Shown here: piece after piece, positions 1 to 64,000 of the stretch
Layout of the letters: every line of letters begins with the position of its first letter
Numbering within the stretch: the first letter of the stretch is position 1
NCBI GenBank assembly: GCA_046757245.1
Contig: JBHHXX010000001.1
Location: forward strand, 9,369 to 73,368
Reading direction: 5' to 3'
DNA from: Candidatus Geothermarchaeales archaeon
GTDB lineage: Archaea > Thermoproteota > Nitrososphaeria > Geothermarchaeales > JAUWBL01
Length of the DNA stretch: 64,000 nucleotides
The notes under the pieces: generated by a model
What the model was told of the DNA's origin: nothing
Database searches by the model: none
Seen by the model: the letters and a program-made list of their open reading frames with translations, nothing else
Program-made: the position numbers and the translations under genes

Positions 1-492
1 ATGGAGGTAAGAAAGTGGGCTGGAGGGCTGAAGGGGAGGAAACAACTGGCGGCGATGAAGTTTGCCGAGGCCCTCGAAGTCATCCCCAGAGCCCTAGCCG
101 AGAACAGCGGCCTCGACCCCATCGACATAATGACGGAGCTCAGAGCTAGGCACGAGAAGGGAGAGAGGTGGGCTGGCGTCAACGCCTTCAAGGGCAAGGT
201 CACCAACATGAGGAGGGCCAAGGTCTTGGAGCCAAGCCTGGTGAAGGAGCAGATGATAAAATCAGCGGTGGAGGCGGCGACCCTCATCCTCAGGATCGAT
301 GATTTGATAGCGAAGAAGAGGTCTCCAGAGGTGGCACCCGCGAAGCCCGGTAGAGCCCCCTTTACAGGTCCGATGCCGCCATCCGCAGGCCCTATGCACC
401 CATCGGGGCCTTGGAAAAAGAAGATCGGAAAGTCTCCCTACCCCCCCAAGTGGGAGGAGGAGTGGTACGAGACCCACACACGATGGCACTAG
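1..492 (+). CDS. ths: Thermosome (group II chaperonin) subunit, C-terminal fragment; the 5' end lies outside the window
   Basis: The ORF is open at the window edge. The translation ALEVIPRALAENSGLDPIDIMTELRARHEKG...VLEPSLVKEQMIKSAVEAATLILRIDDLIA matches the conserved equatorial-domain C-terminus of archaeal thermosomes. It is followed by an atypical Pro-rich tail. Confidence 0.85.
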   Translation: MEVRKWAGGLKGRKQLAAMKFAEALEVIPRALAENSGLDPIDIMTELRARHEKGERWAGVNAFKGKVTNMRRAKVLEPSLVKEQMIKSAVEAATLILRIDDLIAKKRSPEVAPAKPGRAPFTGPMPPSAGPMHPSGPWKKKIGKSPYPPKWEEEWYETHTRWH

Positions 493-702
493 ACAACGTG
501 CCTTTAAGGGGGGTTGGAATAGGGAGATCATCCCCAAGCGATTATTATCTTAACCGACCGAGTGAACGGCTCTCGGAGTCGTCGAAAACGATGGTGAAAA
601 AGATTCCATCGAGCTAAGTTCATATCTAAACAGCTTAATATCAGCGAGCTATGAACTAGAAGTTGTGGAGCACTAGACATAGCTTTGATTTATGAACGTT
701 TA

Positions 703-1719
703 TCAGGGTTTCCTTCTTCTGGCTGTGATAATCACTGTTACCGAGATGACTACTATTATTACTATAAATCCTATCTGATAGCTATAGTCTGAGATGATGG
801 ATGGAGCGGCGGGCGTCACCAAGAGAGCTGGATCGATCGTAATCGTTCTTAATATGCTTTGCGGGGTACGCGCTTCCACGATTTTAAAGTAGATTATCTT
901 CGTTCCATCGGGGCTCCAAGCCGGAGCCAAATCTTCCTCTTCGTTTGTCGTCAGCTGAATCTCGTTTCCTCCTTCTGCGTCCATGACCCAGATTTCATAG
1001 TTCTCGGTCCGATCCGATGCAAAGGCTATTTTAGATCCATCGGGGCTCCATGCCGGATGATGATCGTCCTTTTCACTTGCTGTTAATCGTCTCTGATTGC
1101 CGCCGTTTGAATCCATAACCCAGATGTCGAGGTTGCCCTTTCGATCAGAAGTGAACGCTATCCTCTCCCCGTCGGGGCTCCAGTCTGGCTGATAATCATT
1201 TTTTGGGTCTGTAGTCAGTTGAACCTCGTTTCCACCGTTTGAGTCCATAACCCATATATCCCAGTTACCGGTCCGATCTGAAGCGTATGCTATTTTTTTC
1301 CCATCGGGGCTCCAAGCCGGGTCCATATCCCATCCCGGATCTGTTGTTAATTGGACCTTGTTTCCACCGTTTGAGTCCATAACCCAGATGTCAAAGTTGC
1401 CCGAGCGGTGTGATGTGAAGGCTATCTTCCTTCCGTCAGGGCGCCATGTAGGCCATGAATCCATTGATTTATGTGATGTCAGTTGAACTTGGTTGCCTCC
1501 ATCCGGATCCATAACCCAGATATCCAGAGTGCGATCCCTGTCGGATACATAGGCTATTTTTTCTCCATCGGGGCTCCAAGCCGGGTACTGATCTGATGGA
1601 GAGGGTGTCGTTTTTACTGTTTTTGTGTTTGCTCCTATGAGGGCTGATAATAACAACAGGGTTAAGGCTACGGAAATCTTATTTTTCGCGGGACTTTCAT
1701 CGTCTTTTAAAAGACACAC
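703..1719 (-). CDS. TolB-like / PD40 beta-propeller repeat surface protein with an N-terminal signal/TM and a C-terminal TM anchor
   Basis: Five exact-period 44-aa repeats (PAWSPDGxKIAFxSDRxGNxDIWVMDSNGGNxVQLT) plus one partial blade. Hydrophobic N-terminus. C-terminal IGFIVIIVVISVTVIITARRRKP anchor. Confidence 0.8.
   Translation of the reverse strand: MCLLKDDESPAKNKISVALTLLLLSALIGANTKTVKTTPSPSDQYPAWSPDGEKIAYVSDRDRTLDIWVMDPDGGNQVQLTSHKSMDSWPTWRPDGRKIAFTSHRSGNFDIWVMDSNGGNKVQLTTDPGWDMDPAWSPDGKKIAYASDRTGNWDIWVMDSNGGNEVQLTTDPKNDYQPDWSPDGERIAFTSDRKGNLDIWVMDSNGGNQRRLTASEKDDHHPAWSPDGSKIAFASDRTENYEIWVMDAEGGNEIQLTTNEEEDLAPAWSPDGTKIIYFKIVEARTPQSILRTITIDPALLVTPAAPSIISDYSYQIGFIVIIVVISVTVIITARRRKP
925..1584 (-). 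repeat. Five tandem 132-nt coding repeats (PD40 blades) inside the TolB-like gene
   Basis: Repeat units start at residues 46, 90, 134, 178 and 222 of the 338-aa product, an exact 44-codon period. Confidence 0.8.
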
Positions 1720-1812
1720 ATCCTATAATACGGTCGAGGAGTCTTATATGGTTGAAGGAGAGGCGATTTCAGCTTCCCTAAGTGAAATTTTTATGTGTAT
1801 GTTTATTTCTTA

Positions 1813-1881
1813 ACTTTTATAAAAAATATGGTCCTATCTCTTTACCAAAAAAATATATTATTTACTTTTATAAAAAAATAT
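1813..1881. promoter_or_regulatory. Duplicated palindromic TATA-like element ACTTTTATAAAAAATAT (copies at 1813-1829 and 1864-1881) in a very AT-rich divergent intergenic region
   Basis: Two near-identical 17/18-mers lie 51 nt apart, between the minus-strand start at 1719 and the plus-strand ATG at 1945. The TTTTATAAAA core resembles an archaeal TATA box. Confidence 0.3.
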
Positions 1882-1944
1882 TTACAAAATATTTATATTA
1901 TAGGATGTCAAAACCCATTCTTACGAGATGGAGGCGTGAGAGAG

Positions 1945-2109
1945 ATGACCTCTGAGGTCGAGAACGGGGTTACCGTAGACTGTCTCGACTGTACGAAATC
2001 GGTGCGGATGGAGTGGCTGCCTAACCATTACTCAAAGTCAAAGTGCTTCCTCAGCCTCTTGGATTTCTTGAGGGAGCACAGCGGTCATAAACTCCGTGTT
2101 TTGGAGTAA
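1945..2109 (+). CDS. Small hypothetical Cys/His-containing protein (54 aa)
   Basis: This is the internal ATG of ORF 1795..2109, preceded by GGAGGCGTGAG (SD-like). The part of the ORF upstream of 1945 is AT-rich, promoter-like sequence. The CLDC...H...H pattern suggests a small zinc-binding fold. Confidence 0.3.
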   Translation: MTSEVENGVTVDCLDCTKSVRMEWLPNHYSKSKCFLSLLDFLREHSGHKLRVLE

Positions 2110-2191
2110 AGGAAGCCGAGAAACACTTCTTCATAAAAGGTTATCTTATAATAAAAAATTGTATATACCCTGACAGCTCTTTACAGTCCCT

Positions 2192-2392
2192 TTGACTTAT
2201 CATTGTATTATAGTCTTTCCTCGGGGTATATTAGGAGAGATCATGAGGCTGGGAGAAATGGGACATAAGCGATTAGGCGTACCCCCGTACTTGAAGAATC
2301 TGGGGATTCGACTTCAAAACTGGTGTTTGATGCCAAATAAGGAAAGTAAAGTGGAAATGTGGGGAATAGGGATATTGAAGAGAAAAGATTAA
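2192..2392 (+). pseudogene. Relic of the C-terminus of a LivM-type ABC permease
   Basis: CIIVFPRGILGEIMRLGEMGHKRL...LKNLGIRLQN aligns with the last ~45 residues of the LivM paralog at 5590..6705 (CVITFPRGVLGEVMRLREAGYIQL...LKSYIKLRF). No permease body lies upstream. Confidence 0.45.
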
Positions 2393-2442
2393 GAGGACCT
2401 TGAAACTATTTTCGAGAGGGGGATAAGCCGCCAATCCTGAGG

Positions 2443-2850
2443 TTGAGTTCCTTGGAGAGGAAAAAAATTAGAGTTTTGCTCGCGAAGATAGGAGTGGATG
2501 TGCACGACAGGGGGATCAAAATAATAGGTCGAGCCCTAAGGGACGCTGGCATGGAGGTCATATATCTCGGTCCATCGCAACTCCCCACAGACATAGTGAG
2601 GGCGGCCATAGAGGAGGATGTCGACGTCATAGGGATCAGCTCTATGGAAGGGATGCACCTCGTGAGGCTGCCAGAGGTCACCCAGCTCCTCAGGGAAAGG
2701 GGAGTGGAAGACATCCTCGTCGTCGCCGGGGGCATCATACCCGATGAAGACAGATCCACGTTGAAGAAGGCGGGTATAGCAGAGATATTCGGCCCTGGCA
2801 CCCTTCTCCGCGACATCACCAATTTTATCATGAGAAACGTCAGAAAGTGA
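2443..2850 (+). CDS. Methylmalonyl-CoA mutase, small B12-binding subunit
   Basis: Cobalamin-binding DxHxxG motif (GVDVHDRGIKIIGRALRDAGMEVIYLG) and the GISSMEG...VVAGGIIP Rossmann-like pattern typical of the MCM C-terminal domain. Confidence 0.85.
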   Translation: MSSLERKKIRVLLAKIGVDVHDRGIKIIGRALRDAGMEVIYLGPSQLPTDIVRAAIEEDVDVIGISSMEGMHLVRLPEVTQLLRERGVEDILVVAGGIIPDEDRSTLKKAGIAEIFGPGTLLRDITNFIMRNVRK

Positions 2851-2907
2851 TCATACTCAATTCAATCCCAAGAATCGGATGCGGAGGTAATGATTTAATC
2901 ACGGTTA

Positions 2908-3651
2908 CTACAAGGAATACTCTGCCACAACCTGTAGCTCGTAATATGCCGGTCTTATTTTGTGGGGGTGTGAGCTTAGCTCAAAGGGCGCTTTTTCGCC
3001 AACGTTGATCCTATCTGGTTTGGTAAAGGCGAAGGAGCTGCCTACCACCTTGCCCTCGGAGTCATGGTAGGTGCAGACCACCCTCACGTAGTAAGCCTTC
3101 CTCACTCCGTTGTTCTGAACCTCACCCACGATTCTATGGTAGCCCTCTTCATCGACGCTCGCCGTGTGGCTGAGGATGACGAGTCCCTCGAAGGGCTCCT
3201 GCCCGGTTTCCTCATACGTTAGGGTGAGCTCGTAGCTGGCTGGGGCTATTTTATTTGGGTAGGTCGATAGCTTGAAGGGCGATTTTTGACCGGGCCTCAG
3301 AATTCCTATATCGGTGTATTTGCTCATGCTTGACACACCATGTTCGCGATATTCTTCCGCTTCTATTCCAAATTCGGTGAGGTTGATCACTTTTCCCTGA
3401 TCGTCGTAGAAGATGGCCGTTACGGCGACGCGCGCTATGTTGGTTTGGAGGTTGTTCTTCACCTCGCCCACCACCGTGAAGTAGCCGAGGTGGTCGATGT
3501 AGCTAGTGTGACTCAGTATCTCTGGAGGACTCACCTTCTCTGAAGGTATTAACTCAGTTTTCCTCTCGGGTTTGCGGGGAATTGAGGTAGAGATCAAGGC
3601 GACGATGATGGTGAATACGGCAATGATGAGGATGAGTTTCTTCCTGGACAT
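2908..3651 (-). CDS. Membrane-anchored extracytoplasmic protein with two tandem homologous domains (FxLYD-like)
   Basis: N-terminal TM (LILIIAVFTIIVALISTSI). Internal duplication: GYFTVVGEVKNNLQTNIARVAVTAIFYDDQGKVI versus GYHRIVGEVQNNGVRKAYYVRVVCTYHDSEGKVV, each followed by KSPFKLSTYPNKIAPASYEL / KAPFELSSHPHKIRPAYYEL. Confidence 0.6.
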   Translation of the reverse strand: MSRKKLILIIAVFTIIVALISTSIPRKPERKTELIPSEKVSPPEILSHTSYIDHLGYFTVVGEVKNNLQTNIARVAVTAIFYDDQGKVINLTEFGIEAEEYREHGVSSMSKYTDIGILRPGQKSPFKLSTYPNKIAPASYELTLTYEETGQEPFEGLVILSHTASVDEEGYHRIVGEVQNNGVRKAYYVRVVCTYHDSEGKVVGSSFAFTKPDRINVGEKAPFELSSHPHKIRPAYYELQVVAEYSL

Positions 3652-4103
3652 AAAACCCTCAACTATAGTGAATTCTATTATGAACTTCCTGATATTAGTG
3701 GGCGTTCACAACTTTTAAACCGTTTCCCAGCGTTCTCAGACATCCCCCTGTTACCGAAAGCGTTCATAGAGTTGGAAGCTGAGTTGGCTCGGCTTCCAGC
3801 CGTATCTCTATGTAGAGGTCATATGGTGATGGGGGTATGGGTAGTGGTGGATGTTTCCATCCTCGTTAACGAATCTATCTAAAACCTTACGCTATGACCT
3901 TGGAGTGAGTAACGATTTTATTTTACGATTAAACCTCTCAGCGGTCCTCAGTTTGATTTTTCTCTCTTCAGAGGCTCTATGAGGTAGGAGAGAACGGGGT
4001 TGAGGAGGATGAAAACCTTAACAGCAGAGGTGAACAGAGTGCCTAAGTGAACGGAACTGGTTAAAGCAGATTCAACATTTTATAATCGAGAATCTGCCTT
4101 ATC

Positions 4104-4904
4104 ATGGATAGAGGGGCAAAATCCATGGGAGAAACGCTCGGCTTCGAGTGTAAGAGGTGTGGCAATTGCTGTTCGAGCGGTTGGGAGCTCCATGTGGATC
4201 TGTGGATCATTGAAAAATGGATGAGGGAGAGGCGTAGGGATCTCCTATACCACGTGGTCTTTCGTCCACGCTTCCTGCTGCACCCCGAATACTCGAACTA
4301 CGAGCCGAGGTTTATCATCGACAACGGAAACCTCCTATTCGGCGACCATGGGAAGAAGCCCTGTCCATTCTTAATAGGCTCCCCAGGTGCCAAGACATCA
4401 TGTAGGATTTATGAGGACAGACCTCTGGTGTGTAGGGAGTTCCCCCTCAAGAAGGGTGCAGACGGCGAATATCGGGTTAAAACAGACGTCCTCCACGTTT
4501 GTAGGGGGGCAAGGGTTTATTTCGAGAGGCGTGCGCGCCTCGCGGGGAAGAGCTTGAATGAGTACATGCATAGCATACCCAAGGTTGAGTCTCCGCGTGA
4601 AAGCTACGCCATGACCCCTGAGCTTGCCGAGATATTAAGTCAACATTATCGGAGCATGTCAGAGGAGGAGAGAGCCACGGGCTTGATGTTTCCCGAGTTG
4701 AGGGATGAAGATTATGCCGAGAGGGTGTTCAAGCGCCTCGCCAAGATGTATAAGCCCCTAAACTTGAGGGTGCGCGTCACATCGGATCAGGGCTTGGCGA
4801 TATTGGAGGCCTACGGTAGGGACGACATCGGTGGAATGGTGGAGATTATAAACGGCATAACAGCTAGGGCTAAAGACCTATTGGAAAAGCTGCTTAATGA
4901 ATAA
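4104..4904 (+). CDS. YkgJ-family cysteine-cluster (putative Fe-S/Zn) protein
   Basis: CKRCGNCCSSGW motif near the N-terminus plus a later CPFL...CRIYEDRPLVCREFP pattern, characteristic of the UPF0153/YkgJ family. An alternative start exists at the ATG at 4125. Confidence 0.6.
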   Translation: MDRGAKSMGETLGFECKRCGNCCSSGWELHVDLWIIEKWMRERRRDLLYHVVFRPRFLLHPEYSNYEPRFIIDNGNLLFGDHGKKPCPFLIGSPGAKTSCRIYEDRPLVCREFPLKKGADGEYRVKTDVLHVCRGARVYFERRARLAGKSLNEYMHSIPKVESPRESYAMTPELAEILSQHYRSMSEEERATGLMFPELRDEDYAERVFKRLAKMYKPLNLRVRVTSDQGLAILEAYGRDDIGGMVEIINGITARAKDLLEKLLNE

Positions 4905-4913
4905 GGTTCAATA

Positions 4914-4932
4914 TTTTTTCGATAATTGTATC
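4914..4932 (-). promoter_or_regulatory. Copy 1 of the recurrent 19-nt motif (plus strand reads ttttttcgataattgtatc)
   Basis: Its reverse complement, GATACAATTATCGAAAAAA, matches the consensus RGTACAATYATCGAAAAA. It lies 9 nt after the stop of 4104..4904 and 113 nt before ATG 5046. Confidence 0.5.
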
Positions 4933-5045
4933 AAATCGCTTATATCCCAGTTTTCTCCATTTAGATTGAATGGGACCATTAGTATACCGGTAATTTTATA
5001 ACTAGTCTAATCAATATAAAAGATTGGTTTTAACCAAGCGTAGGG

Positions 5046-5585
5046 ATGGGGATGAGCTTTAAGCGTGTATTAGCGTCCTCGATGCTTATCGCTTTAATCT
5101 TTTTATCCTTCTCTTCCTTCGCCTGCGCCCATATGCCGCTGACCGGTGAGAGGTTTGGGGACTACTTGGTGGACACGGCGCCGAAGGTGGTCGTGGTCGG
5201 GGAGGAGGCGAGGCTCCTCCTACACATAGGTAATATCAAGACCGGGAAGACGGCGCCTTCTGACTTGGATATCGTCGTGGAGTTTCTCGACCCGGATACG
5301 GGTGTGGTTCTCGGAAGCTATGAAACCGTGCCTTGGACCGAGGTGCCCGCGGGTAGGGCGATCGCGGGGTTCGAGATCGGCGACTACTTGATGTTGGAGG
5401 GCTATGTCTTCGATAAGCCGGGGCGATACCCGATTCGCGTGAAGATGCTCGGCCAGGAGGCCGAATACGACATCAAGGTTGTTGAGGAGTTCAAGGGGGG
5501 GTTCTCTATTGACCCCATGATAGTAGGTATAATCATAGTTGTCGTGATTGCCCTGATTGCGGTGGTCTATCTCCGGAGGAGGTGA
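5046..5585 (+). CDS. Secreted, C-terminally anchored hypothetical protein (probable Ig-like fold)
   Basis: Signal peptide MGMSFKRVLASSMLIALIFLSFSSFACA. Beta-rich body. C-terminal TM plus RRR (MIVGIIIVVVIALIAVVYLRRR). Confidence 0.6.
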   Translation: MGMSFKRVLASSMLIALIFLSFSSFACAHMPLTGERFGDYLVDTAPKVVVVGEEARLLLHIGNIKTGKTAPSDLDIVVEFLDPDTGVVLGSYETVPWTEVPAGRAIAGFEIGDYLMLEGYVFDKPGRYPIRVKMLGQEAEYDIKVVEEFKGGFSIDPMIVGIIIVVVIALIAVVYLRRR

Positions 5586-5589
5586 GCTG

Positions 5590-6705
5590 GTGGGCCTCTG
5601 GGGAGAAACCATACAGCCGAATAGGAATAGGATCTTGGCTTACGCGGCTGGCATAGCCGTTCTTTTTTTGGCGCCGAGTATACTCCCCACCTATGGTACG
5701 GGGGCGGTCCTGCTGGACGTGCTTTCTCTCACCTTGGTCTACGGGATCGTCGCCATCGCGGTGAACCTCCTCCTCAATTACACGGGCCTCCTATCCTTCG
5801 GCCACGCCCTTTACTTCGGCGCTGGGGTTTACACCGTGGCCTTCTTCTCCTTTAACTTCGGCTTGTTCAACTTCGACTATCTCATGTTGTTGAGCATTGT
5901 AATTTCACTCATCGTGGCGGCGGTCTTCGGCGCCCTATGCGTCAGGCACACAGCGGTATATTTCATGATCCTCACCTTCTCCCTTCAGGAGATCGTGCAC
6001 ATCGTGCTTCACAAGCTCTACTATATCTATATGTATGGGTTACCCAGTATTCCCACGGGTGGGAGTGAGGGCTTACCCATCCTCATACCGGTCTCCCGCA
6101 AGTACGAAACTGTTATATTCGGGATGAAATACACGGGTGAACGCTGGAGGATACTCTTCGTCCACGACGTATTCTATTACTACGTCTTAATCTCGTTTGT
6201 CATCTGCGTCGTAGCGATGTGGATCATAGTGAACTCGCCCCTCGGCAAAACCCTGAGGGCGCTAAAAACAAACCCATTAAGGGCTGAGTTTGTGGGTGTG
6301 CGCGTGAAGCTCCACCGGTGGATCATCTTCGTAATCTCAGGCGTCTTCTCCGGGGTGGCAGGGGCCCTCTGGGCCCCGGTTACCGGCTTCGTTGACCCCC
6401 ACATATTTCACTGGGAGTTTGCGGGTGCCTTCGTGTTTATGGCGGTGCTGGGGGGCTCCCGTGTTTTTCTGGGGCCATTACTAGGCGCGTTTCTCTATGT
6501 CGGCCTTAGACACGTCCTATACGGGTTAACGACCTATTACACGGGCATTTTGGGCATTATTCTCGTAATCTGCGTCATAACTTTCCCTAGGGGTGTGCTC
6601 GGCGAGGTCATGAGGCTTAGGGAGGCCGGCTACATACAGCTCAACACGGTCGCAAACTTAAAGAGCTACATTAAACTGCGCTTCTCAAGGCGAGAGGCTT
6701 CTTAA
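5590..6705 (+). CDS. Orphan LivM-type branched-chain amino acid ABC permease paralog
   Basis: Multi-TM protein with LNYTGLLSFGHALYFGAGVY and LGKTLRALKTNPLRAEFVGV motifs shared with LivM at 8254..9318. The likely start is GTG 5590, directly after GGAGGAGGTGAG, and the stop of 5046..5585 lies inside that SD (translational coupling). The ORF track extends to TTG 5557. Confidence 0.75.
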   Translation: MGLWGETIQPNRNRILAYAAGIAVLFLAPSILPTYGTGAVLLDVLSLTLVYGIVAIAVNLLLNYTGLLSFGHALYFGAGVYTVAFFSFNFGLFNFDYLMLLSIVISLIVAAVFGALCVRHTAVYFMILTFSLQEIVHIVLHKLYYIYMYGLPSIPTGGSEGLPILIPVSRKYETVIFGMKYTGERWRILFVHDVFYYYVLISFVICVVAMWIIVNSPLGKTLRALKTNPLRAEFVGVRVKLHRWIIFVISGVFSGVAGALWAPVTGFVDPHIFHWEFAGAFVFMAVLGGSRVFLGPLLGAFLYVGLRHVLYGLTTYYTGILGIILVICVITFPRGVLGEVMRLREAGYIQLNTVANLKSYIKLRFSRREAS

Positions 6706-6794
6706 CTTAATCATAGCGCTCCTCGTCTATTACAATCATAAGACTCTTAGAAAATTCTGGGTCATAGAAATAGAATAAATAAAAAAATTTGGGG

Positions 6795-7517
6795 TTAGTA
6801 GCCCCGTATCGTCCTCATGACTTCCTCGTCTTCATAGACCTTCTTCGGGTCACCCTCGTATATGATCTCTCCCCGGTCTATGGCGTATAATCTGTTGGCC
6901 AGCTTCTCCGCCAAGGCTATGTTGGACTCAGCCACGAGCATGGATATGCCCATCTCGTGGATTTTCTCTAACCCCCCGGCGAATCTGGCCACTGCGACGG
7001 GGGCGAGTCCCTCCAGCGGCTCATCCAGAAGGAGGATCGATGGATCGAGGGCGAGAGCCCTAGAGACGGCTAACATCTTCTTTTCCCCACCGCTTAGGAA
7101 GAGGCTTCTCCTCGCCAAGAGGGGCTTGAGCTCCGTGAAAGCGTCGAAGATTCTTTTCTCAACCACCTCTCGTGGTGTTTTGCTCTTCGTGTGCCAAAAC
7201 GCAATGTTGAGGTTTTGTTCCACCGTGAGGCCCGGGAATAGGGCTGAGTCCTCGGGGGAGTATCCGAGGCCTAACTTTGCCTTTTCGTCTGGCGAGAGGT
7301 TGACTATATCCTGACCCTTGAACAATATTTTTCCGGACTGTACGGGGTAGAAGCCCATTATGCCCTTGATGGTCGTCGTTTTGCCGGCGCCGTTTCTCCC
7401 CACTAGGCAGACGGTTTCACCCTCCTCGACTTTAAGCGAGACATCTCTCAGGATTTGGACCCCCGATAGAAATACGTTTACGTTCTCGAGTTCGAGTACT
7501 GTGACCATTTCAGACAC
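6795..7517 (-). CDS. livF: Branched-chain amino acid ABC transporter ATP-binding protein LivF
   Basis: Walker A GRNGAGKTT, signature LSGGEKKML, Walker B LLLDEP. It is last in a livK-H-M-G-F order. Confidence 0.85.
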   Translation of the reverse strand: MSEMVTVLELENVNVFLSGVQILRDVSLKVEEGETVCLVGRNGAGKTTTIKGIMGFYPVQSGKILFKGQDIVNLSPDEKAKLGLGYSPEDSALFPGLTVEQNLNIAFWHTKSKTPREVVEKRIFDAFTELKPLLARRSLFLSGGEKKMLAVSRALALDPSILLLDEPLEGLAPVAVARFAGGLEKIHEMGISMLVAESNIALAEKLANRLYAIDRGEIIYEGDPKKVYEDEEVMRTIRGY

Positions 7518-8253
7518 CTAGTAGCGTGCTCTTCACCTTGGGGTCTTCCATCACTTCGTCGGGTCCACCGATGGCTAGCATCTTCCCTTCGTGCATGACG
7601 GCTACTCTGTCAGAGTATTCCTGCACGATGTCCATGTCGTGTTCGACTATGAGGGATGATATTTTCTCTCCCCTCACCACGTCTACGATCCTATCCATGA
7701 TTCCCCTCTTCTCGCGTGAGCTCACGCCGCTGGTGGGTTCGTCTAGCATGAGGAGCTTGGGCTTGAGAGCCACGGCTATGGCTACGTCGAGGAGCTTTCG
7801 ATCTCCTTGGGATACGCCCGTTGGAAGCAGGTTTTCCAATTCTCTGATGCCGAAGGCATCTAGGAGGTCTTCGGCCTCCTTTCTCACTTCGGTGTCTCTT
7901 TCTAGGAGTGTGAAGAACTTCATGGTTTTGCCGGCTCTGGAGAGTATGGCTATCCTCACGTTGTCGAGAAGGGTCAATTCGTCGTATAGATTCACCAGTT
8001 GGAAGCTCCTCGCTACCCCATCCCTAATTCTGGCGTATGGAGACTTGCGGGTGATGTCATTCCCTAAGAACAGTATTCTACCCGAGTCGGGTATGAGGTA
8101 CCCGCTTATGAGGTTCACCAAGGTTGTTTTGCCGGCTCCGTTTGGGCCTACTAGAGACATCATCTCTCCCTCTTTTACTTGGAAGTCCACCTCGTCGACG
8201 GCGTGGACTTCTCCGAAGTATTTCTTCAGTTTCTCTGTGACTAGGATGGCCAT
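7510..8253 (-). CDS. livG: Branched-chain amino acid ABC transporter ATP-binding protein LivG
   Basis: Walker A GPNGAGKTT, Walker B LMLDEPTSG, 8-nt overlap with livF. Confidence 0.85.
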   Translation of the reverse strand: MAILVTEKLKKYFGEVHAVDEVDFQVKEGEMMSLVGPNGAGKTTLVNLISGYLIPDSGRILFLGNDITRKSPYARIRDGVARSFQLVNLYDELTLLDNVRIAILSRAGKTMKFFTLLERDTEVRKEAEDLLDAFGIRELENLLPTGVSQGDRKLLDVAIAVALKPKLLMLDEPTSGVSSREKRGIMDRIVDVVRGEKISSLIVEHDMDIVQEYSDRVAVMHEGKMLAIGGPDEVMEDPKVKSTLLGV

Positions 8254-9318
8254 TTAGGCTAACCCCCCTGATCTCATCCTCCCCACTTTGATTCTTTCGT
8301 ATAGACTTACAAGTCCACCCGTTATGCCTTTTGGAAGGAACAAGACGAATACCACTAGGATTCCCCCCAGGATGATCTGCCAGATCTCGTGGAAGTGGCC
8401 TCTTGCGTAGATTTCTAAGAATTCATATAGTATGCCGCCCACCAAGGGTCCTGCGAACATCCTGTATCCTCCGACGATCGTTAGGAACACGAATATACCC
8501 GACGTAAACCAATATAAGACGTCGGGGGTGCATTGACCGTTTATGGGCGCCCAGAGAACACCACCTATGCTAGCGAATATACCCGATAAAACGAAGGCAA
8601 TCCACCTGTACATCCTTACGCGTATGCCCACGAACTCAGCCCGAGTCGCATTGGCCCTTATGCTCTGCAACGTCTTCCCGAAGGGTGATTTGACGATCAC
8701 CCACATCACGGCGATGCAGATGAGGAATATGAACAACTCGTAGTAGTAGTAGGGGCCAACGAAGAACTCGAGCTTAGTCATCGTGCGAGATATTTCTACG
8801 GCGTCATGGTAGTCGATCCCCAGTAAGGACGGCGTCGGGACGCGCATGCCCTCCCCTCCTCCAGTGTACCAATAGAGTCTAAAGGCCAAGCCCCATAGCA
8901 CCATGGATAGAGCCAAGGCTAGAACGGCGAAGTATACCTCGGTGTGCCTGACGCATATAGCGCCGAAGATCATCGATATTATGGCGATGCCGACTATGGC
9001 TAATAGGAGCCAAACCTCCAAGGAGGTTACAAATAGGGGTTGTGGTTTCCCATAGGGGACGGGTCGCATATACTTAAAATATAGAGCCGCGATGTATGCT
9101 CCGCCGCCGAAGAATGCTGCGTGGCCGAAGGATAGGAGGCCGGTGTAGCCCAAGAGGAGGTTGAAGCCCAATCCTCCGATGGCGAAGGCCATGCCATAGC
9201 TTATGACGACTACGGGCCAGGTGTAGCCTATCGCCGAAAAGAGTGGGGGGACGATGATCATAAATATTACCAGGAATACGTATAGTGCGTATTTTAGGCT
9301 CACGCGTGCTATTTCCAT
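8254..9318 (-). CDS. livM: Branched-chain amino acid ABC transporter permease LivM
   Basis: Multi-TM protein with LLGYTGLLSFGHAAFFGGGAY and GKTLQSIRANATRAEFVGI motifs. Abuts the livG start. Confidence 0.85.
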   Translation of the reverse strand: MEIARVSLKYALYVFLVIFMIIVPPLFSAIGYTWPVVVISYGMAFAIGGLGFNLLLGYTGLLSFGHAAFFGGGAYIAALYFKYMRPVPYGKPQPLFVTSLEVWLLLAIVGIAIISMIFGAICVRHTEVYFAVLALALSMVLWGLAFRLYWYTGGGEGMRVPTPSLLGIDYHDAVEISRTMTKLEFFVGPYYYYELFIFLICIAVMWVIVKSPFGKTLQSIRANATRAEFVGIRVRMYRWIAFVLSGIFASIGGVLWAPINGQCTPDVLYWFTSGIFVFLTIVGGYRMFAGPLVGGILYEFLEIYARGHFHEIWQIILGGILVVFVLFLPKGITGGLVSLYERIKVGRMRSGGLA

Positions 9319-9324
9319 TCGTGT

Positions 9325-10221
9325 TCACTCCCCGAAGAGCCCGGTTGGGCGCCAGAGCAGGAAGGCCGCGGCGACGAGGTATAGGAGTGCTAGCTCTAAC
9401 TCCGGGATGTAGGCTATCCCCCATGATCTGATTATGCCCGCTATTAGGGAGCCTATGAAGGCGCCCTTGATGCTTCCAAGCCCGCCTATGACGACGACCA
9501 CGAAAGCCAGCACCAATGCGTTCATCCCCATCCCCAGTATGGCCGATTGAAAGGGCACCACGAGTCCCCCAGAGAGACCGGCTAGCATGACACCTATGAT
9601 GAAGGCGTAGACGAAGAGCCTCTTGACGTTTACCCCTAGGGATTGGGCGATCTCCCTGTTCTGCGAAGTCGCTCTAATGACGACGCCGAACTTCGTCCTA
9701 TACAAGAATAGATACAATATGATGGCGGTTAGGAAGCCCGCCGCTATGACCACCAAGTTATATGTGGGATAGCGATAGCCGAGGAGGTCGAAGGTTCCCG
9801 CGTTTTCGTAGGGCCACCTTGCGAAGAGGGGAAAGGACCCCCAGATGACCCTTATCGTGTCCTCCATAACCAGCATCATCCCGAAGGTCAGGAGGAGTGA
9901 ATCCTCTCCGAAGGTTGGGCGAGCGTATGTTCGTCTCAACAGGGGTTCTAGAATCACCCCCCACACTATTCCCACGATGATTGCCCCTAAGATTGGAAGA
10001 AAATATGTGATGTAAATCGGGCCTCCTCCGGCGATGATCTGTCCCATTACATATGCCGTGACGTAGGCGCCGAAGCCGTAGAGGGAGCCGTGGGATAGGT
10101 TTACCACGCCCATGACGCCGAAGATGAGGTTGAGTCCAGATGCGATGAGGAAGAGCATCATTCCGTACATGAGGGCGTTGAGGAAATAAACGGCACCTAT
10201 CTCATAAACCATTCTAGACAC
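9325..10221 (-). CDS. livH: Branched-chain amino acid ABC transporter permease LivH
   Basis: 298-aa multi-TM protein with GVVNLSHGSLYGFGAY and VIRATSQNREIAQSLGVNV motifs typical of LivH. Confidence 0.85.
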   Translation of the reverse strand: MSRMVYEIGAVYFLNALMYGMMLFLIASGLNLIFGVMGVVNLSHGSLYGFGAYVTAYVMGQIIAGGGPIYITYFLPILGAIIVGIVWGVILEPLLRRTYARPTFGEDSLLLTFGMMLVMEDTIRVIWGSFPLFARWPYENAGTFDLLGYRYPTYNLVVIAAGFLTAIILYLFLYRTKFGVVIRATSQNREIAQSLGVNVKRLFVYAFIIGVMLAGLSGGLVVPFQSAILGMGMNALVLAFVVVVIGGLGSIKGAFIGSLIAGIIRSWGIAYIPELELALLYLVAAAFLLWRPTGLFGE

Positions 10222-10286
10222 CCTTATTTCATACTTTCAACCCGTATTTCCTAACTATAACCCGAAAAAAAGAGGGGGAGGGATGT

Positions 10287-11690
10287 CTAAATCCCTATGC
10301 CCGGCTTCCACGTCTTCTCTACCCAGTCGTAGGACCGAGTTGGCTCGGCCAGCGGCCAATAGGGCGGCGCACAGACTTTCTCTATCGGTATGTGGCTAAC
10401 GGTGTTCAGATCCCAAGCGTTGAAGGTTTGTCCACCATAGGTCAGGTTCTTGGTAAGGGCATTCGCGAAGTTGCCGTATCCCTGATGGTTATCTGGCCTG
10501 AACTGGACGTAGCCCTTGGCACCAAACCAGCCAAGCCTCTCCAACATGAAGATTATGTCGTCGTCGGAAGGCCACTCACCCAAGAAGTTGTAGGCCCTCT
10601 CGACCGCCAGTTTATATGCGTACACTCCGTCGTAGCCGCCCTGAGCCTCGAAGTTGGGCCACTCGTTATATCTCGACCAATAGGTGCCGACGAAGTCTCC
10701 GGCCGGTGGCCAAAGATCCCAGTCCGGATATGTGAAGTACCAGTTGGAGTGTACGCCTCCAACCGTGCCCTCAGGGTGGTCTGGCTCGATGTAGTGGGGT
10801 GTGACGCCGTGGGAGATGTTGGAGACCCATTGCATCTTCGCGGGTACGCCGTAGCCCAGCCCCTGCTTATAGAGGGCTATGTAGTCTCCCCCCCAGCAGG
10901 CCGTCTCGAATATGTCCGCCTTGGCCTCCAGGGCAGCTGTAAGATGTGCGGTGAAGTCGGTCTCGAAGAGCGGTGGGAACCCCACGTATACTTCCTCGAC
11001 GTCCGGGTTAAGCTTGTGCATGGCGACCGTGAAGTGGTCAAAGACGTTGCGACCGTAGGCATAGTCGGGGTGTACATGCGCATACTTCAACTTTTCGGGG
11101 AATGACATGAAGCACTTGATGGCCGCGCCTATGCCGTCCGCGGAGTTGATCGCGGTCACCCTGAAGACGAAGTGGGGCTTCAACACGGCCTTGTCGAAGA
11201 GGAAGTCGGTGCATCCATCTACGAAGAGGGTTACGACGCCCAGCTCCTCGGCCACGGGGCCAACGGCTGGGGTGTTCCCACTAGAGATCAGTCCAACATA
11301 GAAGTCGATCTTGTCCTCTAGGACGAGCCTCTTGTACTCCTTCACCGTCTCGTCGGTGCCCGCCTCATCCCTCGCGATAACCTTGATCTTCCTGCCGAGG
11401 ATGCCACCCTCAGCAGAGACCTTCTCAGCGCCTAGGTTGGTACCCTTATACTGGGCCTCGCTTAGGGCAGCCGCCGCGCCTCGGAAGTGGGCCTGACAGC
11501 CCAGCACTAGGTCCTCCGTGGGCAGGGCCTTGGGTGTGGGCTTCACCGTCTTCTCAACGGTTTTCTCAACCACCTTCGGGGGTGCCGCGTAGTATCCTCC
11601 GAAAGCCGCCGCCGCGCCAACAACGATGCCAGTTGCTGCAGCCCATTTCAGAACGTCGCGTCTGGTAGCAGAAGTTTTCTCCTCACCCAT
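10287..11690 (-). CDS. livK: Liv-type ABC substrate-binding protein with a twin-arginine-like signal
   Basis: N-terminal TRRDVLKWAAATGIVVGAAAAFGG (Tat-like RR motif plus h-region). Large periplasmic-binding-protein-type body. First gene of the liv operon. Confidence 0.75.
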   Translation of the reverse strand: MGEEKTSATRRDVLKWAAATGIVVGAAAAFGGYYAAPPKVVEKTVEKTVKPTPKALPTEDLVLGCQAHFRGAAAALSEAQYKGTNLGAEKVSAEGGILGRKIKVIARDEAGTDETVKEYKRLVLEDKIDFYVGLISSGNTPAVGPVAEELGVVTLFVDGCTDFLFDKAVLKPHFVFRVTAINSADGIGAAIKCFMSFPEKLKYAHVHPDYAYGRNVFDHFTVAMHKLNPDVEEVYVGFPPLFETDFTAHLTAALEAKADIFETACWGGDYIALYKQGLGYGVPAKMQWVSNISHGVTPHYIEPDHPEGTVGGVHSNWYFTYPDWDLWPPAGDFVGTYWSRYNEWPNFEAQGGYDGVYAYKLAVERAYNFLGEWPSDDDIIFMLERLGWFGAKGYVQFRPDNHQGYGNFANALTKNLTYGGQTFNAWDLNTVSHIPIEKVCAPPYWPLAEPTRSYDWVEKTWKPGIGI

Positions 11691-11916
11691 TTCTCATCAT
11701 AACCAAAGTTACATGAAATAATATATATATCTTTCGATCAATAAGGCGCTGGGACATCTCTTACTCCTCTTCCGGCCTCAGAGACACGAAGCCACAGTCA
11801 AATTCACTTGACTAGTGCCTATGTTATTTACATCGAGGACCTAAATGTCGCAAGCCTCCGCTTAACGAGGTCCATGATCTCCCCCTTCAACGCCACACTC
11901 GGCTCCAACCATTCTG

Positions 11917-12390
11917 TTAAAACTCTTTCCACCCTCTGAACCGTCTTAACACATGACTTGGAACAGGGTTTATATATTCTAGCTCCGCTTGTTTGCAGAG
12001 TTTTTCGAAGTCTGTATCCGTGGTTATGATTGCAGATGCCCCCTCCTGTAGGGCAGCAGCCAAGTATACGCAGTCGTATACATCGTGTTTAAGCTCTTCA
12101 GCTAGCTCGAAGCTCCTCGCTATCGTCTCCCTATGGAGGCAGTAGTACTGGGGTCGATCATACTCTTTTATGAAGTGTTTAACAGCACTCACGCTTTCCT
12201 CTTCACCGCATCCCCATTTCTTGGTCATTACCCAATACGCTCTGATTGGAAGGATGTCCATGATGAGAGGAACATAGGCTCCTCTCAACCCCTCCTCGAC
12301 GACTGGGGCCGCATACCTGTTCCCTGGATGGTCCTCCACTAGAAATATTGCCAGGACGTTGACATCCAAAATCCTTTTCTCGCTAGTCAC
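11917..12390 (-). CDS. vapC: PIN-domain ribonuclease toxin (VapC-like)
   Basis: Acidic PIN residues in ILDVNVL, DCVYLAAAL and ITTDTDFEKL. Overlaps the upstream AbrB-type gene by 8 nt. Confidence 0.75.
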   Translation of the reverse strand: MTSEKRILDVNVLAIFLVEDHPGNRYAAPVVEEGLRGAYVPLIMDILPIRAYWVMTKKWGCGEEESVSAVKHFIKEYDRPQYYCLHRETIARSFELAEELKHDVYDCVYLAAALQEGASAIITTDTDFEKLCKQAELEYINPVPSHVLRRFRGWKEF

Positions 12391-12604
12391 CGAAGGCGGC
12401 CTCCCCAGCGTCTAGGAAGGCTTCCTCACCCCAAACCACCTTCCCCGACCGCACCCTAACCGGCGGTGGGATTATCGGCTTCAGCAACAGCATCCCTCCT
12501 TCTTCTATCAATTCGAATTCCATCCCAGCTTTGAGGCGGAGTCTTTCCCTCTCCTCGGAAGGGATCAAGACTCTGCCCCTCGCATCCATCCTCGTTTTTC
12601 CCAT
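12383..12604 (-). CDS. vapB: AbrB/SpoVT-type antitoxin (VapB-like)
   Basis: MDARGRVLIPSEERERLRLKAGMEFELIEEGGMLLLKPI is a swapped-hairpin AbrB-like DNA-binding motif. Operonic with the PIN gene. Confidence 0.7.
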   Translation of the reverse strand: MGKTRMDARGRVLIPSEERERLRLKAGMEFELIEEGGMLLLKPIIPPPVRVRSGKVVWGEEAFLDAGEAAFGD

Positions 12605-12807
12605 CTTTAATCACCCACAAATTTTAATTATTTTTAACCCACATAAAAATATTAAATAAACCCATTTTACCACGGGGAATAAATCTTGGATATCATCGGT
12701 AAGCATTTAAAAAATACCCGGCTAAAACTCCGTGCTTATTCATTTTGATAAATGTACCAATAAACTTAATAATTTTCTAATCATCATCTAATGCGGGATG
12801 TAAAGCA

Positions 12808-13263
12808 TTGAGCAAAAGGGACTATCGGAAACTTTCCGGGGTGACCGCGGGAATAATACTAGGGATTTTAATCTACCTGGCTCCATGGCTCCTATTCCCC
12901 GTCTGTAAAAAGCCGGTTGAAACCGCAGCTGGCACCTTGATCCCCATGGCGTGCTTCTGGGTCTATCGATACACCTCCGCTATTGGAGTGTTAATCGTGA
13001 TAGTCTCGGCTTTAACCTTAACGGTTAAGGATTTACCCGCAAAACGCGCAATGTTCATTATCTTAACAATACTCGGAGTGTATACGGCGCTTTCACCCAT
13101 GTATACGTTCGGAATCCCCATCGGATTCGGCGCTATGTGTCTAAGCCCTCAGCATATGTGTAGATTAAACACCATGCCAGCGCTCTTTGTTTTGGGAAGT
13201 ATACTAGCTTTTATCGGCCTCGTTGCGACGGTGGTGCAAAAGGAAATAGTGGAAGAGGAATAA
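12808..13263 (+). CDS. Small 4-TM membrane protein with conserved Cys pairs (possibly DUF4418-like)
   Basis: TTG start. Four hydrophobic segments. Cys motifs PVCKK...MACFW and CLSPQHMC. Family assignment is from memory only. Confidence 0.5.
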   Translation: MSKRDYRKLSGVTAGIILGILIYLAPWLLFPVCKKPVETAAGTLIPMACFWVYRYTSAIGVLIVIVSALTLTVKDLPAKRAMFIILTILGVYTALSPMYTFGIPIGFGAMCLSPQHMCRLNTMPALFVLGSILAFIGLVATVVQKEIVEEE

Positions 13264-13505
13264 GCAGATTAATTATCCTCCATCCCCCTTCTTTTTTACG
13301 ATTCATTCTCAGAATGGAGGTCTCCCTCTAGCACCACGTGACACCTACAACGGTAATGGGGAGGAGGCGGGTAAAGAAATGGCGAATAAAATCCTCCTTT
13401 GAGAGGAAATCGATTAGAGAATGCTTATCTCGACGAGGAAGGTGGGGAAATATCATGAAGAATGTAGAAAAGCCTGTGTCTTGTTTCTTCTTGGATTTCG
13501 ACGTA

Positions 13506-14201
13506 TTACTCGGCTGGAAATAGCTTTCCATCCCTTAGGTTATATTTGGTTTTACCGAATTCACCGACCTTGGGATCATGAGTCACCAAGATGATTGTCG
13601 CACCCTCCTCGTTCAACCCCTTAAGGATACCCATCACCTGCATCGCATTATAGGTGTCCAACGTCCCGGTAGGCTCGTCGGCGAGTATTAATTCTGGGTC
13701 GTTCATCAAGGATCTAGCGATGGCAACTCTCTGCTGTTCTCCATAGCTCAGCGTCCTCGAAAAGTGCGACATTCGTTCTTCCAAGCCGACTCGTTTCAAC
13801 AATTCCTTCGCTTTCTCCTCGTCTTCATGGGTGGTTTTGCCCTTGCTGAATAATACGGGCGTTAATACGTTCTCCAGCGCGGTTAGCGTTGGAATCAGGT
13901 TATAGCCTTGAAATATGAAGCCTATGGTCTCCCCCCTCAACTTTGATAGTTGTTCATCGTCCAAATCCATCGTGTTAACTCCACGGATGAGTATTTTTCC
14001 CCGTGTCGGTTTGATTAGGCACCCGATGAGATTGAGCAACGTGGATTTACCGGAGCCAGATGGACCCATTATCGAGATGAGGTCTCCATGATATACGTCT
14101 AGGTCCACGGAGTCAATAGCCTTTGTAATATAATCGCCCAGCTCATAGTACTTGTCTACTCCCCTCATCTCAATTATTTTATACTTCTCTGATTGCCTCA
14201 T
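13506..14201 (-). CDS. MacB/LolD-type ABC transporter ATP-binding protein
   Basis: Walker A GPSGSGKST, signature LSYGEQQRVAIARS, Walker B ILADEPTGTLD. Overlaps the FtsX-type permease gene. Confidence 0.85.
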   Translation of the reverse strand: MRQSEKYKIIEMRGVDKYYELGDYITKAIDSVDLDVYHGDLISIMGPSGSGKSTLLNLIGCLIKPTRGKILIRGVNTMDLDDEQLSKLRGETIGFIFQGYNLIPTLTALENVLTPVLFSKGKTTHEDEEKAKELLKRVGLEERMSHFSRTLSYGEQQRVAIARSLMNDPELILADEPTGTLDTYNAMQVMGILKGLNEEGATIILVTHDPKVGEFGKTKYNLRDGKLFPAE

Positions 14202-15417
14202 CTGGAGTCATCCTCATAAACCTATACGCTGGATAAAGGGAAGAAATCAGCCCAATGGCTATTGAAACAACTATGCACTCCCCGATTAAGAACATCACCT
14301 CTAACAAGGAGGGGTATAGAACGGGCAGCACGGCTTGCATCCTGGGAACGATGAGTTCTACGACCCAAGAGAAGAATATCCCCAACTCAATGCCAATCAA
14401 TCCGCCGATGAAAGATAGAAATACAGCTTCAAAGATTGTCATCTTGAAGACGTCTTGATTCAAGGCTCCAATGGCCTTTATTATGCCAATCTCCCTCCTC
14501 CTCTCAATGTTTGAAAAGAGAAATACGAGCATGATCGCCAAAGCACCTATGCCTAAAACCATTAATAGTAAAGGCCAAACACCCGCCTCCGTGTTTCTCA
14601 AAATTCCCATAAGATACATGGCTACGGTGGGCATTTTAACCGCCTTGACCTCGGGAATTCTATCGATTTCTCTCTTTACCTCATCGATCATGCCCGGCTT
14701 AGTCTTGATCAAAATTGCTGATATATCGTCAACCCTGAATCTCCTTTTGGCGACCTCTTCCTCAAAAATCTCGAATGTCCCGATCTCACCTCTTATGATA
14801 TCCCTCGCCAGGCTCATCGGAATAAATATTGCCGAGTCTATGTAACCTATGCCCGTTGTTTTTAATCGACCCTTGACAACGTAGGGTGTTCCATAGAGGT
14901 TGAACCTGTATCCAGTAAGCGCCAATTCTGGAAGACCGCTCCCGGTGTAAAACGCTGGACCCATCTCACCTACCGTTGCCTCGAGTGGAATGACCAAGGG
15001 ATCTATCATGAAGTCCGTCTCTGGGTCGTAGGCGATGACCTTGATGTTTTCATAGGAGCAGCAGGCTCTTATCGACTTTGGAATCGTCGCAAAATATAGT
15101 TGCGGCGTCGCCTTTTCTACACCTGGAAGGTTTCTTATCTCCTCAAAGACCGAGTAGTTCATGTAGAAGTTAGACGGCATCCCCATTACAAAGCCCAAAT
15201 CGATGCTGGCTTCGTATGGAACGGCGATGATGTCCGCACCTAATGATTCTACACCCAGCCTTAACCCCCTTTTCACGCTGTCAAAATAGAAGGTCGATGT
15301 GTATAGCGAAGCTATAACAATAGTCGTGATGATGATGACGGTGAGGGTATAAAACTTCTTCCTCTTCAAGTGGGTTATAGCATAGGAGTATATGCTTCTC
15401 ATCAATAGGCTAAACAT
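14179..15417 (-). CDS. MacB/FtsX-type ABC transporter permease
   Basis: N-terminal TM, large extracytoplasmic domain, then a C-terminal FtsX-like 3-TM bundle (IGIIKAIGALNQDVFKMTIFEAVFLSFIGGLIG). Confidence 0.8.
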   Translation of the reverse strand: MFSLLMRSIYSYAITHLKRKKFYTLTVIIITTIVIASLYTSTFYFDSVKRGLRLGVESLGADIIAVPYEASIDLGFVMGMPSNFYMNYSVFEEIRNLPGVEKATPQLYFATIPKSIRACCSYENIKVIAYDPETDFMIDPLVIPLEATVGEMGPAFYTGSGLPELALTGYRFNLYGTPYVVKGRLKTTGIGYIDSAIFIPMSLARDIIRGEIGTFEIFEEEVAKRRFRVDDISAILIKTKPGMIDEVKREIDRIPEVKAVKMPTVAMYLMGILRNTEAGVWPLLLMVLGIGALAIMLVFLFSNIERRREIGIIKAIGALNQDVFKMTIFEAVFLSFIGGLIGIELGIFFSWVVELIVPRMQAVLPVLYPSLLEVMFLIGECIVVSIAIGLISSLYPAYRFMRMTPDEAIREV

Positions 15418-15433
15418 CTGGTATTCTAATAAA

Positions 15434-15452
15434 TTTTTTCGATGATTGTACT
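15434..15452 (-). promoter_or_regulatory. Copy 2 of the 19-nt motif (plus strand reads ttttttcgatgattgtact)
   Basis: Its reverse complement is AGTACAATCATCGAAAAAA. It sits in the divergent intergenic region, 16 nt from the ABC permease ATG (15417) and 41 nt from the polyferredoxin ORF start (15494). Confidence 0.55.
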
Positions 15453-15493
15453 AAACAATTTATTAAACACTCTTACAACTTTAAAATTGAAGA

Positions 15494-17065
15494 TTGACAA
15501 TGCACAGTGCCCCCATCCTACAAATTTTCCCCGTCTCAGGAGCCTTCCCGATACCTCTCGAGGTATTAACGATGCAAATATTCCTGGCCGGGGTGGTGGC
15601 TTTCACCTATCTCGCGATCGCCGGATCAAAGATAGAGAGATATCCCAAATATGATCTCCTCGGAATAGGTCTCATCAAGCGGATGGCAAAAAGCCGCACA
15701 TTTCGTCTTGCGGTTCAAATGATTGTGGTTGCCGCGTTCATCTTCACCCTTGCCGCTGGCTTCATCGGGGCTCAGGCCCTCGATAACATCAATGTAGTGA
15801 TAACTTGGTCGTGGTGGTATATGCTTTTATTCATCCTGGCCCTCCTCGTTGGGAGATTCTGGTGTTTTGCTTGCCCTTGGAAATCTATTGTCGACTGGAT
15901 CCTGAATCGATCCTTCCTGAAGGTGAGAAAGGAGAGAGATGTAATGGGCCTTCACAGACCATGGCCCAAAAAGTTAAGGGGTATACACATCCCCCTCATT
16001 TTTTTCTCCGTATTGTTCCTATTTGATCTAGCCTTCATATACGGATGGAAATTTATCCCAATCGCCACCTCGCTACTAGGCGTATTCTTTCTAATTTTTA
16101 CGTTCCTTGGACTATTCTTTTTCAGCAGGGGCAGTTTTTGCAGATACGCCTGCATAGTTGGCTGGGTGCAGGGATCCTTCACAAACCTTTCACCCCTAGA
16201 GCTGAGGGCAAGGGATAAAAAAATATGTGCTGAGGAGTGTAAAAATAAGGACTGCCTCAACGGGAATGACTCAGGGTATGGCTGCCCGACCTATCAACTC
16301 CTCCAAGTGATGGACAACAATTCCCAATGCCTATTGTGCACGGAGTGTGTCAAAACCTGCCCATATGACAACGTCTCCATCAACATAAGACCCTACGGAA
16401 TGGATCTGGTTACGTCGAAGAGGTTCGGAATGAACGACGCCTACTTCGCCATCATACTGCTGGCCTTATCCTTGTTTCACCGCATAAGCATGTCCCCCTC
16501 TTGGCTGGAGTTTGGAGACACGCTCAATCTACCAGGCTTGCCGGGCTCTGGACATGTTTTGGCGTTTATCATCGGGGTATCTGTCTCGGTATCAATCACA
16601 TATGGGGGGCACTATGCATTCTCATCGCTTTCTTTGAAACTATCGGGCAACAACAATGTTAACTTTAGAAGCGTGTTCTCCAACTACGCTTACGCGTTCC
16701 TACCCTTTCCTTTCCTCTACCTCGCGGGCCACTGCTTTGAACACCTCTTCTCCATGGGTGCAGAGATCATTCCCGCCATATCAGATCCCTTCGGCTGGGG
16801 GTGGAACCTGTTTGGGACAGCCGCAGTGCAGCCCCTGCCATTATTCGGGACCCTAGCCTTGAAGTGGATAATAACCCTGTTCATCATAATATCGGTGATA
16901 GCCTGCATATGGGTGGCCTTTCAAAGATCGAGGATAGTATTCGACGATGATAGAGAAGCGTTTAGAAGTTTGATACCGATCGTGGTGTGGATATATGTGC
17001 TCACCATCGTGGGCATCTGGTTTGTGGCACAACCCATGATATGGGTTCCATACCCCGTGGAGTGA
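15494..17065 (+). CDS. Integral-membrane polyferredoxin (NapH/CcoG-like 4Fe-4S protein) with an extra C-terminal multi-TM domain
   Basis: Membrane-embedded CxxCP-type motifs (GRFWCFACPW, SFCRYACIVGW). Two ferredoxin-type clusters (CAEECKNKDC...GCP and CLLCTECVKTCP). At least 10 hydrophobic segments. Alternative in-frame starts at ATG 15500 and ATG 15572. Confidence 0.7.
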   Translation: MTMHSAPILQIFPVSGAFPIPLEVLTMQIFLAGVVAFTYLAIAGSKIERYPKYDLLGIGLIKRMAKSRTFRLAVQMIVVAAFIFTLAAGFIGAQALDNINVVITWSWWYMLLFILALLVGRFWCFACPWKSIVDWILNRSFLKVRKERDVMGLHRPWPKKLRGIHIPLIFFSVLFLFDLAFIYGWKFIPIATSLLGVFFLIFTFLGLFFFSRGSFCRYACIVGWVQGSFTNLSPLELRARDKKICAEECKNKDCLNGNDSGYGCPTYQLLQVMDNNSQCLLCTECVKTCPYDNVSINIRPYGMDLVTSKRFGMNDAYFAIILLALSLFHRISMSPSWLEFGDTLNLPGLPGSGHVLAFIIGVSVSVSITYGGHYAFSSLSLKLSGNNNVNFRSVFSNYAYAFLPFPFLYLAGHCFEHLFSMGAEIIPAISDPFGWGWNLFGTAAVQPLPLFGTLALKWIITLFIIISVIACIWVAFQRSRIVFDDDREAFRSLIPIVVWIYVLTIVGIWFVAQPMIWVPYPVE

Positions 17066-17104
17066 GCTCAAAGAGCTGGATAAACATGGTTGACCTTTTA
17101 ATTT

Positions 17105-17123
17105 AGTACAATTATCGAAAAAG
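17105..17123 (+). promoter_or_regulatory. Copy 3 of the 19-nt motif (agtacaattatcgaaaaag)
   Basis: Lies 27 nt upstream of ATG 17151 and is followed directly by the TATA-like sequence gttttttattttaaa. Confidence 0.55.
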
Positions 17124-17150
17124 TTTTTTATTTTAAACGACAACGTATTT

Positions 17151-17495
17151 ATGAGAGATACCAAACTGGTGATGGAGAGCTACTTGACATACAACATCGA
17201 TCAAATATTGCATGTCCTCACGATTATGCTAGCTGTTTGCTTGTTCGTCGTAGCGGCTATCTCGTATAAGAGGGATGGTAGAAGTAGGCTACTTTTCTTA
17301 TCGGGCGCCTTTTTCATCATGCTCATAAAAGAGAGTATCAACTATCTATATACATTGCAATTCGGATACGTTATGTATGCGTACCTTACGCTTTTCCTTC
17401 AGAACTACCTACCGAGCTGTAAAGCTCCCCTGGATCACATAATAAACCTCTTAATCCTATCCATGTTCTCCCTAGGGATACTGATAAAGAGATAG
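17151..17495 (+). CDS. Small 4-TM membrane protein, first gene of an operon with the wHTH regulator
   Basis: 114 aa with hydrophobic segments (ILHVLTIMLAVCLFVVAAI, LLFLSGAFFIMLI, and others). The stop lies 8 nt before the TTG start of 17504, which has its own GGTGG SD. Confidence 0.55.
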   Translation: MRDTKLVMESYLTYNIDQILHVLTIMLAVCLFVVAAISYKRDGRSRLLFLSGAFFIMLIKESINYLYTLQFGYVMYAYLTLFLQNYLPSCKAPLDHIINLLILSMFSLGILIKR

Positions 17496-17503
17496 GTGGA
17501 AAA

Positions 17504-18064
17504 TTGATTAGACTTGGCTTAAAACCATCGTTCAACGCGGGCAATCTAGACTGCTTGTGTCCAAAGAAGAGGTTAAACTGTTTATGTCCCCGGAGGAAGA
17601 TCTACAAGCTCATCAACCTATTCCCCGGGCTACACTTCAGAGAGATTCAGAGGAAGATCGGCATCGCAACAGGGACCCTCCAGTATCATATAAACTTCCT
17701 CAAAGAAAACGAACTCATCGACTACGAGAGGGACGGCAAGTTCCTGCGGTTCTACCCTGTGGGATTAGAAGGCATTAACAAAGAGGTCTTGGGCATCACG
17801 CGCCAAAAAATCCCTAGGGCAATAATCTTTTACTTGTTAAACCATGGGTGGGCTCGAAACACAGAGCTCTCCAATCATCTGAAACTCTCGCCCTCAACCA
17901 TGTCATGGTACCTAAAGAGGCTGGAGAGCTACGGCATCGTAAAGTCTAATGGGTGCAAGTACACCCTCGATGGAAGAAAGGAAATCATTGAGACACTGCT
18001 AACGTTCCGAGAGAGCTTCCTAGACAAAGTCGTGGACAGATATCTAGACATGTGGGAGATATAG
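17504..18064 (+). CDS. Transcriptional regulator with two winged-helix (ArsR/TrmB-like) domains and an N-terminal CLCP repeat
   Basis: wHTH 1: IYKLINLFPGLHFREIQRKIGIATGTLQYHINFLKENELIDYERDGKFLRFYP. wHTH 2: IIFYLLNHGWARNTELSNHLKLSPSTMSWYLKRLESYGIVKS. TTG start with a GGTGG SD 4 nt upstream. Confidence 0.7.
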   Translation: MIRLGLKPSFNAGNLDCLCPKKRLNCLCPRRKIYKLINLFPGLHFREIQRKIGIATGTLQYHINFLKENELIDYERDGKFLRFYPVGLEGINKEVLGITRQKIPRAIIFYLLNHGWARNTELSNHLKLSPSTMSWYLKRLESYGIVKSNGCKYTLDGRKEIIETLLTFRESFLDKVVDRYLDMWEI

Positions 18065-18194
18065 ATTTTCAGGTAGATATATCAGCGCCTCCATTATCGC
18101 TGATGAACGCCGTCATTCGCAAAGAGTCATGACCACAACGTCTCTCATCGTCAATTGATGTGGCACTTAAACAAAAAGATGAGGAGCGCAGATT

Positions 18195-18593
18195 CTAAAG
18201 GATCGGCCTAACCTTTGGGCGCCTCCTCACGGCTATGATGGATATGATAACAGCTATGATGGCGATGACGATGGCCACATTACTCATGGTTCCCGCGCCT
18301 TTCGCCTCTTCGATGGCCTCCATGGCCGCCCTGGCGTCGGCCACCGCTGTCTTAGCTGTAGCATCCGCTTCCTTCACCGTTGAAGCCACCTCATCCGCTA
18401 ATTTCTTTGCCTCCTCCGCCAATCTCTTCGCTTCCTCGGCTAGTCTCTTTGCTTCCTCGGCTTTCGCGGCTGCGTCCTCCACCGTCACGGGAGTGGCGAG
18501 TGTCAGCATCGGTGTGGCACACATCAATGTGATCAATGGTATCATAGCGATGGCGATATACAGTGTAAAATGATTCTTACGTCTCATTTTCAT
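18195..18593 (-). CDS. Secreted, C-terminally anchored coiled-coil protein
   Basis: Signal/TM region NHFTLYIAIAMIPLITLMCATPMLTLA. Heptad-like repeats AEEAKRLAEEAKRLAEEAKKLADE. C-terminal TM plus RRRPK. Confidence 0.6.
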   Translation of the reverse strand: MKMRRKNHFTLYIAIAMIPLITLMCATPMLTLATPVTVEDAAAKAEEAKRLAEEAKRLAEEAKKLADEVASTVKEADATAKTAVADARAAMEAIEEAKGAGTMSNVAIVIAIIAVIISIIAVRRRPKVRPIL

Positions 18594-18630
18594 CGAAAAA
18601 CAAATTAGAATTCAAAAAGATAAGCGATTC

Positions 18631-18649
18631 GGTACAATCATTGAAAAAT
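18631..18649 (+). promoter_or_regulatory. Copy 4 of the 19-nt motif (ggtacaatcattgaaaaat)
   Basis: Lies 37 nt upstream of the minus-strand start at 18593 and is flanked by atatatac. A half-copy (minus strand tttttcgatga, 18590-18600) overlaps the start codon. Confidence 0.5.
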
Positions 18650-18751
18650 ATATACGTGTTTGCATAGAACCCTAGGCAGTAAGATCTAAGCGAACTATTC
18701 GCCTCTTACTCCTCTCTCTGACTGACGCGTTCTCAGAGTTAACAATGTCCC

Positions 18752-19204
18752 TCACGAGATAACGACGGCGTGGTCCTCGGACAGCGAATCGCACTTCGCA
18801 ACGATCGTCATCGAGGCACAGCACGCTTTGGCGCTGGCACCCGGCACTCGCGTTAAAGTTAACGTACATGTGGCTGTTCCCCCCGGGGGCGGCGTGACCG
18901 ATGGGGGATCGAACTCCCACGTTACCGCCTCCTCTGGACAACGCTCGACCGTGAAATGCACGGGAGCGCTAAACCCCTCTAACGACGTGACCGTGATTTC
19001 GATCGTATAGCTCCCCTCTTCCTTGAGCCTACGGGCGCTGATGAGGTCCTCGCTGACCTCGAGTTTGAAACTGCCTGTTGGTGCCGTTGGTGTCGGGGTT
19101 GGCGTCGGTGCACTTGGCAACGTTAGAAGGTAAATCCCAGCAGCAACTATGACAACGATGATTGATACAGCGATCACGAAGGTTTGGGACCTCTTCACCT
19201 TCAC
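18752..19204 (-). CDS. N-terminally anchored surface protein with a PT-rich linker and Ig-like domain
   Basis: TM region FVIAVSIIVVIVAAGIYLL, linker PSAPTPTPTPTAPT, then a beta-rich domain. GTG start preceded by GGAGGA. Confidence 0.55.
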   Translation of the reverse strand: MKVKRSQTFVIAVSIIVVIVAAGIYLLTLPSAPTPTPTPTAPTGSFKLEVSEDLISARRLKEEGSYTIEITVTSLEGFSAPVHFTVERCPEEAVTWEFDPPSVTPPPGGTATCTLTLTRVPGASAKACCASMTIVAKCDSLSEDHAVVIS

Positions 19205-19260
19205 CTTATCCTCCGTTTCACCTTGAAGTGTTTAAGAATTATCTAAGATATAAGGCGCCT

Positions 19261-19301
19261 GGTACAATTATCGAAGGAAATTAGTACAATCTTCGAAAAA
19301 T
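19261..19301 (+). promoter_or_regulatory. Copies 5 and 6 of the 19-nt motif, in tandem (ggtacaattatcgaaggaa at 19261-19279; agtacaatcttcgaaaaat at 19283-19301)
   Basis: Two direct copies 22 nt apart, 56-97 nt upstream of the minus-strand start at 19204. Confidence 0.5.
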
Positions 19302-19499
19302 TCCAAATTTAAGCGTATAACGGAGAGAAATGAATAACTATTCCTTCGGAAAAGGCGTGAATGTTGGAGCCAGACTCTCTAGATCGAGGCATCTGTAAGC
19401 AAAATCTTTCTCTGAGGGAAAACCATGAATTCATTCGCCCATCAAAGACTTCAAATAATGGGTTAAAGTTTTGAGCTATTAAGCTAAGTATATATCGCC

Positions 19500-21176
19500 T
19501 TAAAAATACGTCGGAGCTCTCTCCTCAGCGTAAGCCTCTCTAAACACCCCATATATCTCCCCGTTGGTGGCATATACCTTTGCGGCTTCAATGGCAAATG
19601 GCGTTAAATTCTGTCTCCTCTTGGCCGCTTTGCTTAACTGATTTAAGGCCTCCTCAACCCTCCGCTTTTCCCGCCTCTCCCTCACTTCTCGGAGTCTCTC
19701 GATCTGCTTCTCCTCGGCTTCTCGCGTCACTCTTAGCAACTTCATCTTTGGCTTCCTCCCACGGAAGACGTTTACACCCACCACGGGGATCTCCGCATTC
19801 TCGACTCCCAACTGATATTTATAGGCACTTTCCGTGATCTCTCGTCGGAAAAACTGCTTCTCGGTGGCCTCGACGACCCCACCCATATCCTCCACCCGGT
19901 CCAAGTATTCCCATATCTTGTTTTCCACCTCACGGGTAAGCCACTCCACGTAATAGGAGCCCCCCAGGGGGTCTATGGTATCTGGAATACCCGACTCGAG
20001 CTGGATGATCTGCTGGGTCCTAAGGGCGATTTTCGCCGCCCTCTCAGTCGGTAGGCAGAGCGCCTCGTCATAGGAATCGGTGTGCAGCGACTGCGTACCC
20101 CCAAGCACCGCCGCCAACGCGTGGATCGTGGTCCGAACGATGTTGTTCTCAGCCTCCTGAGCGGTGAGGGCGCAGCCAGCCGTCTGAGTATGGAACTTAA
20201 ATAACATGGACCGCGGATCCCTCGCCCCATACTTTTCCTTAAGGAGGCGGGCCCACACCTTCCTCATGGCTCGAAACTTGGCTATCTCCTCGAAGAAGTT
20301 GTTGTGACAGTTGAGGAAGAAAGAGATGTTTGGCGCAAACTGGTCGATGCTCAATCCCCGCGCCAAAGCCTCGTCTATATACGCTGTGGCATCGGCCAGG
20401 GTGAATGCGGCTTCTTGAACCGCTGTGGCCCCAGCCTCCCTTATGTGATACCCGCAGACGTTTATCGCATACCACTTGGGCATGTTGTTCACGGACCACT
20501 CTAAGAGGTCGACGGAGAGCTTTATCGACGGTTTGAGGGGGATTGGTGGATTCCCGACGTGGAAGAGCCAGAGGGGGTCGTTCTGCGTTGTCCCACCGAC
20601 CTTTGCCAGGGGTATGCCTCGCTTCTCGACCAACGCGACGAACATGGCGAAGGTGGGCATCCCCAAGAAGTGGGTGATCAACGACGTGGTTATCTCGTCG
20701 ATGGGTATGTCCCTAAAGATGACCTCTAGGTCGGCCAGTGACGAAACCGGAGCTCCACCCTGACCGACTTCACCCCTCACCTTTGGGTCGTCAGAGTCGT
20801 AGCCGTATATGGTGGGGGAGTCGAGGGCGAGGTTTAGCCCGGTTTCGCCGTGTCTCAGGAGAAACTTGAATCTCTCATTGGCGTCCTCGGCGGATCCATA
20901 CCCTGAGACCATGCGTATGGTCCAGGGTCTACCCCGATACATCGTCGGGTATATTCCGCGCGTGAAGGGATATACGCCTGGGAAGCCGAGGTCTCTGGAA
21001 TAGTTTAATTCAGCTACATCCGCGGGGGTGTAGAGGCGCTTGACGGGGATGCCTGATATAGTTTCGTATTTCTCCTTCTCCGGCGCCTTCTTTTCTTCAA
21101 TCCATCTTTTTACGACGCCTCCCTCCCACTCCCCCTCCTCTTTTCTAATTCTTTCCAAGGCTGATCTATCGAACAT
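19500..21176 (-). CDS. Methylmalonyl-CoA mutase, large catalytic subunit
   Basis: Translation contains GFPGVYPFTRGIYPTMYRGRPWTIRMVSGYG, TGLNLALDSPT and TQNDPL, typical of the MCM N-terminal (TIM barrel) domain. I prefer ATG 21176 (MFDRSALE..., SD GGAGAGG 6 nt upstream) over the ORF-track start at 21212. Confidence 0.85.
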   Translation of the reverse strand: MFDRSALERIRKEEGEWEGGVVKRWIEEKKAPEKEKYETISGIPVKRLYTPADVAELNYSRDLGFPGVYPFTRGIYPTMYRGRPWTIRMVSGYGSAEDANERFKFLLRHGETGLNLALDSPTIYGYDSDDPKVRGEVGQGGAPVSSLADLEVIFRDIPIDEITTSLITHFLGMPTFAMFVALVEKRGIPLAKVGGTTQNDPLWLFHVGNPPIPLKPSIKLSVDLLEWSVNNMPKWYAINVCGYHIREAGATAVQEAAFTLADATAYIDEALARGLSIDQFAPNISFFLNCHNNFFEEIAKFRAMRKVWARLLKEKYGARDPRSMLFKFHTQTAGCALTAQEAENNIVRTTIHALAAVLGGTQSLHTDSYDEALCLPTERAAKIALRTQQIIQLESGIPDTIDPLGGSYYVEWLTREVENKIWEYLDRVEDMGGVVEATEKQFFRREITESAYKYQLGVENAEIPVVGVNVFRGRKPKMKLLRVTREAEEKQIERLREVRERREKRRVEEALNQLSKAAKRRQNLTPFAIEAAKVYATNGEIYGVFREAYAEERAPTYF

Positions 21177-21294
21177 GCGAGCCTCTCCTTTAACCACAGT
21201 GTTAGAGCCCAATTAACTTAGTCAATCATGCCGAATTAAGCCTTCAAGAACCCTTATATATCGAAGTTCGTAGACAGAACTGTGGGTTCTTAAA

Positions 21295-21528
21295 ATGGCG
21301 TTTAGGGGGGTTAAAATAGACAATGAAAACTGCACAGGCTGCCTCCACTGCCAGGTCAGGTGCTCCTTCCACCACACCGGGAGATTCAACCCCCTCAGAT
21401 CGAGGATAAAGATCAGGCGCATTGACAGGAAGGAGAGGTTCAGGATATCATTTTCACCCGAGTGCGCCGAGTGTGAGGTTCTAACCTGCGTGGACGCGTG
21501 TTTCTACGATGCCCTCAAAGGCGTATAG
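21295..21528 (+). CDS. Small 4Fe-4S ferredoxin-like protein, co-transcribed with AOR
   Basis: CTGCLHCQVRC cluster motif plus a second Cys group CAECEVLTCVDAC. Ends at or overlaps the AOR start. Confidence 0.65.
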   Translation: MAFRGVKIDNENCTGCLHCQVRCSFHHTGRFNPLRSRIKIRRIDRKERFRISFSPECAECEVLTCVDACFYDALKGV

Positions 21529-23506
21529 AGGGGGAGATGCATTGAAAGGGATCAATCCCGGCCTCGGCTACGCTGGCCAAATTCTCTACGTCGACCTAAC
21601 CAAGGGATCCACAAGAAGGAAGCCTCTAGAAAAAGATTTCGCCACCACGTACATAGGCATGACCGGGTTCAACGCTAAGCTGATCTACGATCTCGTCGAA
21701 ACGGGCACGAAACCGCTCTCCCAAGAAAACGTCTTGGTGTTCAGCGCGGGCGTCCTCTCGGGCACCGGGGCTCCCTCCACGCCAAAGACGGAGGCCTCAG
21801 CCAAATCCCCCGCGACGGGTCTCTACGGCTCGAGTGTGGGCGGGATGTTGGGGCCTATGCTCAAGTGGGCGGGCTACGACAGCCTGGTCATCCGGGGGAG
21901 AGCGGAGAGACCAGTATACCTAGAGGTCTTCGACGACGAAGTGAACATTCGGGAGGCGGGGCATTTATGGGGGAGGCACATAGTGGATGCCACCAACGCC
22001 CTCTGGGATGAGCTCGGGGACGATTATTACGTGGCCTGCATAGGTCCCGCTGGGGAGAATCTGGTCAAGTTCGCCAACATCCTCGTCAACAGGATGTTCC
22101 ACTTCTCTAGAACCGGTCTCGGCGCCGTGATGGGCTCTAAGAACCTTAAGGCCGTGGCGGTGAAGGGGACCAAGGGGTTGGGCGTGGCTGACCCCGAGAA
22201 ATTCATGGAGTTGACATCTAAACTCTTTGACAAGATTGTGAAACACACCGGTCGCGAGGTTTGGAATTCCCTCGGCACCCTCATATCCTATGACATGTGG
22301 TTTGGGATGAAGCCTGGCGTCGGCCACGCGCCGCGAAAGAATTCTCAGGAGGACCCCAGCCTCGGCGCCAAGATTTTTGACCCTGAGACTTATCTCAAGA
22401 GAATCAAGGGGGGAAGCCTCGCCTGCCTCAACTGCCCGATCTCCGAGAAGGTCTGGGTGGAGGTGAAAGGTGGCAGATACGATAACCTAGCCTTCCCCGC
22501 GAGCGACTCGGCTGGTCTCAGCGTCATCCATGGACAGCAACTCGCCTTGGAGAGCTTCGACGACTCGGTGAAGTTCTTCGAGCTGTGCAACAGGTATGGT
22601 GTGGATGTCTTCTCATGCTCGGCCACCATAGCCTTCGCCATCGAGTTGTACAAGCGGGGCATCATAGATAAGGTAGACGCCGATGGTTTAGAGTTGGAGT
22701 GGGGTGACATGGAGACGATTCAGAAACTACTGGAGAAAATCGTTCTTAGGGAGGGGATTGGAGGCGTTTTGGCCGAGGATGTGGGTGCGGCCAGCAAAAT
22801 CATCGGCAAGGGCTCTGAGAGGTATGCTATTCACGTGAAGGGGATAGCCATCCCCTACTTTGAGCCAAGGGTGAGGTTGTGTACCGACGTCTTCGGCGCC
22901 GTCACGAGCATCATAGGCGGCCACGGCAACAGGGCGATGTCGCTCGACTTGATGCCTAGAGAACGTGAATCCATCATAAGGTTTTGCGAGATGGCTGGGT
23001 TTCCCGAGGACGCTATAGATAGAATCTGTCCCCCCACGAGTTTGGGGGAAAGCGTTCCGAGGCTTACGAAATGGGTCGAAGACTTCAATACCGCCATCTG
23101 GTCGCTTGGCGTGTGCACGAGGCCTCCCATCGCCAGGGTCTATGGCCTAGAAGTCTGTAGCGATCTATACTCTGCCGCCACCGGGATAGAAATGAGTCCA
23201 AGCGAGCTCTTGAGGGCCGGAGAGAGGATTTGGAACCTACAGAAGGCCTTCAATATGCGAGAGGCGGGAGGCGAAGCCACGAGGAAGAACGACGTGTTTG
23301 CCGAGAGGATGTATAGGGATTCCATCTACGTGTCAGGACACGACAAGGACTATGAGCCGCTAGAGCCCCATCTGATTGAGAAGATGCTGGATGAATACTA
23401 TGAGGAGAGGGGGTGGGATGTTGAGAGAGGGATACCCACTAAGCAAAAACTCGTGGAACTCGGGCTTCGAAGCGTGGCGGAAGAATTGGAGAAGGTGTTG
23501 CCTTAA
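21509..23506 (+). CDS. aor: Tungsten-type aldehyde:ferredoxin oxidoreductase family protein
   Basis: N-terminal GYAGQILYVDLTKG, then GFNAKLIYD...VLVFSAGVLSGTGAPS...KSPATG..., and a length of ~650 aa, as in the AOR family. An alternative start is TTG 21542, just after the ferredoxin stop. Confidence 0.8.
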   Translation: MPSKAYRGGDALKGINPGLGYAGQILYVDLTKGSTRRKPLEKDFATTYIGMTGFNAKLIYDLVETGTKPLSQENVLVFSAGVLSGTGAPSTPKTEASAKSPATGLYGSSVGGMLGPMLKWAGYDSLVIRGRAERPVYLEVFDDEVNIREAGHLWGRHIVDATNALWDELGDDYYVACIGPAGENLVKFANILVNRMFHFSRTGLGAVMGSKNLKAVAVKGTKGLGVADPEKFMELTSKLFDKIVKHTGREVWNSLGTLISYDMWFGMKPGVGHAPRKNSQEDPSLGAKIFDPETYLKRIKGGSLACLNCPISEKVWVEVKGGRYDNLAFPASDSAGLSVIHGQQLALESFDDSVKFFELCNRYGVDVFSCSATIAFAIELYKRGIIDKVDADGLELEWGDMETIQKLLEKIVLREGIGGVLAEDVGAASKIIGKGSERYAIHVKGIAIPYFEPRVRLCTDVFGAVTSIIGGHGNRAMSLDLMPRERESIIRFCEMAGFPEDAIDRICPPTSLGESVPRLTKWVEDFNTAIWSLGVCTRPPIARVYGLEVCSDLYSAATGIEMSPSELLRAGERIWNLQKAFNMREAGGEATRKNDVFAERMYRDSIYVSGHDKDYEPLEPHLIEKMLDEYYEERGWDVERGIPTKQKLVELGLRSVAEELEKVLP

Positions 23507-23523
23507 GAACCACAAATCTTTTT

Positions 23524-24963
23524 TCATACTTCACGCTCTGCTAAGCGCCTCAACTCCTCATATAGGTCTCGTTTATCCGCGACCCTCCTGGCCTTGAACT
23601 CGGTTCTCTCGAAGGTGTGATAGGGCACAAGGTCAACCACACCCCTGACGCCGCATAGGGTCTTTATGTTCTCCTCCATCGCGTCCCTAACTCTCTCGAG
23701 GATCGTTGGGTCAACCCGCGCCTTCTCACCCACCTCCTCGCTGTACTCAGCCTGAACCGTCATCACGTCCATCTCCCTCTCCCTCGTGATTACGACTCTG
23801 AACTCGCCGCCATATCCCTCCGTCCTCTCCAAGGCCTCTTGAACGGCGCTTGGGTAAATGTTTTCCCCCCTAACGATGAACATGTCATCGACTCTACCAT
23901 ATACCCCATTGGGCAAACGAGGGTAGGTTCTCCCACACTCGCAGGGCTCATCCGTCCACTTGGTCAGGTCACCCGAGAAGAACCTTATCATGGGCTGGGA
24001 GTCCCTCTCCAGATGCGTGTAGACGGGTACACCCTCCTCCCCGTAATCAACGACCTCACCGGTGTCCGGGTCGACGACCTCAGTGTAGACTATATCCTGC
24101 CACAGGTGCATACCGGTTCTATGTTCACACTCACCGTTCGTCATCCACGGAGTCATCTCGGCGGTTGAACCCGTGTCGACGCATCGACAGTCAAACGTCT
24201 CCTCTATCCTCCTCTTGACCGAGGGAACTCCTGCGCCCGGCTCCCCCGAGAAGAACATGATGCGAAAGTTGAAGTCGACCCTCGGGTCCACACCCATCTC
24301 CCTCGCAACCTCGGCGAGGTAGAGGGCGTAGGAGGGCGTCCCGTAGAGCGCCGTGGGCTTGACCTCAGCGGCCCAACGGACGGCCATTCTGGTCATACCG
24401 GGAGCGCCCGCTCCAAACGGGAAGGCCGCGGCGCCTAGGCGCCTGACACCCCATAGTGCTCCCCAGCTTCCGAGATAGAGGCTGAAGACAGATGTTATCA
24501 TGACCTTGTCTGAGGGCCTTAGGCCGAAGCCCCACATAACCCTGGCGTGGGCGTTCGCGATTCTCTTTACGTCTCCTTCGCTTAGGGCAAAGGCCGTGGG
24601 CTTTCCGGTTGTCCCGGATGTTCCGTGTATGGTAAATATTTTTTCGTTTGGAATGCAGAGGTAGGAGCCGAACGGGGGGTTTTTGGCTTGATCCTCCCTG
24701 ATATCCTGCTTATAAACGAATGGGACCCTTCGGAAATCCCGTAGAGTGGCTATGTCGTCGGGGTGTATGCCCGCATCCTCCCACCTCCTATGGTAAAACG
24801 GGGCGTTATCATAGGCGTATCTCATTTGGGCCCTCAGCTTTCTCAGGATGATCTTCTCCCTCTCCTCGGGCTTCATCGTCTCCCTGTCTGGGAACCAATA
24901 CCTCTGATCCGGCTTGGGCGTGTAGGCTTCATCATAGATGGGAGGCCATTTCCCGCATCCCAT
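23524..24963 (-). CDS. paaK: Phenylacetate-CoA ligase / coenzyme F390 synthetase-like adenylate-forming enzyme
   Basis: TIHGTSGTTGKPTAF AMP-binding P-loop, FFSGEPG and YTHLERDSQPMIRFFSGD motifs characteristic of the PaaK family. Confidence 0.75.
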   Translation of the reverse strand: MGCGKWPPIYDEAYTPKPDQRYWFPDRETMKPEEREKIILRKLRAQMRYAYDNAPFYHRRWEDAGIHPDDIATLRDFRRVPFVYKQDIREDQAKNPPFGSYLCIPNEKIFTIHGTSGTTGKPTAFALSEGDVKRIANAHARVMWGFGLRPSDKVMITSVFSLYLGSWGALWGVRRLGAAAFPFGAGAPGMTRMAVRWAAEVKPTALYGTPSYALYLAEVAREMGVDPRVDFNFRIMFFSGEPGAGVPSVKRRIEETFDCRCVDTGSTAEMTPWMTNGECEHRTGMHLWQDIVYTEVVDPDTGEVVDYGEEGVPVYTHLERDSQPMIRFFSGDLTKWTDEPCECGRTYPRLPNGVYGRVDDMFIVRGENIYPSAVQEALERTEGYGGEFRVVITREREMDVMTVQAEYSEEVGEKARVDPTILERVRDAMEENIKTLCGVRGVVDLVPYHTFERTEFKARRVADKRDLYEELRRLAEREV

Positions 24964-25013
24964 GGTGTTTCACTTCTGTGGGAAACCCTAAATGATAGGG
25001 TGGAGCTAGCTAA

Positions 25014-25823
25014 TTAAGGGGGTGGTCGATGGCCTCTGCCCCGAGGAATGCGTAGAAACATGGACTCCGCTAACCCGCCATCCACCATTATCGTCTGACC
25101 CGTTACATAGCTGGAATCTTCAGAGGCCAGAAAAACGGCGACCTCAGCCACATCCTCAGGCGTTCCTATGCGACCTAGAGGTATCATTTGGATTCTCTTC
25201 CGCAATACTTCCTCATCCGTGTATATGGGCTCGGTGAAGGGTGTCCTTATCAAACCCGGGTTGATGGCGTTAACTCTGATGTTGTATTTAGCCCACTCCA
25301 TGGCTAACTGCTTCGTGAGATTGATGACGGCAGCCTTGCTGGGGCCATAGGAGCCGGCCATGGAATATGACATACATCCGGCGATGGAGCCGATGTTGAT
25401 TATGCTGCCCTTCCTCCTCTTGATCATTTCCCTCCCGACGGCTTGACTGCAGAGGAAGGTTCCCTTTAAGTTGACGTCCAGAACCCTGTCCCAATACTCC
25501 TCGGAGATCTCCTCCAAGGGAGCAGCCAAGAGGATGCCCGCGTTGTTAACGAGAACGTCGATCTTCTCAAACTCAGCCAAAGCGCTCTTAACCAAGTGGC
25601 TGACTTCATCGCTCCTAGAGACGTCGGCCTTCACAGCGAGAGCGCGTCGGCCTAGAGCCTCAACCTCGCTAGCTACTTTCTCAGCGCCCTCGAGGTCGAG
25701 GTCGTTTACCACGAGGTCAGCTCCCTCCCTCGCGAAAGCCAAGGCTATTGCCCTACCTATGCCCCTGCTCGACCCGGTCACAATGGCGACCATGTTTTCC
25801 AGCTTCATCTCTTTGACACCCAT
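25014..25823 (-). CDS. Short-chain dehydrogenase/reductase (FabG-like)
   Basis: TGSSRGIGRAIA cofactor motif, NNAG, and the catalytic YGPSKAA (YxxxK). Confidence 0.85.
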   Translation of the reverse strand: MGVKEMKLENMVAIVTGSSRGIGRAIALAFAREGADLVVNDLDLEGAEKVASEVEALGRRALAVKADVSRSDEVSHLVKSALAEFEKIDVLVNNAGILLAAPLEEISEEYWDRVLDVNLKGTFLCSQAVGREMIKRRKGSIINIGSIAGCMSYSMAGSYGPSKAAVINLTKQLAMEWAKYNIRVNAINPGLIRTPFTEPIYTDEEVLRKRIQMIPLGRIGTPEDVAEVAVFLASEDSSYVTGQTIMVDGGLAESMFLRIPRGRGHRPPP

Positions 25824-25845
25824 TTTATGTCAAAACCCCTCCTCA

Positions 25846-26700
25846 TTAATCTTCACCCCTCTTCACATCCCTTATTTTCTTCCAATCGAGACCCATCTCA
25901 TCGAGGATCGAGACGATTCGCCTCTTCTCCCTCGCGAGGCCCTTCCAATCGAGGAGGGCGAACTCTGGCCTTGGGAGCGTCCTCTCCACAACCCGGGCCA
26001 TCATCTTCCCATCGATTTCCGAGAGGGCATACTTGGGGATAATGTGGCCCACTGCCACATCCGTCTCGAGCATAACCGAAGTCAGCCTTGCGTTGTAGTG
26101 GGGCCCCCCCACGCCTAAAGCAACCCTGAAACCCGCCCTTAGAGCGGTCTCTATCCTTTTGGAGGTGAGGACTACGGCCTCCGCGAGGGCCTCCGCGGCC
26201 TTTGAGTCCATCCACTCCTCCCTCCCGCTGCCGATCTCGATGAAGAAGCAAGGGGTACCCTTAAGGTAGTCGCCGTGGTGGGTGCACTCGAGACAGACAT
26301 CGTATCTCTCAAGCAGATTCTTGTCTTTTGCGGCCTCATACAGCTCGATTAGGGTCGTCTTCATCGCGACCGCTGGTGCAATGCAAACTTCCCTCGGCCT
26401 CCCACCCATCTCCACCTTATCGGTCAGGTTTCCGGGTGTGTGTATGGTCAGGCAGGGTTTTCCGGCGACGCTCGAGTGTCTACTCGCATAAACGATGAGG
26501 TCGACCTTAAGCCAACTCTCAACGTGGGAGGCCATAATGATGGAGCGATTCGTGGAGGTGAGTGAGAGGTTCTCCAACTCGTATAGGGGAAGCCCCTCGG
26601 GGTTTTTAGAAGTCTGCTCAAAGCCATATAACTCTGTTAGTCTCCGATGTATGTTTACGCCAGCTGGATCCCTGAGGGAGGTTACCACGAGGATTCTCAT
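25846..26700 (-). CDS. dtdA: Archaeal-type D-aminoacyl-tRNA deacylase DtdA
   Basis: YASRHSS, CTHHG, FFIEIGSGREEW, ALGVGGPHY, GHIIPKY and LDWKG motifs match my recollection of Pyrococcus DtdA. I prefer ATG 26700 (MRILVVTS, SD GGAG 8 nt upstream) over the GTG at 26739. Confidence 0.8.
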   Translation of the reverse strand: MRILVVTSLRDPAGVNIHRRLTELYGFEQTSKNPEGLPLYELENLSLTSTNRSIIMASHVESWLKVDLIVYASRHSSVAGKPCLTIHTPGNLTDKVEMGGRPREVCIAPAVAMKTTLIELYEAAKDKNLLERYDVCLECTHHGDYLKGTPCFFIEIGSGREEWMDSKAAEALAEAVVLTSKRIETALRAGFRVALGVGGPHYNARLTSVMLETDVAVGHIIPKYALSEIDGKMMARVVERTLPRPEFALLDWKGLAREKRRIVSILDEMGLDWKKIRDVKRGED

Positions 26701-26870
26701 CAGGATTTCTCCGGGCTTTAAACCATGACTCCACACCACTCAACGAAAACCCTCCAAATAAGCTTTAACCGACATGGGTTTGTCGTCCACAAAGACGAAT
26801 GTTCATCTAATACGGGTATCGATTTGAAAAACATCTTTTATTTATCATCTACTCGAATGGTTGGAAGGAA

Positions 26871-27461
26871 ATGACCGAAAAATTGGGGAGGAACGACGTG
26901 GTTAGAAGCCTGATACACGGGGGTGGAATAACCACTGTTTGGATGAGCATGTATGGTGGGAGAGCGTGGGTTCTCCTCTTGATAGTGGCGGTCACCGCGG
27001 CCTACTGCGCCTCTGAATACCTCAGAATGCGCGGCCGAGACCTCCCCATCTTAAACAAGATTACCCTAGCTGCCGCGAGACGAGGCGAAGCCGAGGGTTT
27101 CCTGACAGCACCCATATACTACGCGTGTGGCATCTTCCTCAGCCTAAGCCTATTCCCCGAGCCCGTATCCTACGCAACCATAGCCATCTTTACGCTGGGG
27201 GATCCAATGGTCTACATCGTTGGCAGATCGATGGGTAAACACCGCGTCCCCTACAATCCCTCCAAGTATTTAGAGGGCTCTATAGGAGGGTTCATCTCGG
27301 CCTCATTGGCCTCTTCGCTCTTCGTTCAACCAACTTTAGCCCTTTTGGGCTCCGCCATCGGCATGTTTGTGGAGTCTCTGAGAACCCCGGTTGATGACAA
27401 CTTAGCGATGCCGGTGGCAACGGGCTTAGGTTTGATCATCCTTTCAGCGATTCCCTCCTAA
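26871..27461 (+). CDS. CTP-dependent phosphotransferase-family membrane protein (dolichol/polyprenol kinase or CdsA-like)
   Basis: Multi-TM protein with GDPMVYIVGRSMGKH...KYLEGSIGGFISA, resembling the CTP_transf_1 signature. Confidence 0.55.
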   Translation: MTEKLGRNDVVRSLIHGGGITTVWMSMYGGRAWVLLLIVAVTAAYCASEYLRMRGRDLPILNKITLAAARRGEAEGFLTAPIYYACGIFLSLSLFPEPVSYATIAIFTLGDPMVYIVGRSMGKHRVPYNPSKYLEGSIGGFISASLASSLFVQPTLALLGSAIGMFVESLRTPVDDNLAMPVATGLGLIILSAIPS

Positions 27462-27636
27462 TGTTTTCGATGTTGGAGTAAGGCTCTAGGATCACTTTTT
27501 AGATGTTCATTTCACCATTGGGTTCTCGATCCCTTGGTTCATTTAGGAATGCTTATAGGGAGCGAAATCTCTAGATTCAAAGAAGAGAATAGTTTATTAG
27601 GGATATAAACCCCTTTTAGTTAAGTGAGTGGTATAG

Positions 27637-27810
27637 ATGGTGAGCAGCGAGGGTTTCAAGCGCTATGTTAGAGTGTTAAGGCTGGCAAAGAAGCCCACAT
27701 TTAGTGAGTTTTGGCTCTTCGCAAAGCTCACCGTTATCGGCATAGGATTGTTGGGGGCCATCTCCTTCATAATTAAGCTCTTCATGTCGTATCTATTCCT
27801 AGCAAGATAG
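27637..27810 (+). CDS. secE: Preprotein translocase subunit SecE (Sec61 gamma), 57 aa; below the ORF-track cutoff
   Basis: Read from the DNA: MVSSEGFKRYVRVLRLAKKPTFSEFWLFAKLTVIGIGLLGAISFIIKLFMSYLFLAR. It has the KKP motif followed by a single TM and the canonical position immediately upstream of spt5-rpl11. Confidence 0.8.
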   Translation: MVSSEGFKRYVRVLRLAKKPTFSEFWLFAKLTVIGIGLLGAISFIIKLFMSYLFLAR

Positions 27811-27894
27811 AGGTGAACCATCTTCAGCAAAGAAAAAGCCTCGAAGTTTTACGCGGTCAAGGCAACCGCTGGCCAAGAGGAGAACGTCATCTTA

Positions 27895-28293
27895 GTGGCA
27901 CGCCTACGCATCGAGTCTCAAGGCATACCGATAAAGTCCTTTTTGCTCCCCCCGGGTACAAACGGCACCATCATCGTTGAGGCCGACAACATCGGAGACG
28001 TCAACATGGCCCTGAGCGGAATCCGACACGTGAAGAGGGTGATCTATGGCACCATAAGCCGCGACGAAATTGAGCGCTTGGTCACCGTCGAGGAGAAGGT
28101 CGTGGAGTTCCAACCGGGCGACGAGGTGGAGGCCATCTCGGGTCCCTTCAGAGACATGAAGGCCCGGGTGATTAGGGCTGAGAAGGATAAGAAGGAGGTG
28201 GTGATCGAGTTCTTAGACGCCTCCTTCACCCTGCCCGTCACGATCTCCGTTGACATGCTGAAGAAGACGAAGAAGAAGACCATGTCGGGGTGA
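27895..28293 (+). CDS. spt5: Transcription elongation factor Spt5 (NusG). The coordinates are the minimal ORF from GTG 27895; the conserved N-terminus continues upstream to 27817 (see findings)
   Basis: NGN domain plus KOW (FQPGDEVEAISGPFRDMKARVIRAEKDKKEVVIEFL). The in-frame upstream codons encode KFYAVKATAGQEENVILV, the conserved first strand of NGN. Confidence 0.85.
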   Translation: MARLRIESQGIPIKSFLLPPGTNGTIIVEADNIGDVNMALSGIRHVKRVIYGTISRDEIERLVTVEEKVVEFQPGDEVEAISGPFRDMKARVIRAEKDKKEVVIEFLDASFTLPVTISVDMLKKTKKKTMSG

Positions 28294-28300
28294 ATTAGGG

Positions 28301-28807
28301 ATGGCTGTAAAACAGACGGTAGAAGTGCTGGTGACTGGCGGCTCCGCAACGGCTGGACCACCCTTGGGACCCATGCTCGGACCCCTCGGGGTGAACGTCT
28401 TGGCCATAGTTAACAAGATAAACGAGGTTACGAGAGACTTCGCTGGCATGAAGGTTCCCGTAAAAGTGGTGGTGGACATTGACACCAAGGAATTCGAGGT
28501 GGAAGTGGGCATCCCAACCACCTCGGCGTTGATCGCCAAGGAGGCCAAGCTTGAGAAGGGGTCTCAGTTGCCTGGGCAAGACTTTGTTGGAGACATCGCC
28601 TTCGACCGAGTCTTGAAGATCGCTCAAATCGTCAACCAAAAGTTGAAGTTGAGGTCTCTGAAGAACGTGGTAAAGCAGGTCGTGGGGACCTGTAGGAGCA
28701 TGGGGGTGAAGATCGATGGAACACTACCCGAGGAGGTTCTCGAGCTCATCCGACAGGGTGAATACGACGAGAAGATACTAGGTGCACAGGGGCATACATC
28801 GAAATGA
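28301..28807 (+). CDS. rpl11: 50S ribosomal protein L11 (uL11)
   Basis: VEVLVTGGSATAGPPLGPMLGPLGVNV...FEVEVGIPTTSALI is the canonical uL11 N-terminal domain. Confidence 0.95.
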   Translation: MAVKQTVEVLVTGGSATAGPPLGPMLGPLGVNVLAIVNKINEVTRDFAGMKVPVKVVVDIDTKEFEVEVGIPTTSALIAKEAKLEKGSQLPGQDFVGDIAFDRVLKIAQIVNQKLKLRSLKNVVKQVVGTCRSMGVKIDGTLPEEVLELIRQGEYDEKILGAQGHTSK

Positions 28808-29451
28808 TCAACCTAACAAAGGAGCAACTTACTAAGGCCATCGGAGAGGCGAAGGAAAAGGGGGGGAAAAGAAGCTTCGAGCAGTCCGTTGAGTTGATCG
28901 TCACCACGGAGGGCCTAGATCTAGGTAAGCCTGAGAACAGGGTTCTCGAGATCATACGCTTACCCAAGAAAACGAAGAAAGAAGGGATGGTCTGCGTCTT
29001 CGCAGAAGGCGAGACGGCTGAGAGGGCCGCTGAAGTGGGCGCTGATAGAGTCATATCGAGAAGGGAGCTGGACGCCTTGGCCGGAAACCGGAAGGAGATA
29101 AAGAAAATCTCTAAGAGGTATGACTTCTTCTTGGCCGAACCTCCGCTGATGGGTAGCATAGGAAAGGTTTTCGGCTTCGCCCTCGGCCCTAAGGGGAAGA
29201 TGCCGCAGGTCATCACCCCCACAACCGATTTGAAGGGTAGGATAAACGCCCTGAAAAACTCCGTCAGGATATACCTGAGGAATCGGCCAGAGGCATCCTG
29301 TAGCATAGGGACAGAGAGCACGCCGAGCGAGGACCTGGCTGAAAACGCCTTGGCCGTAATATCCACGGTTGACCGAAGCATGGAGGAGAAGGCGAAGACG
29401 AAAAACGTGTACATCAAGTTGTCCATGGGAAAACCCGTCAAGGTGATCTGA
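28804..29451 (+). CDS. rpl1: 50S ribosomal protein L1 (uL1)
   Basis: 4-nt overlap with rpl11. RSFEQSVELIV...DFFLAEPPLMGSIGKVFGFALGPKGKMP is a typical uL1 sequence. Confidence 0.95.
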   Translation: MINLTKEQLTKAIGEAKEKGGKRSFEQSVELIVTTEGLDLGKPENRVLEIIRLPKKTKKEGMVCVFAEGETAERAAEVGADRVISRRELDALAGNRKEIKKISKRYDFFLAEPPLMGSIGKVFGFALGPKGKMPQVITPTTDLKGRINALKNSVRIYLRNRPEASCSIGTESTPSEDLAENALAVISTVDRSMEEKAKTKNVYIKLSMGKPVKVI

Positions 29452-29461
29452 GGCGTTCGCG

Positions 29462-30331
29462 ATGGAGACGAGGAGGAAGATAGCGGACAAGAAAATGAGG
29501 ATGAGGGAGGAGTTCGAGGAGCTGATTAAGGAAAATAACACCTTCTTCATAGCCGATCTATACAAGGCGAGCGCCAGCCTACTCAACGAGATCAGGAGGA
29601 GGCAAGACGAGTTCGGATACATTGTCAAGGGTGGTAAAAACACGATCTTCGGAGCAGCTCTAGAGGAGGCTAACCCCAAGGCGTACGAGAAGGTCAAGGA
29701 TCAGCTGACAGGACCCAACATCTTCATCTTTTCAAACGAAAATCCCTTCAAACTAGCCCTGGAGGTAAGCAGGCTAGAGGTCGACCTCCCCGCCTCAGCT
29801 GGCGACACGGCCACCTCGGACATCATCATTAGGGAGGGTAACACGGGATTCCCGCCGGGGCCCATAATCAGCCTTTTCTCAGCGGCGAGGATTCCGACTA
29901 AGATCATATCTGGATCCGTCTATGTTACGAGGGATACGTTGGTGGCTTCGAGGGGCGACGTGATCTCTTCGAGTCTAGCCAACATCTTGGGGAAGCTGGG
30001 AAGAAGGCCGATAAAGGCCAAACTGAAATTTAAAAGTGCCTATGACCTTGAGGCCGATATGTTCATCCCCGCTGATCTCTTGGTCGTCAACCTGGAGAGA
30101 TACGAGGAGGAACTTTTAGAGGCCGTGAATAAGGCGATGAAGATAGGTCTGGAGATCGCTTATCCAACCAGAGAATTATTGCCCCACATCGTTTTGAAGG
30201 CGTGTTCTCAGGCGAAGAAACTCGCCTTAGAGGCTAGCTACGTGACTTCCGAGACGATACCCGACCTCCTAATGAAGGGCCAAAACAACGCGATAATCCT
30301 GCAAAGAGAATTGGATAGCCTAGGCGCTTAA
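29462..30331 (+). CDS. rpl10: 50S ribosomal stalk protein P0 (uL10), short form without the acidic C-terminal tail
   Basis: Position after rpl1. N-terminal uL10 domain (FFIADLYKASASLLNEIRR...). 289 aa, ending ...LQRELDSLGA. Confidence 0.85.
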   Translation: METRRKIADKKMRMREEFEELIKENNTFFIADLYKASASLLNEIRRRQDEFGYIVKGGKNTIFGAALEEANPKAYEKVKDQLTGPNIFIFSNENPFKLALEVSRLEVDLPASAGDTATSDIIIREGNTGFPPGPIISLFSAARIPTKIISGSVYVTRDTLVASRGDVISSSLANILGKLGRRPIKAKLKFKSAYDLEADMFIPADLLVVNLERYEEELLEAVNKAMKIGLEIAYPTRELLPHIVLKACSQAKKLALEASYVTSETIPDLLMKGQNNAIILQRELDSLGA

Positions 30332-30390
30332 GATTTTTGGGTCTCCACCTATGGGACCTCCAAGGCCCTTCTCTTCATCTGTTCGTCATG

Positions 30391-30855
30391 CTATCCTCGT
30401 ATCCACTCACCGGTCCCGTCGGAATAGATCTCCTTTTTGAAGATGGGGGGTCTAGACTTATAGGCTTCGATGATTCTCTCCATCGCAGGGAAAAGGTCTT
30501 TCCTACCGCGGGCTGCCAGGGCTACGAGCACGAGGACTTCGCCTGGGCTGAACTCACCCTCCCCATGGATGATGCAAGCATCATTCAACCCAAACTTGTC
30601 TTTGAACTCCTTTGATATCTTCCTCAATTCTCGATCGGCCAACTCTCTATGGGTCTCGATCTCCAATTTTACGACTCTTTTCCCGCTATAGGAATCCTCC
30701 CTCGTGATGCCTACGAAGAAGAGGATGCCACCCGACCTCCCATCAGAGTTCCTCTCAACAAACTCCTTGATGTTCTCGACGACGTTGAAGTCCTTCCTAT
30801 CTGATATTCCGGAATATCGCATTGTCCATGCCACCAAACCTAAGATAGCCCCCAA
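30391..30855 (-). CDS. moaE: Molybdopterin synthase catalytic subunit MoaE-like protein
   Basis: GGILFFVGITR...LEIETHRELADREL...IIHGEGEFSPGEVLVLVALAARGRKDLFPAMERIIEAYKSRPPIFKKE matches the MoaE pattern (HR.G.l..GE, PIWKKE). The true start may be the internal Met at 30822. Confidence 0.65.
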   Translation of the reverse strand: MGAILGLVAWTMRYSGISDRKDFNVVENIKEFVERNSDGRSGGILFFVGITREDSYSGKRVVKLEIETHRELADRELRKISKEFKDKFGLNDACIIHGEGEFSPGEVLVLVALAARGRKDLFPAMERIIEAYKSRPPIFKKEIYSDGTGEWIRG

Positions 30856-30937
30856 CGGTTTTATCTTTCTAACTATGGGTTTATTAAAAATCCCTAACTT
30901 AGGTGGAGGACTAATTATACTTCAGCCTCTCGTTCCA

Positions 30938-31444
30938 TCAACGCTTCGAAATCGCCTTCCTGGTGAGTGGCGTCAAGCACTCGGGGCATCTATCCCCCCT
31001 AAAGTCGGGGCTGAAACTTTTGTTGCAGAGGGGGCAATAGACCTTCCAGATGATTATCTCTCGAATCTTTCTCCCCACTATGGTTTGAACCTCTAGACCG
31101 AGGGATGAGGCGATGTTCTGGAGGGCGTAGTCATCCGTTAGTAGAACGGGCCCCTCCCCCTGATCACACATCTCTAAGAACAAGGCTAGAAGACTGACGT
31201 CGGCCTCGGAGAGTACCCTGCGGTCGCCCATTTTGTCAGCCTCTGCGAGAGCCCTCTTGACATACTTGGGTTCGGCCTCGCGGATGATTATCGCCCTCCC
31301 CTCCACCCTGGATCTAATGAGGGCCTCCCTGAGGCTCTCACGCACTTCCCCTATAATCTGGGGTGTAGTGTATAAAGATCCACCTCGAATATGGAGGGTT
31401 AATCCCGCTACATCCACCACGTAGTTCTTCTCTTTTCTCCTCAT
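30938..31444 (-). CDS. nob1: Nob1-type endonuclease (PIN domain plus C-terminal zinc ribbon), 16S rRNA 3'-end maturation
   Basis: PIN acidic residues (YVVDVAGL, LSEADVSLLALFLE, LLTDDYALQNIA) followed by CPLCNKSF...CPEC. Confidence 0.75.
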   Translation of the reverse strand: MRRKEKNYVVDVAGLTLHIRGGSLYTTPQIIGEVRESLREALIRSRVEGRAIIIREAEPKYVKRALAEADKMGDRRVLSEADVSLLALFLEMCDQGEGPVLLTDDYALQNIASSLGLEVQTIVGRKIREIIIWKVYCPLCNKSFSPDFRGDRCPECLTPLTRKAISKR

Positions 31445-32286
31445 GGCCTCATCCGGAGAGCCGTTCTAATGTGTCTCAACTCTTCATCCTTAAAAGTGAT
31501 GAAGCACGCATCTTCATCGGATTTTCTGATGCGCACCTCTTCCCCTCTACCGATCCCCTCCCTTATCTGCCCATCCAAAATGATGAGGGCCTCACCCTTC
31601 CTTTCACCAGCCCAGAGAACAACCTCATCGCTAGCCGGTAGAACGATAGAGGGCCTGAAGATCAAGGGGCTAATCGGTGTGATCGTGATCGAGTGGAGAG
31701 AGACGTCTACCATTGGCCCCCCAGCCGACAGGGAGTAGGCGGTGCTCCCGGTCGGCGTCGCCACGATCACCCCATCTGCCACACTGGTCCATAGGTCCAT
31801 CCTCCTTTCGGAGCGATCGACCTCGACATGGACCTCGATGGTTTTCCCAGGTAGCGTGGACGTAAAATACACCTCGTTTAACACCGGGGGGTGACGTACA
31901 CCTTTAGCATACACGTCGAGGCGCATCTCCCTTTTTATGAGGTATTTTTTATCGATGGCGTTTTGAATCGCTCTTATGTAGTTTTTCTTGTCCACAGAAG
32001 CCAAGAAGTTTTTCAGGCCGATCCCTATACCGAGAACGGGTGTGTCATAGGGTCTCACTGACTGTAATGCTCGAAGTATGGTTCCATCGCCGCCTATGGT
32101 AACGACGAAGTCACCCGAAACCTCAGATTCCCTCGATTTTATCAGCGCCTCTGAGGGTATGCCACTTATCTTTGGGTATACGGTTACCTCGAAGTCGGCG
32201 TCGATCAGCATCTCAGCTATCGCCCTAGCCAGCTCAGCGGCCTCTTCGTTCCCCCTCAATGCGATGATGCCTGCGGCCCTCATCAC
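31441..32286 (-). CDS. nadK: NAD kinase
   Basis: GGDGTILRAL motif and ATPTGSTAYSLSAGGP motif. ATGA overlap with nob1. Confidence 0.9.
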   Translation of the reverse strand: MMRAAGIIALRGNEEAAELARAIAEMLIDADFEVTVYPKISGIPSEALIKSRESEVSGDFVVTIGGDGTILRALQSVRPYDTPVLGIGIGLKNFLASVDKKNYIRAIQNAIDKKYLIKREMRLDVYAKGVRHPPVLNEVYFTSTLPGKTIEVHVEVDRSERRMDLWTSVADGVIVATPTGSTAYSLSAGGPMVDVSLHSITITPISPLIFRPSIVLPASDEVVLWAGERKGEALIILDGQIREGIGRGEEVRIRKSDEDACFITFKDEELRHIRTALRMRP

Positions 32287-32723
32287 GATCCCCTCTCAAA
32301 AAATGTGTGGCGCCCTTAAAAATTACCTATTTAGGGTGATACTCCTATTTCAATAAAGTCAACTCTTGAATGTCTCCATCCTCGGCTTACAGGACCGATG
32401 TTTGTTCTTAGCGTTATTCCTCACTCCAGGTCTGGGATTATAGATTCCATGCTTATCCTTCCGAAGTCGAACCTTCCCCTAAAACTACCCTAAAACTATG
32501 TTGGGTACACCAAACATAGCCTAGGTGTAGATGTGTTAGAGTCATCGGCGTGCGCCAAGAAAACCATCTGGATGATCCACATAAGCCTTGTCGATGGGGA
32601 ACTCGAGACGCTTAGGAAGAGGAAAATTAATGTGGTGGGCTCATATCGCGCGATTAGATGGTGCCCAACAAAGATTTAATACCGTAATTTCTCCTAGTTT
32701 ATTCAGGCATTAGGGCGATTCGC

Positions 32724-33113
32724 ATGAGCAAACAGGTGGAGATCGGTGCCCTGAAAACCAATTCAGTGATAATGATCGAGGGAGAACCCTGCAGGGTGGT
32801 TTCGATTGAGAAATCCAAGCCCGGCAAGCATGGGTCGGCGAAGGCGAGGGTTGTCGCCATAGGGATATTCGACGATGTGAAGAGGAGCATCGTGAGCCCC
32901 GCGGACTCCATGATCGAGAGCCCCTTGGTGAACAAGAGGAGAGCCCAAGTCATCACCGTCTCGGACATGGTTCAGCTAATGGACTCTGAAACCTACGAGG
33001 TTTTTGAAACGACGCCCCCCAAAGATGAAGACCTTAGGGTTAGGCTGGAGCCCGGGGTTGAAGTCGAGTATTGGCTCATCGCCGGCAAAAAGAAGATTGT
33101 TCGAACACGCTGA
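32724..33113 (+). CDS. eif5a: Translation initiation factor 5A (aIF5A)
   Basis: Hypusination loop SKPGKHGSAKARV. 129 aa with SH3-like plus OB-fold organisation. Confidence 0.95.
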   Translation: MSKQVEIGALKTNSVIMIEGEPCRVVSIEKSKPGKHGSAKARVVAIGIFDDVKRSIVSPADSMIESPLVNKRRAQVITVSDMVQLMDSETYEVFETTPPKDEDLRVRLEPGVEVEYWLIAGKKKIVRTR

Positions 33114-33448
33114 GGTCAAGGTTTCTCTGGTTGAAATCGATGTTTTTAGACTTATCTACGCCTTTATGTTAAGCCTAGTTAAGTCTACCTTGACTTTGGA
33201 TCTGGAACATGGCCACAGGTTGATCTCCCACCTCAGACGATGAACTCAGCTCTTACAACTACCCTCTAAGTTTTACTCATAGGGTTATGAGTTTTTGACG
33301 GCATTTGGATTTGCTGGGTCTCTTGCTTAAACGCATCGTCATTTTTTAATCTTATTGACACATTAACCCTTGGGGTTATAATCTAAATTTTGGATACGTG
33401 ACTTCTCTTCGACGAAAGTTTGTATGATTACGAGAAGGGTAGATCACT

Positions 33449-34519
33449 TTGATAACGGTTGTCGATGGAAGCATGCTGGAGGGCGGGGGGCAACTCCTGA
33501 GAATGGCCGTGGCTTATAGCGCGGCGATGGGGAAGCCCGTCAAGATACGCGATATAAGGGCCAAGCGCCCAAGGCCGGGTTTGAAGGCTCAGCACATAGG
33601 CGCGGTGAGATCGGTTGCCTCTCTCACAGACGCCGAGGTGAGGGGGCTAACTCTGGGCTCCAGGGAGATCGAGTTTTATCCCAAGGAGGCTAAGAGTGGG
33701 GACTACAAGATAGACGTCGGAACCGCTGGGAGCATAGGCCTCCTGCTCCAATGCTTGGCACCTCCCGCCGCCTTCGCCCCGGGAGAAGTCTCCGTAGAGC
33801 TTCGCGGGGGCACCTCGGTGAGGTGGGCTGTCCCCGTCATAGCCCTGAAACACGTCATCTGGCCGATCCTCGGGAGGATGGGCTTCAGGGGTAGAATAGA
33901 GGTTTTAAGGGAGGGTTTCTATCCCCGGGGGGGCGGGTTGGTGAGGGTTTCCATTGAGCCGTTGAAGAGGCTCAAGCCGCTGAGCCTCGGAGAAAAGGGG
34001 GAGATAAAAATAATAAGGGGGGTTTCCCTCTGTGGCAGGTTGCCCGCCCACGTGGCGGAGAGGCAGGCCAAGTCTGCTGAAGACGTGTTGAGGAAGGCGG
34101 GCCTCGGGGAAGTAGACATTAGGCCCGTGTGCGACACTGGGCCTCGAACCCCTTTCTCCCCTGGAAGCGTCGTGGTCCTCTGGGCTGAGACCTCAACCGG
34201 GTGCCTCATCGAGTCGGACAGCCTGGGAGCCCCGGGAAAGCCCTCGGAGGTCGTGGGGAGAGAGGCGGCTGAGCAGCTCGTTTCACAGCTTAAGACGGGT
34301 GCTACGGTTGACATACACACGGCTGACAACCTCATCATCTGGTTCTCAATCGCCAGCGGTATGTCACGTCTGAGGGTGAGCAAGCTAACCCTGCACACGA
34401 GGACGGCGATTGAATTGGCGAGGCAGATAGCTGGGTCGACCTTCGAGGTGGAGGAGGAGCCCGACGGATCGATTGTGATAACCTGTGAGGGGATAGGCTT
34501 GGAGAATCCCTTCATTTAG
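33449..34519 (+). CDS. rtcA: RNA 3'-terminal phosphate cyclase
   Basis: DGSMLEGGGQLLRMAVAYSAAMGKPVKIRDIRAKRPRPGLKAQH is the RtcA N-terminal signature. A later histidine region is TVDIHTADNLI. TTG start. Confidence 0.85.
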   Translation: MITVVDGSMLEGGGQLLRMAVAYSAAMGKPVKIRDIRAKRPRPGLKAQHIGAVRSVASLTDAEVRGLTLGSREIEFYPKEAKSGDYKIDVGTAGSIGLLLQCLAPPAAFAPGEVSVELRGGTSVRWAVPVIALKHVIWPILGRMGFRGRIEVLREGFYPRGGGLVRVSIEPLKRLKPLSLGEKGEIKIIRGVSLCGRLPAHVAERQAKSAEDVLRKAGLGEVDIRPVCDTGPRTPFSPGSVVVLWAETSTGCLIESDSLGAPGKPSEVVGREAAEQLVSQLKTGATVDIHTADNLIIWFSIASGMSRLRVSKLTLHTRTAIELARQIAGSTFEVEEEPDGSIVITCEGIGLENPFI

Positions 34520-34763
34520 CTGTCCTCGGCACGGTTGGGGGGGCTTGAAGATGTTTAGGCGAAGGCTCCGGCTAAAAAATACCGCACCCATTGACGGTGA
34601 TGGATGAAAAATTTCAATGGCTGCATCCAGCCTCCAAAAAACTAAAACCATGTTTAACGCGAATTCGCTTAACTCAGGGGTGAGTGTGACTGACCGCGTC
34701 AACCAAGGCGGCTGGAAAATCCTATAAGCACGCGTTTAATGAATTATTTGAGGGGGTATACTC

Positions 34764-35501
34764 ATGGAGAGGGTTCCTACGGGAATAAGTGGATTAGACG
34801 AGTTGATAGAGGGGGGACTACCCAAGGGAAGGTGCACCCTCGTCTGCGGAGGTCCGGGCAGCGGAAAAACGATTTTCTCAACCCAGTTTCTGGTTGAGGG
34901 CGCAAGGAAATACGACGAGCCCGGCGTCTTCGTGACCTTCGATGAGGACCCGGTTCACATCAGGGAGAACATGTTGAGATTCGGCTGGAACCTCGAAGAC
35001 CTAGAGAAACAGGGTAAGCTGAGCCTAATCGACTTTTCCCCCGTCATCTATCTCTCCCCCCAAGAGTTCAAGAAAACCGTGTACGGAGTTGAGATGCCCG
35101 AATTCTCCATCGAGAGCGCCACGGAGATGATAAAAACCCAGGTAGATGGCCTGAAGGCAGAGCGGGTAGTCGTTGATCCCATAACATCCCTGATAATTCA
35201 GGTGCCCGAAGTCTCTAAGAGGCGTCGCAACATCGCCCATCTCTTCAAAGCCTTACTCGAAACGGGATGTACATGCATTGTAACCTCAGAGAGTAGGGCG
35301 GCGCTCTTGGAGAGGGAGCCACAGGTTGAGGAATATCTGGCTCAGGGTGTGATCCTCCTTCAAACGATCAGGAAGGGTGACCAACTCGTCAAGGCTATTC
35401 AGATCGAGAAGATGAGAGGGGTCGCACACGACACACAGCCCCACCCCTACTACATAACGAATGAGGGAATCAAGGTATTCCCCAAGGAAAAAGTTTTGTG
35501 A
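34764..35501 (+). CDS. Single-domain KaiC/RadA-like RecA-superfamily ATPase
   Basis: RVPTGISGLDELIEGGLPKGRCTLVCGGPGSGKT (Walker A) and RVVVDPITSL (Walker B). Confidence 0.8.
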   Translation: MERVPTGISGLDELIEGGLPKGRCTLVCGGPGSGKTIFSTQFLVEGARKYDEPGVFVTFDEDPVHIRENMLRFGWNLEDLEKQGKLSLIDFSPVIYLSPQEFKKTVYGVEMPEFSIESATEMIKTQVDGLKAERVVVDPITSLIIQVPEVSKRRRNIAHLFKALLETGCTCIVTSESRAALLEREPQVEEYLAQGVILLQTIRKGDQLVKAIQIEKMRGVAHDTQPHPYYITNEGIKVFPKEKVL

Positions 35502-35601
35502 TCAATACTAACCGAGTTACGGCAAAAAATTTGTCTATGGAACCCACGTTAAATAAAACTAGGCAGGCTTATATACACCAAACGCGGTATCTACAAACGG
35601 T

Positions 35602-36600
35602 GTGAATGTGCCCATCGAGATCCCCACGGATAGGATAAACGAGGAAATAAGGAAGAGAGGCGCCAAGAGGATACTCATCCAAGCACCGAACGGAATAAAA
35701 ACCGCTCTAAGCAGGTGCCTACCCCTGATCCAGTCAGAAACCGGTGCCACCACCATCCTCCACGGTGAAAGTTGCTTCGGGGCTTGTGACCTAGCATGCG
35801 TAGACGCTGGATACCTTGGGGTGGACCTAGTCATACACCTAGGGCACACACCTCTCCCGGGGCAGGGGAAGGGTGAAAACCTTGTTTTCTTGGACGTATA
35901 CGATGAGGTCAACTTCGAGGAATCGCTACTATCGGAGATTTTGGCGCTCACCGAGGGGCGAACTCTGGGTCTCGCCGCTTCAACCCAATATCTCGGCCTG
36001 CTCCGACGGCTGAGGAAGACGCTGGAGGCGAACCACAGGCGGGTTATGGTGGGTCTACCGATTTCCAAGGGCCTCCAGCCCGGGCAGATTTTGGGCTGCG
36101 ATGTTTCAGCCGCCAAGAACATCGCAAGCGGCGTAGACGGTTTCCTCGTGGTGGGTGGGGGCGTCTTCCACGGGCTGGGGGTTGCCCTTTGGACAGGGAC
36201 GGAGACCTGGGTGGCGGATCCCTATAGGGACGCATTGGTGGACGTCTCCACCATGGCGAGGAAGAAGCTTAGGCTTATAGCCGCGAAAATCGACGAGGCA
36301 AACGGGGCGGAAACGTTTGGCGTGATTTTGGGGATAAAAGAGGGGCAGAGAAACCTGAGGCAGTTTTCACGTATGACTGAAGAATTGAGGGGGATGGGTA
36401 AAACAGTAATTGAATTGGCGATGAGGGAGGTCGAACCCGAAAAACTCAGATATTACGGTTGGATAGATTGTTTCTTCCAGACGCTCTGTCCAAGAATATC
36501 CATCGACGAAATAGAAAGATACGAGGCGCCCATGCTCTCCTACGAGCAGTTTTTGATCGCGAGGGGGGAGAAAAGGTTCGAGGAGGTCTATCCCTGCTAG
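35602..36600 (+). CDS. dph2: Diphthamide synthesis enzyme Dph2 (2-(3-amino-3-carboxypropyl)histidine synthase)
   Basis: RILIQAPNGIK...ESCFGACDL...VIHLGH... pattern of archaeal radical-SAM Dph2. Conserved neighbourhood with csl4 and rpoL. Confidence 0.8.
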   Translation: MNVPIEIPTDRINEEIRKRGAKRILIQAPNGIKTALSRCLPLIQSETGATTILHGESCFGACDLACVDAGYLGVDLVIHLGHTPLPGQGKGENLVFLDVYDEVNFEESLLSEILALTEGRTLGLAASTQYLGLLRRLRKTLEANHRRVMVGLPISKGLQPGQILGCDVSAAKNIASGVDGFLVVGGGVFHGLGVALWTGTETWVADPYRDALVDVSTMARKKLRLIAAKIDEANGAETFGVILGIKEGQRNLRQFSRMTEELRGMGKTVIELAMREVEPEKLRYYGWIDCFFQTLCPRISIDEIERYEAPMLSYEQFLIARGEKRFEEVYPC

Positions 36601-36685
36601 GTTAAGGTTAACCAGCCACGATTGTGGAGAGCTCTTGGACTTCGTTGAGAAAGCTAAGAGGAGAAAGTCAATGTTTTCCGCCTCG

Positions 36686-36850
36686 ATGAGAATTTCAAAG
36701 AAACTCGAAGAAATCGAGATATATCAACCGAGATTGGGGAAAGCGCCCTAGGTGGATGAAGACTAACATATAATAGCGAATTCCTCGCCTCAAGAGGGAA
36801 ATCGTCGTGGACGTTTTTCATCATAGGAGGAATCGGTAAAACCCATTTAT
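36686..36850 (+). pseudogene. Decayed rpoL-like fragment upstream of csl4
   Basis: 36788-36818 matches 37667-37697 inside rpoL at 28 of 31 positions. Flanks also align (gtggatgaagactaaca versus gtgggagaagactacac; gaggaatcggtaaaaccc versus gaaggaacccgtaaaag). An in-frame stop, a frame change and a ~57-nt deletion separate it from rpoL. Confidence 0.4.
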
Positions 36851-36950
36851 TTAGGATGAGACAAATATAAACATCTTGGTTTGGTAGGACAACGGAAAAA
36901 ACAAGCTCCTTTATCCCCGAACCCCCCAAAAAAACAGAGGAGGAGAGAAC

Positions 36951-37514
36951 ATGGAGGAGGAAATAAAAGACTTTGTGTACCCCGGGAAGAAGATCGCGGT
37001 GATAGAGGAATACGTCCCCGGAGACGGTACCTACGCGGGTGGAGACGGCTTCATAAGGGGGAAACTATTGGGTATAGCTAAAACAGACCCCGAGAGGCGA
37101 GAGGTTAAGGTGTCGGGGCGGGTGAGGGTGAACGCCGTAAAAGAGGGTGATGAGGTGGCGGGAGTATTGATGAATCTATCAGGCGTTTACGGCACCGTAA
37201 ACATAGGGGTCTTGAATGGGAAGCTCCTCAAAACACCGGTGATGGGCATCGTTTACCCCTCGGGAGTCTTGAGGAGGGGGGGGAAACAGTATAGGGTTGG
37301 AGACATAATTTTCGCCAGGGTCGTTAGCAGGAAGAATAGGATCCTCCACCTTTCGATAGATGGGAGCCGCTATGGTGTGGTCAAAGCTCGATGCAATGAC
37401 TGTGGGGGTGAGATGGTGGTAGCGAGGAGGAGGCCTCGGTTAGTGCTCAAGTGCTCGAGGTGTGGGGTGGAAGAGAATAGGAAGATCTCGAGCTTATACT
37501 CGAAGATTGCTTAG
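36951..37514 (+). CDS. csl4: Exosome complex RNA-binding subunit Csl4
   Basis: N-terminal VYPGKKIAVIEEYVPGDGTY, a central S1 domain, and a C-terminal zinc ribbon CNDCGGEM...KCSRCG. Confidence 0.8.
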   Translation: MEEEIKDFVYPGKKIAVIEEYVPGDGTYAGGDGFIRGKLLGIAKTDPERREVKVSGRVRVNAVKEGDEVAGVLMNLSGVYGTVNIGVLNGKLLKTPVMGIVYPSGVLRRGGKQYRVGDIIFARVVSRKNRILHLSIDGSRYGVVKARCNDCGGEMVVARRRPRLVLKCSRCGVEENRKISSLYSKIA

Positions 37515-37523
37515 GGGTGTGGA

Positions 37524-37814
37524 ATGGATCTGCAAATATTATCCGTGAAAAAGGGAAGGTTTAGGTTTAAGATAGTGGGAGAAGACTACACCCTTGGCAA
37601 CCTACTCCAAGAAATCCTCTTAAAGGACAAGAGGGTTAAGGGCGCGGGGTTCAAGGCGCCCCATCCCCTCAAGAAGGAAATCGTCATGGACGTTTTCCTT
37701 GACGTGAAGGAACCCGTAAAAGTTATTAAGGAGAACATAGAAATACTTAAAAAATACTTGGAGGATATAAACGAGGAGATAGCCAAAGCGGTGGAGGGTG
37801 TTGCTGAAACTTAA
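37524..37814 (+). CDS. rpoL: DNA-directed RNA polymerase subunit L (Rpo11)
   Basis: FKIVGEDYTLGNLLQEIL...GAGFKAPHPL is the Rpo11/RpoL signature. 96 aa. Confidence 0.85.
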   Translation: MDLQILSVKKGRFRFKIVGEDYTLGNLLQEILLKDKRVKGAGFKAPHPLKKEIVMDVFLDVKEPVKVIKENIEILKKYLEDINEEIAKAVEGVAET

Positions 37815-38133
37815 ATTTTGCCCCAATTGCAACACGGCCCTAAAATATCAAGATAAGGAGGGTAAGATCTTCCGTCTATGCCCCAAGTGTGGCTACGAGG
37901 AGGAGGTCTCGGAGACCTTTACACAGGAGGCCTACAGGGTTGGGCAAAAGGTCACGGTGATAGGGGAAGACGAGAAAAAGATGAGGAAGATGCCCACTAC
38001 GAGAATAACGTGTCCTAGATGTAGCTACAATGTGGCCTACTGCTGGACGGCGCAAACGAGGGGGGGCGATGAGAGCTCAACTCAATTCTTCAGGTGTAAA
38101 AAGTGTGGATATACGTGGCGGTTATACACATAG
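37798..38133 (+). CDS. tfs: Transcription factor S (TFS / RpoM-like cleavage factor)
   Basis: N-terminal zinc ribbon CPNCNT...CPKCGY. C-terminal CPRCSYNVAYCWTAQTRGGDESSTQFFRCKKCGYTW, containing the acidic DE loop. Confidence 0.9.
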   Translation: MLLKLKFCPNCNTALKYQDKEGKIFRLCPKCGYEEEVSETFTQEAYRVGQKVTVIGEDEKKMRKMPTTRITCPRCSYNVAYCWTAQTRGGDESSTQFFRCKKCGYTWRLYT

Positions 38134-38152
38134 CTAAAAATAACCTATAGGG

Positions 38153-38437
38153 TTGAGAAATCCTCTGATGGTTTTCATCTCCCCTGGTTTTTCATTCATG
38201 GAGTCTTTCGATGGTTATCCACGAGGCCGCTGTTCGCTCAAAACCTCCATGATTTCTGCTCTTTTGCCTTGGCCCCTGACCTGGCCAAACTCAATTACGT
38301 ACACGTACTCTGCTATATCGCCCTTTATATATCTCGTCGTCTTCGGAGTCGTGATACTCACGCTCGTGCTTTTCCTACCCCATGGAATTCTGGGTCTGCT
38401 CGACAGGATGCCGAGGTTCAAGGGAAGGATAAAGTAG
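38153..38437 (+). pseudogene. Relic of a LivM/LivH-type ABC permease C-terminus
   Basis: FIYLVVFGVVILTLVLFLPHGILGLLDRM resembles the LivM C-terminus ILGGILVVFVLFLPKGITGGLVSL. There is no permease body, and the fragment is wedged between tfs and pcn. Confidence 0.4.
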
Positions 38438-38601
38438 CGAAGCAACCGCTTCCGATAAAGCTCTTAAAACCCCTGAGAACCGACTGTGAATAGTCTTATT
38501 TTTATCTGGGGGTATCTATTATGGTATGTCTTCCTTTCGCTGGAGACGGAAGGAATTCATCCTTAAATCACATAACGTGTTTATGTGTTGGGGTCTAGCG
38601 G

Positions 38602-39360
38602 ATGTTCAAGATCGCGACGGATAAAATAGCCGAATGGATCAGCTTTTTCTCGGCCATCTCAAAGATAACCGATGAGGTGTGTCTACACGTGCTGGAGGAT
38701 AGGCTTTGGTTCAGGGGCATGGACCCCGCCCACGTGTCCATGATAGACTTCGAGGTCTCCAAGGAGAACTTCACGGAGTATGAGTCTGAAGGTGAGACGG
38801 TGGCGTGCATCCTCCTCGAGAAGCCCCTGAGCTTCATCAAAAAGGCTAAGAAGGGGGATAAGATGGAGATGGTCTACGAGGAGAAGGAGGGAAAGCTGAG
38901 GGTTCGAGTGATAGGCAACTATGTGAAGGAGTTCCTCGTGCCCCTCCTCGACACGGTGGACCGAGCGCCGCTGAAACTGCCCAAGGTGGAGTTCACCTCC
39001 CGCATCAAGATGACCACCTCGGCGGTGAAGGAGGCCCTCGACGACGTTAAGCTAGTCAGCGAGAAGGTCAGGGTGGCCACCTCCGAGGACAGCCTACAGC
39101 TAAGGGGGGAGAGCGACGAGGGCGTTGAGGCGGCGGTGACCTTTAGCTTCCACGACATCGACATCTTGGAGACGGAGCTGAAGGAGAAGTCCGTCGCCAC
39201 CTACAACGTGGAGTTGATGTCTAGCATCGTGAAGGAGCTGGAGAAGGTCGCCGGGGTGGTCACCTTCAGCTATGGCACCGATCTACCCTTGAAGCTCAGC
39301 TTCGAGTTCCCCGAGAGGCAGAAATTTGACTTCTACCTCGCCCCGAGGATAGAAGATTAA
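38602..39360 (+). CDS. pcn: DNA polymerase sliding clamp PCNA
   Basis: 252 aa. The two-domain pattern, with LHVLEDRLWFRGMDPAHVSMIDFEV and LQLRGESDEG...FSYGTDLPLKLSF, is typical of archaeal PCNA. Confidence 0.85.
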   Translation: MFKIATDKIAEWISFFSAISKITDEVCLHVLEDRLWFRGMDPAHVSMIDFEVSKENFTEYESEGETVACILLEKPLSFIKKAKKGDKMEMVYEEKEGKLRVRVIGNYVKEFLVPLLDTVDRAPLKLPKVEFTSRIKMTTSAVKEALDDVKLVSEKVRVATSEDSLQLRGESDEGVEAAVTFSFHDIDILETELKEKSVATYNVELMSSIVKELEKVAGVVTFSYGTDLPLKLSFEFPERQKFDFYLAPRIED

Positions 39361-39406
39361 CGGAAGCAACCATGTTTAGGCGCCTTAAAGATTTTAGAGC
39401 TAAACA

Positions 39407-40456
39407 ATGGAAGGAGCGAGCGTGAGCGAAAGGGTCAACCCCACTTGGACGACAAAGTATCCCTTCACGGAGGAGGCTAGGGAATACATCCGACTGAACG
39501 CCCCCTCACTGGAGGAGTTTGTGAGGGAAGAGCTAAACCACGTAGTGGAGTATACCTTCAACCGGCTGAAGACGGAGATCGAGGGGCCTAGGAAGGAGGT
39601 GAGGAGGGCGAGGGGGGAGGAGTGGACCAAGGAGTATGAAACGCTTTTTTATCCCCTCGCCTTCGCCATCGTAAAGGCCACGGGGAACGGCGCGATACAG
39701 AGGGTCTTCGCCGATAGGGAGAGCAAAAAGGCTCTCAGCCACCTTAGAGTTGAGGAGGCGGGCAATGTCGTCCACATCGGAAGATCCACCTTCAACCTAA
39801 GGCTGAACTACTTGGAGGACGAGGGCAAATACCTCCTACAGCTCATGGACTACCTCAGCGTTTCCAGCAGATTTGGGGGTGGGCGGTGGAAGCTCTCCAA
39901 TAGCTACGTGAAGGATGGATGGGTGTATCTCGACCATAGAAGGGCGTGTAGGATCATAGCCGAGTATGTTAAACGGCGAATCCTGATGAAGATGGGCGAG
40001 GAGGGGGCAATACCCGATTTATTCCTCAACTACTCGGAAAAGCTGATAGAGTTTTTTAGGGGTCTCAAGAGATACGAAGAAGTCCTTGTCGAGGATAGGG
40101 ATTGGGGGGAGAAGATAGATCTTAGTGATCTCCCGCCGTGCATAAGACACGTCTACGATGTCGCGGTGCGGGGAGGAGATCTCTCACACATGGCTAGGTT
40201 CAGCCTGGTGACGTTTCTCTCCAACGTCGGGTATGGCGTTGATGAGATCGTCCGGGTTTTCAGCGGGGCCCCAGACTTCAGCCCGCAGAAAACGAGGTAT
40301 CAGGTTGAGCATATCACGGGTATGAGGGGTGGGAGGAAGAAGTATAAGATCCCCTCTTGTTCCAAGATGAGGACTTTCAACCTTTGTATGCCCGGTGAAG
40401 GTTGCCGTAGGATAAAGCACCCCATGCACTACTTGAGGAGAAAGAGGAAGAAGTGA
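39407..40456 (+). CDS. priL: DNA primase large subunit PriL
   Basis: PPCIRHVYD...GGDLSHMARFSLVTFLSNVGYGVDEIVRVF...QVEHI...KYKIPSCSKM...LC carries the Fe-S cluster cysteines and the conserved PriL C-terminal domain pattern. Confidence 0.8.
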   Translation: MEGASVSERVNPTWTTKYPFTEEAREYIRLNAPSLEEFVREELNHVVEYTFNRLKTEIEGPRKEVRRARGEEWTKEYETLFYPLAFAIVKATGNGAIQRVFADRESKKALSHLRVEEAGNVVHIGRSTFNLRLNYLEDEGKYLLQLMDYLSVSSRFGGGRWKLSNSYVKDGWVYLDHRRACRIIAEYVKRRILMKMGEEGAIPDLFLNYSEKLIEFFRGLKRYEEVLVEDRDWGEKIDLSDLPPCIRHVYDVAVRGGDLSHMARFSLVTFLSNVGYGVDEIVRVFSGAPDFSPQKTRYQVEHITGMRGGRKKYKIPSCSKMRTFNLCMPGEGCRRIKHPMHYLRRKRKK

Positions 40457-40619
40457 ATGTTGACTCTTAGGAGAGTTAAACTTTTTACGTCAAGGCATAA
40501 TAAGTTTATTTATTGATGAGCCACCCTAGTATTTTTTGACCTAGGGACGAGTCTGGTGGAACAAAATAAATATAAAATCAAAGGTATTTCTCAAACAACT
40601 CTACAAAGAGTATTATTTC

Positions 40620-41738
40620 ATGAATAAGGAGGAAATAACGAGGAGAATAAGGCAACTCAACAGGAGAGAGTTTGGATACATCACCTTCATAGAAGACGCG
40701 TTGATTAGACACCTAGCCGTTGAGGACGAGGATAAACTAGCTGAATTCTTGGTTCAAAACGCGCCTAGGGATTTCTACCACTCCTCAGCCTACTACCTCT
40801 TCCCCGAGAGAGAGATGCACGAGAAGGAGTGGATGGCCTCGGACCTCATCTTTGACATCGACGCGGACCACCTACAGGAGAAGGGCTTAAGACCAACGGT
40901 CTTCTATCTATGTAACGGGTGTGGGGAACACTACGAGAAGAGGGAGGGGAACTGCGAGCGATGCGGTGGCAACCTGAGGCGGGTGGACTGGTTAGACGAG
41001 AGAGACTTAGAGCTAGCGAAGAAGGAGACGATGAGGCTGATCGACATCCTAGAGGGAGACCTCGGATTTAGGGAGAGTGACGTCGAAGTCTATTTTTCTG
41101 GCAGTAGGGGCTATCACGTCCACGTCTACGGGGAGGAGGCCAAAAAGCTGGGGCCAGAAGAGAGAATAGAGATCACGGACTACATCAGACTCACCGGTTA
41201 TAACATGAGGTATGAGGATGATGAGAGGAAGAGGACCGCGAAGCTGATCTCAGCGATCATGGAGGGAGCGGACGAGGGGTTTTTGATGGATCTCTCGGAG
41301 AGGGAAAAAGAGACCTTCGCATCCTCGCTTAAGCGCTTAGGTTTGGAGGGAGGCGGGGACTTCAGAAGATCGCTCGCCGCCTTAATGGGCGAGACCCCCG
41401 CGGAGGTTAGGAGGAAGATGGAGGCCTACGTGATAAGGCAGGGAATGGTGGGGATAGACCCTGTTGTCACAACAGACACTCATAGGTTAATACGGGCCCC
41501 TGTGAGCCTCCACGGGAAGACCGGTTTGGTCAAGAAGCCCGTCGCTGATATCGAGTCCTTCAACCCCTTCATAGACGCGGTGGGGCTTCCTGAGGGGGAA
41601 GTAGACATACACGTCAAATACTCCCCCAAAATATTTATGAAGGATAGAGAGTTCGGCTCATATGGTAACGAGGCGGTCACCGTGCCAACCTATGTAGCCG
41701 CCTTCTTAATGGGGAGAGGCGTCGCCGATGTCCAATAA
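40620..41738 (+). CDS. priS: DNA primase small (catalytic) subunit PriS
   Basis: Catalytic DLIFDIDADH and FSGSRGYHVHV motifs. Zinc knuckle CNGCGEHY...CERCGG. Confidence 0.9.
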   Translation: MNKEEITRRIRQLNRREFGYITFIEDALIRHLAVEDEDKLAEFLVQNAPRDFYHSSAYYLFPEREMHEKEWMASDLIFDIDADHLQEKGLRPTVFYLCNGCGEHYEKREGNCERCGGNLRRVDWLDERDLELAKKETMRLIDILEGDLGFRESDVEVYFSGSRGYHVHVYGEEAKKLGPEERIEITDYIRLTGYNMRYEDDERKRTAKLISAIMEGADEGFLMDLSEREKETFASSLKRLGLEGGGDFRRSLAALMGETPAEVRRKMEAYVIRQGMVGIDPVVTTDTHRLIRAPVSLHGKTGLVKKPVADIESFNPFIDAVGLPEGEVDIHVKYSPKIFMKDREFGSYGNEAVTVPTYVAAFLMGRGVADVQ

Positions 41739-42234
41739 AGGGATTGAGGGATTAATCGAGGTCTTGAGGAGGGAACTGGAGGGGGAGGCGCTCCAAAAGC
41801 TGGAGTTGAACCTCAGAAAGGAGGTGGAAAAGCTCCTTAGAAGGGGCGAAGCGCTGATGGGCAAGGAATTGACCCCTATAACGAGGGAGGCCCTTCAGAG
41901 GGAAGCCGAGATCATAAAGCAGGTTATAAGGTGCATCGATGACTTGAGGGTGGAGAAGATCCTCAGAGATTCCCTGAGGGGGAGGAGGAGCGAGAACATG
42001 ACGGAGAGGGAGGCCCTCGTCTACGACGCCTTGACGAAATACCTAAGGGAGAGGGAGGAGAGGCGGGTGGAGGAGAAGCTCTTCGTGGCTCTGGAGAGAA
42101 TACCAGCCTTCGTGGGCGTGGACGGAAAAGAATATGGACCCTTCGAACCCGGGGACGTGGCCTCCATCCGAGACGAGGACTTCGAAACCCTCGCCAAGGA
42201 GGGATTGATTAAAAAGGTTGAGATCGAGAAGTAA
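41728..42234 (+). CDS. gins51: GINS subunit (Gins51/Gins15-like)
   Basis: 11-nt overlap with priS, the known priS-gins15 linkage. Helical N-terminal domain, then a C-terminal beta-domain ending YGPFEPGDVASIRDEDFETLAKEGLIKKVE. Confidence 0.6.
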   Translation: MSNKGIEGLIEVLRRELEGEALQKLELNLRKEVEKLLRRGEALMGKELTPITREALQREAEIIKQVIRCIDDLRVEKILRDSLRGRRSENMTEREALVYDALTKYLREREERRVEEKLFVALERIPAFVGVDGKEYGPFEPGDVASIRDEDFETLAKEGLIKKVEIEK

Positions 42235-42491
42235 ACGATGTTTCTTCACAGCGACTTATCACGACTCGTTTTTAATCTCGACGCAAGCGCGATGAATAAT
42301 GGGGCTGCCTCATAGGAGAGCGCCACATAGACGGTCATCCCTGAGACAACGATAAGAATAGGGGGCGCGTCCATTCCACAGGGATCAAAAAACGGCTGGA
42401 CATGAGGATTTCGGAGGCTTCATCGCAGCCCACGTGAGACGCTTGGAGACGTGATAAATATATAAGCTCCCAATCCAACTCATAGTGAAGG

Positions 42492-42770
42492 ATGATCGTC
42501 CCTAAAGAAATCAGGATCTACTGTCCCCGGTGCAAGAAGCACACGAAGCACGCCGTCAAGTCTTATAAGAAGGGTAAGCAGAGCGCCCTGAGGTGGGGCA
42601 GCGTCCACCACGAGTGGGATAAGAAGGGATACGGTGGTCAAAAGTTCCCCCAGCAGAAGAAGACGGCGAAAACCACAAAGAAGATGATCATAAAGTTGGA
42701 GTGTAAGGAGTGTGGATACGCATCGCATAGACCGGGGAAGAAGCTGAGAAAACTAGTGATAGGCGAATGA
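42492..42770 (+). CDS. rpl44e: 50S ribosomal protein L44e (eL42)
   Basis: YCPRCKKHTKH...KKGKQSALRWG...GYGGQKFP...LECKECG is the canonical eL42 zinc ribbon. Confidence 0.95.
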   Translation: MIVPKEIRIYCPRCKKHTKHAVKSYKKGKQSALRWGSVHHEWDKKGYGGQKFPQQKKTAKTTKKMIIKLECKECGYASHRPGKKLRKLVIGE

Positions 42771-42934
42771 TCCTTAGGAATGTGTGCGGTGCATGCGTTG
42801 CACCATAGGTTGGGGCATATGTGGTTTTTCTTCCAAAGGTGATTTACCTTTGGGTTTTCTAAAGGTTAGTCTTGGTATAGGATTTTAAAAAGCCAACATA
42901 CCGCTTAGCCCTTAGTTGAAGCCGTTAAGGGTTT

Positions 42935-44185
42935 TTACTCAACCCTCCAGGTTTCCGCATACTTGATCTGCTTCTCGGTGAGGCTGTCGATCTCTATCTC
43001 CCAGCCCCTGAGCGTGAATTCGGCCACTCTCCCATCGATCTCCTCGGGGACTTTATAAACATCTGGCTTCATCCCTCTGCCCTCATCGACGAGGTGGAGG
43101 ACGGATAGAAGCTGGTTTGCGAAGGAGCACATCATCACCTCGGGCGGATGGCCCTCGGCGGCGGCGAGGTTCACCAGCCTCCCCTCAGCTAGCAAATACA
43201 ATTTTCTTCCGTCCCTTAGCGCATACTCCTCCACGTTTTCCCTCACCCTCCTCTTTCCCACGCTCAATTCCTCCAGGTCTTTGAGGGAGACCTCCACGTT
43301 GAAGTGTCCGCTATTCGCCAGGATCGCCCCGCTTTTCATCGCCTCGAGGTGTTCGCCCCTGATGACGTCGACTTGGCCCGTCGCCGTGACGAAGATGTCA
43401 CCCACCCCGGCCGCCTCCCCCAGGGGCATGACCCTGAAGCCCTCCACGTGGGCCTCTAAGGCCGTGAGGGGGTTGACCTCTGTCACCACCACGTTTGCGC
43501 CCATGCCTCGAGCCCTCAGGGCGATGCCTCTGCCCACCCTTCCGAAGCCGCACACCACCAAGGTTTTACCCGCGATGAGGATCGATGTGGCCCTCATGAT
43601 ACCGTCAATGGTGCTCTGCCCGGTTCCATAGGTGTTGTCGAGGATCCTCTTGGTCTCCGCGTCGTTCACGGCTATCACCGGGTAACCCAGTTGTCCAGCC
43701 TTGCTCAGGGCTCTTAGACGTGTGACGCCTGTGGTGGTCTCCTCGGTTCCTCCAACGATTCCCTCGATGAGTTTGGGCCTCTCCTCGTGAACATATATGT
43801 GGGCGTCACCCCCGTCGTCAATCACGACGCTCGGCTCAAAATCTAGGATGCGAGATATGCAGCTGAAGTATTCCTCGGTGGTTTCACCCCTCCAGGCGAA
43901 GACGTTCACACCCACCTCAGACAGGTGGGCTGCAACACCGTCTTGAGTTGTCAGGGGATTCGAGGCCGCTAGGGCTACCTCTGCGCCCAAAGCCTTGAGG
44001 GCCTTGGCGAGCACACCCGTCTCCTTGGTTACGTGCAAACAGGCGCTGACCGTGAGGCCCTCGAGGGGCCTCTTGGCCTCGTATTCCCGCGTGATCTCCC
44101 TAATCGCCGGCATGTGGGCCTCGGCCCAGTCAACTAACAGCCTACCTTCCCCAGCCAGCTCCGGGTGTTTAACCATGCTCTTCAT
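42935..44185 (-). CDS. ahcY: S-adenosyl-L-homocysteine hydrolase
   Basis: NAD-binding VCGFGRVGRGIA, GHFNVEV and EGRLVNLAAAEGHP motifs. 416 aa. Confidence 0.95.
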   Translation of the reverse strand: MKSMVKHPELAGEGRLLVDWAEAHMPAIREITREYEAKRPLEGLTVSACLHVTKETGVLAKALKALGAEVALAASNPLTTQDGVAAHLSEVGVNVFAWRGETTEEYFSCISRILDFEPSVVIDDGGDAHIYVHEERPKLIEGIVGGTEETTTGVTRLRALSKAGQLGYPVIAVNDAETKRILDNTYGTGQSTIDGIMRATSILIAGKTLVVCGFGRVGRGIALRARGMGANVVVTEVNPLTALEAHVEGFRVMPLGEAAGVGDIFVTATGQVDVIRGEHLEAMKSGAILANSGHFNVEVSLKDLEELSVGKRRVRENVEEYALRDGRKLYLLAEGRLVNLAAAEGHPPEVMMCSFANQLLSVLHLVDEGRGMKPDVYKVPEEIDGRVAEFTLRGWEIEIDSLTEKQIKYAETWRVE

Positions 44186-44277
44186 GTAGCTTCCCCAACC
44201 TTGACATATCTAAAATCTTCGGGCTTCTCCCTTTAATAGTTTCCCTAAAACCAGGGGTAATTGACCATATGAGGTGC

Positions 44278-45090
44278 TCAGCCGCTGGGAGATCTGCCCT
44301 CCAGCTTCCTCATCAACTCCGAGGCCTTTGCGTCTATGGCGCGACACTCAGGGCACCTGGGCGCCTCATCAATTTTGGGGAGTGCCTCTCTCAGCAAGGC
44401 CTTTACATCACCCCTCCTTCTATCCATGAGGGCGTAGACCTCCTCCATGGAGACCCTCTCTTGGATGCCAGCCGCCCAGTTGGTAACCACGGCTATAGTT
44501 GCATAACAGAGCCCCAGCTCTCTCGCCAAGACCACCTCGGGCAGATTCGTCATGCCCACCACGTCGCCTCCTATCACATCGAAAAACTTGATCTCAGCCC
44601 TAGTTTCGAAGCGGGGTCCCTCTGTGCAGACGTAGGTGCCGTGGTCCCAGACGCGGAGGCCCAGCCTCCTCCCGCTGGAGAGTAAAGCCTCCCTGAGGAT
44701 GGGGCAGTATGGATCTGTGGCGTCGACGTGCACGGCCTCATCCTCGTAGAAGGTGCTGGGCCTCCTCTTCGTGAGGTCGATGAACTGATCTATGAGCACG
44801 AGATCACCTGGCTTGTAAAGGGCGTTTAGAGAGCCCACTGCGCCCGTGGCCACGACCTTCTCCACCCCCTGCTTCCTCAACGCGTAGACGTTGCCTCTAT
44901 AGTTCACCCATTGCGGCGGTTTCTCATGTCTAAACCCGTGTCTGGGGATGAAGACGACTTTTATCCTGCTTATTCTCCCGGTCTTTATGTCCACGTCTCC
45001 ATAGGGCGTCTTGATGCTATCTCTCTTCCCCCTCGTCATGAGTTCCTCGAATCCGCTGCCGCAGATCAATCCAACGGTCAAGGCCCCCAC
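44278..45090 (-). CDS. mtnP: S-methyl-5'-thioadenosine phosphorylase
   Basis: VVFIPRHGFRH, TEGPRFETRAE and VVGMTNLPE motifs of MTAP/PNP-family phosphorylases. Confidence 0.9.
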   Translation of the reverse strand: MGALTVGLICGSGFEELMTRGKRDSIKTPYGDVDIKTGRISRIKVVFIPRHGFRHEKPPQWVNYRGNVYALRKQGVEKVVATGAVGSLNALYKPGDLVLIDQFIDLTKRRPSTFYEDEAVHVDATDPYCPILREALLSSGRRLGLRVWDHGTYVCTEGPRFETRAEIKFFDVIGGDVVGMTNLPEVVLARELGLCYATIAVVTNWAAGIQERVSMEEVYALMDRRRGDVKALLREALPKIDEAPRCPECRAIDAKASELMRKLEGRSPSG

Positions 45091-45166
45091 TCCTCAAAAA
45101 GCATCGGGAACCATCGCTGAAAAGGTTTTATCTCCCTCACCCTATTAAGGTGTGGTGTGAAGGGCG

Positions 45167-45580
45167 ATGGATGAGCAAAGGTATCTCTCGATGCTCGATG
45201 AGCTCATGGAGAAGCTCCCCGAGAAACCCGAGACGAGTGAAAGATTCACGGTGCCGAACCCCGACGTGATATTCGAGAGGAGGAGGACCATACTCCTCAA
45301 CTTCAAGAAGATCGCCGAGGCATTAGGCAGGCCGGTGAAGATAATGATTTCCTTCTTAGGCAGGGAGTTGGCGGCCCCCGTGACCTATGATGAGCCGAGG
45401 CTCATCATCCAAGCCAGGATAGACGAGCGAACCTTGAAGGCGGTCGTGAGCAAGTTCGTAAACAAGTACGTCATCTGTCCCACCTGCAAGGGTCCAGACA
45501 CCCGCCTCATTAGGAAGAGGCGCATGCTCACCATAAAGTGTGACATATGTGGGAGTGAGACTTCGGTTAAGGCTATCTGA
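45167..45580 (+). CDS. eif2b: Translation initiation factor 2 subunit beta (aIF2-beta)
   Basis: C-terminal zinc ribbon YVICPTCKGPDT...KCDICG, and an N-terminal helix-turn-helix-like core typical of aIF2-beta. Confidence 0.9.
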   Translation: MDEQRYLSMLDELMEKLPEKPETSERFTVPNPDVIFERRRTILLNFKKIAEALGRPVKIMISFLGRELAAPVTYDEPRLIIQARIDERTLKAVVSKFVNKYVICPTCKGPDTRLIRKRRMLTIKCDICGSETSVKAI

Positions 45581-45747
45581 GGTCTGGTTTGATTCTTAAC
45601 GTTTACGCGCTGCGTTTGGGATAGGTGTTCATTACAGGATAGATGAGAAATCACGACGGAACAACAACGAGAGATGAATGAGATGGAGAGGCGCTGTTCA
45701 ATTAGGCTTCCGCATACCTCCTGAAGAGTTGGAGGCAATAATGCCTA

Positions 45748-46470
45748 CTAGCGCGTCTCTCGACCCACCGGACAGCTCTTTATACAGAGGCCGCAGAGCC
45801 TATCCACCCCATACACGCGATCTCGGCTCCAAAGTTGCACCAAACGCGCCCAACACCGATCTTTCCTATGTTCGGCCCCCCTCCATCGATCGTACCTGTT
45901 CCCGGTCAGGGCGTCCACTGGACACGCATTAATACAGGCTTCGCATCCCTCAATGCAGAGGGGCCCCTCAAATCTCCTCTCCGTGGGGGTCAAGGGGGAG
46001 CTGGTTATCAGGGAGGTTACCCCTATTCTCGGTCCATACCGTGGGGTTAGGAGAAGGTTGTTCCTGCCGATCTCCCCGAGGCCCGCCGCGACGGCGGCGT
46101 GTTTATGGGAGAAATCGCCTATCAGGGCCTCGGTGTCGAAGGGCACGGACGATGGTATATGAACAACGCTGTAACCCCTTCCATGGAGGAATCGAGCCGC
46201 CTTGAGGGCCGCCGAATCAAGCTCCCCGTTGACCCTTATGTAATGGAAGGACCAGATGCGGCTTCTGGCCTTCTCAACCATATCGTCTAGGAAGCTAAGT
46301 CCCAAGACGACGATCGATTCGGCGCTCTCGAGGATGTCGCTGGGCCTCTTACCCTGGGGGGCGCCCCTCAGGCTATCGACGTGACAAATGCCGATGAGCT
46401 CCACGCCGAGGGATCCTACATACTTTCTAAACTCATTCGTGAGACGCCTCTCCATGGGGTTCATCTCCAA
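45748..46470 (-). CDS. Fe-S protein with a 2x[4Fe-4S] domain (QueG / reductive-dehalogenase-related)
   Basis: CIEGCEACINACP and CGLCIKSCP ferredoxin motifs after an N-terminal domain (LGVELIGICHVDSL...) resembling the QueG-type fold. Confidence 0.55.
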   Translation of the reverse strand: MEMNPMERRLTNEFRKYVGSLGVELIGICHVDSLRGAPQGKRPSDILESAESIVVLGLSFLDDMVEKARSRIWSFHYIRVNGELDSAALKAARFLHGRGYSVVHIPSSVPFDTEALIGDFSHKHAAVAAGLGEIGRNNLLLTPRYGPRIGVTSLITSSPLTPTERRFEGPLCIEGCEACINACPVDALTGNRYDRWRGAEHRKDRCWARLVQLWSRDRVYGVDRLCGLCIKSCPVGRETR

Positions 46471-46664
46471 GAGAGAGCTTTGAGTTCCTCCAACTCGAAT
46501 TCACCGCGATTACCGGTGTCTATCCCTCATTTGACATCGTCTTTTAAATCTTTTGTAGGAATGATGCTACCACAGAAGGGTAATCGCGAACGTAAAACAG
46601 GGATACGTGGGTTTGAAGATTTAAGTGTTCAGAGTCCTAGTTTTTAGTTAAGTGAGCCGACACC

Positions 46665-46784
46665 ATGACGTTTGGGAGATTAGTCGTTGTCCTCTTAGGA
46701 TTTAGGGAAATCTTAGTGATAGTTGTAATGGTGGTTCTTTTATTCATCCTCTTACCTTACCTCCTGAAGCACCTGGGGTTCTAA
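46665..46784 (+). CDS. 39-aa hydrophobic micro-protein with a TatA-like motif (below the ORF-track cutoff)
   Basis: Read from the DNA: MTFGRLVVVLLGFREILVIVVMVVLLFILLPYLLKHLGF. The stretch G-x-x-E-ILVIVV..LLF...LP.L...LG resembles the TatA N-terminal helix and hinge. It shares a 15-nt upstream element with secE. Confidence 0.3.
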   Translation: MTFGRLVVVLLGFREILVIVVMVVLLFILLPYLLKHLGF

Positions 46785-46925
46785 GAGACAAGCCCTGTTA
46801 CCCCGATGACGCTAAACTAGAGAGGAGAATCCTAAAATCAAAGAAGAACCAAGTAAAAAGACGCAAGATTCATGAGGGACCATATATCGCGGCTTCAAAT
46901 ACCCTTCATCGTCTTTCGTGAAAGG

Positions 46926-48671
46926 TCACGGATGAGTGAAAACAAGGGAGACTTGGGATTCATTCGTCGCCTCTACCCGGGCGTAGCCCACCCTCTCCAT
47001 CTGAATTATGTTGTCCACTTTTTCATCCAAGAGACCCTCTTCGCCGAGTCCTCGACGCCACATTCCATCAGACCATAAAATCTTCACTTCTACGTGATCC
47101 TGAACTGGAACCCAATGGATGATGGGAGCCTTGGCCTCCAAAGCGGTGGAAACCGCGTAGTCGATCAGGTGTGCTCTACCCTCGTGTCTCTGAACCTCGT
47201 CAAGCCCTATGTTTGCTAAACCCAAAAGCCGGATCATACTCGAGCCTCGGAAAAATTCTACGTCCCTTTTCTCCACATAGATCTCTATAAAACCCTCATG
47301 GGGGGTGAAGGTGAACCCTCGAACCCCCATTTCCCTGTGATCTGGGTGTAGGCGAATCTCTATGCTCAAGGGCTCCGAGACGCCCTCGATCCTCATCTTG
47401 AAGGGCTCCAAAACCACAAACCTCCTGTGCGCGGAGGCGTCCACGATCTTCCGATTGTAGGCCTCAAGGTTGCTCCACTCAATGATGGCCGGTGATGGTC
47501 GAATGCCCACCTCGTGGACGACCCTTCTAATCGCCTCGGGTTGGAAGCCCCTCCTCTTTAGGGACATTAGGGTCGCGAGACGCGGGTCGTTGAGGCCTGA
47601 GTAGAGACCCTCCAGGAGGCCTTTCAGCATCCCCGATTTGCTCAAGACCCCACCGGGCACCGAGAGCCTACCATGGTGGATGGCTGTGGGAAAAACCCAG
47701 CCCATGAGGCTGAAGAGCTGTCTCTGTCTCAACTCGTTGACCTCGTGCTCAACCCCCCTTATAACGTGGGTTACGCCCATGAGGTGGTCGTCGATGGCGC
47801 AGGAGAAATTATAAAGGGGCCAGACACGGTATTCGCTTCCCGTGAGGGGGTGGGGAAACCTCACGGTATCAATTATCCTCAAGGCCGGCCAGTCCCTAAG
47901 GGCGGGATTCGGATGGTTTAAATCGGTCTTGACCCTAAACACGGCTTCTCCTTCCTCAAATCCGCCATTGAGCATCATCTCGAGGCGTCGAAGCTGTTCC
48001 GAGGCTGGGAGGTTTCTATCGGGACAAGGCTCCCCTCGTAGAAGGCGGCTCTTGAAGACGTCTGCTTCACAGGTGCAGACATAGGCCGCGTTTTTATCCA
48101 AGAGTCCTCTGGCAACTTGGTAGTAGGTTTCCAGCCTCTGGCTCTGAATGTGTTCCTCATCCCAAGAACAGCCTAACCACATCAGATCCTGCCTAATTAA
48201 TTCATAATACTGTTTAACGGGCCTCTTAATCCTAGGATCAGTGTCCTCAAACCTCAAGATGAACCTTCCATCATACATTCTCGCATAGTCATGGGATAAG
48301 ATGGCCGCCCTCGCAGAGCCCAGATGGAGGACGAAGTCCGGATTCGGCGAGAAACGCGTAACCACCCCTCCCCGCCGTGCATTGGGGAGGGGTGTCAAAA
48401 CCTTCTCCTTCACCTCTGGTTTCTCTCTGGGCAAGACTTCGGGGAAGCTCTGTAGGAGGGAAATCTGTGCTTCAGGGGTAAGTGCGTTAACCTCTTCTAC
48501 GACCTCTTCGACGAGGGAGACAATCTCACCAACTTTCTGCTTGAGCTCGGGTCTTTGGGACACAAGCTTGCCTACAACGGGCTCTTTCCGGGCCCTACCC
48601 CCGTATTTAACGGCGTTTTGCAGTGATAAGGCTTTGATGAGTCGGCGCAAAGATAGGCTGTTATTACCCAT
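46926..48671 (-). CDS. gltX: Glutamyl-tRNA synthetase (archaeal type)
   Basis: HIGH-type motif (PNPDFVLHLGSARAA) and KMSKS-type motif (VLSKSG). 581 aa with the class I GluRS/GlnRS architecture. Confidence 0.9.
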   Translation of the reverse strand: MGNNSLSLRRLIKALSLQNAVKYGGRARKEPVVGKLVSQRPELKQKVGEIVSLVEEVVEEVNALTPEAQISLLQSFPEVLPREKPEVKEKVLTPLPNARRGGVVTRFSPNPDFVLHLGSARAAILSHDYARMYDGRFILRFEDTDPRIKRPVKQYYELIRQDLMWLGCSWDEEHIQSQRLETYYQVARGLLDKNAAYVCTCEADVFKSRLLRGEPCPDRNLPASEQLRRLEMMLNGGFEEGEAVFRVKTDLNHPNPALRDWPALRIIDTVRFPHPLTGSEYRVWPLYNFSCAIDDHLMGVTHVIRGVEHEVNELRQRQLFSLMGWVFPTAIHHGRLSVPGGVLSKSGMLKGLLEGLYSGLNDPRLATLMSLKRRGFQPEAIRRVVHEVGIRPSPAIIEWSNLEAYNRKIVDASAHRRFVVLEPFKMRIEGVSEPLSIEIRLHPDHREMGVRGFTFTPHEGFIEIYVEKRDVEFFRGSSMIRLLGLANIGLDEVQRHEGRAHLIDYAVSTALEAKAPIIHWVPVQDHVEVKILWSDGMWRRGLGEEGLLDEKVDNIIQMERVGYARVEATNESQVSLVFTHP

Positions 48672-48739
48672 AACTCTTTCAGAAGATAATTCAACGCCAT
48701 GTTAAATAAATGAAGAATGGATGGATTTTCGATTCTGAC

Positions 48740-48814
48740 CTAGGTTCTTTGGAAGATAAATCATCGAGGCCTCATTCCACGCATAAACCCTGGAAGGCTG
48801 AGGTTCACCTTTCC
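48740..48814. repeat. Direct repeat copy 1 (att-like), 66/75 identical to 50512..50586
   Basis: Hand alignment without gaps gives 9 mismatches in 75 nt. The copy lies 69-143 nt upstream of the gltX start. Confidence 0.8.
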
Positions 48815-48822
48815 ACATCACC

Positions 48823-49074
48823 GTGGCCTACAACGTCCCCAAAAATCTCAAAGGCGAACCTTCAACTAAACCACACCCTCCCGAAGAACTTAAATCTTCT
48901 ATAGCGGCTCCAGACTCAGGATATGACACACTTTCAGAGGAGTGGAACGAATATTTCGTTGAAGATGGAACCAAAATAAGGATAAAAGACACCGTAGCCC
49001 GTATTTCACGGACAAATAAATATAACAAAGACGGGGATCCCATCTATCTAGTAGATCACTCTAGTATAGCATGA
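48823..49074 (+). CDS. Hypothetical protein (83 aa) inside the repeat-bounded cassette
   Basis: GTG-initiated ORF with no recognisable motif. Confidence 0.3.
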   Translation: MAYNVPKNLKGEPSTKPHPPEELKSSIAAPDSGYDTLSEEWNEYFVEDGTKIRIKDTVARISRTNKYNKDGDPIYLVDHSSIA

Positions 49075-49172
49075 GTAGATTTATGTTTTTCCGATCATCC
49101 TTTAGCGCCTAAGCTCAACGTGTTCTCGTGTGTGAACGCTCTTTTAAGGTGGTGGGGAAGGTAGATACATAG

Positions 49173-49595
49173 TTAGGCCTTGATCAGCCTGTTACAGTAT
49201 TCGTGGACCCTCTCCGCGTCCTTTAAGGCGGTCGAGGCGTCGGCTCGGTTGAAGAGGGATGAGGGCGGCCTTAGAGTCATCTCATCTCCATAGAAGGCGG
49301 GGCCCCGCTTCCTCGCTAGGTCGCTGGAGACGGCCGCCATAAACTCCACCTCGGCTGTGAACCACTCTGGGAGCTGACGGGTGTTGGCAACCTCCAAGAG
49401 GATGTCTCGAACATCGTGCTCCCGGGGATACTCTACCGCGAGGAATCTTAGTGCAGCCTTCAAGGAGAGCTCCACAGCCTCCTGGGCTCTTCGGATGGTG
49501 AGGGGATAGTCTCCTTCCTTGAAGGCTTCCCTCGCCTCCCACAGTGTTCTGGAGGCTCTCCCTATATGGTCGAGGGCCATATCTATGCTCCTCAT
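49173..49595 (-). CDS. HEPN-domain protein (toxin component of a HEPN/MNT module)
   Basis: Helical protein of 140 aa with the AEVELSLKAALR...YPREHDVRDIL pattern (the R-x-x-x-H region of HEPN). ATGA overlap with the upstream nucleotidyltransferase gene. Confidence 0.7.
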   Translation of the reverse strand: MRSIDMALDHIGRASRTLWEAREAFKEGDYPLTIRRAQEAVELSLKAALRFLAVEYPREHDVRDILLEVANTRQLPEWFTAEVEFMAAVSSDLARKRGPAFYGDEMTLRPPSSLFNRADASTALKDAERVHEYCNRLIKA

Positions 49596-50107
49596 ATCTC
49601 TACCACCTCCCCAAGCCTATAGTCTGGTTTGAGGTCCCAGTACCATCTACCGTCCGGCAGCCGAACCTTCCTCGCCTTCAGAGCCTTAAGCCTCCTCTTG
49701 AGCTCGGCGAGGTGCTGCCTCATGAAGCCGCCCCTATCATAGAGGATTACCCCATCGGTGAGGATGTCTAACAGGATCGGTGGGTGCCTTTCAACCTCCT
49801 CTGGTGTGATGGGGATGGGGCTGATCAAGGTACCCAATCCCTGCTTCCTCAACCTCCTTCGAGGCTCAGATTCTAGGAGCTCCCCCTCAATCTCTTGGAA
49901 GATCCGAAACCTATCCCCAAAGGACCCCTCGAAGCCTTCTAAAACAACCAGCAGGTCTACATCGCTGCCCTCATCAGCCTCCCCTCTAGCTACGCTCCCG
50001 AAGAGCACAGCTGAGACCAAGCCTTCGCCGAGCCTAGCCTTCAGCGACCCAACAATCAGGCTAGCATACTCTCTATATAGAAGGTTCACCACCAAAGATC
50101 CATCCAC
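49592..50107 (-). CDS. Minimal nucleotidyltransferase (MNT) domain protein (antitoxin component)
   Basis: LFGSVARGEADEGSDVDLLVV is the GSxxRG...DxD polymerase-beta-type NTase motif. Confidence 0.75.
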   Translation of the reverse strand: MDGSLVVNLLYREYASLIVGSLKARLGEGLVSAVLFGSVARGEADEGSDVDLLVVLEGFEGSFGDRFRIFQEIEGELLESEPRRRLRKQGLGTLISPIPITPEEVERHPPILLDILTDGVILYDRGGFMRQHLAELKRRLKALKARKVRLPDGRWYWDLKPDYRLGEVVEI

Positions 50108-50511
50108 TGACCATAACGAATTGTTTCAACAATGTTATTAAGGTTTAGGCGGCTTCCCCTTAAAATTCCCTTGGGATTTCGGTGGGACAGCGACGTATGC
50201 CATTATGAGCGGTTTATCATTGCGGTAAACGTTAGGATACCCGTTGAAATCGAGAATTAAGACGCAGAAGTTAAAATCGTAGACGATAAGAAACTTTGAA
50301 GCGTGTAAAGTTCGGGGACATCATGGTATCGAAGCCCTAGAGCCCCAAAATCAAACAGTTGGGGTTTTCTCCCCACTCTCCTGACGAAGCAGTCTGACTT
50401 GATTCTATCAGTTTACTAAAGATTTTTTTCGTAAAGATTTTTGAGGCGAACGTGTGAGCGAATATATGGGTGGACATGGGCAGGGAGAAGTACACGGCCA
50501 TCTTCTCGGCT

Positions 50512-50586
50512 CTAGGTTCTTTTGAAGATAAGTCATCGAGGCCTCATTCCACGTACAAAGTCTAGAAGGCGGGGGTTCACCTTTCC
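50512..50586. repeat. Direct repeat copy 2 (att-like), overlapping the last 10 nt of idsA
   Basis: See copy 1. Positions 50577-50586 are the idsA stop codon plus its last three sense codons. Confidence 0.8.
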
Positions 50587-51578
50587 CTTGAGCATATGAA
50601 TCGGGCGAGCGACTCGATGTCGCCTCTATGCTCGTTATCGGGCAACATAAGCAGGGAGTCGATCGCTCTATCCATGTATTTTCTAGCAGTCTCTCTCGCG
50701 TGATCTACTGAGCCTAAGCGAATGAGTAGATCGATCACCTCCCCCAGCCTCTCAGGCGGGGCCTCTTCGTTCCCGAAGATGGATGATATTTCCCTCCTAT
50801 CTCTCCCCGATCCCTTTTCCAAGGCGTGTATAACTATGAGGGTTTTCTTCCCCAGCCTCAAGTCGTTGCCCACGGGCTTACCCGTGACCTTGGGGTCGCC
50901 CACGATGCCGAGCACATCGTCCACGATCTGAAAGGCGACGCCTATGTTCCTCCCAAACTCGTCCAAGTGTTTGCGGTCCTTTTCACTAGCACCGCCCACG
51001 ATGCCACCTAGGACACAGGAGACCTTGAATAGAGCAGCCGTCTTCTTATAGACCATCTTCAGGTATTCAGATTCCTTGGAGATGTATTTCTCGGCGAGTA
51101 CGTCCATCGTTTGACCCTCACATATGGTCTGGGCTCCCCTCGATAGGGTCTCAACGGCTGAGACTATGATAGGGGGATCGAAGCGCCTCCTCCCCATCTC
51201 CTCCACCACGTATGAAAAGATCATGGAGAACAGAGCGTCCCCGGCAGCCAAAGCTATAGGTTCCCCCCAAACCACATGCGTCGTGGGAACCCCCCTCCTA
51301 AACTCATCTCTATCCATAATGTCATCGTGTATGAGGGTGAAGTTATGAAGCAACTCAACGGCTATAGCTACTGGTAGAGCGTCCCTCACATCGGATCCGA
51401 ACATCTGAGCCGACTTTATAGCTAAGAAGGGTCTGACGCGCTTCCCCCCAGTTAGTGGCAGGTGGAAGGCCGCGTCGTAGAGGTCTTGAGGAAACCTATT
51501 TTCCTCTTTGATTCGGCGTAGTTCTTCTCCGACGGCGTTCCTTATATCGTTCAGCTTGCGTCTAAGACTCTCATCCAT
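50577..51578 (-). CDS. idsA: Geranylgeranyl diphosphate synthase (trans-polyprenyl synthase)
   Basis: First Asp-rich motif LIHDDIMDRD and second Asp-rich motif FQIVDDVLG. Confidence 0.9.
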   Translation of the reverse strand: MDESLRRKLNDIRNAVGEELRRIKEENRFPQDLYDAAFHLPLTGGKRVRPFLAIKSAQMFGSDVRDALPVAIAVELLHNFTLIHDDIMDRDEFRRGVPTTHVVWGEPIALAAGDALFSMIFSYVVEEMGRRRFDPPIIVSAVETLSRGAQTICEGQTMDVLAEKYISKESEYLKMVYKKTAALFKVSCVLGGIVGGASEKDRKHLDEFGRNIGVAFQIVDDVLGIVGDPKVTGKPVGNDLRLGKKTLIVIHALEKGSGRDRREISSIFGNEEAPPERLGEVIDLLIRLGSVDHARETARKYMDRAIDSLLMLPDNEHRGDIESLARFICSRER

Positions 51579-52668
51579 TCGGACTCTTCTCCCACGGATT
51601 GAAGCCGAGCATCTTGAGCCATTGAAGGAGTCTACCCGTGACCACGTATTCAGCCAGCTTTAACTCATCGAGGTTCCTTGACCCCGTTAGAAACATGGCA
51701 GCCCTCAACTCATAAATCATTTTTTCGAGCTTCTCTAAAACCGCCTCAATTCCCTCCGAAGCCGAGGGCAGGAGGGGAGCCGCCATGGCGCTCAAACTCG
51801 CCCCCAGAGCCATTGACTTGGCGATGTCTAGGCCGCTTCTTAAACCACCCGAGGCTACGATCGGTAGGTCGACGCATCTTGAGGCCTCGAAGACACATAC
51901 AGCCGTGGGGATTCCCCAGTCCCTGAAGGACTCCCCAGCTTCTGCCATCATCTTTCTACCCGCGCTCAGACTCCGATAGTGCTCGATGGCGGCCCAGCTT
52001 GTCCCACCAGCGCCGGAGACGTTGATCGCTTGGACCCCCGAGTCTCTCAGCGACCTAGCAATACTCCCGGATATCCCAGCACCGGTTTCTTTGATGATGA
52101 CTGGTTTCGAGATGGCCCTGGCCACCTCCCCCAGATCCCTCAAGCAACCCTCAAAGCGGGTTTCACCCTCGAGCTGAAGCACCTCTTGGAGGGGATTTAA
52201 ATGGATGGCAAGTGCATCGGCATCGATCATCTCGACGCATCTAAAGGCCACCTCCAGTTTATCTTCACCCCTCAGCTGCTGACAGCCTATGTTGGCTGCC
52301 ACGAAGGCGGTGGGGGCATTTTCCCTCAAAACCCTGAAGGACTCCACGGCGCCCTCGTTTTTTAGGGCTATTCTTTGGCTTCCCGCTACGACGCCTATGC
52401 CCAGTCTCTCGGCGGCCTCGGCGAGCGCGGCGTTTATTTTACCTGCCTCCTCAAAGCCCCCGGTCATCGCGTCTATCAGGATGGGTGCCTTGAAGCCGTG
52501 GTCAAGAAACCTCGTGGAGGTGGAGATTTCATCGAAGTCGATTTCTGGGAGGGCTTTATGAATGAGGTGGATGTCTTCGAAACCTGTCGATATGTTTTTG
52601 GCTTGAACATCCTTTTCCAAGCAGATTTTCAGGTGTTCTAACTTTCTTCTTAAGATGTCGTCTTCCAA
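51571..52668 (-). CDS. fni: Isopentenyl-diphosphate delta-isomerase, type 2 (FMN-dependent)
   Basis: TIM-barrel IDI-2 motifs: PILIDAMTGG, VIIKETGAGIS, VSGAGGTSWAAIE, ASGGLRSGLD. Confidence 0.9.
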   Translation of the reverse strand: MEDDILRRKLEHLKICLEKDVQAKNISTGFEDIHLIHKALPEIDFDEISTSTRFLDHGFKAPILIDAMTGGFEEAGKINAALAEAAERLGIGVVAGSQRIALKNEGAVESFRVLRENAPTAFVAANIGCQQLRGEDKLEVAFRCVEMIDADALAIHLNPLQEVLQLEGETRFEGCLRDLGEVARAISKPVIIKETGAGISGSIARSLRDSGVQAINVSGAGGTSWAAIEHYRSLSAGRKMMAEAGESFRDWGIPTAVCVFEASRCVDLPIVASGGLRSGLDIAKSMALGASLSAMAAPLLPSASEGIEAVLEKLEKMIYELRAAMFLTGSRNLDELKLAEYVVTGRLLQWLKMLGFNPWEKSPNG

Positions 52669-52826
52669 CTGCTTTTCTCCGCCCTATGGATTTACTTATC
52701 GTATTGAATAGATTTTAAGGTTTTGAAACATAGAGTGTTGAAGGCTAAGGAATTAGAGAAAGACATAGAACTTTTAACCCGATTCAAAGAGAAAATAAAA
52801 ATTTAACCCTATTATAAATATAATTA

Positions 52827-53402
52827 ATGAAAAGAAAAAATATTGAAAAACGGCTCAATCTAAGCCTTCAAAAACTATTTGCCAAGTATACTGGGGATAT
52901 AGGCGAAAAAGTTATAGAGAGGTATCTAGAGTTAAAGGGATTTGAAATTTTGGATTTTTGGAGAGCTGTAGAGGTTGTAGAGACGAGTCGTAGAATCGAA
53001 CTGGGTTATTATAAACACCCAGCCTATGAAGAGTATCGAGATGAAATATATCAGAAGGTTAAGGATTTTAAAGATTTCCTAGGAGAGAAATTTAATGCTT
53101 TCAAAGACTACCTTGATGCGTGGTCAAGAGATGCCGATACGCCCTCTGGAAAATATTTTCAGCCAAGACCAGGACAGACCATAAGGGTAGGTGGTAGGTC
53201 TACAGGATTCGGTTTCGATTTTATTGGTAAAAAGGATAATCAATTTTTTATGATTGAAGTAAAAACGAACAGGGCTCGTTTGCTAGGTTATCAAAGAAAA
53301 ATGCTTATCCGAGCAAAGGATTTCGGATTTGTTCCTTTGCTCATTAGGGTTAATGTCAACATAGAAGCTCCATTTGAGAGAATACAGATTACAAAATTCT
53401 AA
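52827..53402 (+). CDS. PD-(D/E)XK nuclease-fold protein (Hjc/YraN-like core with a ~80-aa helical insertion)
   Basis: N-terminal helix GDIGEKVIERYLELKGFEI, then after an insertion GFDFIG...FFMIEVKTNRARLLGYQRKML (D...E-x-K plus a downstream Q), the arrangement seen in Hjc/VRR-NUC/YraN nucleases. Confidence 0.5.
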   Translation: MKRKNIEKRLNLSLQKLFAKYTGDIGEKVIERYLELKGFEILDFWRAVEVVETSRRIELGYYKHPAYEEYRDEIYQKVKDFKDFLGEKFNAFKDYLDAWSRDADTPSGKYFQPRPGQTIRVGGRSTGFGFDFIGKKDNQFFMIEVKTNRARLLGYQRKMLIRAKDFGFVPLLIRVNVNIEAPFERIQITKF

Positions 53403-53435
53403 TTGTGTCTAATTTAGTTTGAGGGGAAAAGATAA

Positions 53436-53669
53436 ATGGAAATATGTGAAGATGTGGACTCACGAACAGGAAAGAGAATTCTTCTTGTACGCACAAATGA
53501 TTGGGAAGCAATACGTTATTATGATTTATTCAAGATCGTTAAATGGTTGTATGATGAAGAAGATCGTCGTTACCCTAAAGGTATGGGGAGTAAAGGTTTA
53601 TTGAAAGCATTAAGTGACCTTAGAACCGAAAACCTAGACGAAGTTGCTAAAGGATATGGTGTCAAATAG
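53436..53669 (+). CDS. Hypothetical protein (77 aa) in the AT-rich island
   Basis: ATG preceded by GAGGGGAAAAG. No recognisable motif. Confidence 0.35.
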   Translation: MEICEDVDSRTGKRILLVRTNDWEAIRYYDLFKIVKWLYDEEDRRYPKGMGSKGLLKALSDLRTENLDEVAKGYGVK

Positions 53670-53819
53670 GTTAAGAAAGACCTCAATTCTTCCATCAGAT
53701 CCTCGGAAACTCCTCCAACTCTAATTCCCCCTCCAACTCACCCACCCTATCTCTCACTTTGCAGTAACATATTAAAAATAGAATGGAGAATGGATTATAA
53801 ATACATCTACAACAAAAAG

Positions 53820-54203
53820 TTAAACGCTTACCCCGTAAGCGGGAGCGAATATTTCAGGTTTATGCCTTTTGAGCCATCTATATTTTTGATTTGTGGTTGT
53901 CATCCAAAGCCTTTCCGCCTCTTGGGGTGTGATCCTTATAAATCTTCCAAGTTTAAAGGTGTCGAGAAGCATCTCGGCGCTGATCGCCCTTTTTGACTTG
54001 GGGGTTAGATACGGGAGCGACCACTTGGCGATCGCTAGGACGTGGGATACCGTGGTTTCATCCACATACCATACTGTTTCCTCCCCCACTAGTTTTTCTC
54101 TGAGTGTTAGGTTAAGGGCCTTTGCAACCCTCTCCATAGACGGTTTTTCTTTCATCTCTAAATGGAAATGGGGGCCTAAATAGTTTCTGGCATACTTTCT
54201 CAA
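53820..54203 (-). CDS. Hypothetical protein (127 aa) in the AT-rich island
   Basis: ORF only, with no recognisable motif. An overlapping antisense ORF (53893..54183) was judged to be its shadow. Confidence 0.35.
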   Translation of the reverse strand: MRKYARNYLGPHFHLEMKEKPSMERVAKALNLTLREKLVGEETVWYVDETTVSHVLAIAKWSLPYLTPKSKRAISAEMLLDTFKLGRFIRITPQEAERLWMTTTNQKYRWLKRHKPEIFAPAYGVSV

Positions 54204-54278
54204 AGCTGATGTTCACGGCGCATCCCCAAATACAAATTCATGAATCGAATAAAAATCGATTAGACAAATTAGCGGTGA

Positions 54279-54605
54279 TTAAAATGGGGAAAAATACATG
54301 ATCTGGGGATTCTCTTCACCTTTCCACGTTAAATCAAGGCGCTGACGAGAACGTTTGTATACTGCTCCTCTACGTCCCACGGTTAGCAGTATGATAGCTT
54401 TCTCGTCTTCGTCTATAATGTAAATGATTCTATATCGCCCAATTCTTAAACTGCGTCGACCCTTTAGTTCGCCGCGAAGCGGCTTTCCCAAGTAGGGTTC
54501 GTCCTCTAACCGTCTGATGGATGAGTCTATTTTCCCCTTAAGTTTGGGGCTAAATCTGCGAAAATCCCTCTCAAATCTAGATGTTGTATTAAGTCTATAT
54601 TTCAT
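54279..54605 (-). CDS. relE: RelE/ParE-family toxin
   Basis: FERDFRRFSPKLKGKIDSSIRRLEDEPYLGKPLRGELKGRRSLRIGRYRIIYIIDEDEKAIILLTVGRRGAVYK is the classic RelE pattern. 11-nt overlap with the antitoxin gene. Confidence 0.8.
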   Translation of the reverse strand: MKYRLNTTSRFERDFRRFSPKLKGKIDSSIRRLEDEPYLGKPLRGELKGRRSLRIGRYRIIYIIDEDEKAIILLTVGRRGAVYKRSRQRLDLTWKGEENPQIMYFSPF

Positions 54606-54816
54606 CAGACCCCTTCAATTCCTCGATGAATTCATCGTAGCGTCTCACTCGCCCTGCTTCAACGTCTCGCTCCGCTTCTCTGAGGGCTTGCATGGTCTTT
54701 TTATCTTCCAGAATGTCAATTGTTTCGAGCAACTCTTCCAGTAGTCTATTAGTCTTGACTAATAGTTCACGGTCCTCCCTAGTTAATAGGGCAGCTTCCT
54801 TGACCATAACGGTCAA
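54595..54816 (-). CDS. relB: RelB-type antitoxin
   Basis: ELLETIDILEDKKTMQALREAERDVEAGRVRRYDEFIEEL matches the archaeal RelB pattern. Located upstream of, and overlapping, relE. Confidence 0.7.
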   Translation of the reverse strand: MTVMVKEAALLTREDRELLVKTNRLLEELLETIDILEDKKTMQALREAERDVEAGRVRRYDEFIEELKGSDEI

Positions 54817-55079
54817 CCCCTAACAGTAGTATGAATAGCCTACCTTTAACCATTCCTACACAGTATCAATCTGTTTATTAAAAGTATATGGCTCAACTAG
54901 GCAGACTTCACACTCAGATTTTATAGGTCGCGCTTCCCTATTCTTATCCTTGGGCGACTCAGTCGTGCGCGCCATCTCGGTGGCCACATCACCGATCATG
55001 AGGCCCCTCCTCAAACGCCTCGCCCTCCGAGCCATAAAACACCTTAAACTCCATATAGCGAGACCGCAATAAAAGAAAA

Positions 55080-55140
55080 TATCTCCAGATAACTGCGGAA
55101 ACAACCCCAGACAACAAACCAGAGACACTATCTGGAGATA
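55080..55140. other. Perfect 12-bp inverted repeat (tatctccagata ... tatctggagata) with a 37-nt C/A-rich loop
   Basis: The arms are at 55080-55091 and 55129-55140, about 40 nt downstream of the mvk stop (55181) on the minus strand. Confidence 0.4.
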
Positions 55141-55180
55141 CACCCCTACCCCCTAGACACACCCAACACCCGCTAAAAGC

Positions 55181-56161
55181 CTAGAAATGTGCTTCGGATT
55201 TAACTCCAACACTATCCGGTTGGACGAAAAACGATTCCCCACCCAAATCTTCCAAGGCTTTAACAACGGCTGAACTATTTTCTGCCCGGGTTAAAGCGAT
55301 CATGCATCCTCCACCGCCCGCACCCGTCAGCTTAGCGCCCAAGGCTCCTAGGTCTATTGCCCTCGAGACCATCCTCTCCAACTTGGGCGTTGAAACCCCG
55401 ATGGAGTATAGCAAACCTTGAGACACGTTGAACAATCCCCCCAGAGTTTCCAATTCTCCGTTTATGATCGCCTCGAGTTCTCTCTCAACGATCATATCAC
55501 TTGTTTGAACGAGGTGGGAAAATATCTTCCCATACTTTTTGCTTATCTCGCCTACGTTTCCCACGAGCACCCCCGTTGACCGCCTCTCCGAGGAATCCCC
55601 CACGACGAGGGGCAAGTCAACGTCTCTAATGTTTTTCACAACGCGTTTAAAGGAGCCTTCGAAGAGGACTAGACCCCCGCTGACAACCGTTGATAGATCT
55701 ACGCCGGAGGGGTCTCCATGGACAACCCTCTCTGAAGCCGAGGCTATCTCGATCAATTCCCCCCTATCTAACTCGTGTCCGAGGTAGTGGGATACACCCT
55801 TGACGATGGCCGCTGCTAACGATGCTGACGATCCCAATCCCGCGGACATGGGGATTGAGGAGGATATATCGAGCCTCACGTTTGTTCTCTGGCCTAAATA
55901 GTCAAAGACAGCCTCCACAGAGGCTTCGATGGGTTCTAAATCCTTAAGCCTAGACTCTGAAACCCATCTTCCATGAGAATCCACGTAGTCCCTCTTCCCA
56001 GACTCTGAATGGTATATTTCTAAGGGAAAATCTGTGGGTGAGACCCTAATCCTCACATATCTTCTTATGGCGAGGGCTAGAGCCTTGCCCCCGTGGACCA
56101 CAAAATGCTCTCCGGCAAGTATCACCTTCCCGGGTGCGGAAGCTTCAACGAACATTTCCAT
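55181..56161 (-). CDS. mvk: Mevalonate kinase
   Basis: GHMP kinase motifs: APGKVILAGEHFVVHG, PMSAGLGSSASLAAAI, KLTGAGGGGCMIAL. Confidence 0.9.
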   Translation of the reverse strand: MEMFVEASAPGKVILAGEHFVVHGGKALALAIRRYVRIRVSPTDFPLEIYHSESGKRDYVDSHGRWVSESRLKDLEPIEASVEAVFDYLGQRTNVRLDISSSIPMSAGLGSSASLAAAIVKGVSHYLGHELDRGELIEIASASERVVHGDPSGVDLSTVVSGGLVLFEGSFKRVVKNIRDVDLPLVVGDSSERRSTGVLVGNVGEISKKYGKIFSHLVQTSDMIVERELEAIINGELETLGGLFNVSQGLLYSIGVSTPKLERMVSRAIDLGALGAKLTGAGGGGCMIALTRAENSSAVVKALEDLGGESFFVQPDSVGVKSEAHF

Positions 56162-56170
56162 CGAAAAGGT

Positions 56171-57031
56171 CTAAAGCGTCATCTTCAGCGAGGCGTAGCC
56201 AACGACTTGGGAGAGGTCTCCCGTTACGTCTCCACTGGTGGCGTATTTTAGGAGCTTAGCCTCGGAGGCGCCCAAGGTCTTCGCCGCGTAGATGGCCGAG
56301 GCCACGGGTCCCATCCCGCACATTGAGACGTTTAAGGAGTATACGAGGCTCATCATCTTCTCCTCGTCTAGGGATAAAATGGCCTCGATCACCGCGGTAT
56401 CCTTTCTCTTGGCGCTTGCATGGGGCTCGTAGTGCGTAAGGTCCGTGGAAGCCACGATGACCGAGTTCTTTCCCTCCAGCGCCTTCGCCACGGCTCCACC
56501 CACCTCCCTGCTGGTCTTTAGATTCTGCATCATCATGAGTATGGGGACAAACCTGAAGTTACCCAGCGTGTACTGGAGGAAGGGGATCTGAACTTCCAGG
56601 GAGTGCTCCCGCATGTGGGCAGAAGCATCCACATCTATGATCCTAGAGACATCGAGGATTTTTCCGGCGGTCTCCTCGTCGATCTCAACCCTCCCCAAGG
56701 GCGTCTCCCATACCCCCGAGTTCATCAACGATACGCCGCTTCCATAGCCCGTGTGGTTGGGGCCAATCAATACGATTAGATCTGGCTTGCCGTCCTCAGC
56801 CAGGGAATGATAGCCGTGGGCTGCCACGGAGCCTGAATAGACGTAGCCGGCGTGGGGGGAAACCAAGGCAACGATCCCACGTTTCCCCCTCTCATTCAGC
56901 CGTGGGAGTTCACCTGGTCCGATGGGGGATTTAAAGCTCTCCTCGATTTGATTTCTTAGGGAGTTAGGGTCGGACATATAAAAGTATCCGGAAAAGGCTG
57001 GGCGCCTAACCTTTTTCTCCGATTCCATCAT
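56171..57031 (-). CDS. MEMO1-family protein (AmmeMemoRadiSam system protein B)
   Basis: SPHAGYVYSG motif and later His/Asp ligand regions (GPNHTG, DLTHY). Conserved position between rps2 and mvk. Confidence 0.8.
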   Translation of the reverse strand: MMESEKKVRRPAFSGYFYMSDPNSLRNQIEESFKSPIGPGELPRLNERGKRGIVALVSPHAGYVYSGSVAAHGYHSLAEDGKPDLIVLIGPNHTGYGSGVSLMNSGVWETPLGRVEIDEETAGKILDVSRIIDVDASAHMREHSLEVQIPFLQYTLGNFRFVPILMMMQNLKTSREVGGAVAKALEGKNSVIVASTDLTHYEPHASAKRKDTAVIEAILSLDEEKMMSLVYSLNVSMCGMGPVASAIYAAKTLGASEAKLLKYATSGDVTGDLSQVVGYASLKMTL

Positions 57032-57717
57032 AGGGTCACCATGAAATCCTCTATTGGCGCATCGATGACCTCATCCTCGCCCAGTAGGCCCCTCTCCCTC
57101 AGATAGAGTAGCGCAAGACACCAGAAGATGACTGCCAGTGAGGATCGACCCTTATTGTTCGCGGGGATCGTTAGATCCACGTAGCGGGGAAAGGAGCTCG
57201 TGTCGCAGAGGGAGACGATGGGGATCTTCATTTTCGCCGCCTCGAAGACGATTTGTTTATCGTAGATGTGGTCCACCACGAAGACCAGGGAGACTTCCTT
57301 GTGCTCATTAAGCACGTAGTTGGTCAGCGTCCCAGGGAGAAACCTCCCCGTGATGGGCACCATGCCCGTGAGCTCGCAGAACTTCTTTATCCCCTTCTCA
57401 GCGTATTCTCTAGCGGAGCATACAATTACCCTATCGTTGGGGAATCGTCCGAGGAATTTGACTGCCACTTTCATCCTCTCGAGGGTCTTCGTTACATCTA
57501 TCAAGAAGAAGCCCCTGTGGTGAACCTTGTAGATGTATCTCTCGCTGAAGGAAGTCTTGGTTTTTCTGCCGTAGTGTACGTGATACTTGATGAGGAGTTC
57601 AGGGTTGATGTCTATCTTTTCCTCGACAAGGGGCTCCTCGACGGACTCCTCCACTTGATCCTCCCCGGCTTCCTCCGTTACTTTCTCATTTCTTCCTTCC
57701 GACTTCATGAAAAACAC
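57028..57717 (-). CDS. rps2: 30S ribosomal protein S2 (uS2) with an acidic N-terminal extension
   Basis: VHYGRKTKT...IYKVHHRGFFLIDVTKTLERM...IVSLCDTSS...DLTIPANNKGRSSLAVIFW is the uS2 core. About 35 acidic residues precede it. Confidence 0.9.
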   Translation of the reverse strand: MFFMKSEGRNEKVTEEAGEDQVEESVEEPLVEEKIDINPELLIKYHVHYGRKTKTSFSERYIYKVHHRGFFLIDVTKTLERMKVAVKFLGRFPNDRVIVCSAREYAEKGIKKFCELTGMVPITGRFLPGTLTNYVLNEHKEVSLVFVVDHIYDKQIVFEAAKMKIPIVSLCDTSSFPRYVDLTIPANNKGRSSLAVIFWCLALLYLRERGLLGEDEVIDAPIEDFMVTL

Positions 57718-57719
57718 TT

Positions 57720-58970
57720 TTACAACTGGATCCTTGTAAGTGGGACGGATCTCTTCAGATCCTCCTCGATCCTCATGAGCTCGTTGAGTTTAGCCACCCT
57801 CTCACCCCCCACGATACCAGACTTTATCATGTCAGCCTCAAAGGCAAGGGCTATATGGGCGAGGTGTCGAGTTGGGGTTTCCCCGGACCTATGGGAGACG
57901 ACCACCTTAAAACCCCTTTTTCTAGCCAGATCCACGGCCTCCCTACATCCGGTGAGATCTCCCACCTGATTAGGTTTGATGATCACGGCGTTTCCAGCCC
58001 TCTCACGCGTCCCCAGCATCAGCCTAGAAATGCTTGTAACATAGAGATCGTCACCGCAAATGAGGGTTTTTGGGGCCCTTCGGGTTATCAAAGAAAAACC
58101 TGGGAAATCCTGCTCGTTTAGGGGGTCTTCAACATAATTTAAGCCAAATTTCCCTATGAGGTCTAAAACATACTCTATCTGCTCGTCTCGCGTCCTGAGA
58201 GAGTTAGACCTCTTATAAACATAAAGATTAAGGTTTGGATTCCAAAGGGATGATGCGGCCAAGTCAATCCCCAACCCGAACTTTATCCCTGTTTGAGTCT
58301 TCACATATTTTGCAGCTTCAGCCACTAAGGATAGGATTTCATACCCACTCAGCGAGCATGACCAAGCCCCCTCATCGTTCCTCCCACCGAGGAAAAAGTC
58401 GTCCCTATTCAACAACAACTCCCCAAGCCTCGAGTGTAACCCCACTAGGGAAAAGATGGCCTCGGTGAAGGATTTGGCGTTTAGAGGCATGGCCAAAAAC
58501 TCCTGTATGTCGGTGGCGCGTCCTAGGGAATGTTTGCCTCCGCCCGCGGCGTTCCCGAGGGGAAGAGGAAACTTGGAGATCTTTTTCCCGCCTGACAACC
58601 ACTCATAAAGGGGAATGTTCATGCTTTTCGCTGCGGCCTCAGCCGCGGCCACTGAGACGCTTACGGCTGTGGCACCGCCGATTCTAGAGTAGTTTGGGGT
58701 CCCATCCAAATTCCTTAGGAAGTCGTCTAATTCTTCTTGAGAAGAGTATTCGTATCCAACGAGTTTAGGGCCCACTTCTTGCTTCAGGATCCTCATGGCT
58801 TCCCCTAGCCCTCCCTCGGGGAAGGCTGGCGCCTCGAAGGCTCCCCTGCTGGCGCCCGATGGAGCCGCGTATCTCCCAACTCCATTTGATACGTATACCT
58901 CAGATTCAGGCGTCTTCTCCCCCCTGCTGTTGATGACAACTCTTGACTTGAAGTCAACGATCTTGGGCAA
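57720..58970 (-). CDS. eno: Enolase
   Basis: INSRGEKTPESEV, APSGASRGAFEA, IKPNQVGDLT and SHRSGET motifs. Confidence 0.9.
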   Translation of the reverse strand: MPKIVDFKSRVVINSRGEKTPESEVYVSNGVGRYAAPSGASRGAFEAPAFPEGGLGEAMRILKQEVGPKLVGYEYSSQEELDDFLRNLDGTPNYSRIGGATAVSVSVAAAEAAAKSMNIPLYEWLSGGKKISKFPLPLGNAAGGGKHSLGRATDIQEFLAMPLNAKSFTEAIFSLVGLHSRLGELLLNRDDFFLGGRNDEGAWSCSLSGYEILSLVAEAAKYVKTQTGIKFGLGIDLAASSLWNPNLNLYVYKRSNSLRTRDEQIEYVLDLIGKFGLNYVEDPLNEQDFPGFSLITRRAPKTLICGDDLYVTSISRLMLGTRERAGNAVIIKPNQVGDLTGCREAVDLARKRGFKVVVSHRSGETPTRHLAHIALAFEADMIKSGIVGGERVAKLNELMRIEEDLKRSVPLTRIQL

Positions 58971-58978
58971 GATGAATC

Positions 58979-59197
58979 CTACTCCCTCTTCGCCTTCTTA
59001 ACTTTACCGCGGAGGAACAAGTCTATTATCTCCACGTTGGAGAGGATCATCCTTCGGCAGCAATACCTTTTCACTCCGAGCTGGTCCAATGCCTTGGCGG
59101 GGTCCTCCCCCGCCCTCACCATCTCCAAGAACTTTGGGTATTTGTCGCCCACGACCGCCCCGCAGGAAAAGCACCTCACCGGCATCATCTTGATCAC
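58979..59197 (-). CDS. rpoN: DNA-directed RNA polymerase subunit N (Rpo10)
   Basis: [13 protein letters not shown]...[11 protein letters not shown] is the zinc-bundle signature. Confidence 0.9.
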
Positions 59198-59622
59198 CTA
59201 TAGGATTTCTGCTTCCTCCTCCTCGGTCCAGGGCCACCGAACTTTTTAGGCTCCGTTCTTCGTGGGTCCCCCGCGAGAAGTGTGCGATCAAACTCCTTGT
59301 AAATCTTTTCGATTCTCTTACTCTTCGTGGAGCCGACTAGGGCCCTCGCAATGGCGATGCTCGCGGCCTCGGCTTGACCCATGAAGCCTCCGCCGCTAAC
59401 CCTCACCTCTATGTCGAAGTTTTTCATTGCATTTGCGCCTAGGAGTAGCGTTTCGATTATCTTTAGTCTAGCAACCTCGGGTTGCAGTATTTCAAGGGGA
59501 ACCCCGTTAACGGTGACAAAACCCTTTCCCTCACGTATGTAGGCTCGAGCCGTGGCCGTCTTCCTCTTACCGGTGAACACCCTGACGGGTTTGGCCGTTT
59601 TTGACGTGGACAAGGTCTTCAC
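59194..59622 (-). CDS. rps9: 30S ribosomal protein S9 (uS9)
   Basis: [12 protein letters not shown]...[12 protein letters not shown]...[24 protein letters not shown] is canonical uS9. Confidence 0.95.
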
Positions 59623-60086
59623 GCTTCTCCTAATCTTTCCCTGATTGGTCTCCAGCCGAGGGTTCGGGCGATCTCCTCGATGGAGAGGTACCCATAGGGA
59701 CTCTCCCTATACCGTGCCTCAACTATCTTAACCGCGTCAACGCTTTTAAACTTCTCCGGGATACCTACGAAGACCCTCAGCCTCCGATAGGCCTCCCTAC
59801 CCTTGGGCTTCTGTTTTGGGAGCATCCCGAGAACGATCCTCTTGAAGATCCCCTCGGGGGTCCTCGGTTTGAAGGGGCCGAGCCTCCTGGGGTTAACCTT
59901 GGACTGTATCTGCATGAACTTCATGTAGTCATCGATGATTCGCCTCTTCTCACCTGTGATAACCGATTTCTCGACGTTAAGCACGGTGACCCTGTCGCCG
60001 GATAGCAACCTCTTCGCGATGATGGAGGCCAGTCTCCCGGCTACCGAGTCCTCGGCGTCGACGTATGTGCTCTTTGTCTCTGTCAA
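59619..60086 (-). CDS. rpl13: 50S ribosomal protein L13 (uL13)
   Basis: VDAEDSVAGRLASIIAKRLLSGDRVTVLNVEK and MLPKQKPKGREAYRRLRVFVG are canonical uL13 sequences. Confidence 0.95.
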   Translation of the reverse strand: MTETKSTYVDAEDSVAGRLASIIAKRLLSGDRVTVLNVEKSVITGEKRRIIDDYMKFMQIQSKVNPRRLGPFKPRTPEGIFKRIVLGMLPKQKPKGREAYRRLRVFVGIPEKFKSVDAVKIVEARYRESPYGYLSIEEIARTLGWRPIRERLGEA

Positions 60087-60273
60087 ATGCTTTCACCTTA
60101 TGTTCGGGTTGATGTTAATTATTCATTACCCTCTTCTCATTCTTATTTTTAGAGTATTCCCATCGAAAGGATTTAAGCCTTTATCGTCTTATGCTCACGT
60201 AACACATGATTTATTTCTTGCATGATATAAGTCGTAAATATCAAAAATGTCTCCGGGGAATGATTAAATCGGG

Positions 60274-60813
60274 TTGGTGCGATCTATGGACGTTTTCAAG
60301 GTGATAGAGGCGAGGAGGAGTATCCGACGATATAGCCCAAGACCCATACCCGAGGAAGATTTAAGGATGATCCTCGAGGCGGGTAGGTTAGCTCCCTCAG
60401 CTGGCAACCGTCAGCCGTGGCGCTTCATTATCGTGAGGGACCGGGTGCGCAGAGAGGCCTTGGGGAGAGCAGCCGACAACCAATCCTTCATCTCCGACGC
60501 TGGGGTGGTCCTCGTGGTCACGGGCGACCCCTCTATTTCCCGAAGGTGGTACCTACAGGACCCCATGATCGCAGTGGAACACATCGTTTTGGAGGCAACA
60601 GCGTTGGGCTACGGCACCTGCTGGATCGGGGCCTTTGACGAGGGTGAGGTCAAAAGGATTTGCCGAATCCCGGAGGATTTGAGAGTCATCGCGTTATTGC
60701 CCATCGGTGCTCCTAACGAATCGCCCCCACCAAGATGGAGGCGGCCCTTAAGGGAAATCGCCTTTCAAGAGGAGTATGGCAGGCCTCTCTCCTTTGAGGA
60801 ACCACCTAGCTAA
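60274..60813 (+). CDS. Nitroreductase-family flavoprotein
   Basis: RRSIRRY...APSAGNRQPW and GYGTCWIG motifs. Confidence 0.8.
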   Translation: MVRSMDVFKVIEARRSIRRYSPRPIPEEDLRMILEAGRLAPSAGNRQPWRFIIVRDRVRREALGRAADNQSFISDAGVVLVVTGDPSISRRWYLQDPMIAVEHIVLEATALGYGTCWIGAFDEGEVKRICRIPEDLRVIALLPIGAPNESPPPRWRRPLREIAFQEEYGRPLSFEEPPS

Positions 60814-60879
60814 TGTTAAATATATATTCCCACGCATGTGCCATCCATTTTTAAGGCATCTGATGTTTAGTGGTGTGAA

Positions 60880-61977
60880 ATGAAGGATGAGGTGAAGGTG
60901 GCGGCGGCTCAAATCGTCCCAGAGTTCATGGACAAGGAGGCAACCATCGACAAGGCCTGTAGAACGATCGAGGAGGCGGGGAGAAAAGAAGTGGACCTAA
61001 TTGTCTTCCCCGAGACGTTCATCCCAGGCTACCCCTACTGGAGAGGCGTCTCCATCCCCAAGTGGGCGAACTTCATGGTGGATTACCAGAAGAACTCGGT
61101 GAAAATCCCGAGTGAAGACACCGAAGTTCTCGCTGAGGCGGCGAGGGAGGCGAACACCTACCTTGTTATGGGGTGTTCGGAAATCAGCGACCTCGCCGGC
61201 AGCCTCACTATGTACAACACCCTCCTCTACATAGATAGGGAGGGCGGGATCATGGGGAGACACAGAAAGCTCATGCCCACCCACGGGGAGAGGACTATAT
61301 GGGGCATGGGGGACGCCAGCGACCTCAGGGTCTTTGACACCGGTATAGGCCGGGTTGGAGGGTTGGTGTGCTATGAAAACCACATGACCCTCCTGAAGGC
61401 CGCCATGGCGCTGAAGGGGGAGGAGATTCACTGCGCCGTATGGCCTGGATATTGGCAGGTAGAGGACTACCCAGGTTTGAGAAGAAGAGTGGATTCTGAA
61501 GAGGATCCCACGCATCTCTGCGAGGTTGAGTCGGCGATAAGGGAGTATGCCTTTGAGACCCAAACCTTCGTCATCAGCGTGGGCCAATACATGCCCGAGG
61601 ACATGCTGCCGGAGGAGTGGGGGTTCAACCTCGCTGGAGGTGGGAGCGCCATCGTGGCCCCTTCGAGCATATACGTGGCGGGTCCCGTCTTCGGTCAGGA
61701 AACCATCCTCTATTCAACCCTGGACAATAACGTGAGGAGAAAGGTGAAGGCTTACTTCGACGCGTTGGGTCACTACGCCCGTTGGGATGTGGCTAGGCTT
61801 GACCTCAGGGACGAACCTTGGACGCCTTTAACGCCCCGGGAGAGATCGTTACTTCCCCCAACGGAGGCCTCGAGGGAGGATTTGGAGGGGTTGGCGAGGA
61901 GGTACGGTCTTGACCTTGAGAGGCTTATGGAACTCATCGAAGAGTTGAAGACGATGATACGGCCAGTGAGACCGTAG
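60880..61977 (+). CDS. Nitrilase / carbon-nitrogen hydrolase superfamily enzyme with a ~55-aa C-terminal extension
   Basis: Catalytic triad contexts FPETF (Glu), HRKLMPT (Lys) and GGLVCYEN (Cys). Confidence 0.8.
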   Translation: MKDEVKVAAAQIVPEFMDKEATIDKACRTIEEAGRKEVDLIVFPETFIPGYPYWRGVSIPKWANFMVDYQKNSVKIPSEDTEVLAEAAREANTYLVMGCSEISDLAGSLTMYNTLLYIDREGGIMGRHRKLMPTHGERTIWGMGDASDLRVFDTGIGRVGGLVCYENHMTLLKAAMALKGEEIHCAVWPGYWQVEDYPGLRRRVDSEEDPTHLCEVESAIREYAFETQTFVISVGQYMPEDMLPEEWGFNLAGGGSAIVAPSSIYVAGPVFGQETILYSTLDNNVRRKVKAYFDALGHYARWDVARLDLRDEPWTPLTPRERSLLPPTEASREDLEGLARRYGLDLERLMELIEELKTMIRPVRP

Positions 61978-62431
61978 CCGGGAGGATAACCCCCTTCTCC
62001 AGCCTCTTCTAGGGTTATAAAGGCTCACCCTTGAACCTGCAGAAAACCGTGATCCTAATACACCATCCCTGTTTGTTTTCTTGTGACTCATTCGATCTTG
62101 TTCTAAAATCGGTCTACTTCCAGATTCTTCTAACCCACTCTACTCTATCGAAGACTTTGTCGTTAGGAGGAGTCTGATGTAGGATGGATAAGAGGTTTTT
62201 TAAGGGTTTCCACGTCTTCATGGTGCTGTTCAATTAAAATGTTTCTGTTGGTAGGTTGTGGATAAAATCACGCATAAGGGAGTCACTACTCAATTTCTCT
62301 ATAGATCGAGATCTCGACCTCAGCCCCGGAGTCACGTCACCTGAACACTTGGAGACTCCAAGTTTTAAGTTTTTGATGAAACGCGGGTAAGATTTATTAG
62401 GTGTATTTATATAATTACTATTGGTGATGTT

Positions 62432-62662
62432 ATGAGTAATTACACCGTGACGGTGAAAGTTGACAAAGAGTTAAAGAGGAAAATGGCTTCGGTCAAGATC
62501 AATTGGTCAGAGTACATCAGGAAAGCGATTATACGGAGGATTGAATTGGAGGAGAGGAAGATGGCAGCTGCAGAGGTTCTTAAGAGCTTGGCGGCTAGGG
62601 AGCACACCGTCCCGAAAGGGTTCATAAATAGTGCCATAAGGGAGATGAGAGAGGTTCGTTGA
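62432..62662 (+). CDS. vapB: VapB-type antitoxin (ribbon-helix-helix-like)
   Basis: TVTVKVDKELKRKMASVKINWSEYIRKAIIRRIE is an RHH-like N-terminus. 4-nt overlap with the PIN gene. Confidence 0.65.
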   Translation: MSNYTVTVKVDKELKRKMASVKINWSEYIRKAIIRRIELEERKMAAAEVLKSLAAREHTVPKGFINSAIREMREVR

Positions 62663-63093
62663 AAGTTTATGTCATAGACGCATCGATTGCGGCTAGATTT
62701 CTATTGGTTGAGGATCTCTCCGATAGAGCAGAATTGGTTCTAAAGGATTTCTTGAGGGAGGCAATTGATTTAAGGGCCCCCAAACTGATGGTATATGAGG
62801 TTGGAAACACCCTCTGGAAAGCGGTCAGGCAGGGATTCATAGATCTAGGTGGAGCTAAAGAGAAGCTTTCACGTCTCTTGATGCTCAAGATAGACTCAAT
62901 TGAATTCGACGAAGAGATGAGCAGAGAAGCCTTGGATTGGGGTGTGAAGAACGACGCAACCTACTATGACAGTGCATATGTGGAGGCTTCTAGGAAGGTT
63001 GAGGCAACTCTCTTAACAGCTGACAACATACTCTATGAGAAGGCTTCTAAGGGAGTCTCAACTCTTCATTTGAGAGATTATAAAGGTTGGTAA
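62659..63093 (+). CDS. vapC: PIN-domain toxin VapC
   Basis: VYVIDASIAARFL, YEVGNTLWK, YDSAYVEAS and LLTADNILYEKA carry the PIN acidic residues. Confidence 0.8.
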   Translation: MKVYVIDASIAARFLLVEDLSDRAELVLKDFLREAIDLRAPKLMVYEVGNTLWKAVRQGFIDLGGAKEKLSRLLMLKIDSIEFDEEMSREALDWGVKNDATYYDSAYVEASRKVEATLLTADNILYEKASKGVSTLHLRDYKGW

Positions 63094-63243
63094 AATCAAA
63101 CTTCTATGTCGAGGGCTTCGGCTTCCAACAAACTTTAGGCACTATACTCCTGTTTAAATGGATCTTAAATAAGGAACGGGGGGCTCACCACTCAAGATCG
63201 CGCTCATCGATTCGCCAGAGCCAGAGAGATCATCGCCCAACTA

Positions 63244-63738
63244 ATGGAAAGGTACATCAAAATAAAAAGCTATCCATTCGACGACAAGGATTTAAAAGTT
63301 CTTTATGGAAATATTAATTGGCATTTGCGCGATGCTCGATGGGCCTTGAAGATAAGTCTATACTGCACGTTGGCTGAGATGAGGCAGTTCCTCTTGGAGA
63401 GCACCTGTAAGAGCTTCATCCCTAAGAGACTCTTAGATAACGAGAAGGTCTTCCCCGAGAGGCGTATGGAGGACGCTCTCATCCACGTCGAGGCCGAAAG
63501 GAAGACCGATCTAGAGCAGTCCAGGGAGCTGGTCTTCGTTGAGGCCGAGAACATCATGGGCATAATCTACAACTCAAAGAGTGGGAGCAGCAGGCTCAAG
63601 TGGAGGCAGGTCTACGGGGAGCTGGGGAGGCTCACTGGGGAGGCCAGCGTCAACACCCTCGTAAACTTATTTGCGACGGGTATCAAGGATATTGAGCCGA
63701 TGAAGGAGGAAGAATTGGAGGAGTCAGAGGAGGAATGA
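63244..63738 (+). CDS. Hypothetical helical protein with an acidic C-terminal tail
   Basis: 164-aa ORF ending KEEELEESEEE. Its stop overlaps the next ATG (ATGA). Confidence 0.45.
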   Translation: MERYIKIKSYPFDDKDLKVLYGNINWHLRDARWALKISLYCTLAEMRQFLLESTCKSFIPKRLLDNEKVFPERRMEDALIHVEAERKTDLEQSRELVFVEAENIMGIIYNSKSGSSRLKWRQVYGELGRLTGEASVNTLVNLFATGIKDIEPMKEEELEESEEE

Positions 63739-64000
63739 GGATGGTTTTCGTGAAGTTAACGAAGATTCAGAGCATAAGCGACCCAGAGACGGGGGAGGAG
63801 GGGAGGCAGATAGAGTTCGTTGAGGTGAGGAAGACCCCAACAAAGGTCTTGACCCAAACCGACGAGTCCAGGATCATCCAGGAGATGATGAACCAGCTGA
63901 GGATGATGGGGTTCCCCACGATATTTAAGCCGGAGATTAGGGTGCCCAAGATGATACTCTTCCTGTCGGACGAGGAGTGTGAGAAGCTTCAGATCAACTT
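63735..64000 (+). CDS. Hypothetical protein, N-terminal fragment (runs off the window); not in the ORF track
   Basis: Read from the DNA: MRMVFVKLTKIQSISDPETGEEGRQIEFVEVRKTPTKVLTQTDESRIIQEMMNQLRMMGFPTIFKPEIRVPKMILFLSDEECEKLQIN, open to the window edge. Translationally coupled to 63244..63738. Confidence 0.45.
   Translation, partial: MRMVFVKLTKIQSISDPETGEEGRQIEFVEVRKTPTKVLTQTDESRIIQEMMNQLRMMGFPTIFKPEIRVPKMILFLSDEECEKLQIN

Follow-up and report, generated by a model that had tools for sequence, protein, structure and literature searches.

A 14–15-nt operator, TTCGAnnATTGTACC (GTACAATnnTCGAA when read from the opposite strand), immediately precedes the BRE/TATA elements of 8–9 promoters at three loci of this archaeal genome. 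Predicted co-regulation through this one element of the gene cluster in the window (the whole 64-kb stretch analysed here) and two distant operons is well supported. We put it at somewhat better than even that these genes form a lineage-specific regulon, controlled by a local double-wHTH regulator and acting as an envelope metal/redox module with copper as the best candidate. We infer the metal function, probably for copper, from the sequences of the genes and their relatives.

The proteins of the proposed module fall into three groups. The first comprises two membrane polyferredoxins of the NapH/CcoG superfamily (521 aa in the window and 294 aa on contig C6), both with Fe-S clusters predicted to face the cytoplasm. 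The second consists of anchored surface proteins: s5046, a PT-linker protein, a coiled-coil protein and a 198-aa protein on contig C6. The third is a MacB-type ABC pump with a DUF4418 protein. Most likely, the module supplies reducing power either to a redox-active metal, for which copper is the best candidate, or to the Cys/His sites with which surface proteins bind that metal. Removal of the product from the cell surface, by extraction or expulsion, would then fall to the pump. The initial annotation had proposed that the system passes electrons to the cell surface or detoxifies something there, which may be the case; as a whole, its interpretation is partly supported.

Operator copies and their placement

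All eight open reading frames of the initial annotation were found at their coordinates, and the operator-like motif that it had described is borne out by the counts. The core GTACAATnnTYGAA occurs in five exact copies in the window, against 0.25 expected, with one additional one-mismatch copy; the 2.18-Mb genome contains six exact copies, five of them inside the window. A genome-wide PWM scan returned seven strong sites in total at 28–37 bits, the next-ranked match scoring 20 bits, and there is one variant site ahead of the DUF4418 gene.

Every site adjoins BRE/TATA boxes or a TATA-like box, 20–80 nt from the start codon. The exception is s5046, which lies 114 nt downstream of the one-mismatch copy (4918..4931, + strand, canonical orientation, TTCGATAATTGTAT then CAAATCGCTTATAT). 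The copy at 15438..15451 (−) occupies a divergent promoter region, canonical toward the polyferredoxin and inverted toward the FtsX permease, and is flanked by a TATA-like box on both sides. The operator at 17106..17119 (+), 31 nt ahead of the 4TM gene, is inverted. The copy at 18632..18645 (+) is canonical toward the gene at 18593(−), as are two tandem copies at 19262..19297 (19262–19275 and 19284–19297, +) toward the gene at 19204(−). The motif was thought to tie all parts together; DUF4418 has only the variant operator TTTGATAAATGTACC with a TATA-like CTTAATAAT (12744..12758, +; 50 nt upstream). The operator is present within the originally proposed limits of the module, 12808–19204, but the regulon extends to 4918/5046–6705 and to contig C6.

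The operator and the double-wHTH regulator

The regulator with Cys repeats was correctly recognized from the start. It is an HVO_0163-type double-wHTH protein (17504..18064, +; PF24266 and HTH_24) with an N-terminal CLCP-x9-CLCP extension, and it starts at a TTG codon with GGTGG 5 nt upstream. The four cysteines are missing from all 17 aligned homologues. Its partner, a small multi-TM protein with the conserved core SYKRDGRSRLLFLSGAFF, is encoded by the 4TM gene (17151..17495, +); across the homologous loci, the partner gene overlaps the regulator gene at about 22 of 30. We found no characterised member of the HVO_0163-type tandem wHTH regulators in the literature.

In other archaea, the pattern TTCGAnnnnTGwACC stands upstream of 18 of 20 homologous 4TM and double-wHTH operons, ending 6–7 nt ahead of TTTAAAT (TATA box), against a background of six matches in 153 kb; these 18 operons are not independent, because 16 come from one family. 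In each of nine complete genomes the strict pattern has exactly one occurrence, which is invariably at the regulator operon. The comparison thus shows a single, putatively autoregulatory site at orthologous operons. The element is therefore very probably the operator of this uncharacterised double-wHTH family, very probably multiplied in this archaeon into a regulon of about nine promoters; co-regulation, proposed earlier from the motif, is in this way also tied comparatively to the local regulator.

The regulator at 17504–18064 would bind the operator, probably working with its membrane partner (17151–17495) and via its own Cys4 N-terminal extension. It is probably an activator, because the site sits just upstream of BRE/TATA. 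Archaeal CopR/CopT (Lrp-TRASH) and bacterial CopY likewise combine a winged helix with a short Cys-rich appendage and control metal-handling genes, as we suppose for the window regulator. The Cys motif of CopY is CxCx4CxC, and that of the window regulator CxC-x9-CxC. Unlike these proteins, the window regulator is a tandem wHTH of the HVO_0163 type, carries its Cys motif at the N-terminus and is genetically coupled to a 4-TM membrane protein.

A membrane polyferredoxin with an undescribed C-terminal domain

The polyferredoxin gene (15494/15500..17065, +) encodes 523 aa as first read and 521 aa from 15500. Its core is NapH-like, with five TM helices, CxxCP, CxxxC and two [4Fe-4S] motifs, and aligns with the NapH-like neighbours at an hhalign probability of 98.5% (E 2e-15); eight cysteines could ligate the two clusters. 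Of the two CxxCP-like motifs originally read, one stands (C122/C125/P126, invariant in the family), whereas the second pair is CxxxC (C214/C218), lacking the proline; both membrane-face Cys pairs are invariant. The C-terminal domain has five TM helices instead of the roughly six proposed, contains the motif HxxHNxxH...E...SDPxGWGW, and matches nothing among Pfam families or PDB structures. The window copy, alone in the family, has L408, C412 and M419 in place of H408, N412 and E419. These replacements include Cys and Met, which are soft ligands.

The earlier label, CcoG/NapH-like, is accurate for the core, but the protein is an orthologue of neither. NapH was ruled out by TIGR02163 (cut-off 213 bits, score 22.5), and CcoG/FixG by the lack of any NCBIfam/Pfam CcoG/FixG match and of a FixG_C domain. 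By its sequence, the protein is assigned to a distinct, widespread family that joins a NapH-like Fe-S core to an undescribed membrane domain. The core is homologous to NapH/NosH/MauN, with a nap-like operon context in 14 of 71 family loci; compared with NapH, the 521-aa protein has one more TM helix at its N-terminus, the C-terminal domain and a CxxxC without proline, and neither NapA nor NapG is among its partners in the regulon of this genome. With bacterial CcoG/FixG (and YccM) it shares integral membrane location, a membrane-face Cys motif of the Fer4_5 type, two [4Fe-4S] clusters predicted to be cytoplasmic, and genomic ties to copper proteins. It differs from CcoG/FixG in carrying the 5-TM HxxHNxxH/SDPxGWGW domain rather than a periplasmic Ig-like FixG_C, and in lacking a ccoNOQP/ccoHIS context. 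We know of no archaeal membrane cupric reductase that has been described. In bacteria, Cu(II) reduction by CcoG feeds cuproenzyme assembly and tolerance (PMC7558416).

Genomic context of the polyferredoxin family

Across 71 loci of bacteria and archaea, genome context strongly links the polyferredoxin to predicted extracytoplasmic metal and redox proteins. Some members carry NosL, YHS or HMBD fused at the N-terminus, and six cupredoxin-polyferredoxin fusions occur. CuA-motif cupredoxins flank the gene at 28 of the 71 loci and PCYCGC proteins at 15. Lrp-TRASH regulators adjoin both Methanoperedens copies and the paralogue of this genome (contig C52), which also adjoins a ZIP transporter. TlpA-like, CcdA, thioredoxin and TAT-signal molybdoenzyme neighbours point to thiol-redox or respiratory roles.

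One such role would be an envelope thiol-disulfide system rather than a metal system. The polyferredoxins would hand reducing equivalents to Cys-rich proteins in the membrane or outside the cytoplasm (DUF4418, PCYCGC-type proteins and the PT-linker protein), and the CLCP repeats would form a redox switch sensing oxidative or disulfide stress. The invariant membrane-face Cys pairs, the abundance of Cys in DUF4418 and the PT-linker protein (PT150), and the four N-terminal Cys of the regulator are consistent with this; moreover, TlpA/AhpC-like thioredoxins adjoin the family in at least four loci, and its neighbours in Hydrothermarchaeaceae are TlpA-like, DsbD_TM/CcdA and thioredoxin genes. The NosL, YHS, HMBD and cupredoxin fusions and the TRASH regulators are, however, specifically metal-related, and two features suggest metal ligation: the invariant N-terminal His of s5046 and the C-terminal domain's His motif. 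We judge the thiol reading unlikely, though worth keeping in view. The two readings overlap, because thiol reduction of CuA/Sco is part of copper-protein maturation.

A respiratory or extracellular electron-transfer chain would use the two polyferredoxins as a NapGH-like quinol dehydrogenase feeding an extracytoplasmic terminal reductase, with the anchored proteins as electron carriers or scaffolds. Apart from the homology of the core to NapH-like proteins, 14–15 of the 71 loci place the family in one operon alongside a NapH-like protein, a NapF/G-like multi-cluster ferredoxin and a molybdopterin oxidoreductase with a TAT signal, and in many Anaerolineae loci cupredoxin-cytochrome c fusions lie downstream. 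But the regulon contains no molybdoenzyme, cytochrome or cupredoxin (no cupredoxin or CuA protein was detected in this genome), its anchored proteins have no redox-cofactor motifs, and its genes form an accessory low-GC island missing from relatives. The combination of pump and regulator is also a better fit to homeostasis or a stress role than to core respiration, and we find such a chain distinctly improbable.

Surface proteins and the choice of metal

The envelope metal/redox reading draws on s5046 (5046..5585, +), which has a signal peptide, an Ig/filamin-like beta-sandwich, a C-terminal TM anchor and an N-terminal His, H29, that is invariant in its family and would be exposed by the predicted cleavage. 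It is homologous to a bacterial gene directly upstream of the polyferredoxin: s5046-type proteins occupy that position at about ten loci, and in Planctomycetota they are fused to the NapH-like protein. At 14 of 71 loci, a same-strand homologue of the 294-aa NapH-like protein of contig C6 (typical Fer4_5 and 2x4Fe-4S) precedes the polyferredoxin by 1.5–2.8 kb. In this archaeon the polyferredoxin, s5046 and the C6 gene are at separate loci, each with the operator.

YcnI/CopC/PmoD-type copper proteins share with s5046 and its bacterial relatives the N-terminal His after predicted cleavage, the beta-sandwich, the C-terminal TM anchor and a gene beside that of a membrane partner. Unlike them, s5046, a candidate metal binder, matches DUF1775/CopC neither in sequence nor in fold; its fold is a generic Ig-like sandwich, matching no known copper chaperone. 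The metal is not narrowed to copper, because an s5046 paralogue has as neighbours NikR and, instead of a copper pump, a P1B-2 ATPase of the Zn/Cd type, and the polyferredoxin paralogue neighbours the ZIP gene. Also against copper, no cupredoxin or CuA protein was detected in this genome, and the genome-wide PWM scan placed no operator at its two CopA loci of bona fide Cu(I) type.

Downstream of s5046 is an orphan LivM-like permease (5557..6705, +; BPD_transp_2), a pairing found again on contig C80. The other anchored proteins of the window are an Ala/Glu/Lys coiled-coil protein (18195..18593, −) with TM segments at its N- and C-terminal ends, and the N-anchored PT-linker protein (18752..19204, −), whose beta-rich domain contains Cys and which gave no family match.

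The ABC pump and the low-GC island

The exporter was identified as MacB/FtsX-type at the outset, and profile searches agree. The ATPase (13506..14201, −) best matches MacB, LolD and FtsE, and the FtsX-family permease (14179..15417, −; translation may in fact begin at Met6, position 15402) has MacB topology. As in the MacB/LolCDE/FtsEX type VII ABC systems, it has an FtsX C-terminal domain and TM1, a large outside loop (roughly 240 aa, without a match to MacB_PCD) and three TM helices; unlike MacB, it is archaeal, and archaea lack a membrane-fusion or outer-membrane partner. The 4-TM paired-Cys protein at 12808..13263 (+) does have four Cys in two pairs and proves to be DUF4418 (67.7 bits against a cut-off of 27). 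The pump is paired with DUF4418 here, likewise in Bifidobacterium longum.

The initial annotation had staked its reading on conservation of the neighbourhood, which is not kept in close relatives: 5 of 24 genera have the polyferredoxin, but without its partners, and DUF4418 turned up in this genome alone out of 301 in the phylum. MacB and DUF4418 are not conserved partners of the polyferredoxin; the suggested co-occurrence with MacB holds for just 3–4 of 71 loci. The region has a GC content of 0.41–0.50, against 0.53–0.59 in the flanks, and is bordered by a VapBC pair. These features, and the lack of relation among the anchored proteins, would suit accessory genes of unrelated function on an island gained by horizontal transfer, sharing a promoter-proximal element (a small repeat, for instance, or a local variant of the promoter) and no common pathway. 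Yet the element is conserved upstream of regulator orthologues in other families, and it marks two promoters outside the island, at 4918/5046–6705 and on contig C6, whose genes are bacterial operon partners of the polyferredoxin. Methanoperedens, the only other setting in which a MacB-type pump adjoins the polyferredoxin, has one operon that encodes the polyferredoxin and an Ig-like protein together with an ABC ATPase and a MacB_PCD/FtsX permease. An unrelated gene set thus seems very improbable to us.

A probable shared operator in the cluster and on a second contig

The initial annotation proposed that a shared operator-like motif ties the genes of this region together, and the frequency of the motif bears this out. 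The sequence GTACAATNNTYGAA is present in the window in five exact copies and one copy with a single mismatch, versus 0.25 expected. In the whole assembly (2.18 Mb in 154 contigs, 94.5% complete, 8% contamination) there are six exact copies, five of them in the window. A position weight matrix built from seven sites scores those sites at 28-37 bits, compared with 20 bits for the next genomic match. The sixth exact copy lies on contig C6, 35 nt upstream of an operon encoding a 198-residue N-anchored protein and a 294-residue NapH-like polyferredoxin (two Fer4_5 domains plus 4Fe-4S motifs). The one-mismatch copy, at position 4918, precedes an operon of an anchored protein, s5046 (5046-5585, +), and an orphan LivM-like permease. 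The gene on its other side (4104-4904, +), which encodes a YkgJ-like CxxCxxCC protein (PF03692, putative Zn/Fe-chelating), ends 9-14 nt before this site.

A TATA-like box adjoins all of the sites. In the canonical orientation, TTCGAnnATTGTACC is followed after 7-9 nt by CTTAT(A/C/T)T and then the gene; this arrangement is found ahead of s5046, the polyferredoxin (15494 or 15500-17065, +), a membrane-anchored coiled-coil protein (18195-18593, -), a membrane-anchored PT-linker protein (18752-19204, -; two tandem copies) and the C6 operon. The motif is inverted ahead of the operon of the 4-TM protein and the regulator, and ahead of the FtsX/ABC operon. Sites placed just upstream of the BRE/TATA elements are typical of archaeal activators. 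A search with a relaxed pattern gave a variant, TTTGATAAATGTACC, at 12744-12758, which lies 50 nt before the DUF4418 gene in the canonical orientation and is followed by CTTAATAAT; given the genome-wide density of that pattern (57 matches in 4.35 Mb), the probability of a match at this place by chance is about 0.002. An origin of the motif as a MITE or other repeat element was ruled out: the copies have about 24 nt in common and a fixed spacing to the TATA boxes. At the locus of a polyferredoxin paralogue on contig C52, and at the copies in relatives, neither the partner genes of the window nor the operator was found.

Genes of the cluster

All eight open reading frames of the initial annotation were found in the window. 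The first, at 12808-13263 (+), is a DUF4418 protein (PF14387, 67.7 bits against a gathering threshold of 27, model positions 2-116 of 117). A tblastn search for DUF4418 on plasmids gave no match and a literature search found no functional study of it; in Bifidobacterium longum, a DUF4418 gene adjoins an ABC permease and is co-regulated with it (PMC7701253).

The proposed MacB-type ABC exporter fits the sequence in ATPase type, permease domain and topology. The ATPase (13506-14201, -; ABC_tran, 1.9e-34) has MacB, LolD and FtsE models as its top matches, and the permease (14179-15417, -) carries an FtsX domain (1.3e-18). Its TM segments, at residues 25-43, 283-301, about 323-357 and about 360-392, give the MacB arrangement of one TM helix, an outside loop of about 240 residues and three further TM helices. 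No MacB_PCD domain (PF12704) was found in this permease by Pfam profile search, whereas the counterpart permease of Methanoperedens has one.

The 114-residue 4-TM protein (17151-17495, +) and the two anchored proteins, coiled-coil and PT-linker, had no family match in profile searches, and the anchored proteins are not paralogues of one another. The coiled-coil protein owes its AEEAKRL heptad-like repeats to three 21-nt tandem repeats at 18389-18451. From about 12.5 to 19.5 kb the GC content is 0.41-0.50, versus 0.53-0.59 in the flanks. A VapC-type PIN toxin (PF01850) and an overlapping AbrB/MazE-type antitoxin (11917-12604, -) lie at the upstream border of this low-GC stretch.

The regulator family and its candidate operator

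The gene at 17504-18064 (+) was annotated as a double winged-helix regulator, and the profiles agree: PF24266 (HTH_HVO_0163_N; 51.7 bits against a cut-off of 31) covers residues 30-96 and is followed by HTH_24 at residues 102-147, a tandem winged-helix architecture. Translation starts at a TTG codon, which is preceded at a distance of 5 nt by the ribosome-binding site GGTGG. The 55 detectable homologues are all archaeal, about 170-180 residues long and of the same architecture. Within the phylum, 43 of 301 genomes carry the regulator, and many of them have more than one copy. An N-terminal CLCP-x9-CLCP extension is present in the window protein alone.

In about 22 of 30 loci, a 4-TM gene of about 130 codons precedes and overlaps the regulator gene. 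This 4-TM family was assembled by gene position beside the regulator homologues; the window protein has no Pfam match, a word-based homology search with it returned only itself, and DUF7471 matches the partners in two loci (L022 and L023) weakly, at 19.7 and 15.7 bits, below the cut-off of 27. The partners have a core, AY.(K/R)L(R/K)TKRLLL..AF, that matches SYKRDGRSRLLFLSGAFF of the window protein.

Upstream of these operons we observe the same element as in the window. TTCGAnnnnTG(T/A)ACC is found within 100 nt upstream of 18 of the 20 homologous operons, a count that overstates independence as 16 of the 18 come from one family. TTTAAAT follows 6-7 nt after the element; the rest of those loci, 153 kb, contains six matches. 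The element is also found in a second family (L106 and L107). Each of nine complete genomes has a single instance of the strict operator plus TATA pattern, that of the regulator operon. No multi-site regulon was found in 21 other genomes, those with closer regulator orthologues among them; the matches there comprise the autoregulatory site and background. These sequence comparisons lead us to regard the element as very probably the operator of the regulator family, and to infer that what is normally a single autoregulatory site has been multiplied in the present genome. Co-regulation of the marked promoters by the local regulator is highly probable.

Overall, this is a lineage-specific regulon of variants of known parts, with an operator newly defined for an unstudied archaeal transcription-factor family; a literature search found no functional study of the HVO_0163 family. 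It thus gives a testable operator for a common family that has no characterized member, and a natural case of a single autoregulatory site expanding into a regulon. In complete genomes of a related class (loci L117-L133), the first helix of the 4-TM partners is rich in His (PHLLHGYHLAHIFLH), and the operator plus TATA pattern is unique in each genome, a possible metal-sensing pair of membrane protein and regulator.

Sequence and predicted structure of the polyferredoxin

The polyferredoxin, of 523 or 521 residues depending on which of two possible starts is used, had been described as CcoG/NapH-like. The NapH-like core stands: hhalign detects homology to the NapH-like family over residues 108-289 (98.5%, E 2e-15). 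Membership of either known family does not, as the protein scores far below the NapH cut-offs (TIGR02163, 22.5 bits against 213; NF007013, 16.7 against 234), and neither a CcoG/FixG model nor the FixG_C domain matches it or the 48 family members searched. Pfam gave no match to the window protein at all; Fer4_5 matches 41 of the 48 members but not this one. The likeness to CcoG/FixG lies in two putative [4Fe-4S] clusters and in Cys motifs at the membrane face, whereas the periplasmic Ig-like C-terminal domain of those proteins (FixG_C) is lacking. In contrast to NapH/MauN, no NapA/NapG-type partners were found in this regulon or cluster; such partners adjoin the polyferredoxin family in 14-15 of 71 bacterial loci.

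Eight cysteines are invariant, C243/C247/C252/C262 and C277/C280/C283/C287, which would provide room for two [4Fe-4S] clusters. Also conserved are the membrane motifs C122/C125/P126 and C214/C218, and M331/W335. The C-terminal domain, with five TM helices, carries the conserved pattern H408-x2-H411-N412-x2-H415...E419...S428-D429-P430-x-G-W-G-W435; no Pfam model covers these roughly 220 residues in any of the 48 members. AlphaFold gives a confident model (pLDDT 89, pTM 0.89) with 10 long helices, and a Foldseek search of the PDB found no structural relative (best E 0.26, TM 0.15). The family is thus a widespread membrane iron-sulfur family whose fold is predicted with high confidence and has no solved relative. 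By the positive-inside rule, the modeled helices would be oriented with the Cys motifs and Fe-S domain on the cytoplasmic side and with the SDPxGWGW loop on the outer side.

In the window copy, the near-invariant H408, N412 and E419 of TM8 are replaced by L408, C412 and M419, the sole such case among the 48 aligned sequences. The paralogue on C52, 47% identical to the window copy, is canonical at all three residues. The replacements suggest a remodeled ligand site in the regulon-specific copy.

Distribution and genomic partners of the polyferredoxin family

We found 532 homologues, which share about 35% identity along about 90% of the length. A scan of species-representative genomes gave more than 351 carriers, mostly bacteria (Planctomycetota, Nannocystaceae, Anaerolineae and others) with few archaea (Methanoperedens, Nitrososphaerales); homologues from Hydrothermarchaeaceae and Thaumarchaeota were recovered by protein search and contig look-ups. 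Among relatives of the present archaeon the distribution is patchy, with five of 24 genera represented.

Both fusions and neighbors suggest that the family helps extracytoplasmic copper proteins to mature or supplies them with electrons. NosL, YHS and HMBD domains are found fused at the N-terminus, and six members are fused to CuA-motif cupredoxins. CuA-motif COX2-like cupredoxins are encoded in 28 of the 71 loci, as a small protein upstream, a cupredoxin-cytochrome c fusion downstream, or both. Other neighbors are PCYCGC proteins and a multi-cluster ferredoxin (15 loci each), a homologue of the C6 NapH-like protein and a TAT-signal molybdoenzyme (14 each), DUF1573 Ig-like anchored proteins (seven), TlpA-like thioredoxins (four) and DUF411 (one). 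In Anaerolineae and other bacteria (L056-L104) there is a recurrent operon of a PCYCGC lipoprotein, a small CuA-motif cupredoxin, the 500-residue polyferredoxin and a cupredoxin/cytochrome c fusion, to which some loci add a TlpA-like thioredoxin or a DUF1573 Ig protein. The operon has the look of an as yet undescribed module for copper-protein maturation or electron transfer; literature searches found no functional study of PCYCGC, nor of polyferredoxin with cupredoxin. To our knowledge, little is understood of Cu(II) reduction and hand-over to extracytoplasmic CuA-type sites in bacteria, and next to nothing in archaea.

The gene neighborhood as a whole did not prove to be conserved: no more than 3-4 of the 71 loci have MacB-type genes close to the polyferredoxin, and DUF4418 occurs in one of the 301 genomes of the phylum. 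Two Methanoperedens MAGs do have MacB-type genes adjoining the polyferredoxin. In one (L153), a co-directional operon encodes Lrp-TRASH, an ABC ATPase, a CARDB-like Ig protein, a MacB_PCD/FtsX permease, a 456-residue protein with no assigned identity, and the polyferredoxin.

The N-terminal-His anchored proteins

In about ten loci, a member of an anchored family with the mature N-terminus HH(V/I)LG.P.YS is encoded directly upstream of the polyferredoxin, and in Planctomycetota an N-terminal-His anchored protein is fused to a NapH-like protein. The s5046 protein belongs to this family (BLASTP E 2e-5, with the same architecture). Its invariant His29 directly follows the predicted signal-peptide cleavage site; the model (pLDDT 87.5) shows an Ig/filamin-like sandwich between the signal helix and a C-terminal TM helix. 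We found no specific structural match to copper chaperones, as Foldseek returns only generic Ig, MG and filamin domains, and no Pfam match to DUF1775 or CopC. What s5046 shares with YcnI/CopC-type proteins is the invariant N-terminal His and the architecture, nothing more.

Polyferredoxins of the 521-residue type, NapH-like proteins and N-terminal-His proteins are thus operon partners or fusions in bacteria; in this archaeon they are scattered, with the operator common to all. The bacterial partnership argues that the three form a functional unit, a line of evidence independent of the motif.

Contig C80 (L149, 857-6129) carries a NikR gene divergent from an operon that encodes, in this order, a P1B ATPase, a LivM-like permease, a paralogue of s5046 (52% identity) and a second LivM-like permease. 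The ATPase scores above the cut-off of the copper-pump model TIGR01511, an assignment ruled out by its motifs: it has CPC, Lys and DMG without YN..P and M..SS, and is of the Zn/Cd type. The unit of N-terminal-His anchored protein and orphan BPD_transp_2 permease therefore recurs and, given its P1B ATPase/NikR setting on C80, is tied to metal homeostasis.

Candidate metals and a proposed mechanism

Genomic association with copper proteins makes the polyferredoxin a candidate Cu(II) reductase or Cu-binding protein, and across the family copper has the best support of any metal. For this regulon copper is a much less secure candidate, because the two Cu(I)-type CopA genes of this genome (CPC, YN4P and MxxSS motifs; C54 1452-3687 and C104 294-3358, with small YHS/TRASH-like chaperone ORFs) both lack the operator, no cupredoxin or CuA protein was detected in the genome, and the settings of the polyferredoxin and s5046 paralogues include ZIP, Zn/Cd-type and NikR genes. 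A thiol-redox role for the regulon is a serious rival. In a Hydrothermarchaeaceae locus, TlpA-like, CcdA and thioredoxin genes lie beside the polyferredoxin; a Thaumarchaeota locus has NicO and NikR close to it. We consider a metal or redox function at the envelope fairly probable, and copper specifically plausible at slightly under an even chance.

By analogy, the system would work most like a combination of CcoG-type cupric reductases, NapH-type polyferredoxins, a MacB-type pump and a CopR/CopY-like Cys-bearing regulator. The regulon would connect MacB-type pumps and DUF4418 with this chemistry in archaea. No published characterization was found for the regulator family or its membrane partner, for DUF4418 or for the polyferredoxin's C-terminal domain. 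We propose that the HVO_0163-type tandem winged-helix protein and its 4-TM partner may be an unrecognized, widespread archaeal membrane-coupled signaling pair, acting at TTCGAnnnnTGwACC 6 nt before the TATA box, and that here a gained Cys4 extension could have turned the pair from an autoregulatory loop into a multi-promoter, metal-responsive regulon. The 521-residue family would form a new class of membrane Fe-S proteins, metalloreductases or copper conduits, that combine a NapH-like core with a novel His-motif, channel-like domain, and may service extracytoplasmic copper sites (CuA cupredoxins and N-terminal-His proteins) in many bacterial phyla and some archaea. That both the signaling pair and the new metalloreductase or conduit hold together is a tentative proposal, which we rate as rather unlikely. 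If true, the 521-residue type would be the first archaeal membrane cupric reductase, the sole archaeal Cu(II) reductase known being a cytosolic CopZ fusion (PMC7558416).

On contig C52 (L017, 523-6939), the polyferredoxin paralogue lies in a metal-related cluster with a ZIP transporter, an Lrp-TRASH (CopR-like) regulator, DUF5676, a ParA/CbiA-type ATPase and a C-anchored Temptin_C/TSP3 protein with CxxCH. One of the CopA loci has a small upstream regulator with a TRASH-like Cys motif.
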